DNA of 64,000 nucleotides from Octopus vulgaris (Eukaryota): contig OX597820.1 in the NCBI GenBank assembly GCA_951406725.2, forward strand, positions 38,874,001-38,938,000, read 5' to 3'. The position numbers and the translations under genes are program-made. The first letter of the stretch is position 1, and every line of letters starts with the position of its first letter. The notes beneath the pieces were generated by a model. That model saw nothing but the letters and a program-made list of their open reading frames with translations, made no database searches and was not told the origin of the DNA. This document shows, piece after piece, positions 1 through 64,000 of this stretch.

Positions 1-299
1 TTCTGTTGATTGGATCAACTGGAACCATCGTCGTCGTAACCGAAGGAGTGTCGTCCCACTCTCGCCTCCTCCACCTCCCAAAAACATCACACCACACCAC
101 ACCACACTACACCATACAACATTACACATCACATCACAACACACCACCCACACACCCCTCCGCACATTTTCACACCTTCACATACATACGCGCACACGTC
201 CATACATACTCTCTTATACACACACGCACCTTCGAGTTGGGGTCATCTTCACTTTGTTATCTCCCCTACTTTCCTCCTCGTGTGTGACCCTTCTGTCCG

Positions 300-510
300 A
301 GTCAGACGCCATGATAGATCTTTAGCCACTACACACATTTTTTTTCTCTCCTTGTTCCTCTCCTTGTTTTCTGTGTCCCTTTCTGTAGAAGATAGTAGGC
401 TCGAAACGTAAAAGCTTTTTCTATTCCTGAGCGTTATACTAATACATCTGTTTGTTTTGTACACCACCCGTCTTCGTCTTTTGTTTTTTCCTTAAACTCT
501 CCCTATATAT
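300..510 (+). mobile_element. Penelope-type pLTR-like terminal fragment carrying a hammerhead-like motif (379-414)
   Basis: cttt-CTGTAGA-A-gatagtaggctc-GAAAC-GTA-aaag followed by a pyrimidine-rich tail ending in (TA)n. Related motifs occur at ~4025-4055 (decayed) and 50144-50177 (minus). Confidence 0.5.
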
Positions 511-1099
511 ATACTCATAAACATATGTAGGTAATATTGTTTCTTTTTATGTTCACTTTCAATAAAAAAAAATTGTACAATGATTTGAAGTATTAGTCTA
601 TAATATTGTAGAGTACAAATTTATTATTCTTATACAAAAATGTTGTTTTCAGTAACTTCGAAGTTTATATAGTTGGTGAGTTCTTTGTTTGAATATATTT
701 CATTTGGTTACACCACGCATAATAATTCTATTCATTGATAAACAGACAAATATATTTTTCAATATTCGTTTGTACTCAGCACTTTGCTTATACCTTGGTG
801 TGACTATTGTCATAAAATTAGTTATATATGTAGAGCGTGTTTGCATCTGTTTCAGAGGAAACTATTCAATGGAAATATGTCTCTGTGAAAGGTAGAACAT
901 AGAAACACAATAAAACATTAATACGATATATAGGAAAGAAAGTCAATGACTATTGTATGTACACAAAGAAAACAGAATCACATGCTATATATGCAGATGC
1001 TTTGCATTCATGCATCAGGACATTTATCGCATTAAATACAGAGGCCAAATAAGAATTATGAATACGTACACATTTCTTCACGCGAGCCAGCTGAGTTGA

Positions 1100-1290
1100 A
1101 AGTATGTATGTATATATGTATGTATGTACGTACCTATGCATGTATGTATGTATCCATGTATATATTTTGGTTTGTTTGTATGTATGTATGCATGTATGTA
1201 TGTATGTATGTATGTATGTATGTATGTATGTATGTATGTATGTATGTATGTATATATGTATGTATGTATGTATGTATATATGTATGTATG
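1100..1290. repeat. (TATG)n microsatellite (second tract at 1393-1465)
   Basis: Direct reading; explains the MYVC/HTYI ORFs. Confidence 0.95.
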
Positions 1291-1865
1291 TCATTGTTTA
1301 CCTTTATTTCTTGCCAGTAGAGAAAGAACCGGTTTCCAACCAAGATACAAGGCTCCTCCATGGAATTTCAGCATCAACAACAGGGTATTTTCGTATGTAT
1401 GTATGTATGTATGTATGTATGTATGTATGTATGTATGTATGTATGTATGTATGTATGTATGTATATGTATATATTTGTATGTTTTGCTTTATGTAAGTAT
1501 TCTCATGCATGTAGTTGCATAACAAGACATGCTCGTATATATATTTAAATGATAAACGTCCGGAAAGTCTTACAAACTTTTACAGTTCCAGTGACGCATT
1601 GGATTTGTAGTTTTCGAATTAACCTTCTCCTTTCTGGTTTTGAGAAGCCTAACTTCTTAAGTTTGCTATTTAGACAGTGTGTTTCATATACTAGGGCCGC
1701 AATAATTACAGATATACACCTGGACTTTTAATCTGATAGAGTAACTTCAGATTTCTCAATAGTTCGGCGTAGGTATTCTCTTTTTCACAGATCTTCAGCT
1801 TTATGTTAACATCAGCTGAGCAGCTAATTTCAACAACTGTACACAGTTTCTCTTCTCAGCCCAAA
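1291..1865 (-). mobile_element. 3' end of an RLE-type (R4/NeSL-like) non-LTR retrotransposon, decayed
   Basis: Minus-strand translation pieces EEKLCTVVEISCSADVNIKLKICEKENTYAELLRNL ... VIIAAL ... KLGFSKPERRRLIRKLQIQCVTGTVKVCKTF match an RLE C-terminus. The 3' UTR ends in (TACA)n. A second copy lies at 37514-37890. Confidence 0.7.
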
Positions 1866-1869
1866 TCAC

Positions 1870-3815
1870 TATATCAGGTTTATTGTGCTTACATTTTATT
1901 GCGGTCTTCGCTGGGATATTCCACAAGTACTCCATGGGCCCCTCAAACGATATGTGGAATTGTAGATCAAATTTAGATGGATAGATTAGAGGTGCAAGGA
2001 AAGCGATGCCATTTGCTGCTCCGAGAGATTGACGAGAACCAAAAAATCATCTCGATGATTGCTATTTTTGCACGGTTGTTATATCAAAGTAAAGAATTAA
2101 GGGAAGAGAAGCCCTTTTTTATCCGAGCATTCAATCCTCCATTACACCTGTGCCACATGATAACCTACCGGTTCGCCGGCCACCAGAAAATGTTAGTACA
2201 TCCTATTAAAGTGTTAATAACTAATTTAAATTTCATGCATGGTAACAGAATCAATATTGAAATAATATGTGATTAGACATAAAATTCTTATTAAGGTTTC
2301 AACTATTAAATGCAGCATTTAAAATTTTTCAGGTTGAGGATATGATGGAGATCTCAGCAGGAGAGTTTCAAGTTGGCAACAATGAAAAAGGGATGAAATA
2401 GTTGAACCAGGAACAAGTATCCGTCAACACTTTCCAGATCAAAGTGAGCTGGGTGATCTCATTAGGGACTTGGGTCTCAGTAAGTCAGGAGCTGAGCTTT
2501 TAGTATCCAGGCTGAATGAATGGAATCTCTTGGGGAAGGACTGCAGATTAACAGTATACAGGAGGAACCATGAGAAATTGGAAGTATACTTTAACAGCTT
2601 ATTTATAGCTATTAGAATTGATAACAACCCTGAAAAATGTTGAGTTTTCATAGATAGCTCAACAAAAAGCCCCAAGGCCGCTTTATTACACAATGTAAAT
2701 CAGCATACCTGCCTATTGCATACTCAGTACAGATGAATGAAGAATATGACAATATAAAAGAGCTTCTTGGGAAAGTAAACTATATGTTTAAATGGGATGT
2801 TTGTTGTGACTTTGAAATGCTTGCATTCTTACTTGGATTACATGGTGTGTACACTAAGTATTCGTGTTTTCTTTGTCTGTGGGACAGTAGGGCTGATCAT
2901 TAACATCGTGAGAAGGCTGAGTGACCCCCACGAGATGACCTCCACCCAGAAAAGCTAAATGTTATAAGACAACCTCTTGTAGAACCTGCAAAAGTGTTGT
3001 TACCTCCACTTCTCATAAAGCTAGGTTTGGTAAAATAGTTTGTAAAGTCATGGTGGAGAAGCATTTCAAGAAATTCGTCTATTCTTTCCAAATCTTTCCA
3101 AAGCTATCTGAGGCAAAGTTTAAGGGTGGTACATATACTGGACTACAAGTAAAAAAATGCTGAGGTTAGTAATACTTGAAAATGTGATGAGTGATATAGA
3201 AAGAGAGGCATGGTGTGAATTTCGAGATATTTTCAATGGATTCCTTTGTGATAACAAAGACCCAAACTACAAGCAGCTCATAGCAAAACATATTGAGAAT
3301 TATACGAATTTAGATTGTAGGATGTCATTAAATGTAGAAGTTTTGCATTCGCATCTCCAATTTTTCGTGAAAACTTAGATGGAGTGAGGAGCATGGTGAG
3401 AGATTCCATCAGTATATTGTTACAATGGAGAAAAGATACCAAGGAAGATGGGACACTGAAATTATACGAACTATATATGGTCATTGGTGCGTACAGATAT
3501 GAGCTCACAGTAGGAGAGCATGATCTTCGGTGCATTTCTAGTAAATTCTTATAATCTCTACATAGTTTTGCATACATTTCTAATTACTATAAAAATAAAT
3601 ATTAGGACAAAATTTGTTTAGCTCCTATTAATGTACAATGTGAATAAGTTGAATAAAGCCGTATCGCAGATACCTTTTGTTTCCATTCTGTAGAAGACCA
3701 CAATTATCTCCTAAAATATCGACGCCATGCAATTTTCAAGGGTAGTTTTTAAATTACGAGAAACAATACTTTAGAAGCACTAAAAGCATTTAGAGTAGCA
3801 AAACTTGTTACAGTG
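1870..3815 (+). mobile_element. Decayed Chapaev3-like (CMC; Transib/RAG1-related) DNA transposon
   Basis: Fragmented motifs PWAP, REPKNHLDDCYFC, PVPH, SELGDLIRDLGLSKSGAELLVSRLNEWNLL, FIDSS, YTKYSCFLCLWDSRA, LLPPLLIKLGLVK, MSL..LHSHL, EHGERFHQ, MEKRYQGRW, with many stops and frameshifts. The right end reads ...AAAACTTGTTACAGTG at 3815. Confidence 0.75.
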
Positions 3816-4243
3816 TTATTTATTCTCAATTACACATATTTCATTTTCTAAGAGGAATTACACATTTTTGCATAATAGATAAAGGGTTGGCATTTACTGT
3901 TACTACCTATATGAATATATACAATTATATATATATATATATATATATAGTTATGTCTCTATATGCGTATATATATACATATATAGACGTACATTCGTTA
4001 TCACTCCATTTTTTCCTCCCAAACCTTTGTATAAAAGAGCGTAGGCATGAAACTTCACAGACTTTCCCATACATTCAGAGTGTCAACTTAAATACTTGCT
4101 TGTTGTTCCCTCACCTGTGTCCATCATTTGTTTACTGCAAATTTGAAGTATATATATATATTGGTGCGTATGTGTATGTATACATATGTAAATACACACA
4201 CACCCACACACACCCATATATATATATATGTATTTAGAGATGA

Positions 4244-4296
<53 letters not shown>

Positions 4297-4327
4297 AACA
4301 TCCAAACACTTGCAAAGAAGGTTTTGA

Positions 4328-4381
4328 AACCACCTGAAGAATGTCTCATAGAAGTGCTGACACGAAACGATCGTAGTGGTT
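4328..4381 (+). ncRNA. Minimal type I hammerhead ribozyme motif
   Basis: Stem I aaccac/gtggtt; core CTGAAGA; stem II tgtc/gaca with an A-C mismatch at its base; GAAA; palindromic stem III ACGATCGT; cleavage triplet GTA. Confidence 0.75.
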
Positions 4382-4483
4382 ATTTTAATTATATTTAATT
4401 TATATAAAATTTTTTATGTATTGGCTTAAGTCTTTCTTTGTTTGATTTGCATAATAGTGATTTTGTCTCTAATTAATATAATA

Positions 4484-4536
<53 letters not shown>

Positions 4537-4784
4537 TTTATAATTAGGGTTCAGCAAAGATTTGCTTCACCACATACCGAAGTTTAGAAATAGCAGTAAA
4601 AAAAAACCCTATCTATTCCTTCTACTTTAAAAGGGACTCCCAGAAAAACCAAAGTATATTCATTTTTATACCTATCAATCTATCCACCTATGTATGTATG
4701 TATGTATGTATGTATGTATGTATGTATGTATGTATGTATGTATGTATGTATGTATGTATGTATGTATGAGTGTGTGTATGTATG

Positions 4785-4869
<85 letters not shown>

Positions 4870-5262
4870 GACTGTCTGTTTGTTTGCCTGTTTGCCTTTA
4901 TGTCTGTCTGCCAGTCTACCTTCCGGTCTACAGAGTGACAGTCTGTCTATCTTTTTTCAGTATCAACATGTACGTATGTTTGTATGTATGTATATTAACA
5001 AAAATACATTTAGTTTTTTATTGTTGCATTTGTCATAAATGGACTCGAGTGATTACCATAGTAACATTGTTCCTCCATTGGATATATAGCACTTGGAAAA
5101 GTGGAATTGTCCAGAATTCAAGTGGGTAGGTGTGTGCCTGATGTGAGCTTTTGTACCTGACCTTCCAATGATAAGTCTAGCATAGATATAAAAGTAGAGA
5201 ACCGTTTTCCCAGAAAGCCATAAACACAGGAAGACGTTCAGTAAGAATTCCATATATATGTA

Positions 5263-5294
5263 TAATAATAATAATAATAATAATAATAATTATA

Positions 5295-5325
<31 letters not shown>

Positions 5326-5489
5326 TTATAATAGTAATGATAATAATTATAATAGTAATAATAATAATAATAATAATTATAATAGTAATAATAATAATAA
5401 TAATTATTATTATAATAGTAATAATAATAATTATAATAATAATAATTATAATAGTAATAATAATAATTATAATAATAATAATAATAGTA

Positions 5490-5575
<86 letters not shown>
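5263..5575. repeat. (TAA)n microsatellite (duplicated at ~7945-8261)
   Basis: Direct reading; explains the poly-N/I/Y ORFs. Confidence 0.95.
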
Positions 5576-5577
<2 letters not shown>

Positions 5578-6826
5578 ACTGTCCAAAATAGATAGGAAAA
5601 CAAGAAAAATACTGACAGGATCTAGGATGCATCACCCAAAATCTGACATAGAAAGACTATATATACAACGTATAGAAGGTGGTAGAGGCCTTATACAGCT
5701 GGAAAACTACTATAAAATAACCACCATAGGACTGCAAAAATACCTACTTCAGAAGGAAGGAAAACTGATCCAGATAGCAGCAAAACACGAGCAAAACAAA
5801 AAACTGTTCTCAGTATTTAAGGAAGCTGACAAATACAAACAAGAAATCATACCACCTAATAAACACAAAGAAGAAGAAGAAGATGATGAAGAAACAACAA
5901 AAGCTATAAAACAAATGAAATCCAAACTAAAAATAGAACAGCAACGAGCCATGATAAAACGATGGCAAGAAAAACCCTTTCATGGTAAATACTGCACTAA
6001 ACTAAACGCAAAAGAAATAGACAAAGAAAAATCCCAGCAATAGTTGAGAAGCTCAGGACTCAAAGCAGAAACAGAGGGATTTTTAATTGCAGCACAAGAC
6101 CAAAGCCTCCCCACCAGAAATTACCAAAAACATGTAATGAAAAGAAATATTACAAGTAACTGCAGAATATGTGGAGATGGACAAGAAACAATAAATCATA
6201 TTATCTCTAGCTGCCCAGTCCTGGCTAAGAAGGAATATATTCACAGACATGACAGAGTTGGAACCTACATACATTGGAAGCTATGCCAACATTATGGAAT
6301 AACAACAGAAAAAAGATGGTATAGGCACACACCAGAAAAGGTCACAGAAAACGAGAAAGCAACCATACTCTGGGATATGCCGATACACACAGATAGAGAA
6401 ATTAAGGCCAACAGACCAGATATAGTTGTCAGAGATCATGAAGAAAAAAATGTTTTCTAATTGATGTATCAATACCGGCAGATGACAACGTGTCTCTAAA
6501 AGAAATGGAGAAACTCTCAAAATACAAAGACCTGGAAATAGAGGTAACTAGAATGTGGAACCTGAAAACAGAAACAATTCCTATCATAGTAGGTGCATTA
6601 GGCATGATAAAAAAATATTCAGACAAATACATAACAAAAACACCAGGACTTACAAACACATATAACATACAGAAAATTGCACTACTAGGCACTGCACACA
6701 TCCTACGCAGAACACTTTCCATACAATAACCATCAGAGCATCACAACAAATCACAGCACATACCCAAGGCACGCAGAGCTGCGCTCGGTAGTGTAGTGAA
6801 AGCACGCTATAAAAATAAAACTACTG
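5576..6826 (+). mobile_element. 5'-truncated R4/Dong-clade non-LTR retrotransposon (RT thumb, CCHC knuckle, RLE nuclease), copy 1
   Basis: Motifs IDRKTRK..RLY..GGRGL, AAQDQ, CRICG..ETINHIISSC, RHD, PDIV..(C)FLIDVS, KLSKYKDL, PIIVGALG. Stop TAG at 6041-6043 and a frameshift in the A7 run at 6444-6450. Flanked by TAA repeats on both sides. Confidence 0.9.
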
Positions 6827-7041
6827 AATAATAATAATAATAATAATATGAGGGAATATTATTTCAAACCTACAGGGAAAAATTCAATTTAGAAATACTA
6901 AATCAAATTTCACAAAATATATTATATATATATATATATATATATAAAAATTTGAAAAAACCCACCTTTCATCAAGTAATCTTTCTAAATGGTATAATTT
7001 AATTTTTCATTATCGAATTGATAAAAGGTGTTTTTTTCTAA

Positions 7042-7095
<54 letters not shown>

Positions 7096-7455
7096 GAACG
7101 GTTTGTTAAGCGGCGCCGGGTTTTACAATCCTGTAAATAATAATAATGGGACATATAAACCCTCGACTGAAAAAAAGGTTTTCCTATCCGCGTGGGACTC
7201 ATCCGTACATCCCTTTGTTAATGCAACTAAGTGTGTTCAAGAGCCTGGGAATAGGGGTGCAGCGGGTGCAACTGCACCCCTTGGAATTTTCAGGTGGTAC
7301 AAGATCAAAATTTGCACCTCCTACATAAATAGTGTCTAAAAAATTATCCATCCATCCATCCATCCATCCAAACCCACCAACCCACCCGCCCATCCATCCA
7401 TCCATCCATCCATCCATCCATCCATCCATCCATCCATCTATCCATCTATCCATCC

Positions 7456-7551
<96 letters not shown>

Positions 7552-7972
7552 GACTGTCTGTTTGTTTGCCTGTTTGCCTTTATGTCTGTCTGCCAGTCTA
7601 CCTTCCGGTCTACAGAGTGACAGTCTGTCTATCTTTTTTCAGTATCAACATGTACGTATGTTTGTATGTATGTATATTAACAAAAATACATTTAGTTTTT
7701 TATTGTTGCATTTGTCATAAATGGACTCGAGTGATTACCATAGTAACATTGTTCCTCCATTGGATATATAGCACTTGGAAAAGTGGAATTGTCCAGAATT
7801 CAAGTGGGTAGGTGTGTGCCTGATGTGAGCTTTTGTACCTGACCTTCCAATGATAAGTCTAGCATAGATATAAAAGTAGAGAACCGTTTTCCCAGAAAGC
7901 CATAAACACAGGAAGACGTTCAGTAAGAATTCCATATATATGTATAATAATAATAATAATAATAATAATAAT

Positions 7973-8008
<36 letters not shown>

Positions 8009-8171
8009 TATAATAGTAATGATAATAATTATAATAGTAATAATAATAATAATAATAATTATAATAGTAATAATAATAATAATAATTATTATTATAATAG
8101 TAATAATAATAATTATAATAATAATAATTATAATAGTAATAATAATAATTATAATAATAATAATAATAGTA

Positions 8172-8261
<90 letters not shown>

Positions 8262-8263
<2 letters not shown>

Positions 8264-9512
8264 ACTGTCCAAAATAGATAGGAAAACAAGAAAAATACTG
8301 ACAGGATCTAGGATGCATCACCCAAAATCTGACATAGAAAGACTATATATACAACGTATAGAAGGTGGTAGAGGCCTTATACAGCTGGAAAACTACTATA
8401 AAATAACCACCATAGGACTGCAAAAATACCTACTTCAGAAGGAAGGAAAACTGATCCAGATAGCAGCAAAACACGAGCAAAACAAAAAACTGTTCTCAGT
8501 ATTTAAGGAAGCTGACAAATACAAACAAGAAATCATACCACCTAATAAACACAAAGAAGAAGAAGAAGATGATGAAGAAACAACAAAAGCTATAAAACAA
8601 ATGAAATCCAAACTAAAAATAGAACAGCAACGAGCCATGATAAAACGATGGCAAGAAAAACCCTTTCATGGTAAATACTGCACTAAACTAAACGCAAAAG
8701 AAATAGACAAAGAAAAATCCCAGCAATAGTTGAGAAGCTCAGGACTCAAAGCAGAAACAGAGGGATTTTTAATTGCAGCACAAGACCAAAGCCTCCCCAC
8801 CAGAAATTACCAAAAACATGTAATGAAAAGAAATATTACAAGTAACTGCAGAATATGTGGAGATGGACAAGAAACAATAAATCATATTATCTCTAGCTGC
8901 CCAGTCCTGGCTAAGAAGGAATATATTCACAGACATGACAGAGTTGGAACCTACATACATTGGAAGCTATGCCAACATTATGGAATAACAACAGAAAAAA
9001 GATGGTATAGGCACACACCAGAAAAGGTCACAGAAAACGAGAAAGCAACCATACTCTGGGATATGCCGATACACACAGATAGAGAAATTAAGGCCAACAG
9101 ACCAGATATAGTTGTCAGAGATCATGAAGAAAAAAATGTTTTCTAATTGATGTATCAATACCGGCAGATGACAACGTGTCTCTAAAAGAAATGGAGAAAC
9201 TCTCAAAATACAAAGACCTGGAAATAGAGGTAACTAGAATGTGGAACCTGAAAACAGAAACAATTCCTATCATAGTAGGTGCATTAGGCATGATAAAAAA
9301 ATATTCAGACAAATACATAACAAAAACACCAGGACTTACAAACACATATAACATACAGAAAATTGCACTACTAAGCACTGCACACATCCTAAGCAGAACA
9401 CTTCCCATACAATAACCATCAGAGCATCACAACAAATCACAGCACATACCCAAGGCACACAGAGCTGCGCTCGGTAGTGTAGTGAAAGCACGCTATAAAA
9501 ATAAAACTACTG
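8262..9512 (+). mobile_element. R4/Dong-clade LINE fragment, copy 2 (part of the tandem duplication)
   Basis: Same sequence, stop (8727-8729) and frameshift as copy 1, with a few SNPs near the 3' end. Confidence 0.9.
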
Positions 9513-9723
9513 AATAATAATAATAATAATAATATGAGGGAATATTATTTCAAACCTACAGGGAAAAATTCAATTTAGAAATACTAAATCAAATTTCACA
9601 AAATATATTATATATATATATATATATATAAAAATTAGAAAAAACCCACCTTTCATCAAGTAATCTTTCTAAATGGTATAATTTAATTTTTCATTATCGA
9701 ATTGATAAAAGGTGTTTTTTTTA

Positions 9724-9804
<81 letters not shown>

Positions 9805-10161
9805 GAACGGTTTGTTAAGCGGCGCCGGGTTTTACAATCCTGTAAATAATAATAATGGGACATATAAACCCTCGACTGAAAAAAAGGTTTTCCTATCCGC
9901 GTGGGACTCATCCGTACATCCCTTTGTTAATGCAACTAAGTGTGTTCAAGAGCCTGGGAATAGGGGGTGCAGCGGGTGCAACTGCACCCCTTGGAATTTT
10001 CAGGTGGTACAAGATCAAAATTTGCACCTCCTACATAAATAGTGTCTAAAAAATTATCCATCCATCCATCCATCCATCCAAACCCACCAACCCACCCGCC
10101 CATCCATCCATCCATCCATCCATCCATCCATCCATCCATCCATCTATCCATCTATCCATCC

Positions 10162-10251
<90 letters not shown>

Positions 10252-12557
10252 TGTCTAGCGAATGTTTTAAAAAAAGATGGGTGAATGTAGCAAGAATGGC
10301 ACGTATGAATGACGAAGCCACCTTGAGCATAGTCCTATGAACCAGAAATCGAAAACAGAGAGTTGCTTATTTGCAAAAAAAAAAAAAAAAAAAGAAATAT
10401 AAAATGTGACTTCATTGACCGAGGTTACCGTGGTCTTTTCCGTAGGCTTTCTTTCACGGGTAAACCTCACCTCTCCCTACTCATTTGACATTTCTGTGAT
10501 AACGATCCCTATTGATCAATTTTTCCTCCCCCTTTTTTAACCCCTTTTTTTGTCCTCTTCTCTCCTTTTAGATCCTGATCGAAACTCCCTCCTTTTTTTT
10601 TTTTTTTTTTTCTAACCTTCAAAGAAAAGCTCTACCTTGTAATTTGTTCTTCTGGTATCTATCTATCTATCTATCTATCTATTAATGGACACGCATATAC
10701 CATATGTATTATGTGTGTGTTTGTATCTAGGCAGCTAGCTATTTTTCTGTGTATTTCTGTTTCATTTTTCTATATATACGTACGTTTATATGTAACTCTG
10801 GTTTGTTTTTTATGTCTAATATAATTGTACATACACAAATAAATACAGAAATTAATTCAATGGTATCTTTTACTACTTTCACATGGTTAGCTGCATCGCA
10901 TGTCATGTATGCGTGTACTGTAAATATAATACAAACTCAATAACTTGCTTATTATAAAAATACGTCAGACGTTAGCTAATGCCGTTTGGTTAGTCGGGAA
11001 TTAAATTCAGAGACAGAGTCGAATTTTTTCACAGTGAAAAGAATACTGATATGGCGCATGTGTATGCAGCATTATTATCCTTTATTTTTAAATAAGTGTA
11101 TCTTTAAAGATTACTTGTATAACTGTCTAAGAATAAGCGTGTTTGACTACTCATACTCAACGTCGATAGTATTCGGCGAAGTTATTAGTAGGTTGGTTAA
11201 TATCACTCATATTTGCGCTTAGTGGGTGCATCCTTGAATGTCTAGACAGACGTGTTACTTGCATACATCGTATCCGTTACAGATTACTGCTTAACAGTCG
11301 TGGCTATAGGGAGTTTACACCTGAACAGATGAAAATATTAGTTCTCTTAATTATCGTAAAGCAACCCATCTTTTGCCGAGCTGAACTGAAGATATTTAAG
11401 CTGGAGGTCTTCTGTTCTACATAATTCTAACTATTTCAGAAATCAATTGCCTAACATAGTTATAGCATGAGTATTATTTGGTCAGGTGGAAACGTTCCCG
11501 CAGAAGAAGCTGAAATGCTGTAGATTGGGCTGTCCGAAGTTGATGTTCATCAAGATTAGTGATTAAGAAAATTATTGTTGGTCTATTAGCTATCGATTAC
11601 AATTTATAAAACATTGGCAGGTAACTTCATTAAGTATATTTTCATTTATTTTTACTATGTAAATTTTCCTTTCCTTCTCTCTTCATTTCCTCAGTGATTT
11701 AATTCTAAGCTATCACTGTATTAATATTTCATTTAGAATGATGATATCTAACAAAGCTGAAATAAATCAGGAGTTAGTACCTAAATTCCAGAGTCATATT
11801 CTAACGTCTTAAAATAGAAAATTATTGTTGGTCTATTGGAGATCGATATATAAAAAAGAAGCATCGGCAGGTAACTTTTGGATTTTCTTTGATCATAGTT
11901 CGATCTAGATTATACCGGCTTAAGATTAAACATACCAACAATACAACCGCTGACAAAAGCCATAAAGTAGAAATGCACACTTACTGATCCACAATTTATC
12001 ATATACAGTTATACCTACAAAAAAGAAAAGAATATCAATTCAAAATATAATGGTATTGCTAATCATGCATGTACATGCGCATCGTCAATATTCTTTTGGT
12101 GCAGATTTAAGTCAAACGTTTCTATAAACGAAGTTTGCTGACTATCCACACGGCAATAACGAACATTTGAATTGTGTTAATACTAAGCACAGTATTGCAT
12201 TTATATTTGCATATCTTTGCATACATTCATATACAAGACATGTAATGTCACTATCTTTGCGGTAAACTGTTGTTAGATACCGATGCACTAAAATAAAGTA
12301 CATATTTATTCATGTATATATAATTATGTTAGGCATAAGGAGGGAAAAGTCGAGGTACATGTATAAAGCTTTATAAAATTGTGGAAGGGAAAATGGAGAA
12401 ATAAACACTGAGAGATAACAAGGTATAAGTAGAGATACAGAGAAGGAATCACATGCACTCACGTCTCAGTGTGTCTGTGTCTTAGTGTGGGGCGTGATTG
12501 TATGTGTACGTCTGTATGAATATACGTATTCATCTGTGTAGATTCTTTTATATACAT

Positions 12558-12985
12558 ACTCTTTTGCTCTTTTACTTGTTTCAGTCAGTTGACTGTGGCC
12601 ATGCTGGAGCACCGCCCTTAATCGAACAAATCAACCCCAGGACCTATTCTTTGTAAACCTAGTACTTATTCTATCGGTCTCTGTTGCCGAACCGCTAAGT
12701 TACGGGGACGTAAACACATGAGCATCGGTTGTCAAGCGATGTTGGGTGGGACAAACACAGACGCACAAACATACACACGCACGTACATATATATAAATAT
12801 ATACGAGGGGCTCCTTTCAGTTTCCTTCTACCAAATCCACTCACAAGGCTTTGGTCGGCTCGAGGCAATAGTAGAAGACACTTGACCAAGATGCCACACA
12901 GTGGCTCCTAAAAGAAAGAAAGTGGGACTGAACCCAGAACCATGTGGTTGGAAAGCAACTTACCACACAGCCACTCCTACGCCTA
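12558..12985 (-). mobile_element. tRNA-derived SINE, family A
   Basis: Minus strand begins TAGGCGTAGGAGTGGCTGTGTGG (A box) ... GGTTCAGTCCC (B box) and is homologous to 47209-47617. Decayed copies lie at ~16100-16460, ~35380-35895 and ~50270-50465. Confidence 0.8.
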
Positions 12986-13654
12986 CGTACACATAAGCAC
13001 ACACTCACACAGCCTCACGGCTGCATGACGAGAATGCATTCTGATTTAGCAAAATGCAAGCAATTCTATGAGGTGATGTATTGGACTATACTATAATTAC
13101 CGGTACTTAATATGTACTTCATTTTATCGACTTCGAAGGACAACAGGCAAAACTTAGAGTGAATTGAAACCAGAATGAAAGAGCCGCGAAAAATACTGCG
13201 TGATGTTTTATCCAAACTTCAAACTCATTCTACCCGCTGGCCAAGCAACGTATTGACATACACGCCTCCCTTATATATATGTATGCATATATATCTATTT
13301 CTGTGTGCGTGTGTGTAGGGGGTATGTATGTCTTTGTCTGTAGTGATTGAACTCACGTACATAGATAGTCAGACACATGTTATTCATATTTTACAAACGA
13401 GAGCAAATGGTTCACTCTGTTGATGTTTGCCATTTCCTGCTAGATGTTTTTACTATTAAACATGTTTATAAGTTTCTAGAGAACTGTTGTTCTGTGGAGA
13501 AAGATCTGGTAATAATAGTTAGTGTGTTACCGAGGGATTTCGATGTATATAAAATGACAAGAGTCGGTAAGATTTGGAAGTCGAAGTGTGTTAATGGATG
13601 AGGTACTTAACCAGCCAGTTCGTCGGAACAAATGCCATTACAGCAGTGACAGCA

Positions 13655-14026
13655 GTGGAGGCGCAATGGCCCAGTGGTTAGGGCAACCGACTCGCGGTCG
13701 GAGGAGCGCGGGTTAGATTCCCAAACCGGGTGTTGTGTGTGTTTATTGAGCGAAAACACCTAAAGCTCAAGAGGCTCCGGCAGGGGTGGTGGCGACACCT
13801 GTTGTACTCTTTCGCTCCAACTTTCTCTCACTCGTTCTTCCTGTTTCTTGTCCCCGACTTCCTACGCAACCGCTGAGCCTGGATGCGCATTCATCCATCC
13901 ATCGATGCTCTTGGTGTCGGGGCTTGACCTGCTTTCTCTTCTGCGGGTCTTACGAATAGCAAAGGACCACGTTTCGGACTTCTCCCACTGGGACGAAGAC
14001 CGCTTCGCTCAACAAACAAACAAACA
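13655..14026 (+). mobile_element. tRNA-derived SINE, family C, with 13-bp target-site duplication
   Basis: Head GGAGGCGCAATGGCCCAGTGGTTAGGGC...GGTTAGATTCC; (CAAA)n tail; TSD agcagtgacagca at 13642-13654 and 14027-14039. Confidence 0.85.
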
Positions 14027-15440
14027 AGCAGTGACAGCAAACAGTGAGAATAGGCAGTTCCCATGTAAGCGAGAGAACAGCTTATTTTCTGCTTTCCTTC
14101 CAATGGCAATAAAAGGCATTAGTATCGCAGCGATATCTCCTAGATATTGTCATACACCATATTTCCAATTATCCTGCAGTATTCTGCTATATTGAGTTTT
14201 AGAAAGGCTGTTTAATGGTAATATGCGCTGTTCTTTTGGTTTAGGTAATGCTTGACGTACAACGAAGCCATTGGTGCCGTTGATTAACAACATCTCTTAA
14301 TAATGCAACACATTGTTTCCAATGATTTCTATAATTAAATGCTTGCATGATTCGGCATCATTATGCAGATGCACAAGCAAAAATCTCTAAAAAGTATTTG
14401 TTGTCACTTCACCAATCATTTCTAAGAGTGAAGACATTATTGCCAAGAATATATCTCGTTTGTTTGCTTAGGACTACAATCAAGAAAGTGTTCACCCATT
14501 TTTTACGACCGTAAGATTTTATTTCATAAGTATTTGGTTTCTATTTCTAGTTGAAGAAGTGACCATGCTGCGGTCCCTACGTTGAATGTCCACCCTCAGA
14601 TGACCTCATATTGTTGTCGGTATTCAGGGTTGTGAAAGTAGTAACATCATTTATATAGCAGCAGCAGTAGTATTAAATGTAGTAACAACAGTATATTCAG
14701 CTCACAGATCATTACATTAATTTACCTATTTCATATAAACTGTACATTTTATCTGTTTTAAATCTGGTCCTTTATGAATACACAAGGAAGCATTTCAGTC
14801 GCTGAATTTTATATCACTTTATAGTTATTTTTCCCTCGCTACATCTTTTGTACTTTGCCGTACAAATGCTATATTTTTATAATTCCATGGTGTAACTATG
14901 AGCCGAAGTTAGACAAAAGAAAACTCATTTGCCCATGTGATGTACTTCTTATCTTAAAATAGTTGATTTTACTATTTTAAAACCCACTTATTTTTATCTA
15001 TCATTCACTTAAGTCCCTAAGCAATGAAACTATTAGTATTCAAAGTTGATAATTTATAGCTTTTAAAGCTGAGAATATGTTTCACGTTAAAATAAACGAC
15101 GAAATACAGGACGTATCGATAAAAATAGATCGATATTTTTATCGATGTAATTTAAAACTCTCATATGTTTTGTATCATCCACCTATTTCCCTAAGCGGTG
15201 AAATATTTAAGATTCAAAGTCGACATTGTATAGCTTGAAGCTGAGAATGGTTCACGTTAAAATAACCGAATGAATGCAGGGCTTATTGATAAAAATTTGA
15301 TTAAAAATATCGCAATCGATAGATTAAGTATCATAGTAACCATTTAAGTATTTATTTTTCATGTAGTACTAGCAGACCTTGAGAAATATTCTCCTGGTCC
15401 TTCTATAAAAGGACGCAACTACGAGTTAAATTGCGTAACC

Positions 15441-16038
15441 CTTTCTAGTATAGACACAAGGCCTGAAATTTTGGGGGCGAGGGTAAGTCGATTGCATCGA
15501 CCTCAGTGCATAACTGGAACTTATTTAATCGACTCCGAAAGGATGAAAGGAAAATTTGACCTGGGCGCAATTTGAACTCAGAACGTTTAGAACATTCTGT
15601 CAGGCGTCCTAACGATTCTGCTAGTTTGCCGCATGAAATTCTTTTTTACTTCAGGCACAAACCCCGAAATTTTTGGGGAGGGGGCCAGTCGATTATATCG
15701 ATCCCCAGGGCGCAATTGGTACTTAATTTATCGACCCCCAGAGGATGAAAGGCAAAGACGACTTCGGCGGAATTTGAACTCAGAACGCAACGGCAGACGA
15801 AATACCTATTTCTTTACTACCCACAAGGAGCTAAACACAGAGAGGACAAACAAGGACAGACAAATGGACTAAGTCGATTATATCGACCCCAGTGCGTAAC
15901 TGGTACTTATTTAATCGACCCCGAAAGGATGAACAGCTAAGTCGACCTCGGCGGAATTTGAACTCAGAACGTAAAGACGGACGAAATACCGCTAAGCATT
16001 TCGCCTGGCGCGCTAACGTTTCTGCCAGCTCGCCGCCT
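15441..16038 (-). mobile_element. tRNA-derived SINE family B, dimeric copy plus an adjacent older monomer
   Basis: Minus head GGCGGCGAGCTGGCAGAAACGTTAGC, B box GAGTTCAAAT, and the core TTTCATCCTTTCGGGGTCGAT repeated three times. Other copies at ~23870-24070, ~25470-25600, 26723-26915 (+), ~53530-53725 and 55966-56364. Confidence 0.8.
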
Positions 16039-17136
16039 TAAAATTGCGCAAGCATAATATGTCTATTTGATTTGTAGTGAGAATGTCAGTATTCTTTTTC
16101 TTTTTATAGCTTCTGTCATTAGACCGCGGCCATATTGGGGCATTGTCGCGAAGGAAATCCACCCAACTATTTAATTTTAAGCCTAGCATGTATTCAATCG
16201 GTCTTTAGCTGAACTGCAAAGTCGCGTAGACGTAAACAAAACAAAATCTCAGGTGGAGAACAAACACAAACACAAAGAGGAATATACATAATCCTATACC
16301 ACATACCAGCGCACGCGCGCACACAAACAAACAAGCAAACAAACACACGCACACACACAGAGGCAATACTAGAAGACACTGCTCCAAGATGTCACGCAGT
16401 TGGACTGATCCCACAACCATACTGTTGAGAAGCAAATTTCTTACTATACTGCGTATTATCACCAAAGTAAAGCCTTAGAATCATTAATTAAAATATGGAA
16501 AAAAAGCATTATCAGGTGATGATGAATAATCCGGAGGGTAAAGTATACACTCCACTTCCGGTAACTATTGAATGTGAAAAATAAATGACATAGCAATAAA
16601 ACATAATAAACTGTTTATTAGAGGTTCTCAACAATTTAGTTGCCTTTGACTTGTTTTTATTGTTATTCAGCCCCACATCTCATCTAATCAAAGAGGTTGG
16701 TGATCAAAGGCATTCCAGAAGTGGTAAAGTTTACAGTCATAAGGTCGTGGCTTCGATTCCTGGACTGGTTGGTTCGTTGAGAAAGGTGCTTTATTTCCCT
16801 TTGTTGAAGTTTATGTAGCTGAAAATGAATCCTATCCGAGTCCTACTAGAACACTTTCACTTTCCAGCTCTCACATTCTCGATATTCTTTAGGTTCATGT
16901 GTTTCTGTCCACTTGCAACTATATAGATAACTAAAACAATTAGCAAAATTATAGTACTGTCTACAAGGTCGTACAAGCTTGGCAGTGACAGCTACTTCTC
17001 AACTCTATATAACCACTGTCCCATTCCATTTACAATCGGTGGGATACCGAGGGAATTTAACTCCTAATTCTAGCAAGCCGAACGACCACCTAGACGGTTT
17101 TGTGTTGTTTAGTCCGACTTAACAGTGACTTAGTTT

Positions 17137-17359
17137 TATTCTGTTGTGTATGGGAGTCATTTTCTTTTTGTGCCTTATAATTTAACACACTCACCGGTAA
17201 AATTTCCACTTATTTCTTATTTTTATTTTCCTAAAGGTTGCAAGACGCAACGAAAATTTTAGGAAAATAAAAATGAGAAATAAATAAAAATTTTACCTGT
17301 GAGTTTGTTAAATTATAAGGCACAAAAAGAAAATGACTCTCCCCAGACACAACAAAATA
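17137..17359. mobile_element. Foldback/MITE-like palindrome
   Basis: Arms of ~100 bp (gagtcattttctttttgtgccttataatttaac...ttttattttcctaaa and its reverse complement) around a short loop ggttgcaagacgcaacg. Confidence 0.75.
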
Positions 17360-17419
17360 TGCTTTAACACACAAATTCACATAAAGAATCTTGCAAACCA
17401 AATCCAAAAACGAAATCTT

Positions 17420-17516
17420 AGTTTTAGTTATCTGTAAATTTATATATTTTAGTTATCTACTTCCTGAATAAATTTATATATTTTAGTTATCTACTTCTTG
17501 AATAAATTTATATATT
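17420..17516. repeat. 34-bp tandem repeat, ~2.5 copies
   Basis: Unit ttttagttatctacttcctgaataaatttatata. Confidence 0.7.
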
Positions 17517-18494
17517 CATCTATCTGCATATTCATCAGTTGATTATACTGTTTGTTCAAAACACATGACGTTATTTTGCTTATATAGGTTACAAGTTCAC
17601 GCGTACACGTACACACTATAAACATATGTACACACTAATATATGAAAATATATGTTTATGTTTAAAGATTTTAGTGTGCACAGAAATAAAAGAGTATTGT
17701 CAGAACTGAAAGTAGAGATATATATTATATCTTAAGAAATCCTTATTTCGTGTGCCTCGAAATAGAAAGTTGGTGTTTCAAATACATTCAGTCGAGATAC
17801 TTGGATATCTGTACTGGATCTTATTGCATATGACTAAAAGAAAAATAAACACTTATTCAGTGACTTAACTGTTGACATAAAGATAAATGAACAGATAAGA
17901 ACAGAAGAGTAAAGGAAAAACGAAAAGGAAGTAAGGAAAGATGTAGAAGATCCAGCGTATATTGAAAATAATAAGATATATAATGAATATAGCAGGTATA
18001 TAAGAAAAAGACAGAATGTGAGAAAGATAATTAGGAATACATGAATGAAAAAGGAAAAGAAAATTTAGCGAAATGACGTAGAAAAATGAAATTAAAGGAA
18101 ATATAGGAAGTGTAAATGGAACGAAGTGGAATTTTCGAAACCTGAAACCAAATATGGATGGGCTAAATGTCCACGTGGGTAAATGAAATGATATGGAAAT
18201 ATATATTTCAAATATCTAATTTTTTTCATTGTTTGGAAGCAATGATTCGAGTTACAAGGTGACAACAAAAACTATAATTACTGAAAGAGAAACGAAAGTG
18301 GTCATTGTGTTTTAAATAAATAGCAGTAAATATTTGAACGCATAACCACACAAACATAATAATACAGATCTTTCACTTAATATGTGATCTAGAAATGAAA
18401 TGGAAACCGTGTGTTTACAATGCAAGATACAGCAAGTCCACGTTCATACCTGCACGTAGTTATTTGCTCTACAACACTCCATTAATTTAAATAC

Positions 18495-19260
18495 AACCAG
18501 CTACCTTCGTGTAAATCTCTTCTATTATTAATCTTAGGTTTCTTTTGGTGTATGAGGATGGCCTCAGAGATTCTAAGGTTGCCCCTGTTCCGCTGTGTTG
18601 CCTTGATGTGCAATGTGAATTACCGAGTCTGGCATTTCCGTAGATGCTTCTTCACGGAGGTGTCTACCTTCATATGTTCCTTAATCCGTATATGCAGTTT
18701 TCTTGTCGTGCTTCTTATGTAGGGTGTGCCATATTTTCCACAGATGATCTCACATACAACATAGGTCCGCTGGCACAATTCAGGGTCATTGATAAGGTAG
18801 TTCCACAGCGTTCTGTCCTCGGAGTAGTGAGAGGTGCTGTTCTTGGACAGAGCTTTTCTCTGGGAAGGGCCGGTGTGCACTATCTGTATGTCGAGTCCTT
18901 CCCTGTCGACTGTGTGATGTATCGCTGCAGTAGTTCTGTCGTCAAAGTGTAGTAGAATCTCTGAGGTCATCCTCATACATCAAAAGAAAACTAAAATCAA
19001 CAATAGAAGAGAGTTACCGGAAGCTAGCTGGTTACTAATAGCAACATATTTCCGCGCATGTTCACTCCACACACGTTCACACACACGCACATCAGCAACA
19101 TTCGTCAATTTTTTGAGAATGGGGTCATAACCCCGAAATATTGAATACAAGGTAAGTCTACATTAATTCATATATTTGTTTTCTTGTGATTACCCTTTCA
19201 TTTACTTCGCATTGTTTTGGCCCTATCCACGATCCTTTATACAATATATTCTACACAATG
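18495..19260 (-). mobile_element. Penelope-like element 3' fragment (GIY-YIG) with an inverted partial pLTR
   Basis: Minus ORF LCQRTYVVCEIICGKYGTPYIRSTTRKLHIRIKEH...RISEAILIHQKKPKINNR is a decayed GIY-YIG. 18495-18575 recurs inverted at 18953-19033, followed by an HHR-like motif at 19107-19147. Confidence 0.75.
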
Positions 19261-22200
19261 CTTCACAGTAATTAACCCAATGTAATACATATATAAATAA
19301 AATATATAATGGCGAGCGGCGAACGAGCGAGAAGGAATGCTACTTTTGGCTCTACAATCTTAACTTAGACATTTAGCAATTATTCCGAGCGTGTTAAGTG
19401 TACTTAAGTACAACAGCGTACGTGGAGATGCCGAAAGGCCTGTTTGGAGGCCCAAACTTCCGAGTTCTTTTACAGGGCTTAGAAAAACTGATGGACTGCT
19501 ACAATAAGTATGTGAATCTGAGATGAGAATATTTTTGAATAATATCATAATTCACAGATCCTCCCGTATTTTCTTTTACTCAAAGCTAAGAAATTTTCGT
19601 GTGATACAAGAAATTATGTATGGACACGCACACAAACACATATAAAATCATACCCAAACGCATATACACATTTATGCATATCTCTCTCACCTCTTTCTCT
19701 CTCTCTCTCTCTCTCTCTCTTCTCTGTTTCTCTCTATATGGATTATACACACTCAGCTACACATCCACATGCACACACACACACACACACACACACAAAC
19801 ATATAAAATATGTAAATTATAATTTATATGTCCCAGTTATTGTAATTCAGTTAGTCCAGATAATATTGCATCACTTGATATACTTCTAACCTCTCGTCCG
19901 GAAAAAATATAGTTATGTGTTTTATGTGAGTATGATTAAAAGTCTATCTGTATTTGTGTATAACACTGTTTGATCTAAATCTAAAAATTATCTCTATTAC
20001 TTGTATTGGAGAATCATAGATACGGTTTAAATTTGTAGTGAACTAAATGTCAGATAATGTTAATATTTTGATTATTCCAATAATCGTCTGAAGATATGTT
20101 TAGCTCTTCATTTTTGAAACACATAAAATAAGCACACAGTTGAAATAGATGACACTTAGGAGCAAAACTCTCGTTGGGGAAGTTTAATAAAGTTCTATAG
20201 CATTACATAACGGTGGATATTTACCAGAGATATGCTGAGTATATTGCTAGCTCTTCACTACCACTCTTCTACGTTTTGATGGAAAATTTTAAAATTAATT
20301 TTACATTTCTCCATACAACCGTAAGCCCAAATTGAGAGTGATATTTTAGAGCTGCAATACACGTAATTCTATTTTGATTCTTTCGAAAATAAATAGTAAC
20401 AAAATAGTATTACTAAAAATATAACAGATTAAACATAGCATATGATATCTTACTTCACCATTTGTGAATTTCCGATTAGAAGTTAGCAGAAATCGTTTGC
20501 ATTAACAAAACGTGTCCTATTTAGATACACTGTATCATTACGCTCAGTTACTCTATCATTGGTTTGTTATGAAGATATTTCCTTATTGTGTAAAAGCTAA
20601 CAATCATATCTTCAAATTATTATATAAGTGCCTACAGCTCAGATGACACTAGAAATGCCGAATAATAGATATAAAGAAACAGCAAAACCAGACCACTGTG
20701 AAGAAATGTCATGTACATTGAACCGTCTGATAATTGAAGAAATTTGAAAGCCATCTTGATAATTGAAGCATTTCTATGAATCGTGATATTACAAATCCTT
20801 CGTCACTGTCAACCGCAGGCAAAATCTACGTTGCTGGAATTCTGAATGATTAATAATAAAATGCATTCAAAAACCCAGTACAAGATAATTTTCTTTCTAG
20901 CTTCAGACTGAAATGTTAGTTTGTTTTCTTCCTAAACAAAGATTAAACAAAGTCTATTACTAGAGTTTCCCAGCATAGTTCTGTTGAGTGAAATGGGTTA
21001 CATTAACCAGAAGATATTTTTATTGGGTGATGTTTCCAAGTATTAACTCATTTAATCATTTGTTTAATGCGTTAAAAAGTGTAATCTGAGATGTGCTGAA
21101 CACAGTCCCTTTCAGGAATATTATGTATTGTAATATATTTATTTCTTTTTAAAGCTATTAACATACTGCAGTACACTTTCTTATCAAGCTCTTATTGCGA
21201 GAATGTCTATTCAGTTCGTAACCACTCAGGGTTTGATGTGAGAGTACGATTATTCAGTGGTATATTTATTCTTTGCCTTGAATCTAACCATGTATAAAGT
21301 CTCCTTTGCGTTTGTAACGCGAGTAAAATTATTGCTCTTTGTAATTTAGACAAGTTTCTACTGTTAATACTTCTTCGTTTCTATCGTGCACGCTTGCAGT
21401 TTGGTATCTTGAACTATGACTGTGCTTGTGAGTCTATGTATTCTCATCGTATAATTTTTTCTCTTAATTTTCCTTTGAATTGTATTCATCTGATTTTTCA
21501 GTAATTTACGTGTGTTCGAAACATGCTCTTTGTAGAATGTGGGGGCATATCAGTTGCTACTTCTTTTATAATTCTTCCTTCAGTAGAAAAAAAATCATAA
21601 TCAATCAATTGTAAAAGAAAAAGCAAAGATTTTCGAAAAGAAAAAAAAAAGCGGCTCATGACAGGCCTTTTTTTTTTGCCATATTTATTGGAGTAGACAT
21701 CCATGCGGTCTGAAGTCCTCTGTTCGCAAAATAATCTAATAGAGAACTCTGTTGATCCAGAAAACTTGGTAAATGTCCAATTTAAGTTAAGCGGTCTCAA
21801 AGCACGTCCTTTCACGGTCAGAAAATAATAATATAAAAAAAATCGTTATTACTGGGTTAGTATTGTATTTTTACATCTCCCACTACACCAACCCTTACTA
21901 TGATCATTATCTTTATTATTGGTGCTGCTGTTACTTTATTTTCGAGAGAGTAGAAATACCAAACTAAATGTATCAGATAGCACATAATTTAGAGATAATT
22001 CGATTTTCCTTTTGAAATAATGTTCAGCAATATATTGTAAATGATAAGCTCAAATACACACTAATATTCTGGCATTCGCCAAGGGTATTTCAATTCTTCA
22101 GTCCCTATAGGGGCCCCATCATCGTTTACGTTTAATCAAAAGTACGCGTTTCAGCATATATTTAATTTAATATGGCGTCGCTTATTTATTGGAATCAGAG

Positions 22201-24149
22201 AAAAGGGAGGAGAACGGGAATATGCATGAAAGAGAAGAGGTACGATGTGCCTTCAGTAACAAGGAACGGAAAAGAAGGCATGTGATTTCTTCTCCACTCA
22301 TTTAAATAGTACATTGCTGCGTTTACTGTTATAAAGAAAAACCAACGGCACAGTCGCAATCAACAAAACACCACCACGAGAATGTTAGTGCTAGCGGTGT
22401 TAAAGATGGCAGCGAAGACAATAGTTGTAGAAGTGTTTTGTGGCTGTGAAAACTAACGCATCATTACTACCACTAGCACCACTACCTCCCTTACTATAGA
22501 CAGTGCTAACATCAAAGACAGCATTAACAACAAGAGCAAATGCAACATCAACGTGTTCCGATTTTCATTTTAGTCGGAACCGCCAGATTTATTTATTTAT
22601 TTGTTTACTGGCTTAGGCAGAGAAGAACGAGAGGGCTCCTATGTTTTGTAATTGACTTTCAAGACCGGTGATAAGAGGGCAGGAAGTCATCTTACGTTTG
22701 AAGGTCTGACACGCATCTTAGCATCAGAAGGGGTCTTCCTAGTAAAAGTAACCCCAAAACCATGTTCAATCGGGTGACGGGTTAGGTCACCCTCGAAAAT
22801 ACAAAGAACAACAGAATGGACGCAAGAAACGTGAGACAAATAGATATTATTATGACTTAGTTAAAGATTACATATCGTTATGATGGAACTTATGAACAGA
22901 TGGAATGTAATGTAGTTGTACAGAAAGAAGAAGAGTACATGTTCGAGATCTAGTAACCTAATTTCTCTCACTCAGGTATATAGAGCAGTGAAGTTAAGAT
23001 TCGTCTCACAATTCTAAACAATGAGGTACTCCATTGTTCTGTCTAATCCTCATTTACACGAAATTGCAAGTGACTAAGTAGGAAGTGAAAGATGTTGCAC
23101 AAGAAATGCACTTCTCTTAACTGGTGCTCAGCATTATGGAGGAAGATCAACACTCTCTCGTCAGCGTGATACAATTCTTTCTAAGTACACTGCTCAAGAT
23201 AAGCTTAGATATCGTGCTCCAGGTCGAATTAGGAAACGGAAAAGATTTCCGGCAGGAAAAATCTCCAAAGCGACACCTATTTCCCGTTATGATCGTTGGT
23301 AGATGATTCAAGTACCCCATTTAAGAACCTTCTTTCCTCAGCAGAGGCTAAGGCAACCTAGAACCAAGCCACTATAGCATCAGCTGTAGAAATATAATCG
23401 ATATAACAACAAAGCAGTAGTAATAAGGTTGGCAAGAAGAAAGATTGGAGCATGATCATAAATACATACCATTGTCAAGATAAAAAGGATAGATGTAAGA
23501 ACTGGTACATCTATCTCCGGTATGTAAGGCAGTTACTACAAAAGCAATTACAACAAGGGCTCTTACTAAAGCCTAAATAAAGTAGGAAAATCACTCCCAA
23601 GAAAAAAGCTTCAAATACAATCGATAAACTAAACAGTAAATCCCCAGGAAAATAAACGAGTAAGTCAAAGATAATCTGCAACTACGATTACAATACCAAA
23701 AGGGTAGCAAGGAAGTCTTTACGTGGACGATCGATTTACTAGTACTTGTTGAAAAATAACATTACACGACAATACCTACCCTAGGTTACTGGCTGTCGCC
23801 CCCCAAGTATTTATTACCTAGATGACATCAAAATGATAATAATAGTAATAAAATCGGTCAGTATTAATCCTTTCTATTATAGGCACAAAGTCTGATATTT
23901 TTCGTGTGGGATGGAGCTAGTGATTTCCTCGATATGGGTGCTAGGACCTATTCCATCGGCCCCGAAAGGATGAAAGGCAAAGTCTACCACAGCAGAATGT
24001 GAACTCAGAGCATAAAGGCGGATGAAGTGACGCTAGGCACTTTAGCTCGGCGTGTTTACGATTCTGCCTTAGGTCAGGAATAATAATAAAAAAGAAACGG
24101 TGACTTGAAATTCAGTTTGAAGTATTCAATAGCAATAGATGCAATAAAT

Positions 24150-25450
24150 GAATGACGCAGAAAAGAACACCAAAGATAGTACAACATAAGACACACATGG
24201 CTGCAGGTAGGTAGAGAAAGGATAAGCCCAAAAATTAAAAGCAATATCACATAAGAGAAGTAAATAGTAACAAGGAATACACCAATAACAGCAGAACAAG
24301 TTGTCTAGAAATAAAGAACGGGAACTTTACCAACAGCTGAACAATGAGAATGAACATAAAGGAAATGAATGACATGCCAAATGTTAAAATAGCAAGGGAA
24401 TTCTGGTTAGATATCTGGAACGAAGATATTGAAATTAACAGATGCAGACTGTTTGTAGAAATATAAATATGAAATGGAAAATAGCTCAATACAATAGAAT
24501 ATATAGTTGCAGGTAAGAATATGAAAAAGATGCTTTAGGCAATACCAAACTGGAAAGTCTCTGGACCAGATGATGTTCAAAAACTTTTAAAAACTATTTA
24601 AGTATGCACAACCATATAACTCGTTTGCTATTTTCTGTTTTGAAAACGGAACACCAACCCGGAGAACAGAAAGAGAAATAGTGCTCACACAAGAGGGCAT
24701 AGGAAAAATCCAAGTCAGTAATTATAGGCTTATTACGTGCTTATCGTTACTCTGGAATTTATTAATTGGCCTCATAGCAGATGAAGATTATAACCTTCCG
24801 AAAAACGAAAATCTATTAATAGAGGATCAAAAGGGATGCAGAAAGAAGTCAAGGGGTACTGCTGATCTGTTGTATATCGATAGTATGATATGAAGTGAGA
24901 TACAAATAAGAAAGAACTTAGTTGTTTGATTGATAGACTAAAAAGAAACTTACTATAATATTCCATACACTTTGGTTTTAGATTCCATGAGAGCATGCTG
25001 GATAAATGAGAAAAGAAAGAACTCATTTGAAAGTTGAACTAAAATGCGCATATGAATCTTTAAGAAACATGAAAATACACAGAAGATATTCCAGGGAGAC
25101 TCGCAGTCCCTCTATTACTTTTCGTCCTTGTGTCAACACTTTCGACAACTATATTGAAAAAATCCAGGTCAGCCTATAACCTTCCCAAAACAATGGTGGA
25201 AATAAGTCATCTGCTATATATACATCACCACAAAATTGGGCGGAAAACGAAAAAGACCTGGATTCTCCAATCCAAACAGTAAGACAATTTATCAAGGTAC
25301 TGGTATGCTGTTTTAGGTTAAAGAATTTGGAGTTTATTTATGGAGAGAGAGAGAGTGAAAGATTTATTCTGACTATAAAATTTACTACTGATGTTTCTCA
25401 TAGATCGATGTGAAATAATGACGGACAAATGTATCTAAGGTTATTGCAGG
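24150..25450 (+). mobile_element. Highly decayed R4-clade LINE reverse transcriptase region
   Basis: Broken motifs PNWKVSGPD, NYRLITCLSLLWNLLIGLI, QKGCRKKSRGTADLLYID, IFQGDS and ISHLLY in RT order. Confidence 0.75.
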
Positions 25451-26237
25451 GTGATAAAATAATATTTTCTGTTATAGGCAGAGGGCCTGCAATTTTGACA
25501 GAGGAGGTAAGTCGATTACATCGACCTCAGTGATCAACTGATACTTATTTTATCGACCCCAAAAGAATGAAAGGCAAAATCGACCTCACAGGAATTTGAA
25601 GCCTGCTCAACGGTTAAATAATGAAAACCGATATGTTACTAAAGGGAGCTAAATAAGAATTAAGATGGTGAAAGAGACAAAGAGAGAGAGAAAGAAAGAA
25701 AAAAAAAGAGAGAGAGAGAGAGAGAAAGGTAAGCGGAAGAGCGATATATTGTTTGAACTGGAGGAAACTGGACAAGTATACAAACGACAATTAGTTGATA
25801 AACCGTTGGTGAAAAGCAATATCTAGTCATAATTTGAAACGTGTAGTATCCGAATAAGTAGGGTCGTGCTGACCTCACCGTCCCGTCCATATGCTTTATG
25901 AACGCAACACTTTTCAATAAGAGCATTGTAAACGTGGTTGGAATCACAGGATTCTCGGATATTGTCTAAGTCACGATGTCTCACCCGTATGGTAATTGTT
26001 TGCTCTCATTTGTATGATTGTTAGTGTATATGAGGCGTTTTCATTTGCAATTCTTCTAATGATACGTAGATACCAATATACACATGCATTTTAGTTGTTC
26101 AATCTAAATATTCATCATGCTTTAACATATTCTTCATATTGGTTTTCGTCGTGGTTTGGTGACAAAATGTCTCCTCAAACCACAAGAATCTTTCTTGGGA
26201 TCTTGCAGCATACAGGATAATACTTTTCTCCAGGGAG

Positions 26238-26257
26238 GTTATTATTATTATTATTAC

Positions 26258-26297
<40 letters not shown>

Positions 26298-26343
26298 GTT
26301 ATTATTATTATTATTATCATCATCATCATCATTATCATTATTA

Positions 26344-26426
<83 letters not shown>

Positions 26427-26630
26427 GCTGTTGTTGTTGCTGTTTTTATTCTTGTTGTTGTTGTTTTTCTTCTTTTTCTTTTTAAACTATGAAGATGTCC
26501 TTTCTTTTTAAGTGTATACCGTGTATACTTACATTTTTTTTCATTTTGTTATATGTTAATTCCCACACTTTATGTCTGTCCTTGTATTGCCCCCTCACCC
26601 TTCGCCTTTGTGGCAAATACATGAAATTAA

Positions 26631-26702
<72 letters not shown>

Positions 26703-26720
26703 CATCATCATCATCATCAT
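26238..26720. repeat. (TTA)n/(TCA)n/(TTG)n compound microsatellites; further (CAT)n at ~27100-27200
   Basis: Direct reading. Confidence 0.95.
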
Positions 26721-27138
26721 CAAGGCGGCGAGCAAGCAGAATCGTTAGCAAGGAATGCTTAGCAGCATTTCGTCCGTCTTTACGTTCTTATTTCAAATTC
26801 CGCTGAGGTCAACTTTACCCTTCTTTCTTTCGGGGTCGATAAAATAGGTACCAGTTGAATACTGGTGTCGATGTAACTGATTTATCCTCTTCTTGTCCTT
26901 GTGGCAAAATTTGATAAAACATTATTGTTATTATCACGGTCATTATTTCTCCTCCTCCTCCTCCTCCTCTTCCTACTACTAGTTTTAGTATTATTACTAC
27001 TACAACAAGCACTAACATCTGCTGCTGCTGCTGCTTCTACTACTGATGTTGTTATCGCTGCTGCTACCGCTACTATTAATATGTTTGTCGTGGTCGCCAT
27101 CATCGCCATCATCATCATCATCATTGTCGTCGTCGTTG

Positions 27139-27201
<63 letters not shown>

Positions 27202-27699
27202 ACACCATCACCATCCATATAACTATAAATCTACTACATCCTGCTGCAGGAAGCGATCTTCTTCTTTGTTATGACTGTTAATTTTTAACGAATTTATAAT
27301 CAGAGAAAAATGTTACCATCTCTGCTAACAAAGTCTTCATAATGGCAAACTAGAAGCAATAACATGAAGCAGAGGCAGCAGCGACAGCAATAGCAACAGT
27401 AGTAGTTTATTGATGCCATGAAATTACTGTAGAAATGCAGCAACGCCACTAGCAGTTGCACTATCGGCAATGGATGCTGTTAAGTAAAATGCATGTTGCA
27501 TGTCAGGAGTTGCCTGCTTCAGACAAAAGCTGCCATTGTGTTGAGGAATTCGGTCATAGTATTAATATTCTTATACGAACACGTTCTATACATGTTGAAG
27601 GCTACCTCCACTACCACAACTTAACGCCAACCATTACCACTAAGCTACTACACCGTGACTACCAGAACGACTTCAATTAATGCTACGAACATTATATAC

Positions 27700-28400
27700 T
27701 TACAACTATCACCACAACTACAACTATCACCACCACCGCCACTGCCACTGCCGCCGCCACCATCACAACCGCAACCAATGCATCAAGAGCAAAAACACCT
27801 ATCACCACAACTACAACCTCCACTACCACCAACACCACCATCAAAACCGCAGCCAACACCACCATTATCATAACCGGAACCAATGCAACACTAACAAAAA
27901 CAACTATCACCACAACTACAACCTATACTACCACCACCATCACAACCGCAGCCAACACCGCCACTATCACAACCGCAACCAATGCAACAATAGCAAAAAC
28001 AACTATCACCACAACTACAACCTCCACTACCACCACCATCACCACCACCACCATCACAACCGCAGTCAATACTACCACTACCACAACCGCAACCAATGCA
28101 ACAATAACAAAAACAACTATCACCACAACTACAGCCTCCACTACCACCACCATCACCACTATCACAACCGCAGCCAACACCACCACTATCACAACCGCAA
28201 CCAAAGCAGCAATAACAAAAACAACTATAGCCACAACTACAACCACCACTACCACTATCACCAGTACCAACAACAACAACACCATCACAACTGCAACCAA
28301 TACAACAATAACAAAACAACCATCATTGCGACTACAACCACCACCATAATCACAACCAATGCAACAGCAAAACAATTATCACCACAACTATAACCACCAC
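27700..28400. repeat. CA-rich minisatellite, ~100-110 bp unit, ~6-7 copies
   Basis: caactatcaccacaactaca...cacaaccgcaaccaatgcaac..caaaaa recurs at ~27703, 27797, 27901, 28000, 28114 and 28222. Confidence 0.85.
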
Positions 28401-29005
28401 CACAAAAACTCATCACTACCACTACCAACGCAAGAACTATCATCTCTACTTCTATACAGCATCACTACCATATCAACATCCATCATAAACTATACACAAC
28501 CAAGACTATTTAAAAATTGTCACCACCACTTACCCACAATTTTCACCACTACCATAATTTAGCACTAACTACTACTACTACTACTACTACTGTAGTCATT
28601 GCTCTTGCCACTGCTTCTGCTGATTTTGCTGCTGCTACTGCTGCTGCTTCTGTTGTTGCTGCTGCTACACTGCAACCATCTCCACTCGAAAACCATTCTC
28701 TCACATGAATTAATCACCAACGCATCACCGCAATATCTTTATTTGGTCTTATTGGAAGATCCGCATCAGTTGTGATTGTAGAGATCCACACAGAAGTGCC
28801 AGTTTCGGCGGCAGTTCTGGTGCTGGGTTTTCGTCAGTTTTACTGTATGTCCAAACCATGTCTTTTTTAAACTCTTGCGTGATCAAAGTTCCAGTGGGAA
28901 CAATCACATGCAATGCTCTGCCAGCATTTAACATAGAGGTAAACAGACACCGTGCCTCTTTTGCCAAAGTACATTTACCAGAACATTTCTTTCGAATCCT
29001 CCAAA

Positions 29006-29389
29006 CCAATGTTTCTCAACCACTTTTTATCTACGGACCCCTTTGATTAGTATTTTATTTTTGTGGACCCATAAGCCCGTAGATGTTTAAAAACTAGTTT
29101 TATAGAAACTTCTTTTAAAATTGCTATTAACATTAACATTAGCATGTATTAATTAAAATTAACACATTAACATTAATATGTGTAGATTGAACCGTGTAAA
29201 ATGTTAGAGAAAGAAACTTAGCTGTTTCTTGTAATATATACCAACACACACATCTAAACATTTTTTCAGCGTCCATAAAATACTATTGTGAATCCCCAAT
29301 TTACTATTTTCTTACGTGAACCCCCCCCCAAAAAAAAATTTTTTATATGGGCCCAGAGGGAACATATGAACCCCGTTTGAGAGCAATTG
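29006..29389. mobile_element. hAT (Charlie-like) MITE, decayed
   Basis: Termini CAATGTTTCTCAACC and GTTTGAGAGCAATTG; subterminal ggacc(c) motifs; imperfect 8-bp flanks ctccaaac/atctaatc. Confidence 0.55.
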
Positions 29390-29768
29390 ATCTAATCTGT
29401 CATACGGAGTACGTGGCTCCCTAGTGGAGACCGTTGGAGAAGTATGAAGAAACCCGAATCTAATTACCATGGATAGTTAGTTTACAATCCTTCTCATACT
29501 AGAAGCTGGTAGGCGTTACGTCGACGTTTTTGTCGTCGTAGATGTTCCAAATGTCACTGCTGTCAAGCTGTGTACTGAGGAGGCATATTTCATAGAATGC
29601 AAAATTTGTGTGCACTGTCATCTTGCTGACAAATCTTTGTTAAACTCACAACTTCCTCCCCTTCCTCCTCTTCTTCCTCCTCTCTTCTTCCTCCTCTCTC
29701 CTCAACCCGCTCCCCTTCCCTTCCCCATCCCCTCCTCCTCATCCGCCTACTGCTGCTGCTGCTGCTGT

Positions 29769-29819
<51 letters not shown>

Positions 29820-32800
29820 ATCAAACTCTAATTTCGATCACCGGCGATCATGTTTTCGACCGGGTAACAGTTAATATAATCATTCTAATACATCGACCAA
29901 TATTACTAGCATTACTGGCAAGAACAACGCCATATCTAACTCAAATAATAACCAGACTTTCTTTCCCACGTTATATCGCACTTTCTATGTAATTATAGGT
30001 GATACTGTAATGTACATATCCCTAAAATGTCTGTCGGACACCGCTGGGATGTATTTGATTATAGGTCTGTTCCATCAAATATGATCTGGCACCAACAACA
30101 ATAACAAAAGAACATAAACAATCATCATCACCACCAACAGCAACTCGACCACTGCCAACGACGCGAAGAGCAACAACACCATTCTCTGTACTATCAGCCT
30201 GTTTTATCTCTACGCCTGTAACATTTTCCTCAATAGCCACAGCGGAGCCAGACAAAGTGGATTCTGTTAAAACACCAAAGACTCTTCCCCCCTGTACCTA
30301 TTGTTGATGGCATGTATCGCAGTATTGCTAATAGTTGATGACTGATGCCGGAATATTCTTGATCGTGGAGTGGGTTCAACCTATTTAAATTGTTACACAA
30401 CACCTTGTTCTATCCAGATGGTGTTCCATTGATTAGTGGAATTTCAGTTGTGCACTTCATTACTATTGCTTTCGTAGTGATGCTATTTCTGTTCTCCAGT
30501 CCTAAGCTATCTTTCATAAGGTGTATGGAGTGTGAAAAACACTTTTTAAAGCCTTACCAGTTACTTCTTGCAAGCCTAGCGATGTCATATGGACTTTCTT
30601 ATGACTTGTCTGTCCAGAAATCGGGTTGCTGTATGTAGTGTTGTTGATGTTGCTGTTGCTACTGCTGCTGTTTAACAAAAAATAACTACTATAATGCAGA
30701 CCCTGATCAAAACCGTTCCAGACGTGAACATACCGCATTTTCCCTTTGAGTTGGATATTCAAGATCACTTTATCCAACATGTACTTTTTTAAGACGGAAG
30801 GGTAGCATCTGAGAGAGTTGGTAATGATTCTTATATCAGATGAGTAACAATTGAGCAACTACAGACAGCAATCTCTTTGGTTCTTCACAGTAATCGCAGC
30901 GTAACTGAAATCAATATCAATTAATGCAGACTAGAAACCAAACTGTGATCCCGATTCACGAGAGTGCTTTCCATTTTTGTCCGTTACCAGGAAAATTGCA
31001 CCACTAAACGTTGTGTAAATCATTTACGAGAGACAAAGGAATTCATTTTGTACTCTCTCAAACTATAAAAAGGACATCAAATTTTCGCTCAAAATACCTT
31101 TTGTCGAACCATGTAAATAAGAGGACATTAGGCAATGCAGTCACTAAAAAGCGAAGAGAAACAGTATGCTCGCAGCTTAACGCCTGAAATCATAGGTGAG
31201 ATGGATCAAGGCTGACCTGGGGTTAAATAAAAGCAGTATTGAATATCTCGAGCACATTGAGATAGTTCAGCAATGAAAGAATACATCCAGTCTGTTACTA
31301 TATTGGCAGTATTAGTAAAGCTTATTTTCAGTCATGCGAGACCATATCAAAAGTGCTATAAGTATTAATGCACAGCAATTTCAATTTTAAACACTGAGCA
31401 CGCGCTTACAACTTAGATAGCCACCGTTTCCTCTCCGCACACAGAAATTTTAATTTTGTAAATAATTCTAATAGTTTAGGTTTAGGTAATTGCTTATGGA
31501 AAAGCATTTTCGTTTCCTAATATATTTTTAAAAGTAGGTTTTTCATAAAAACGTAAGAGAAACTTCAAATTTCAAAATATACTCATAAAACCTAGTAACA
31601 AAATTAAATTTAAAAAAATAATCTCAACTTTAACGAGATTTTTTAGTTGCTGAGTGAGGGAAAACTGTTGCATCATGAGATGGATATAGCATGAACGTTT
31701 TTCATGCTATGTAAACAGCGGTAAAGTAATCACCCATTTGTTTGTTTGTTTTTATATTCGCCTTTATAGTTTGACGTGCTGAAAATGATGTTTTACATGA
31801 ATATGTTGATGACAAAATAATTAGGATTGCTTTTCTAAGAATTTTGAACGCATTAAAATTTTGTGAAAAGTAAAGTGACATTCAAAATTTCATCAACAGA
31901 TTCCGTAAATTGTTTTACGAAACTAAAGCTTAATCCTACTATATGGAGGTACCATTAACGGTAAACGAGACTAATTCTCATAAATTTATCTTGCACGAAA
32001 CACTTTTGAAACTTAGTTATTTTATATATTTTCTCATGTGTTTTGTGGAATATTATAGACCATATCTCACTTGATTCCCCTCGAAAACAGAATGCAATAA
32101 TAGTTGATTGTGCTGATGACGTCACAGCAATGCCCTTTGTTCTGGAATTTGGTTTTCTATCCACATTCATTTTCACGACTGTCCTTCACAATATTTCTGC
32201 TTGTAGCTGATAATTTGAGAGCTGTTTTATATTCAAAGTCCATCACGTCACTTAAACTCCTGAGGTATGTCACTGCCGACTGGCATTTCGCAATTTCACA
32301 CTGTGATAGACAAGTAAACAATTTCCAAGACTCTTGCTGGCTTACTCCGAGAATACTTTGTAAAAGTATTAAAAAACAACGCTACCAACACAAGAACATT
32401 AATAGCCTCAGCAGTACACCGCCACCAGCAACGCTCCACTACCAGCAACCCCACCACAAGCAATGCCACGACCAGTAGGCCACCACCACCAACCACTACC
32501 ATCAATGATAACAGAAACGCTTGCAACATCATCAAGAAAAATACAAGAGTCCGTTTTACGAGCACCACACTCGTATAACGTAACGTTACAAACACATGCA
32601 CTGTTTTCTTGGTTACAGAACACTTCAGAATTTAGTCTACAAATTCATGTAAAAGACAAATGTCTCTAAGCAATGACTTTCATAACTCTCATATAGGATG
32701 GTCATACGTGAGGCCATCTGTCATACAGAAGCTGTAAGAACTACAAGGTATTGTGGCTAAGGTTATTTCTGTACCGATTAAGGGAGAACTATGAGATAAA

Positions 32801-34376
32801 ATTCATTTTCATTTCCTCTAGTATTCTTGACTAACCCGGTTTTAACCTAGATGCATTGCAATATTACCCTTGCTGTCTTTTTGACGACAATCTAGAAATA
32901 TATGATGTAATGGGTTATTTCTTTTCCAGGGCAGCAGATAATTGTTTTGAAAGAATTTGGTAGGGTTTTCTAGCAAACAAGTACAACTACTCTGATAATT
33001 TTAGTTAATGCCATTGGTTATGTTTCATGTTGGCGAGGCTATACGAGTTGCAAATGTCTGAACAAGTTGTTCTTTTAGTTTAATCTTTTCCTTTTGTTAT
33101 CGCCCAAGGACACGTATATAGGTGATGTTCGTCATACTATGGAGGTGGTCAGAGAGATACCTTGTCAACCATGGACTAGTCAATTCAATCCTGTCATTTT
33201 AAATCAGCTTGGGAATACCTGAATCAATATATGCTCCTTTTCTTTATGTCGGATGAGTGTCATTTGACTGCTACATTTAGCAGACTGAGTTACCACGTAG
33301 TAGCTACTTAGATTACTTTGGCTCTATCGATGTTGTTCTTATTGTTGAGGAGTTATTTGTAATACAGCTGTTTTGTAAACAAATTTATACAATAAACGAA
33401 GTAATTAAATACAAAGTCTTAGCATCTAGTTTAGTATGTATGGGAGAGAAAATGCTTACACGCGTGTGTAATTCCGTATGCGTTTGCAGTTTTGAGATTT
33501 TGTACGTGTATGCGTGTGTGAGTGTACGTGTGTGTGGGTGTGTGTGTGTGTGTGTAATTTTGCTAAGTGCAATATACTGTAGTATCGCAGTATAATGTAA
33601 TGCTTGGAGCAGTTCCAACACATTCTTGTTTCAGTTGAATGCCAGATTGTGCCTCAAGATAATGACTTACTTCAATATTTTCTTAATTTTCTCAATGTTT
33701 TCTTATGAATTCACACATTTTCGTCTGTAAATGTGTAGAGGTAGGAATATTGCCAGCATATTTGTACTAATATATTTAGAAATAGTAGAATTCTACTGTT
33801 GATAGCCATGGTGGTGTCGTTGTTGTTTACTTTTAAAATATATGCTATGGGTGTAATAAATTAAGATGACCGCCCAAATGCAATTGCGCTGGTCTTCTTG
33901 CTGTTGTTGAAGACTGCACCTTGTAATCATAGGATTATATAATAGTGCCAAGAAAAATACATCAATTATTTTATCAATTCACAAACTGGATAAATCATAC
34001 TAAACAAATTCATGGGACGTTGGTATTATCCTGGAGAGATTTTCCGGCTTGTGTACATATCTCATTGCGGCACAGTATTTTTAAAACTAATAAGAATAAA
34101 CACGACGCATTTAACATTTCTAAGTCTATATAAGTCAGAAGGATATCTATACCAGAAATTCATTTTAGGTCTACCGCGTCCATTCACACATGTGTATGTG
34201 TGAGTTTGTGTGTAGCATGTCTATACGTATAAGTAGATGCACATGTAATGTATGTGTGTGTATATATATATGGGTGTGTGAGTGTGTGTGTGCGCGCGTG
34301 TGTGTGTGTTTGTATTTATGTACATATATACATATATACGCACACAAAGATGCATTACATCTCTCTCTCTTTCTTC

Positions 34377-34407
<31 letters not shown>

Positions 34408-34809
34408 CCACTAAATACATCTATATATCTTTTATCCTTATTCCTATTTACCTATCGCACTATCTTTCTCCACTCATAGTTTTCTGCTAACTTCTTTCTC
34501 CTCCTTCTCCTTCTATAATTTTGTTTTGACGTTTAATTTTGCTTTGACGTTTGTCTATTTAAGTTTTTTTTTTAAATAACGTACCATCGTTCCCTTCATC
34601 ATATATGCAGTAATTACATTCGGTTAAAATGTCTTATTGATGTGTTTTGTTTCTTGTTTCTCTTTTTTCTCTTCCTTGCAACAAGATTGAGTTGTTTTCG
34701 TTCTGGAATAATACCAAGGTTTTCTTGGAAACATATGTCGGAAGTATAAAGATTTGAATAACACCTGCATTTAACTCCATTTATTTACTTATCTATATGT
34801 GTATGTATA

Positions 34810-35342
34810 TATATATATAATTTATATATATAAGGATAAGATCATTATTTAAATATCGATCTCATCAAGTGGCCAGCATGGGAATAAAAACCGTCAATGG
34901 TAATAATTATTATTAAAATTATAAATTTGGCTATCGAAGAGATACTACCACGCTGGAATAGCAGCCCAAAAACTTGACTCTAAAACCACATTAAATGATC
35001 ATACAGAACCAGGAGAGAAGACAAATAGACAAAATAAACTAGCAAAAGATTACTGGGTAATTCCAGATCACCGATTTCTGGCTCTGCATAAGAAATGCTT
35101 CGCCTCATCAGTGGAATATACACAGATAGTACATAAATACAATGATATAAATATATATGTATATATATATATAAATAAAACATACGAATACTTATATATA
35201 CGAATGTATACATACATATATATGCACGTATGCACACGGCTAGTTTAAATTGCCCGCCTAAAACTCCCCGTGCGAGTTTATTTTGTCTTTTTGTCTTCTC
35301 TCCTGGTGCTGTAAGAACATTTAATGTGGTTTTAGAGTCAAG
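34810..35342 (-). mobile_element. Non-coding pLTR-like element with a hammerhead (35060-35117) and an inverted partial copy
   Basis: Minus: ttcca-CTGATGA-ggc...gcc-a-GAAAT-cggtg-ATC-tggaa. 34974-35040 recurs inverted at 35275-35342. A homologous copy in the opposite orientation lies at ~37945-38250. Confidence 0.7.
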
Positions 35343-35640
35343 TGTTCTTCTATTCTTCTATTCTTTGTTTCTTTATTATTTTAGTTGTTTTAGTCATTTG
35401 ACGGTGTCGATGCTGGAGCATCGCCTTGAAAAGTTTTAGTCGAACAAATCGGCCCTACAACTTATGTTTTTAAAACTTAGTACCTATTCTACCGATCTCT
35501 TTTGCCGAAACGATAGATAAGAGGAATATAAACACACCAACACCGGTTGTCAAGCACTGATGGGGATACAAACACAGCCACGAAGACACACACATAGATA
35601 CATACATATATACATACATACATACATACATACATACATG

Positions 35641-35671
<31 letters not shown>

Positions 35672-35693
35672 ACACACACAGACACACACACAG

Positions 35694-35756
<63 letters not shown>

Positions 35757-36959
35757 CACACACATACATATAATCCACTCACAAGACCTTGGTTGGCCTT
35801 AGGATATAGTTGAAGACACTTGCTGAAGTTGCCATCAAGCTAGACTGAGTTCGGAACAATGTGGTTAGGAAAAAAGCTTCTTACGACCCACCCAATGCAT
35901 ATATACATGTGCGCATGTATGTATCTGAACGTAATTTTTGTGAAACCGTGTTTAGATATTTTCTCTGTATATCGATGAAGAATATGAAGATGAACCAAAA
36001 AGAGATGAACTCTAATCGACGCCAACCAAGTTAAAAGCAAACTATAATTTGACCTCCCTCATCGAAAATTTAATTCGTCGTTGTTAGGAAATATATAAGC
36101 AACGATTGAATGAGCATAAATACAAGAACCAAAAAAATAAACAAAAACCAAATACTCGATGCAATTTATGTAAATTGAGAATATAGAAGGAGCCGATGAC
36201 TAAACTAATCCTATAAACAGCTAACATCACCAAATTATGATTCTAATGTTTTCCATTGATACGACCTCCATCAAAGGAAAGCGAACATTTTATGGCACTT
36301 TTTGACGTGATGTGAATTTTATTGGGCGTGAAACCAAGTATTATTCAAGTTTTATAATAATTGTTAGAGATAAATGATGATAAGTATAAGAATTACTCTT
36401 AAGAAAGTAGTTTTTTTTTGTGTTATGACCGTTTGGCACAGGCCCAATTTAAAGTAAATAAATAAACTTCTATGATATTAATTCCTAATCCAGTTATGTA
36501 ACAAATAAATCATAATGACATAAAAGAGAAACTGAAACCGCTTCGTGAAATTCAATTCCCAGAAGGAGACTGTACATTTCATATCAATAAAGCCTCTTGA
36601 GTGAATTTGGGTTACGGAAATAGAACGAAGCACGACGTGCGTATATATGTATGTACGTGCTTATGCACAGGTACAATTGCACTTTGTTATTCTTAATCAA
36701 TTCGTTGAGTATCTATCCAAATAACTATTCGAGCGTTTCTTTAACAATTGGTTAAACAGTCAATTAGTTCGCTTGTTCGCCAAATTCCTTTCGATGCTGT
36801 TTGTAACTTTTTCCGAGACTCGTGATCTCCTAACTCTTTTGCAAGTCTGTTTTCGTCTTGTTTGAGACCTAGTGTTATGTATATGTATCAATGTTTGCAT
36901 GTTTGTGAAGGGATGTGTAGTTCAGAAGGGAGTAAAGGTGAAAATAGGAGAAAGGCACG

Positions 36960-37025
36960 TGTGTGCGTGTATGTGTGTGTGTATGTCTGTGTGTATGTGT
37001 GTGTATATGTGTATGTGTGTGTGTA

Positions 37026-37058
<33 letters not shown>

Positions 37059-37257
37059 GTATGTATGTGTGTGTATGTGTGTATGTGTGTGTGTGTGTGT
37101 ATGTGTGTATGTGTGTGTGTGTGTGTGTATGTGTGTATGTGTGTGTGTATGTGTGTGTATGTGTGCGTGTATGTGTATGTGTGTATGTGTGTGTTTGTGT
37201 GTATGTGCATGTATGCATATGTGTGCATGTGTGTGTATGTGTGTATGTGTATGTGTA
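36960..37257. repeat. (TG)n/(TGTA)n microsatellite
   Basis: Direct reading. Confidence 0.95.
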
Positions 37258-37513
37258 CTCAAATGTGATTATATGCGTGTTTGCGTTTTATTAGTTGTAT
37301 GTCACTAATCATCTGTGACCTCTTTCAGGGATCGTTTTGTCATCGCTTTAGCTTTGTCTTATGTTTCCTCTAGGTTTATGGTCTAGGTGTGTTTTGGGTT
37401 TCAGATGTAGTTCTCTACTGTTGAGAGGAGGCGAGAGAAAAGGGTAGGTGTGTGTGAGAACATATGTGTGTGCATGTGTGTGTGTGTGTGCATCTGCACG
37501 CGTATGTATGTAT

Positions 37514-37890
37514 GTCATTGTTCAGTTTTATTTCAAGATTCCTTGCCAATAGAGAAAGAGCCGGTTTCTAACCTAGATTCAAGGCTCCTTCATTGGAATT
37601 TCAACATCAACAACAGGGTATTTTTGTTTGCATGCATATATATGTACAGATTTGTATGTTTTTTTGTATGTATTCTTATGATTATAGTTGCATATCTAGA
37701 CAGGACAATATATGTAAAAATCTGATAAACTTCTGAAAAGTTTTACAGATTTTTACAGTTCCAGTGATGGATTGCATCTGTAGTCATCGAATTAGCTTTC
37801 TCTTTTCTGCTTTTGAGACGCCTCAAAGTTGGTATATAGGCAGTGTGTTACATATCTCAGGACCCCAATAATTACAGGTATAAACTTTGC
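37514..37890 (-). mobile_element. RLE-type LINE 3' end, second copy of the 1291-1865 family
   Basis: Shares agagaaagaRccggtttc...ggaatttcaRcatcaacaacagggtattt and acagttccagtga; the 3' end abuts (TATG)n. Confidence 0.75.
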
Positions 37891-37944
37891 ATGTGTATGT
37901 GTGGTGTGTGTGTGTGTCTGTGTGTGCATGTGCATGCATATATG

Positions 37945-38250
37945 TGCGTATGACGAGGCAAGGCATTCCCAAATGCAAATCCTGAAATCCGGGACCTACA
38001 ATTATCCAGTAATTTTTTACTAGTATTATCTTGTCTCTTTGTTTTCTCTCCGTGTTGATATATATGTATTTAAGGTGGTTTTAGAGTCAGATCATGGCTG
38101 CTATTTTCAGCATGGTGGTATCTCGTAGATACCATAACTTATAATTTTAATAATTATTACCTTTGATGGTTATTTTTCCATGCTGGCCACTTGATAAAAT
38201 CGTTATTTTATGTTTAAATTAACGATCTTATCCTTATTTATATAAATTTA
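37945..38250 (+). mobile_element. Older copy of the 34810-35120 pLTR-like element with a decayed hammerhead
   Basis: Reverse-complement homology (gtggttttagagtca, ggctgctatt, ccatgctggccacttgat, gatcttatcctta); core remnant tgacgaggc...gaaat. Confidence 0.65.
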
Positions 38251-38285
38251 TACACACCCACACACACACACACATACACCCCCCC

Positions 38286-38316
<31 letters not shown>

Positions 38317-38325
38317 TATAGAAGG

Positions 38326-38376
38326 AGCTTCTACAGGACTAGTACTGTTTCATTCAAGAGAAATCTTCAGGAAGCT
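38326..38376 (-). ncRNA. Type I hammerhead motif, left end of the palindrome
   Basis: Reverse complement of 43738-43788. Confidence 0.7.
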
Positions 38377-38699
38377 ATTTAACAAGAATTGTATTAGCAT
38401 TTATACATTTAGGCAGGTTTAAAGGAGTGGTGGTGGGGGACTTTTTTGGGGGTAGGCATAGCGCAAAATATCATACTTGGGGGAGTGGTCAAGGAGTCAG
38501 TGGTAAGTTAGATGAAAGAATAGATAAATAAAAAAATAAAAAAATAAAAAAATAAAAAAATAAAAAATATATATAAAAAATATATATATAAAAAAAATAT
38601 ATATATAAAAAAAGGGGGGATAGAGTTATAGGTAAATAAGGAGATTCTCACTTATACCTATACACATATGTATACGTATCTACACACACACATATATAT

Positions 38700-38745
<46 letters not shown>

Positions 38746-39036
38746 CACATATACATACATATCTACATACACACATACATACACCCGCCCACATATACAA
38801 ATTTATACACATGCACATGCATATACCTGTCTACACATACACACACGTATATATGCATACACTCACTCCCATGCATGCACGCATACACACATGTATATAT
38901 ATACCCACGACCACACATACATATATACACAGAAAAATATATATTCATACGCACATACACTCATGCACACACAACACACCTAGTTCCCTATATACACATA
39001 TTTACACCTATATATACATACACCCACATACACATA

Positions 39037-39091
<55 letters not shown>

Positions 39092-39188
39092 GCATACAAT
39101 ATATATACATGTGTGCACATACATACATATACACACATACATACACACACACATACACATGTGTACCTATACATACCTACACATACAC

Positions 39189-39233
<45 letters not shown>

Positions 39234-39626
39234 CCAATACAGGCCCATTCCCTAATTTTAATTTTATTATCTTCATTTATTACTTTTGTTATCTTTGATC
39301 GCTAGAGCTAAGGATCCTGGCTATGGCAGCATGTCCATTTGTCTGTCTACTAGAAGGCAAGTACTCATTCCCGCACGCACACTCATTAGCACGTACATTC
39401 ACCCATTCGTACACTCATACACATACACGTACGCACGCGTTATATTCATACATACAAACATCTACATACGTTCACGTATATACACATACGTACTCGTACC
39501 TACAGATTCGTGTCTACACTTTAGGAGGCTAGTCTATACATATACACCAATAAATATACATATATATATATATATACACATATACATACACACACACACA
39601 TATACTCCTACATACAGATACATACC

Positions 39627-39678
<52 letters not shown>

Positions 39679-39878
39679 CATACACACACACATATATATA
39701 TACACACACATACATACACATATATATACATACACAAACATATATACACACATATATATATATATACACACATACACACACATACATACATATACACACA
39801 AACACATACATACGTATACATACATACATACATCCATACATCCATACTTACATGCATTTATACGCATACACACACCCA

Positions 39879-39913
<35 letters not shown>

Positions 39914-40434
39914 TCACACATACATATACAAATATACGCACACACATACATACACATACACGTATACACATACACGCACATACACATATACATGCGTACC
40001 CATACACGTGCACACACGCACGTGCATCCATATATATACACACACACACACATATATACACGTGTGCAAGCATACATACATACTCATACACGCACACATA
40101 CTTACATATACATATATGCACACACTTACACACATATATACATACACATATACATGCATACATACATATATGCATACATACACATACACGCACATACACA
40201 TATACATTCGTACCCATACACGTGCACACACGCACGCGCATCCATATATATACACACACACACATATATACACGTGTGCAAGCATACATACATACTCATA
40301 CACGTGTGCAAGCATACATACATACTCATACACGCACACATACTTACATATACATATATGCACACACTTACACACATATATACATACACATATACATGCA
40401 TACATACATATATGCATACATACACACACGCGCA

Positions 40435-40488
<54 letters not shown>

Positions 40489-40769
40489 TACACATACATA
40501 TACATACACATATACATATACATACACATACACATACATACATATATATATATACACATATATACACATATACACATACATATCTACACACATATACATA
40601 CATATACATACACACACACATACATATATACATATACACTGATACACATACCCATACATATATATATATATATACACACACACACATATACACATGCATA
40701 TACTTATATCTCTACATACTCACATATAAACATATATACATATACACACATATATATATACACGTACAT

Positions 40770-40838
<69 letters not shown>

Positions 40839-40848
40839 CATATATACC

Positions 40849-40882
<34 letters not shown>

Positions 40883-41627
40883 TACATATACACATATACA
40901 TGTATACATACGCAATAATGATACACATATATACACATACACACACACAGACAGATGCATATACATACATATATATATAAATTACATATCTATATAAATA
41001 CATACATAATACACATATACACACACATATATATACATGCATATACATATACAAATATACATACACATACATACACACACACGCGCACACATACATATAC
41101 ACACACACATATACAAATACATACATACACACATACACACACACACACATATATACATACATGTACACATATACATACATATATATCAACAAGGGAGGGT
41201 AAAGTTAATTAGTTATTAATCAATTTCACCAAGTATTCAGTATGTAAAGGGACCATTATTATTTTGAGTAAACAATGTTAGAGGGAAAAAAAAGTAGTGG
41301 AAGAGGCTAAAAACTTTATTGGCTGCTATTTCTAGAAAGTTTAGTATGTGGCAAAGTAATTTATTTTATTTTACTAAGCCCTAATTATATAATATTTTAT
41401 ACATACATACACATACATAAACACATACATTTACACATACATATGCATATACATATATACACATATACATACAAACACATATACATATATACACACACAC
41501 ATACAAGCATGTGTAGATATGTAGATATATGTGTAGATATGTATGTGTATATGTGTATATATGTGTATATATATATATATGTATGTATGTGTATGTGTAT
41601 GTATATGTATATGTGTATGTATATGTA

Positions 41628-41690
<63 letters not shown>

Positions 41691-42410
41691 GAGTGCGCGT
41701 GTGTGTATGTATGCATATATGTATGTATGCATGTATATGTGTATGTATATATGTGTGTAAGTGTGTGCATATATGTATATGTAAGTATGTGTGCGTGTAT
41801 GGGTATGTATGTATGCTTGCACACGTGTATATATGTGTGTGTGTGTATATATATGGATGCGCGTGCGTGTGTGCACGTGTATGGGTACGCATGTATATGT
41901 GTATGTGTCTGTATGTATGCATATATGTATGTATGCATGTATATGTGTATGTATATATGTGTGTAAGTGTGTGCATATATGTATATGTAAGTATGTGTGC
42001 GTGTATGAGTATGTATGTATGCTTGCACACGTGTATATATGTGTGTGTGTGTATATATATGGATGCACGTGCGTGTGTGCACGTGTATGGGTACGCATGT
42101 ATATGTGTATGTGCGTGTATGTGTATACGTGTATGTATGTATGTGTGTGCGTATATTTGTATATGTATGTGTGAGTGTGTATATATATATATAATATATA
42201 TATATATATAGATGGGTGTGTGTATGCGTATAAATGCATGTAAGTATGGATGTATGGATGTATGTATGTATGTATACGTATGTATGTGTTTGTGTGTATA
42301 TGTATGTATGTGTGTGTATGTGTGTATATATATATATGTGTGTATATATGTTTGTGTATGTATATATATGTGTATGTATGTGTGTGTATATATATGTGTG
42401 TGTGTGTATG

Positions 42411-42454
<44 letters not shown>

Positions 42455-42845
42455 TATGTATCTGTATGTAGGAGTATATGTGTGTGTGTGTATGTATATG
42501 TGTATATATATATATATATGTATATTTATTGGTGTATATGTATAGACTAGCCTCCTAAAGTGTAGACACGAATCTGTAGGTACGAGTACGTATGTGTATA
42601 TACGTGAACGTATGTAGATGTTTGTATGTATGAATATAACGCGTGCGTACGTGTATGTGTATGAGTGTACGAATGGGTGAATGTACGTGCTAATGAGTGT
42701 GCGTGCGGGAATGAGTACTTGCCTTCTAGTAGACAGACAAATGGACATGCTGCCATAGCCAGGATCCTTAGCTCTAGCGATCAAAGATAACAAAAGTAAT
42801 AAATGAAGATAATAAAATTAAAATTAGGGAATGGGCCTGTATTGG

Positions 42846-42890
<45 letters not shown>

Positions 42891-42993
42891 GTGTGTATGT
42901 GTAGGTATGTATAGGTACACATGTGTGTGTGTGTGTGTATGTATGTGTGTATATGTATGTATGTGCACACATGTGTATATATATGTATGCGTG

Positions 42994-43049
<56 letters not shown>

Positions 43050-43346
43050 TATGTGTATGTGGGTGTATGTATATATAGGTGTAAATATGTGTATATAGGG
43101 AACTAGGTGTGTTGTGTGTGCATGAGTGTATGTGCGTATGAATATATATTTTTCTGTGTATATATGTATGTGTGGTCGTGGGTATATATATACATGTGTG
43201 TATGCGTGCATGCATGGGAGTGAGTGTATGCATATATACGTGTGTGTATGTGTAGACAGGTATATGCATGTGCATGTGTATAAATTTGTATATGTGGGCG
43301 GGTGTATGTATGTGTGTATGTAGATGTATGTATATGTGTGTGTGTA

Positions 43347-43399
<53 letters not shown>

Positions 43400-43737
43400 G
43401 TGTGTAGATACGTATACATATGTGTATAGGTATAAGTGAGAATCTCCTTATTTACCTATAACTCTATCCCCCCTTTTTTTTATATATATATTTTTTATAT
43501 ATATATATTTTTTATATATATTTTTTATTTTTTTTTTTTTTTTTATTTTTTTATTTTTTTATTTTTTTATTTTTTTATTTTTTTATTTATCTATTCTTTC
43601 ATCTAACTTACCACTGACTCCTTGACCACTCCCCCAAGTATGATATTTTGCGCTATGCCTACCCCCAAAAAAGTCCCCCACCACCACTCCTTTAAACCTG
43701 CCTAAATGTATAAATGCTAATACAATTCTTGTTAAAT

Positions 43738-43788
43738 AGCTTCCTGAAGATTTCTCTTGAATGAAACAGTACTAGTCCTGTAGAAGCT
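43738..43788 (+). ncRNA. Type I hammerhead motif, right end of the palindrome
   Basis: Stem I agcttc/gaagct; CTGAAGA; stem II ttc/gaa with a T-T mismatch at its base; GAAA; stem III ACAG/CTGT with loop tactagtc; triplet GTA. Confidence 0.7.
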
Positions 43789-43871
43789 CCTTCTATATAA
43801 TAAATTAATTTTACTCTGCTATGTATTGAGTACCTTACTTACTGTGGTTAACCCCGAATCAACCCGGGACC

Positions 43872-43904
<33 letters not shown>

Positions 43905-43905
<1 letters not shown>

Positions 43906-44180
43906 GATGCAAGCCCTAGTGAGTTAGGGTGTTGCACTCAGAGTTTCAAGATTGTGGTTTCGATTTCCAGTCGGGTTAGTGCAGTTTATAGTTGAGCAAA
44001 ATACATTATTTCATGTTACTCGCCAATCACTCCGACACCTGATGAGTGGTACACAGTGCACCTGGTCAGGCAACATCGAATTGATGGAGGGAGAGAGCCA
44101 ATGTGCGGCACATACATTTGATCATTATAAACAAATCAGTTATTCAATTCGTTTAGCAAATGCCAAGCGCTCATATGTCG
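43905..44180 (+). mobile_element. Decayed tRNA-derived SINE
   Basis: Head gccctagtgagttagggtg...ggtttcgatttcc resembles A/B boxes; sits between TA tracts. Confidence 0.45.
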
Positions 44181-44198
44181 TCTTGCACGGAAGTGTCC

Positions 44199-44264
<66 letters not shown>

Positions 44265-44344
44265 GTGGAAAGGAACACACGAGTTGATATATATGAAAAA
44301 ACAAGTCAAAAATAGAAAATGCTAAGATAATTTTATAGTGAATC

Positions 44345-44388
44345 TTTCAGTACCGGTTTCGGTCATTTTGAGACCTTTTCAACTGTAA
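44345..44388 (-). ncRNA. Hammerhead with U3-A8 variant core in the PLE 3' pLTR
   Basis: Minus: ttacag-TTGAAAA-GGTC tcaaaat GACC-GAAA-CCG-GTA-ctgaaa; palindromic stem III ACCGGT. Confidence 0.75.
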
Positions 44389-45018
44389 CGATTAAATAAT
44401 TAAATTTAGAAAAATTAGAAGAAATTTTTTTTTAAAAGAATATTTCTGTAGTAGTGTTCAGATATAAGTAGCATTCTGCCTTTCTCTGACTCCCTTGTTT
44501 GCACTTGTGTGTTCGAGGTCGGTTTGAGTTCTTGGTAGGGTAGGTGAAGAATAAGGAGGCTGATGTGGAGAGGGGGTGGGGAAATCTGGGAATGCCTTAA
44601 TGGTCGTATTTTGAATGGTCAGTGGCTGACAGTAGTCGCAGTTCAATTCAGGAATTGTTTATGGAATTTGCGTAGGCGTTATACTGAAAGACATTAGTGA
44701 CAAGGTTAAGGGGTGGAAGGTGGAGAAGTAGAAGAAGAAGATGACGACGATGTTGTTGATGAAGAAGAAGAAGAAGAAGAAGAAGAAGAAGAAGAAGAAG
44801 GAGAAGATGGTGGTGATGATGGTGGTGATGATGATGACGACGATGATGATGATAATGATGATGATGAAGAAGAAGAGGAAGAAGAAGAAGAAAAAAACAG
44901 AGAAGGGAGAATATGAATGGGTGAAAGTATAGCTGTGATGGGGCTGATTAGTAATGGATTCTATGGAGTGTAATATTTGTGTGTGTATATATTTCTTTTA
45001 TTCTAAAGTTGAGGTATA

Positions 45019-47011
45019 TTAATTGTTTGTCGTAGACCCGTTAAGAAGTGGCTTGTATTTTGTAATAAAGAGATTTTCTTTACTTATTCGTTGTCTCGAG
45101 GTTGTATCGTCCCTAAATTGGTAGAGGGGGAAAATCCTGAAGTTTGGTGTTTTTTTGTTGGCGCAAGTATCTATGTGTTGGCTAAAAGCTATTTTTCTGT
45201 TTTGGGGAATTTTTATCTGGGATCTGTGCAGGGCCATTCGTTTACGCAAACCATTTTTTGTTTGGCCTATGTACTGCTCTTGACACCCGGAGCAGGTTAG
45301 TGAGTATATTAGGTTCTCCGAAGCACATGTGAAGTTGCTTTTCACTGTAAACCGTTGTCCCTGTTTGAAGGAGAACTCTGATCCCTCAATTAGATAGTCG
45401 CATATCCCGCAATTGGGTCTTCCACATTTTTTTACTGTCGGCTTCTGTGTTGAAGAGTGAATTCGGGCTTGTGTAAGGAGACTTTTCATGGATCTAGGCT
45501 GTCTTTTGCTTTTTATGATCGTGTGTGTTTGGAGGATTGTGTTCATTCTGTGGTCTTTTTTTAGGAGGGGTATGGTGTGGAGGATGGTGTCGAAGGCTTC
45601 GTTATTGAGAGGGTTGTGTGTGGAGATGTATGGTAAGGCTTTTGGTTGTAAGTTTTTCTTTGATTTGGGATGTCTCAGTTCCTTGATGTTAAGTTGAAGG
45701 GCACGTTGAATGCACTTGTCAATAAGTGAAGGTGGATAGTTTCTGGTGATAAGGGTATCTTTTAGTTCTTGTAGTCGTGTGTCTCTGGTGTTTGCGTTAG
45801 AGACTATAGTGCATATCCTTTTTGCTAGATTGAAGGGGATATTCATCCTGGTGTGTCTGGGGTGGCATGAATTGAATGGAAGATATTGCTTAGAGTCTGT
45901 AGGCTTATAGTATATGTCTGTTTCTATTATATTATTAGCTTTCTTAATGAGGATATCGAGGAAGGGGAGTTGTTGCTGGCTATATTCCATCGTGAATTGG
46001 ATGTTTACGTCCAGTCCGTTTAAAATTTCCTGGAATTCTATGAGTTTTTCTATATTTTTATGCCAAAGGATGAAACAGTCATCTAGATATCTCTTCCAGT
46101 TGTTTTCTATGTAGATGGAGAAAGGGCTGCCATATCTTTCTAGAACCTTACGATACAGACTGATCTCTAGGTATCCTATGACTAGGTTGGCAAAGGAGGG
46201 GGCCATTCGTGTACCCATCGCAGTCCCCGATTTTTGTCGGTAGAAGTTGTCATTGAAGGCGAAGAAGTTATTTTCCAGGATGAATTTAACCCCTTCTATC
46301 ACAAATTCTTTTTTGATGCGGTGTGGTAGTTCGTTGGCGTGATTCTCTAGCCAGAATTGGATTGCCTCTAGTCCTAGGTTGTGAGGGATATTGGAGTAGA
46401 GGTTGACTACATCGAAGGATACCAGTATGGTGTTTTTGTTTATAGTATTCGGTAGGTGATTGAGCATATCTAAGTCGTCCCTTATATAGCTTTTGACATG
46501 TTTGAGGAGTGGTTTTAACAGGGTGTCTAAAAAGTTACTGAGGCGGTGGGTTTCGCATGCGGGACCTGCTATTATGGGTCTCAATTTGAGGTCATTAGGA
46601 TTAGGGACTTTAATTATTTTGTCTGTAGCTATCTTGCATGCGTTGCTTATTTTTTTCACTTTTGTGGATCTTAGGTATACCGTAGAATTGGCTAGTTTTA
46701 CTTGTGAAATTGGTCATATAATCATATTCTTTGTCGGTGAGCCCTGCTTTGTATGGGTTTAATATGGATTTTAGTTCCTTCATTATTTTTTGTTGACTGT
46801 AGTTTTGTGCCTTTTCATAGTATGTTGTGTCTTCCAGCATAGAAAGTACCAAAGTTATGTAAAATGCCGTATCCATTAAGACAACAGCACTCCCTTTATC
46901 GGCCTCTTTGATTGTTATTGTTTTATCTTGTTTTAATTTGTTCAACTCAGCCCATTCTTTTTTGCTGAAGTTTGGTTTGTGTTTTTGTTTGTGCATCTGA
47001 ACACTGTGCAT
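45019..47011 (-). CDS. PLE reverse transcriptase / GIY-YIG endonuclease (N-truncated; one frameshift at the T7 run 46650-46656)
   Basis: EADKGSAVV (DKG motif), FYGIPKIHK, LRPII, SFDVVNLYSNIP, GTAMGTRMAPSFANL, RYLDDCF, LPFLDI, YYKPTD, SCHP, CGRPNCGIC, IYSLTCSGCQEQYIGQT, KYKPLLN. Joins ORFs 46610-47011 and 45019-46659. Confidence 0.93.
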
Positions 47012-47092
47012 CTGAATATCTGAACACTACTACAGAAATATTCTTTTAAAAAAACTTTTCTTCTAATTTTTCTAAATTTAATTATTTAATCG

Positions 47093-47136
47093 TTACAGTT
47101 GAAAAGGTCTCAAAATGACCGAAACCGGTTCTGAAA
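47093..47136 (+). ncRNA. Hammerhead with U3-A8 core in the inverted terminal copy
   Basis: Same as 44345-44388 but with triplet GTT instead of GTA. Confidence 0.7.
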
Positions 47137-47208
47137 GATTCACTATAAAATTATCTTAGCATTTTCTATTTTTGACTTGTTTTTTCATATATATATATAT
47201 ATATATAT

Positions 47209-47617
47209 AGGCGCAGGAGTGGCTATGTGGTAAGTAGCTTGCTTACCAACCACATGGTTCCGGGTTCAATCCCACTGCGTGGCATCTTGGGCAAGTGTCT
47301 TCTACTATAGCCTCGGGCCGACCAATCCCTTGTGAGTGGATTTGGTAGACGGAAACTGAAAGAAGCCTGTCGTATATATGTATATATATGTGTGTGTATG
47401 TACGTGTTTGTGTGTCTGTGTTTGTCCTCCTAGCATTGCTTGACAACCGATGCTGGTGTGTTTACGTCCCCGTCACTTAGCGGTTCGGCAAAAGAGACCG
47501 ATAGAATAAGTACTGGGCTTACAAAGAATAAGTCCCGGCGTCGATTTGCTCGACTAAAGGCGGTGCTCCAGCATGGCCGCAGTCAAATGACTGAAACAAG
47601 TAAAAGAGTAAAAGAGT
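47209..47617 (+). mobile_element. tRNA-derived SINE family A, full length
   Basis: A box TGGCTATGTGG, B box GGTTCAATCCC, central TG tract, tail (GTAAAAGA)n; inserted in (TA)n. Confidence 0.85.
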
Positions 47618-48718
47618 ATATATATATATATATATATAATATGAGAGACCAAGTAATATTTTTAATGATCAGTTAGTTACAATTGTTTCTGTATCAAATA
47701 TGCTTGCAACGCCAGTTCAAGCATTAAAGTTGCGGCCGTACATTTTGCGTCTGCTAGAAGAAGTATAAAGTAAGTAAAGAGGAAAATGTAAATGGCCTGT
47801 GAAAAGATGCCGAAGTAGATAAAAGGAAAGTTAAGTGATGAGGACGCAAGAGAAAAGGAAGGGGAAGAGGAGAAACGAAGAAAAAGAAGTAGGAGGACAA
47901 AAGTATGGAGAACTAAAAGAAGATATAGAAGAGGTGGCAGAAGAATGGAAGTAAAAAGTGATTAGGAAAGAGACAGCAAAAACGAGTAGCTGGAAAGAAT
48001 ATGCTTCTTCTCCTTCTTTTTCTTCTTCTTTTTCATCATCACCATCTCCTCCTCCTCCTTCTTCTTCTTTCTCTTCTTCTTCATTGTCGTCATCGTCATC
48101 ATCATCATGTTCTTCTTCTTCTTCTTCTTTCTCTTCTTCGTCGTCGTCACCATCATCATCATCATCATCATTATCATTTTCTTCTTTCTCTTCTTCTTCG
48201 TCTCTCGTTTCCGTGCCTCTCTATTACATCCTCATCTCCTTGCCATACTTTTATCTACATTGGCATCTTTTCACAGTCTATTTACATTTTCCACATTATT
48301 TCCTTTATACTTCCTCCAGATATAAACAAAATACAAAGTCTAGCTGATGCAGAATGCCAGAGCCCAACTTTGATTCAAGTCTGAACAAGTGCCACTCAAA
48401 TGTTCAAAACAACAAATATTACGTAAATTTTCACTTGGAACTTTTGCGTTAATTGGCATAAAAAGCGGAGTTGGTACAGAAACAATTGTAACTGATCATT
48501 CTTTGTCAACTAATTTGGATTATATTTTACTCGTTGCTAAAGACACACGGTGCTTTTATTGTCGTGAAACCAGGATAATCCACACCTATATTAGTCTGGA
48601 ATCCGACATTTTAAATAACCCAAACCTCGGGCTGAGTGGAACATTGGAACCTCCGTGTATTTGTGTCCAGCTGTATCTTATATGCATATATGCATGTGTG
48701 TGTATATACACATATGCA

Positions 48719-48774
<56 letters not shown>

Positions 48775-48821
48775 CGTATGTGTGTGTATGTATGTATATA
48801 TATGTATATATATATATGTAT

Positions 48822-48877
<56 letters not shown>

Positions 48878-48897
48878 TTTTTATTTACTTGCTTATA

Positions 48898-49428
48898 CAG
48901 GCAGCGATAGATAAATTGTCGCCATTTTACATTTTTAATTTCACGCATGCACATTATCTGTTTTTGATTATGCCGATTACACGGGGTGCAGTACATAAAT
49001 TGTCGTCTAAAATTATGCTCAAATGAAAATAACACTGACATCTCATTTTAACATATATTTACATTTGGCTTCAACCACGGCCCCCAAACGATTTCGGAAT
49101 CTCCTGCAACCCTTCTGGACAGTCTCCTTGCTTTAGTTGGTGAATGCTACCATGATTCTTACCTTCAGTTCATCTTTGTTCTTACTAGGATCTTTGTTGG
49201 TCTCTCGCTCAATTGCACCGCACACAAAATAATCAAGAGGGTTGCAGTCTGGGAAGTTTTATAGCCAGATTTTAGGGGTGATGTGATCGCAGTAGCTGTC
49301 TTATAGCCATGAATGGGTTCTTCTGCTTGTATAGCATGGTACAGACACCTGTGTAGTCATCAAGATCAAAAACAAACATTGCGCATGCGCAAAATTAAAA
49401 GTATAAAATGGCGACAATCTATCCATCG

Positions 49429-49433
<5 letters not shown>
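48898..49433 (-). mobile_element. Internally deleted Tc1/mariner-superfamily element with ~100-bp TIRs
   Basis: TIRs gcgatagataaattgtcgccatttta... and ...taaaatggcgacaatctatccatcgc, flanked by TA. Internal minus translation FPDCNPLDYFVCGAIERETNK...DELKVRI matches the SPDxNPLD motif. Confidence 0.8.
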
Positions 49434-49482
<49 letters not shown>

Positions 49483-49633
49483 CTAAATATTTGGCCCTTA
49501 GGTATATGGTTAATAATTTGGCGATTAAAGCACTTTCACAGAATAGGGTACCTGATGTCATCCTCACTCATAATATAAGTGTCACTGGATCTACGTCAGG
49601 AAATCCGCAGTGTATGTTGAGTTTATAATAAAC

Positions 49634-50044
49634 GAGGGCAAACGAAAATGGAGTTAGCAAGTAGCTTTACTCAACAGAATGATTGTTTCGACTAATCCTG
49701 CTCCAATTCCTTGCAGGTGAGATATTGTGCAGCTAGTTTTGTTGCACCCACAAATGCAAAATTCATCACGTCGCGTGTCTCGTTTCAAATAAGATACTTC
49801 CCTAAATATACTCGGTTTCGCTTGACGTTCTGTGGTCGCCAGTACGTTGTTGGCAAGCGAAAGTGTGTATATTTAGTGAAGTATCTTATTTAAAACGAGA
49901 CACCTGACGTGATGCATTTTGCACTGGTGGGTGCAACAAAACTAGCTGTATAATATCCCACCTGCAAGGGACAGGTGCGGGATTGGTCGAAAGAATGGTT
50001 GTGTAGAATAAATCATTTTTCTAACCCCATGTTCAGTTTCCCTC
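49634..50044. mobile_element. ~410-bp imperfect foldback with decayed hammerhead-like motifs in the arms
   Basis: Arms pair (cagctagttttgttgcaccca / tgggtgcaacaaaactagctg; aaataagatacttc / gaagtatcttattt). The right arm has cac-ctgcaag-g-gac...gtc-gaaa...gtt-gtg at 49959-50003. Confidence 0.75.
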
Positions 50045-50079
50045 AATCACAATATATATATATATACACATATATATAT

Positions 50080-50247
50080 AGTTAATCCAAACATGAAAAC
50101 AAAAAGAGAAAACACAACAACGCAAGGACGTGGAACAAGTATAGTTCAACGTTTCGAGCGGAGCTCTTCGTCAGAAGCATAGGAAAAGGAAAGATCCAAG
50201 GAAGGGAAGACGGATGGAAAAAGATCGCCAACGGTACACACGCGGTC
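50080..50247 (-). mobile_element. pLTR-like fragment with a hammerhead-like motif (50144-50177)
   Basis: Minus: CTGACGA-A-GAGC tcc GCTC-GAAAC-GTT; stem I is weak. Same layout as 379-414. Confidence 0.55.
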
Positions 50248-52509
50248 ACATTATGAGTGTATATATATGTGTATATCTATGTATGGCTTTGTGCTTCTCT
50301 TTGTCGTCCACCTCATAACTGACAACTGGGTTTGGTTTGTTTACGTCTCCGTAACAATAGTGGTTCTGCGAAAGAGACCGATTTATTAAGTACTGTTGAT
50401 TCGTTCGACTTAAGCCCTTCAAGGTGGTGCACACGCATGGACACAGTCCAATGCCTGAAACAAGGTTTCTACGATAAAATATTCAAATAAGAATCTATCA
50501 GTTTCAGCCTTTAAGATAATAATATAATTAACTTTCTCATCAACTTGCTAGTTGAATCAGCCATAGAACATTTCTGCGCAAGATATGTTGTGTTAAAGTA
50601 AATTGCATCTTTACGTTTATGTTTTCTACATTAGATACGTGTAAATTAGTAACCTGGAAGTGGGTTAGCTCTAGGAGGAATTAAGGAAGTAATATGAGGC
50701 TGAATTTAGTAACAGCCAAAATAGGTGTGGCTTTCAGGATGTCTTCGAAAATATCAATAAGCATTTCAACAGCGATATCTGCATATTCTGTAAAAATAAA
50801 GGCAGGTAGTCTCAAAGCAGGCATTCCATAGGATCGAATCAAAACATATCGATGAATTTGGTTGATGTTATGGCACGTTAGATTTTATATTGAGTATCTT
50901 AACATCTCCAGAGCACAAAGTGAATAAGATTCTCGTATAGATACAATCATACATCGCATATGATAAATGTATGTGTTCATACTATTTATTGAGTACATTT
51001 GTAAGTTAAAGAAATCTTATCCATTGAGGATGGCGGATCCTACTTCCAAATTCTATTGCTACGAGTTCCCTTCAATGTGGTGTAGATTAAATTGTTTGGA
51101 AAATTCTTTGAAGATTTGATCATATCAGCGAAAGCTAATTGTGTTTCTTTTCCACACGTAAGCGAAAAATCCTTTCGTGTGCGTCTGAATATATAGGTAG
51201 TTTCATGGTTCGCTTGCTTTTCGGTTTGGCTAGATCAAATACGAATACATCCCTGACAACAACAACAACAACAATAATATCCTGCCACCAGCACCGCTAT
51301 AAACGCCTCTACTACCACATAATAACAAGAACGTTAACAAAAAAACAGCAACAACTACAACAAAAATAACGACAGCATAAACACTTCTTGTTAGGAAATG
51401 AAACAGAAAAATGAACACAAAGCAAAATACACAACTACAAAATTTCCATCAGATAAGAGTAGTAAGCTGTTGTTCCGAAATTTTCTATGAAGTATATCAC
51501 CATGAATGGCCGAAATTTCCGTAGAACTGGTGTTGCCATTAGCAACTGGTAGGTGAATGAGAAAATGATGATGATGAAAAAAACGCTAGCAATGATTATT
51601 ATGATGGTCCTTTTTACAGTACTGTCTGTTTTTTTTTGTTCCTGTTGATGTTGAGGATGAGGAGGAGAAAGAGGGAAGAGAGGATGATGATATTGATGTT
51701 GAGGATTATGATCAGAAATGTGATTACGATGATGATGAGAGAGGTGATTACGATGATGAGAAAGGTTATCACGATGATGATAATGATGATGATGATAAGG
51801 AGGAGGATGGTTTTGGTGTTGGTGGTTTTAGTGTGGTGGTTAAAGTAGTGTTGGTCGTGTCAGTGTGGTGGGGGTGACGGTGATGGTGGTGATGTTGATG
51901 ATGACAGCAGCGACGACGACGACAACGATGGTGATGGTGTTGATGATGACGGCGATGGTGACGATGGTGATGTGGTGATGACGATGATGATGATGATGAT
52001 GATGATGATTATGATGATCATGACGATCATGATGATGGTGATGATGGCGATGATGATGATAATGATGATGGATTAAGATAATGACGAAGTGGCGGAAAAG
52101 AAGTGAAATAGAAAGGTTTTGAATGAAGAGGAAAAAGAAGAAGCACCCAAATAAATCGATATTTATTCGTGTTTCACATTCAGTACGAGACATTATATAA
52201 ACAATACCTCAAATATATAAAAAAAAATCAAATGTACGGGTTGCTATTTTTGGGAATGATGAATTAAGTCTATAAATCTAAAGACAGTTGATGCTATCTG
52301 GAAATAGATGGTCACCTTACAGGCATTTAAATCACAGGAAAATAATATTCATAATTTTCTTTTATTTTCTTTTTAAAAGCGATCGTACTTTGAATATTGA
52401 CTTTTCAATCATAGAATTAGAAATAAACATGAAAGTCGGAAAACGAAAAGCAAAATAATCATGACAACAATAATCATGAAAATAAAAAGGGTAATAATAG
52501 TAATGTCCA

Positions 52510-52850
<341 letters not shown>

Positions 52851-54047
52851 GGAGGAAGTGGTTTAAGTGCAACAACTACAACAAGAACAAGGGCAGGGGC
52901 AAACAAGTTGGTTTATCAGCACATCTACTTCTCTGGAAAACTGATAACAGCTATCTCCAAGCTAATCAATATCGCATCTATATAATAACCAATAACTGCG
53001 TTATCGAAAGCGATCGATATATCACCTATACAATAAGATGTCAAGATATACCATATGCGGTGTTAGTGATGTTTATCTTGTCATTTTTTTCTTTGTGTGT
53101 GAGTGTGTGGGTTTTTTTTCTCAGTTTACTAATTTAACTAACCTCAGAAATTTTAATTACTTTGAGTTGTGCATAAAGACCTGTGTAATACCCAGTGTCT
53201 TGTATGATATGATTGTTATTAATCTTGTTAATAGTAACTTTATGAAGAATGAATGAATAAAATGTAAAGAACCCCTGACAAAAATGACATGCAGTAATAA
53301 ATTATCCATTTAAGTTGCGAGTTCAAATCAATGTTACAGACTTTGCCATTTTCTTTTTATCGGGCCTACTAGTATAAACAGTAAGATTCATTCAAGCAAG
53401 TTTACATCCAATACTACATTTAGTTAACTATGCTTCTTACAGGCATTTCTGTCTCGAATTCACATGTTGTTTGTAACGATTTTGCTTTATATTCTTTCTG
53501 GGGGCAAACAATTATAAATATTGATTGCCACATTTGGCATAAGGCCAGCAATTTCAAGGGAAGAGGTGAGTTGATTTCATCGACTCCAATGCTTATCTGG
53601 TACTTATTTTATTGACATCGACTCGATGGAAGAAAAAGTCGAACTCAGAGTAACTTGTACTCGGAACATAAAGATGGACAAATGCTGTTCAGCATTTTGT
53701 CAGGTGTGTTAGCGATTCGCCGCCTTGTCGAAAATTATAAATATTACAATTACTTTAATCGAATCGTATTGATTTTCCTACATATAAAAGTAATATGTTT
53801 TCATCAATTCTAACCATAATGTCACTCCTGTTTTGTTTTGGGGTACATAAATGGGGTTAAATGAATGAAAATATCCAGTGTACAAATTATGTAATTGAAC
53901 CTATATTGACTCTAATTATATTCTATAGCTCAGTCATAAACATATGGTTTCAATAAATTACTGGATTTTATAGGACAGGTCAAAACACGCTGATTGTAGA
54001 GCAGTGATTGTGAGGGCCATTGTCTTTTCATGTGTTTGTTTACCTTG

Positions 54048-54232
54048 TTAACTAAAGCACATCAACAAAGTGCAAACTATAAAAGTTTAACTATAGCACA
54101 TCAACAAAGTGCAAACTATAAAAGTTTAACTATAGCACATCAACAAAGTGCAAACTATAAAAGTTTAACTAAAGCACATCAACAAAGTGCAAACTATAAA
54201 AGTTTAACTATTGCACATCAACAAAGTGCAAA
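54048..54232. repeat. 39-bp tandem repeat, ~4.7 copies
   Basis: Unit actaWagcacatcaacaaagtgcaaactataaaagttta. Confidence 0.95.
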
Positions 54233-54292
54233 AAATTTGTAGCACTCAGAAAGTAGTCCAATGAAATATTGGATATGTATATCCAATATGCT

Positions 54293-54324
<32 letters not shown>

Positions 54325-54350
54325 TGTATGTATGTATGTATGTACGTATG

Positions 54351-54902
54351 TCAGGTCACTTTCGAATGATACTGGAAACATGTAACCCAGTACAACCTGT
54401 TGCATGGTCGGGTCGTCAGCGACTAAACCGGCAACCCCACCAAGCTTGCTTGGTGAGGAGGGTGTTTATAGGACACCCTGCGGGATGAAAAACAAAACCC
54501 GTCAAAGGGCGCAGAAACTCTTGAGAGTCAACGGCCATCCAATAAATGTCTTAAGGTTGTATCATGCGCGGGGGCATAGAAATAATCGGACTGAATACCC
54601 GATCGCGCAGTTAAACCATTGAGAGTGAAGGACTCCTAGCCTTTCTTAGGGCATCCTTCAAGGAGAAGGCAACTCAGGTAACTGGGATAACTCCGATATA
54701 AAACCTGCGGCTCAGTGGTTACCAATGATGTTGACTTGTTCTTCTTTTCGGATTATGGCTGCTGTTGCTAAGTGAGTGGGATTGACTCTGTGCACAGCCT
54801 TTCCTCACTTAAAAAAAAATCTTCTTGCACAGGCATTGCACGATAACAACATTGATTAAGCTTTGTGCAATGGCCATACTCGATAACGAGGAGGCAGCCA
54901 CC
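54351..54902. mobile_element. Unclassified ~550-bp GC-richer insertion within (TATG)n
   Basis: Sharp composition change, with TATG repeats immediately on both sides; no ORF or TIR recognised. Confidence 0.45.
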
Positions 54903-55120
54903 ATGTATGTATGTATGAATGTATGTATGGTTTACACTCATATGCATACATACATATATACATACAGAAAGACATACACGCACACACACATATATACACG
55001 TAAATGTCGAACAATGAGAATGAGTGTGCTCTATACCACATTGGTGGATAAAATTTCTTTATTTATGAATTATGGCTACCATTGGTTTCATCTTATGAAA
55101 AATGGTATCCTTAATGCACA

Positions 55121-55201
<81 letters not shown>

Positions 55202-55304
55202 GTGTGTGTGTGTGTGTGTGTGTGTGGTGTGCGTGCGTGTGTATTTCTATGTAAATATGTAAAAGGTCAAATATAAACATTCAATTCTGATACTTCTCTT
55301 TAAC

Positions 55305-55357
<53 letters not shown>

Positions 55358-55901
55358 ATACACCTGTGAATAAGGAACGTTAGTTAATTAGAATAATTAT
55401 CCAAAACCTGTCCTTCCTGTTCCTAACAAATATGAAGGCTTCAAATATTTCTATATAGGAACGTTCTATTCGGTTTTTAAACTAAATGTTGTTATAAGAC
55501 AGAATATTAGTTCTAAAGAATAATGGAATTGTTTTTTGTATATCAGTTTTAATTTTGAATCACATGGCATAACGTAATCATAATGCGAATTTTGCTGCTC
55601 GTTCTTTTACAATTAAATACAAAATAAATATTTTCAACATTATCTTAAATATAATGTATTTATATATCGTCATATGAAAGCACATATTGAGTGTAGAAGT
55701 GGAGGGCTGAAACGAATCTTATACAGCATTGAGATTTCGTCCATCTAGTTTATACGCTCAACAAGTTTTACTTAAATGTATATGATAAATACCTAAATGT
55801 AAACTTCAGTTATTTTAGTTATTTACCTTAATTGTATTACAATTATTTTCATCGCATGTTAAAGATATATTTTACGTTTAATCACCCCGGTGTCAGTATG
55901 T

Positions 55902-55965
<64 letters not shown>

Positions 55966-55969
<4 letters not shown>

Positions 55970-56364
55970 TTTCAAATTTTAGCACAAGGCCAGCAAGTTT
56001 TGAAGAGGGTGTAAGTCGTTTACATCGATCCCAGTGTTAAACTGGTACATATTTTATCGACCTCGAAAGGATGAAAGGCAAAGTCAACCTCAGCGGAATT
56101 TGAACTCAGAACGAGAAGACGGACGAAATACCTATTTCTTTACTACCCACAAGGGGCTAAACACCGAGAAGACAAACAAGGACCGACAAACGGATTAAGT
56201 CGATTATATCGACCCCAGTGCGTAACTGGTACTTATTTAATCGACCCTGAAAGGATGAAAGGCAAAGTCGACCGCGGTGGAATTTGAACTCAGAACGTAG
56301 CGGCAGACGAAATACCGCTAAGCATTTTGCCCGGCGTGCTAACAATTCTGCTAGTTTGCCGCCT
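55966..56364 (-). mobile_element. SINE family B, dimeric copy
   Basis: Same head, two cores and the same internal junction as 15640-16038. Confidence 0.8.
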
Positions 56365-59300
56365 GATCAATATAATATATATTAGCAATGCACACCATTC
56401 GATTAAATTTACAATACAAATGCTGTTATTAACTTTACTATAGAAACGTTGTCATCAACCTACTCGCATAAAAAAGCAAGCACTTGTATAGAGAATGGTA
56501 TCAAATGAACCATTACAAGTATATATTCCTTTATATTTTCATATACTTAATTTTCTCTTTAGTTTCCTGTTATATATATTCGATACATTTGCATGCCTTA
56601 CGGCAACTCTAACGTTTCTTTATGTAGAGATTGCTACTATAATATTTTGAGACGATATAGAGTAAAGCAATGCAGTAATATTCAAGACTGAGACAGGATC
56701 AGAGGGAGTAACAGATTTTAACTGTTTTTATTCAGAGTTATGTCCTTTCAAATAAAGTAAATATTTATTGCCGATATTTCAACAGAATTCCTGATGGAAT
56801 GAGAAAAGAGGTAAAACTAACAGTATAGAACTATAGGAATAATGTGTGATATATAGACATAAATTAACGGTTGAAAAATGAATGAAAGTCACAACATTGC
56901 AAACAAACTCTTGTAGAAATTGATTCAATTCACTACATGGCCCAAACAATAGACTACAATTGTACAATATCTGAAATCTATCACCTTTCAGTTAACCATC
57001 AATTTCTCGTAACACCTTTCCATGTATTTTATGAAACCATTTAAATCTATGATTGTCGTTTGACGTGAAAACCTCGTATCAACTAATTCCCTTACAGAAA
57101 ATATAAGGCCGCTGATCTTACTATGATCAATAAATTCTAAGGACAGCGAATTCATTCTCAGTAGGTTAGAAGCCTTTTTTAATCAAATAATATAAGAAAA
57201 AAAAAAGATTAAAAAATGACACGAACATTGTTTCCTTTCATTAGACAGAAGGGAAGATATTATTTACTGAGAAACGTGATCGAGTTTACCTTACGGCTGA
57301 TCGGAACACATGCATAAATGTATAATACACGAAGACACACACACACACACAGAGTCAAACATACTCATTATGTTTTTATATGTGTGTCTGAGTGTTTAAG
57401 TGCTTTAAATACATACAGAGGTCCAATATTGATCTGATTAAGGTTTCACTACTTGTATTGAGTTTAAAATTCATTATAAAACAATATGGAAGTGAAAACA
57501 ATACTAGCTTTTCGAGTTGGAGTTGGAGGTAGATCACGTTGGTTGGTTTTCAAATATCCTTGCATGTTGACACCTCAATTCATATCACGACCAAGACTCA
57601 TAGATGAAAGCTGTACTGACATCCACATAATTGCGTTTCTTTTAGATGTGTTAAATTGTTACCAAAACAAAACGATGTTTTGACAACATTCTGTAAGTTT
57701 ATTTTCCTTTTAACATGAATATTGCTTTAGACATCAAAGTTACGTCGTTTATGTAAGCATACATTTAACAAAGAAGAAAACAAATTGAGTTGCATCACGT
57801 AGAATATGATTTTAAAAGCTTTCAAGTTACATTATGAAATGACATTTCTTTTTATTTTGTAATATATTTCTTTATGCTCACCGTTTTATAGTATTCTAGC
57901 AATGTATATAAAAGCAAAATGTTAAAATATTTGCCTGTAAAAATGCAATATATTTTTCGAGGCTCCCTCAAATGACCACACATTTCCCCTATCCATTTTT
58001 ATAGTTTCTCTTATATTGCTTCTGAAACTCTCCCAGATATTTCACAAAATTGAGAAATGATTTATCTAGAAAAGGTGAATTAACAACCATACCACATACA
58101 CACGCGCATGCATTCAAGCATATACTTACCTACTCTGTTCCATAGAAATGTATCCTCACACAAACAAATAGGCACACTCACATGCAATCACGGTAAATGA
58201 TATATGCATCTATTTGTATAAATATATGCATGCAGTAATTTAACTAAAGTGGAACAGCAGTAATCTAAGGAGCCTCTATTCTGTATCAGGTTAACATTCT
58301 AATTATTTCCTGTTGAAAAATTACAGCGTAAATAACTTTCAGTTTCAATCGCTCACACAATCTACTCATTTTTGAAATATTTCCTTGCTGCTGTTCACAC
58401 CATTAGCAACGCATACCGAATAAGGCAGAATTTCATCAAAGAATAATTTCATTCTCTGTATGAACGTCTCCATGCAAAAGGTGATAATTAGCATAAGAGA
58501 TAAGGTGCTAAACCTAAATGCCGAATAATATTCAGTTTCGTCTCTTTCTCATTTAAATAAAAATTACATTAACGTCAAAATTAAGCTTTTATTTAATCTC
58601 ATTAAGGTTCTCCAAAAAAAACAGGTCCAGTAAGATATTAAATACAATCAATCTAGTAAAATAGTTTTGAATTATTCCCAATAACAAAATAGATTGGTAG
58701 AGTTTTTTAAAAAATGGATTGCATCTCAATCGTTCAGTGTAAGTGTAGCGAGATAACATTAACGTACACTGTTGAAAGAAGATGCATCGATGAGATTCAC
58801 ATTTTTTGTGTATTCGACGGAAGATACCTCTTAGCGAGGTAGTGTGTTTAAAAACACAATGCAAATGGGAAGGAGACAAAACATGTCAAAGCATCGGCTA
58901 AACCTTTTTTGCGATGGCATCTACTCACTGCATGTCAGTATGAGGTGTAATTTCCGGACGAATGTTGCAGGAAGGTTATAAAATTCATACAACTCTTTTT
59001 CGTTATACTATTTTTCATGGAAATTTTGAAAGCTATTTTTCGAATTCTATAAATTTCCTGTATATGGGTTTTCCTTTAAAAAGAAAATGTTTTAATGCTA
59101 TTTTTTAATATCATACAAATATACTTTTGTAAAAAACCTTTTTAACTATAGATAGCCAGTCATTTTAATTTAGTACGATTTCTGTTGCGCTGAACGGATC
59201 TGTACGCGCCATTGATTAAACTGAACGAGACTAAAGTGCATGTGGGTTCTTCGCTTCGATAAATCCTTCTGTGGAATTTTCCGTATTTCTCCAATACAAA

Positions 59301-59665
59301 GGGTACTTTCAAAAACAGTACATCTATAAGATGTTATCTCTGACCGACTAAACCACAGCAAATAAGCCTTTCAAAGATATATTTACAATATATAAAGGAA
59401 TATATATGTGTGTGCTTCTGGGTGTGTGTCTGGGTGTATGTGTATAAGTGTAAGAGGATTAAGGCGTTAGAGGCGAGAATGAACAGGGAAACAGATGAGA
59501 AGCTGCCTCGAAGCGTGGGTGTCAAGGGATATAACGGTAACCTCTGTGTGTGTGCGTGAGCAAACTCGTGCCTGTGTATGAAACTAACTTGTAAACACAC
59601 TCACATATGTATAGGCATGCAAACTTGCATAATCTCTCTTTTCTCTCTCTCTCCACACACACACG

Positions 59666-59736
<71 letters not shown>

Positions 59737-59805
59737 TAGAGGACAAGGAGCAGCAAAATTTAAGGCATGGCGAGTATAATAATTTAGAGTAAGTTGAATT
59801 TGAAA

Positions 59806-59868
59806 TCTTACAGCTGTTTCTGGGTTATCCGAAGCGATAGGCTAGCATGGGTATTCCGTCATCAGAGA
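59806..59868 (-). ncRNA. Type I hammerhead-like motif with extended stem II
   Basis: Minus: tct-CTGATGA-cgg...ccca-GAAAC-AGCT-GTA-aga; palindromic stem III ACAGCTGT. Confidence 0.6.
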
Positions 59869-60079
59869 CAAGGTGAGTATTATGAAAGTTCTAGAAATTC
59901 GCAGTTTATAAGGAATAAAATAGAAGAATAAAGAGTAAAAATAGATAGAAGAATAGCGACAGGAAAATGGAGTACACAGTTCATCGTTTTCCTGCTAATC
60001 AATATCGATGATGAACATGATAAAAATGATGAAAATTATGATGAAAATCTCGATGAAAATGATGATGAAAATTAATCAA

Positions 60080-61331
<1,252 letters not shown>

Positions 61332-61758
61332 TACACACACACATATGGAGTATCATCGTATAGGAAGCTAGTGAACTTCAAACATGTACACAACCTGTAT
61401 AGAAGACAAGAAAATGGACAATGCTCGATAAATTGTTTAATACCTGCCGTATGTTATACACTTCCTCCCATATTGAACTCTATGGAAATTTAGATAAGCT
61501 GCTGGTATCTATACAACTCACGGTTCAAGAAAATAAAGGGTTAAGTATGCAAATATAAATCCAAGAATGTAAAGAAAAGAAAAGGTGAATAAAAACTACA
61601 TATGTTTCATAGCTAAAACAATGTTTGTTGTACAACATGTACCATGCACAAAACCTATTTAGCTAACCATCATGTCCGATTAGATTTGAGTTGTTAATAT
61701 TTGTTTGTTTTCATTCCATACATTCTTGGATTACAAACACATGTGCCCACAGATACAG

Positions 61759-61791
<33 letters not shown>

Positions 61792-61794
61792 GGT

Positions 61795-62330
61795 ATATAG
61801 GTAGATAGTTAAACAGAATAATAGACAAATAGCTAGATAGATAGCTAGACAGAATAATAGACAGATAGCTAGATAGATAGCTAGAGAGAATAATAGACAA
61901 ATAGCTAGATAGATAGCTAGACAGAATAATAGATAGATAGCTAGATAGATAGCTAGATAGATCGCTAGATAGATAGCTAGACAGAATAATAGACAGACAG
62001 ACAGCTAGCCAGCTAGCCAGACAGACAGCTAGCTAGCTAGCCAGCCAGCCAGCCAGACAGACAGCTAGCTATCTAGCAAGACAGACAGCTAGCTAGCCAG
62101 ACAGCTAGCTAGCCAGACAGCTAGCCAGACAGCTAGCCAGACAGACTGCCAGACAGCTAACCAGACAGCTAGCCAGACAGACTGCCAGACAGCTAGCCAG
62201 ACAGCTAGCCAGACATACAGCCAGCCAGACAGCTAGCCAGACAGACAAATAGACAGCTACCCAGACAGACAGCTAGACAGCCAGCCAGCCAGACAGACAG
62301 CCAGACAGACAGACAGTCAGACAGACACAT
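61795..62330. repeat. Complex tetranucleotide tract (GATA/GCTA/GACA/GCCA) with ~40-bp higher-order units
   Basis: Direct reading; agaataatagac.atagctagatagatagctag recurs. Confidence 0.9.
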
Positions 62331-62919
62331 GGTTTCCATCTTGAAAATAATCATTCTATTCTATGAATTGATTCGAAACTTAAAATCAACATAGGCAGTT
62401 GAGTAATAATCATGCACATACATACTTAACACAATCCATACACATTATTCTGTCGATACAATGTATGAGGGATGGTCATTTGATTTACTGATGCAATCTA
62501 GTGAGAAAGAGAAAAAAGTGAAATCAGTAAAAATAATCTCTCCCAGTATTAAGTATATTAATTAGTTTATGTATAGAGATTGAAAGTTTTAAATACAAAC
62601 CTAGCTTTACCCGAATTTGAACCGAAACAAATATAACAAAGTATTCTCGGCAATGCTATAGGTGTTTTATGTAGAACAACCGTTAAGCTAAATAAAGAAA
62701 GCTATAGAATGTATGGATTATATAAAAATCCTTGTTACTGAGAACGTGTTGGCTACTCAACAAGAGTAGATTTAATTATTTATTTACAAAATTGGAATAA
62801 TATTTTGTTCAAAATTGGTTTCTGAAACTGTAGTTTCCAAACAGAGATTGGTCAAAAATTTATGGAAGTGGTGACATGAATTTGAATATAATGGTTATTT
62901 GTTTTACTTGCTTCATGGG

Positions 62920-63165
62920 ACTGCGGCCTTCCCATATTAGTGATCCCAGAGACGTATTCATGCTTAGAGCCGACTAGATCTACCAATGCTTACCATCGCT
63001 GGCGGTGGTCCTGTACCAACTCCACTGCATACTCCTGGGTGCCGTCGAATCTCTGGAGATCTTCCTTAATCACGTCCAGCCATCTGGTGTGGGGCCTGCC
63101 ACGAGGCTTGTTCCAGCCCACAGCTACTGCGACGAGTGCGAGTAACAATGATCTTCCGGGGGAAT
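62920..63165 (-). mobile_element. RTE-clade LINE 3' fragment
   Basis: Minus translation GWNKPRGRPHTRWLDVIKEDL...ELVQDHRQRW matches the RTE C-terminal RxxGRPxxRW / AxDRxxW motif. Confidence 0.7.
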
Positions 63166-64000
63166 GAAGTTCGTAACAGCGCTTGCGATGGGTGGCTATG
63201 AAGTGGGAGGCTAGGAACGTGATGGTGTCATCTGATGTTGACGGTATTTGGAGTATAATAAACCAGAAATACTAGCAATCTCATGAAAATAACTAGAATA
63301 TCAGTGTATTCAATATAAGGAATCGGCGAAGGAGGGGAAACGAACACGTTTAATGCAAAATATGAGTTAGTACAAGGAGCTGTCTGTTGGTGTGTGTATG
63401 TGTGCGTGAGGCAGAGCGAAAGTGCGACAAAGATGCGGAGTAAAGAATGATAACTATAGGGAGTATTTATTATGAGGTTATCCTAATGGTTGAACGATAC
63501 ATAGACACGCAATACCTAATATATGAAATATTTCGAACCGTTCGTTTTTCGTAAGCCAATGGTAGAATTATGTAAAGGTAATAAAAGCGGGGTTGAGGCA
63601 AGTAATGCGAAACTGGTTGAGCTAAATGTGAAAGGAAAAAATATTTGTATCACAAAAATGTTTTGCAGAAGAAAGTATGTAGGATTGTAATAAATGGAAA
63701 ATATTTCTTACAAAAATATATTTGTATGATATTAAAAAATAGCATTAAAATTTTTTCTTCTTAAAGGAAAACCCATATACAGGAAATTTATAGAATTCGA
63801 AAAATAGCTTTCAAAATTTCCATGAAAAATAGTATAACGAAAAAGAGTTGTATGAATTTTATAACCCTCCCGAAAGACTTAATTAGATTTAGATGATACA
63901 AAAAACTCAAGCCAAGGAGAAATATATGTTAGATTCATTTAAAACAGACAATATGATATGTGAAAAATTCAAAACGTGTCCAATTTTTACGAAAGTTATG

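What the first reader, a model, noticed from the sequence alone, without database searches (positions are those of the whole stretch)
44345..47136. Penelope hammerhead with a compensatory U3-A8 core (TTGAAAA instead of CTGANGA)
Both terminal repeats of a young PLE contain stem I, TTGAAAA, a perfect GGTC/GACC stem II, GAAA and the palindrome ACCGGT. The C3-G8 tertiary Watson-Crick pair of the active hammerhead is replaced by U3-A8, a double change known to preserve the pair. Standard CUGANGA searches would miss it. The 2-nt stem III loop implies activity only as a dimer, as proposed for minimal PLE HHRs (inference). The sense copy has GUA and the inverted copy has GUU.
Basis: partly seen in the sequence, partly recalled or inferred. 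Interest (0 to 1): 0.75.

Follow-up and report, generated by a model that had tools for sequence, protein, structure and literature searches.

The report
Penelope hammerhead with swapped core pair
A jumping-gene family in this animal genome carries an already described variant of a self-cutting RNA motif, and rare copies are fused to U6 RNA or to halves of other such motifs exactly at the predicted cut, which likely records cutting inside living cells.

Summary
Observation confirmed. Both inverted arms of a 5'-truncated Penelope-like element (PLE) carry a type I hammerhead with core TTGAAAA. It is the family state: 1,820 of 1,922 copies read TTGAAAA...GTA and one reads CTGAAGA; GUU is a rare point change. 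The U3-A8 swap is not new: it is published for Schistosoma PLE hammerheads (PMC4209133) and other natural hammerheads (PMC3088659). Stems vary compensatorily across 11 representatives.

This likely records cleavage in cells, followed by ligation or template jumping. The scan noted U6-at-cut fusions before in another genome (unchecked notes).

Against an essential role: ordinary junctions show no peak at the cut, typical copies are uncut, U3 is predicted to pair with A17, and a mismatched C3-A8 sister subfamily spread. The dimer step is untested; the two motifs here lie on opposite strands and cannot pair within one RNA.

The parts
44345..44388 (-). Sense (3' pLTR) type I hammerhead, U3-A8 core, GUA cut site; predicted cut between 44351 and 44350
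   Evidence: family state
47093..47136 (+). Hammerhead of the inverted arm, antisense to the ORF; N17 = U at 47130, a rare point change
44287..44465 (-). Left arm of the inverted repeat (3' end of the pLTR); 44287 is position +64 from the cut, the commonest family end
44261..44286 (-). Optional 'tail' (about +65 to +90 from the cut); equals the sequence ahead of ORF1 in the tandem unit of L061; abuts (TA)n
47016..47194 (+). Inverted 5' arm (copy of the pLTR end, no tail), abuts (TA)n
45019..47026 (-). 5'-truncated RT + GIY-YIG ORF (residues 116-749 of the L061 ORF2 translation); frame broken in an A run at 46650-46656 that is one base longer than in L061, L062 and L063 (mutation or assembly error)
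44466..45018 (-). 3' UTR with (TTC)/(TCA) microsatellite tract and upstream part of the pLTR

Best explanation
This is the terminal hammerhead motif of a high-copy, (TA)n-inserting Penelope-like retrotransposon whose family core has U3-A8 in place of C3-G8, and it likely cuts the element's RNA after GUA in cells, probably slowly and probably by pairing two copies through the ACCGGU palindrome or with help from the element's protein. Shown: anatomy, family state, compensatory stems, fusions at the predicted cut. Inferred: (1) cleavage leaves a 5'-OH RNA starting CUGAAA, 64-98 nt ahead of the two sites where copies end; (2) now and then that end is joined to an RNA with a 2',3'-cyclic phosphate (U6, or the 5' half of another hammerhead) by an RtcB-type ligase, or the RT runs off it and jumps template; (3) the element's RT copies the fusion into (TA)n. 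Most insertions come from uncut or re-ligated RNA. In this copy the right-arm motif is a by-product of inversion and is not on the sense RNA.
For: Core fixed: 1,820 of 1,922; 12 non-T at position 3, 5 non-A at position 8, 1 with both canonical; 30 of 30 core-blind loci TTGAAAA/TA. Wider descriptor: U3-A8 at least 2,298, C3-G8 107, C3-A8 47, U3-G8 21 matches (copies, not independent events). Across 11 hand-picked representatives, positions not fixed by the pattern pair 31 of 33 (stem II) and 29 of 33 (stem I) against shuffled means of 16.2 and 15.5, 0 of 20,000 shuffles reaching them. Fusions at +1: U6 in L166 and L177 (Rfam U6 matched to model position 105, ending at the junction) and in L348 and L349 (older subfamilies); all 4 U6 fusions found with this family are at +1. 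Hammerhead-shaped 5' halves ending in GTC at +1 in 4 insertions (L171, L179/L180, L199, L206). U6 also meets, by eye, the predicted 3' product of two other hammerhead families (L386, L355). In the positional control U6 is 2 of 8 junctions at +1 and 0 of 60 at the 10 other offsets. RtcB joins U6 cyclic-phosphate ends to 5'-OH RNA (PMC6789731 abstract). Co-fold gives 0.55-0.60 for inter-copy palindrome pairs.
Against: Ordinary junctions (inversions, (TA)n truncations) show no peak at the cut: 1, 4, 6, 8, 8, 5, 5, 4, 19, 5, 3 over -3..+8, with +1 = 8 and the peak at +6 (100 of 110 hits examined). All 30 sampled copies carry the uncut motif and end at +64 (20) or +90 to +98 (10). With GUA, U3 is predicted to pair with A17 in about 9 of 10 folds that form stem I, 2.3 kcal/mol more stable, like the inhibitory C3-G17 pair (PMC3884650). 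U6 fusions are common here and mostly involve SINE-like repeats, some at internal points (58 of 92 U6 ends fit three repeat starts), so U6 does not mark ribozyme ends only. The control pattern could not see the hammerhead-half donors, so their positional specificity is untested, and three of the four may share 1 nt of microhomology. A C3-A8 mismatch subfamily of a sister repeat spread. In Anolis PAc, hammerhead mutants did not affect insertion in vitro and no RNA reads began at the cut (PMC11167929). No cleavage assay was possible.
Confidence: 0.65

Rival explanations
1. The fold is kept mainly for another job (protein binding, RNA pairing, positioning RT starts 64-98 nt downstream); cleavage happens rarely and is dispensable for transposition.
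For: Flat junction profile; uncut typical copies; predicted U3-A17 trap; C3-A8 subfamily in about 20 loci; PAc mutants insert normally in vitro.
Against: The 3-8 pair and all other catalytic positions are kept across families with different stems; mismatched 3-8 states are a small share of matches (68 of at least 2,473).
Confidence: 0.2
2. Fusions at +1 arise without ribozyme cleavage, from RT stalling or nuclease breaks at the stem I / palindrome boundary followed by template switching.
For: U6 is fused to many repeats, also internally; template switching is an accepted route for U6 chimeras (PMC11838501 passages).
Against: Stalling should raise ordinary junctions at +1 and does not; fusions are base-exact at +1 in 4 of 4 U6 cases of this family, and donors that are hammerhead halves end at their own NUH.
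Confidence: 0.1
3. The motif is a decayed canonical hammerhead and inactive.
For: Monomer folds no better than shuffles; Rfam score below threshold.
Against: TTGAAAA is in 1,820 of 1,922 copies and CTGANGA in 1; sister PLE families at 47-55% protein identity also have U3-A8.
Confidence: 0.03

Closest known systems
U3-A8 minimal hammerheads of Schistosoma mansoni Cercyon PLEs (Cervera and De la Pena 2014, PMC4209133; parts 1-2 of 4 read, passages of supplement file 2; file 1 not searchable)
   Same: Type I motif in pLTRs, U3-A8 core (one listed as UUGAAAAA), palindromic stem III region, pairs on opposite strands at short distance, dimer model.
   Different: Here no extra base between A9 and G10.1, stem II is 4 bp, and stem III has a 2-nt palindromic loop (like their Drosophila, rotifer and mosquito variants); family is homogeneous; N17 = A. 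Their cleavage test used family Sm1; I saw no test of a U3-A8 PLE motif in the parts read.
Natural U3/A8 hammerheads (Perreault et al. 2011, PMC3088659; section 8 and passages read)
   Same: Same covariation; the paper states such cores were already shown active in vitro.
   Different: The section read does not link them to PLEs.
Anolis Poseidon PAc hammerhead (Frangieh et al. 2024, author name recalled; PMC11167929; second half of main text and passages read)
   Same: PLE hammerhead, two RT start sites giving an optional tail, AT-rich targets, 3-8 swap partly rescues.
   Different: C3-G8 core; needs protein; no in vivo ends found there, whereas fusions here sit at the cut.
U6/LINE-1 chimeras made by RtcB (Moldovan et al. 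2019, PMC6789731; abstract and start of introduction read)
   Same: Complete U6 3' end fused in sense to retroelement RNA and retrotransposed.
   Different: L1 junctions are variable; here the junction is fixed at a predicted ribozyme cut, and other ribozyme halves serve as donors too.
Neptune/Nematis EN+ PLEs (Craig et al. 2021, author name recalled; PMC8557442; passages read)
   Same: C-terminal GIY-YIG, CX2-5CxxC linker (CGRPNCGIC), inverted arms, tail, (TA)n targets.
   Different: Full unit has a separate 411-aa ORF1 overlapping ORF2 out of frame; clade not fixed by a tree.

Membership tests
Type I hammerhead ribozyme | Core N3-UGA-N-N8-A and GAAA with a Watson-Crick 3-8 pair | tested here: met
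   U3 GA A A8 A, GAAA; paired states dominate
Type I hammerhead ribozyme | Stems I and II with compensatory change; G10.1-C11.1 | tested here: met
   (11 hand-picked representatives, four of them closely related); invariant within the family, so no covariation there
Type I hammerhead ribozyme | A15.1-U16.1 pair and NUH site | tested here: met
   GUA / GUU
Type I hammerhead ribozyme | Stable stem III as a monomer | tested here: not met
   pair probability 0.0 in all monomer folds; usual for PLE motifs
Type I hammerhead ribozyme | Loop 1 - loop 2 tertiary contact | not tested
   no call
Type I hammerhead ribozyme | Self-cleavage after N17 | not testable with these tools
   indirect only: fusions at +1
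Type I hammerhead ribozyme | Rfam gathering score | tested here: not met
   23.5 and 22.9 bits against 52 (HH9)
PLE (minimal/palindromic) hammerheads | Located in the pLTR of a PLE | tested here: met
   L061 has the motif on both sides of ORF1-ORF2
PLE (minimal/palindromic) hammerheads | Palindromic 15-16 region allowing a dimer | tested here: met
   ACCGGU duplex -8.3 kcal/mol; activity as dimer untested
PLE (minimal/palindromic) hammerheads | Extra nucleotide between A9 and 10.1 | tested here: not met
   A9 is followed directly by GGTC; a consensus trait in PMC4209133
EN+ Penelope-like element | RT followed by C-terminal GIY-YIG with CCHH residues | tested here: met
   (GIY-YIG below cut-off; C, C, H, H read by eye)
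EN+ Penelope-like element | pLTRs, inverted 5' arm, optional 30-40-bp tail | tested here: met
Neptune/Nematis clades | CX2-5CxxC linker before the endonuclease | tested here: met
   CGRPNCGIC; motif definition
Neptune/Nematis clades | Placement in an RT tree with named references | not tested
   no named references among the homologues

The most novel reading that the evidence does not exclude
PLE hammerheads, including this U3-A8 / A17 variant, cut in living cells, and their 5'-OH products enter a cell-wide ligation pool with U6 and with the cyclic-phosphate halves of unrelated ribozymes. Cut-and-rejoin between different ribozyme families then swaps ends between mobile elements at a fixed base, a route by which retrozymes and other RNAs gain a PLE's RT-start tail and become mobile.
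Probability: 0.4. Interest if true: 0.75.

Novelty: new member of a known kind. Interest (0 to 1): 0.48.

Why it matters
The variant core alone matters little, since it is in print. Whether PLE hammerheads cut in vivo is open (PMC4209133 says in vivo evidence is absent; PMC11167929 found no reads at the cut). Base-exact fusions give a cheap genomic read-out of cutting and a testable link to RtcB. In this genome the ACCGGT-type descriptor finds U3-A8 about twenty times as often as C3-G8, so CUGANGA-only scans would miss most of this class. A sister repeat holds U3-A8, C3-A8 and C3-G8 subfamilies, a natural series for measuring how a catalytic tertiary pair changes through a mismatch.

Tried and rejected
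Decay of this copy: rejected. Pile-up of all 5' junctions at the cut: tested and not found. Expression and RNA ends: no RNA holder listed; only contigs could be laid, which cannot show ends or strand; no other letter at U3 or A8 among the 40 of 64 rows shown. Rfam: sub-threshold only. Prokaryotic genome contigs: no relative. Homologue search gave 658 RT-GIY proteins without clade names. No U6 fusion into ORF1/ORF2 among 92 U6 ends; 94 of 199 U6 3' ends were examined in all. No stimulatory structure after the slippery site. Papers not held, so not read: Lunse et al. on PLE hammerhead dimers (PMC5785218), Przybilski and Hammann 2007 (PMC1986816), Martick and Scott 2006 (PMC4447102); the first may already describe U3-A8 or mollusc motifs. 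Supplement file 1 of PMC4209133 could not be searched. Searches that found no paper on U6 fusions at PLE ribozyme cuts or on this motif in octopus: (open-licence library only). I did not determine the organism.

Full report
Observation. On the minus strand at 44385-44348, and on the plus strand at 47096-47133, the order is CAG, TTGAAAA, GGTC-TCAAAAT-GACC, GAAA, CCGG, TA or TT, CTG. The two motifs lie in inverted arms of about 179 nt that differ at three columns and flank a minus-strand RT + GIY-YIG frame. Both ends run into (TA)n. Rfam sees the arms only below threshold.

The element. L061 holds a full tandem unit: pLTR with hammerhead, tail, a 411-aa ORF1 without Pfam match, ORF2 (RT, CX4CX2C linker, GIY-YIG), 3' UTR, hammerhead. 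The window copy is 98.2% identical to it over 2,809 nt, starts inside ORF2, and has one extra base in an A run at 46650-46656 compared with three other copies. Its left end carries the optional tail, which is the sequence ahead of ORF1. Of 30 copies picked without regard to the core, 20 end 64 nt and 10 end 90-98 nt after the predicted cut, nearly all in (TA)n. This fits the two RT start sites reported for Anolis PAc (PMC11167929). The linker and target fit Neptune/Nematis as defined in PMC8557442; no tree was built.

Is U3-A8 the family state? Yes. The stem II-GAAA-CCGG word occurs 1,922 times; 1,820 read TTGAAAA...GTA. Twelve have another base at position 3 (several are junctions or indels), five at position 8, and one (L075) is CTGAAGA. 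With stem II free, the descriptor finds 478 more U3-A8, 107 C3-G8, 47 C3-A8 and 21 U3-G8; reversed controls gave 0-3. These are copies, not independent events. Two U3-A8 motifs with other stems lie beside RT-EN frames 47-55% identical to ORF2 (L121, L139). Across 11 representatives that I picked by eye (four closely related), free stem positions pair far above shuffles (31 and 29 of 33 against about 16).

What is known. U3-A8 in PLE hammerheads was reported in 2014 for Schistosoma (about 1,300 hits), with a PLE-linked UUGAAAAA core in the supplement. Natural U3/A8 was reported in 2011. The dimer model and low in vitro rates are in the 2014 paper. Three directly relevant papers were not held (see Tried and rejected).

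Does it cut? I looked for copies in which the sequence just after the predicted cut is preceded by a base other than A (45 hits; all read; classes by eye). Twenty-three are point changes or indels in the element's own upstream sequence, 6 are inversion junctions, 3 are (TA)n truncations, 1 joins a piece of the element's ORF1, 4 join SINE-like repeats (label by eye), 2 join U6 and 6 hits (4 insertions) join the 5' half of a different hammerhead-shaped motif ending in GTC. Rfam confirms U6 to its last model position at the junction. A search for U6 3' ends gave 199; 94 were examined (92 plus those two). Two more join older subfamilies at +1 (L348, L349), and two insertions join, by eye, the predicted 3' products of other hammerhead families (L386, with a T ambiguity; L355). 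None joins this family elsewhere. U6 and hammerhead 5' halves both end in a 2',3'-cyclic phosphate (U6: PMC6789731; hammerhead products: PMC3884650), the substrate that RtcB joins to a 5'-OH. Template jumping at an RNA 5' end would give the same DNA; both routes need an RNA that starts at +1.

Controls against. Junctions of all kinds over -3..+8 are flat, with 8 of 68 at +1 and a peak of 19 at +6 (100 of 110 hits; 22 own-sequence rows and 10 rows at +9 left out of the 68). U6 is 2 of 8 at +1 and 0 of 60 elsewhere, which is a small count. The control could not see the hammerhead-half donors. Most U6 fusions here are with SINE-like repeats, some internal. So cleavage products are at most a minor template.

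Rate and mode. The monomer has no stem III and folds no better than shuffles. Two copies can pair through ACCGGU. With GUA, U3 is predicted to pair with A17 whenever stem I forms (0.33-0.69 against 0.36-0.75), also in the dimer fold; the analogous C3-G17 state lowers rates 8- to 100-fold in stabilised hammerheads. A17 is also seen in other U3-A8 families (8 of the 30 loci read TA), so it is tolerated. In this insertion the two motifs are on opposite strands; a read-through RNA would form a 179-bp duplex that hides the ribozyme. A partner would be the other pLTR of a tandem unit (4,349 nt away in L061) or another RNA.

A side result. A 359-bp non-coding tandem repeat carries the same architecture with TTGATAA / TTGACAA, CTGACAA or CTGACGA. 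In a tree of 60 of 73 units plus an outgroup, with core and stem II columns masked, U3-A8 units are basal, C3 units form one clade (ultrafast bootstrap 100), and order inside it is weak (72 for 26 of 27 C3-G8 units). This suggests a return from U3-A8 to C3-G8 through a mismatch that still spread (22 units, 1.6% mean distance). The root rests on one partial unit.

Earlier notes of the scan, read after my own result, report U6 at PLE ribozyme cuts in another genome and a 359-bp retrozyme in this one; they are unchecked and not independent support.

Verdict. Real feature; member of the PLE type I hammerhead group by sequence and structure, catalysis not shown; core variant known. Likely active in cells (about 0.65-0.7), mode and necessity open. 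Interest 0.48.

Noticed in passing
L083-L161 (e.g. G000:C1:20002279-20004541; C4:80857199-80857948): 359-bp tandem non-coding repeat with U3-A8, C3-A8 and C3-G8 subfamilies; tree suggests a stepwise return to the canonical pair. L128/L162 joins this motif to a decayed PLE with 54-64% identity to ORF1/ORF2.
   Followed up: partly
L061:4208-4145 (minus strand): ORF1 and ORF2 overlap out of frame at a T TTT TTA heptamer, also in L063; no indel at 5% or more in contigs of 4 runs; no downstream structure predicted; an ATG follows in L061 but not L063. Possible -1 frameshift site.
   Followed up: partly
L178 (G000:C6:110675392 region): pLTR copy with 14 A>G changes among 17 substitutions over 138 nt, as expected of an A-to-I hyper-edited RNA that was reverse transcribed (inference).
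   Followed up: partly
L307-L396: U6 3' ends are frequent (199); 58 of 92 examined are followed by one of three repeat starts, mostly SINE-like 5' ends; a tandem cluster at C1:139422705-139429774 looks like true U6 genes.
   Followed up: partly
L077:700-1750: Two insertions with 41-nt head-to-tail duplications that place two hammerhead cores side by side.
   Followed up: no
L075 (G000:C13:524777): The single family copy with canonical CTGAAGA; pLTR 91% identical, shares a 10-bp duplication with the TTGAACA copy L081/L082.
   Followed up: partly
window 19110-19146 (+): Second U3-A8 hammerhead-shaped word (TTGAGAA, T bulge, GGGG/CCCC, GAAA, ATAT); no PLE frame found near it; may be chance.
   Followed up: no
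L163: A piece from inside ORF1 joined in sense to +1, as expected of a small circle or internal deletion.
   Followed up: no
P0032, P0047, P0077, P0088: Close relatives of ORF2 (44-50%) are labelled as proteins of bivalve gill symbionts; probably host DNA in those assemblies (inference).
   Followed up: no
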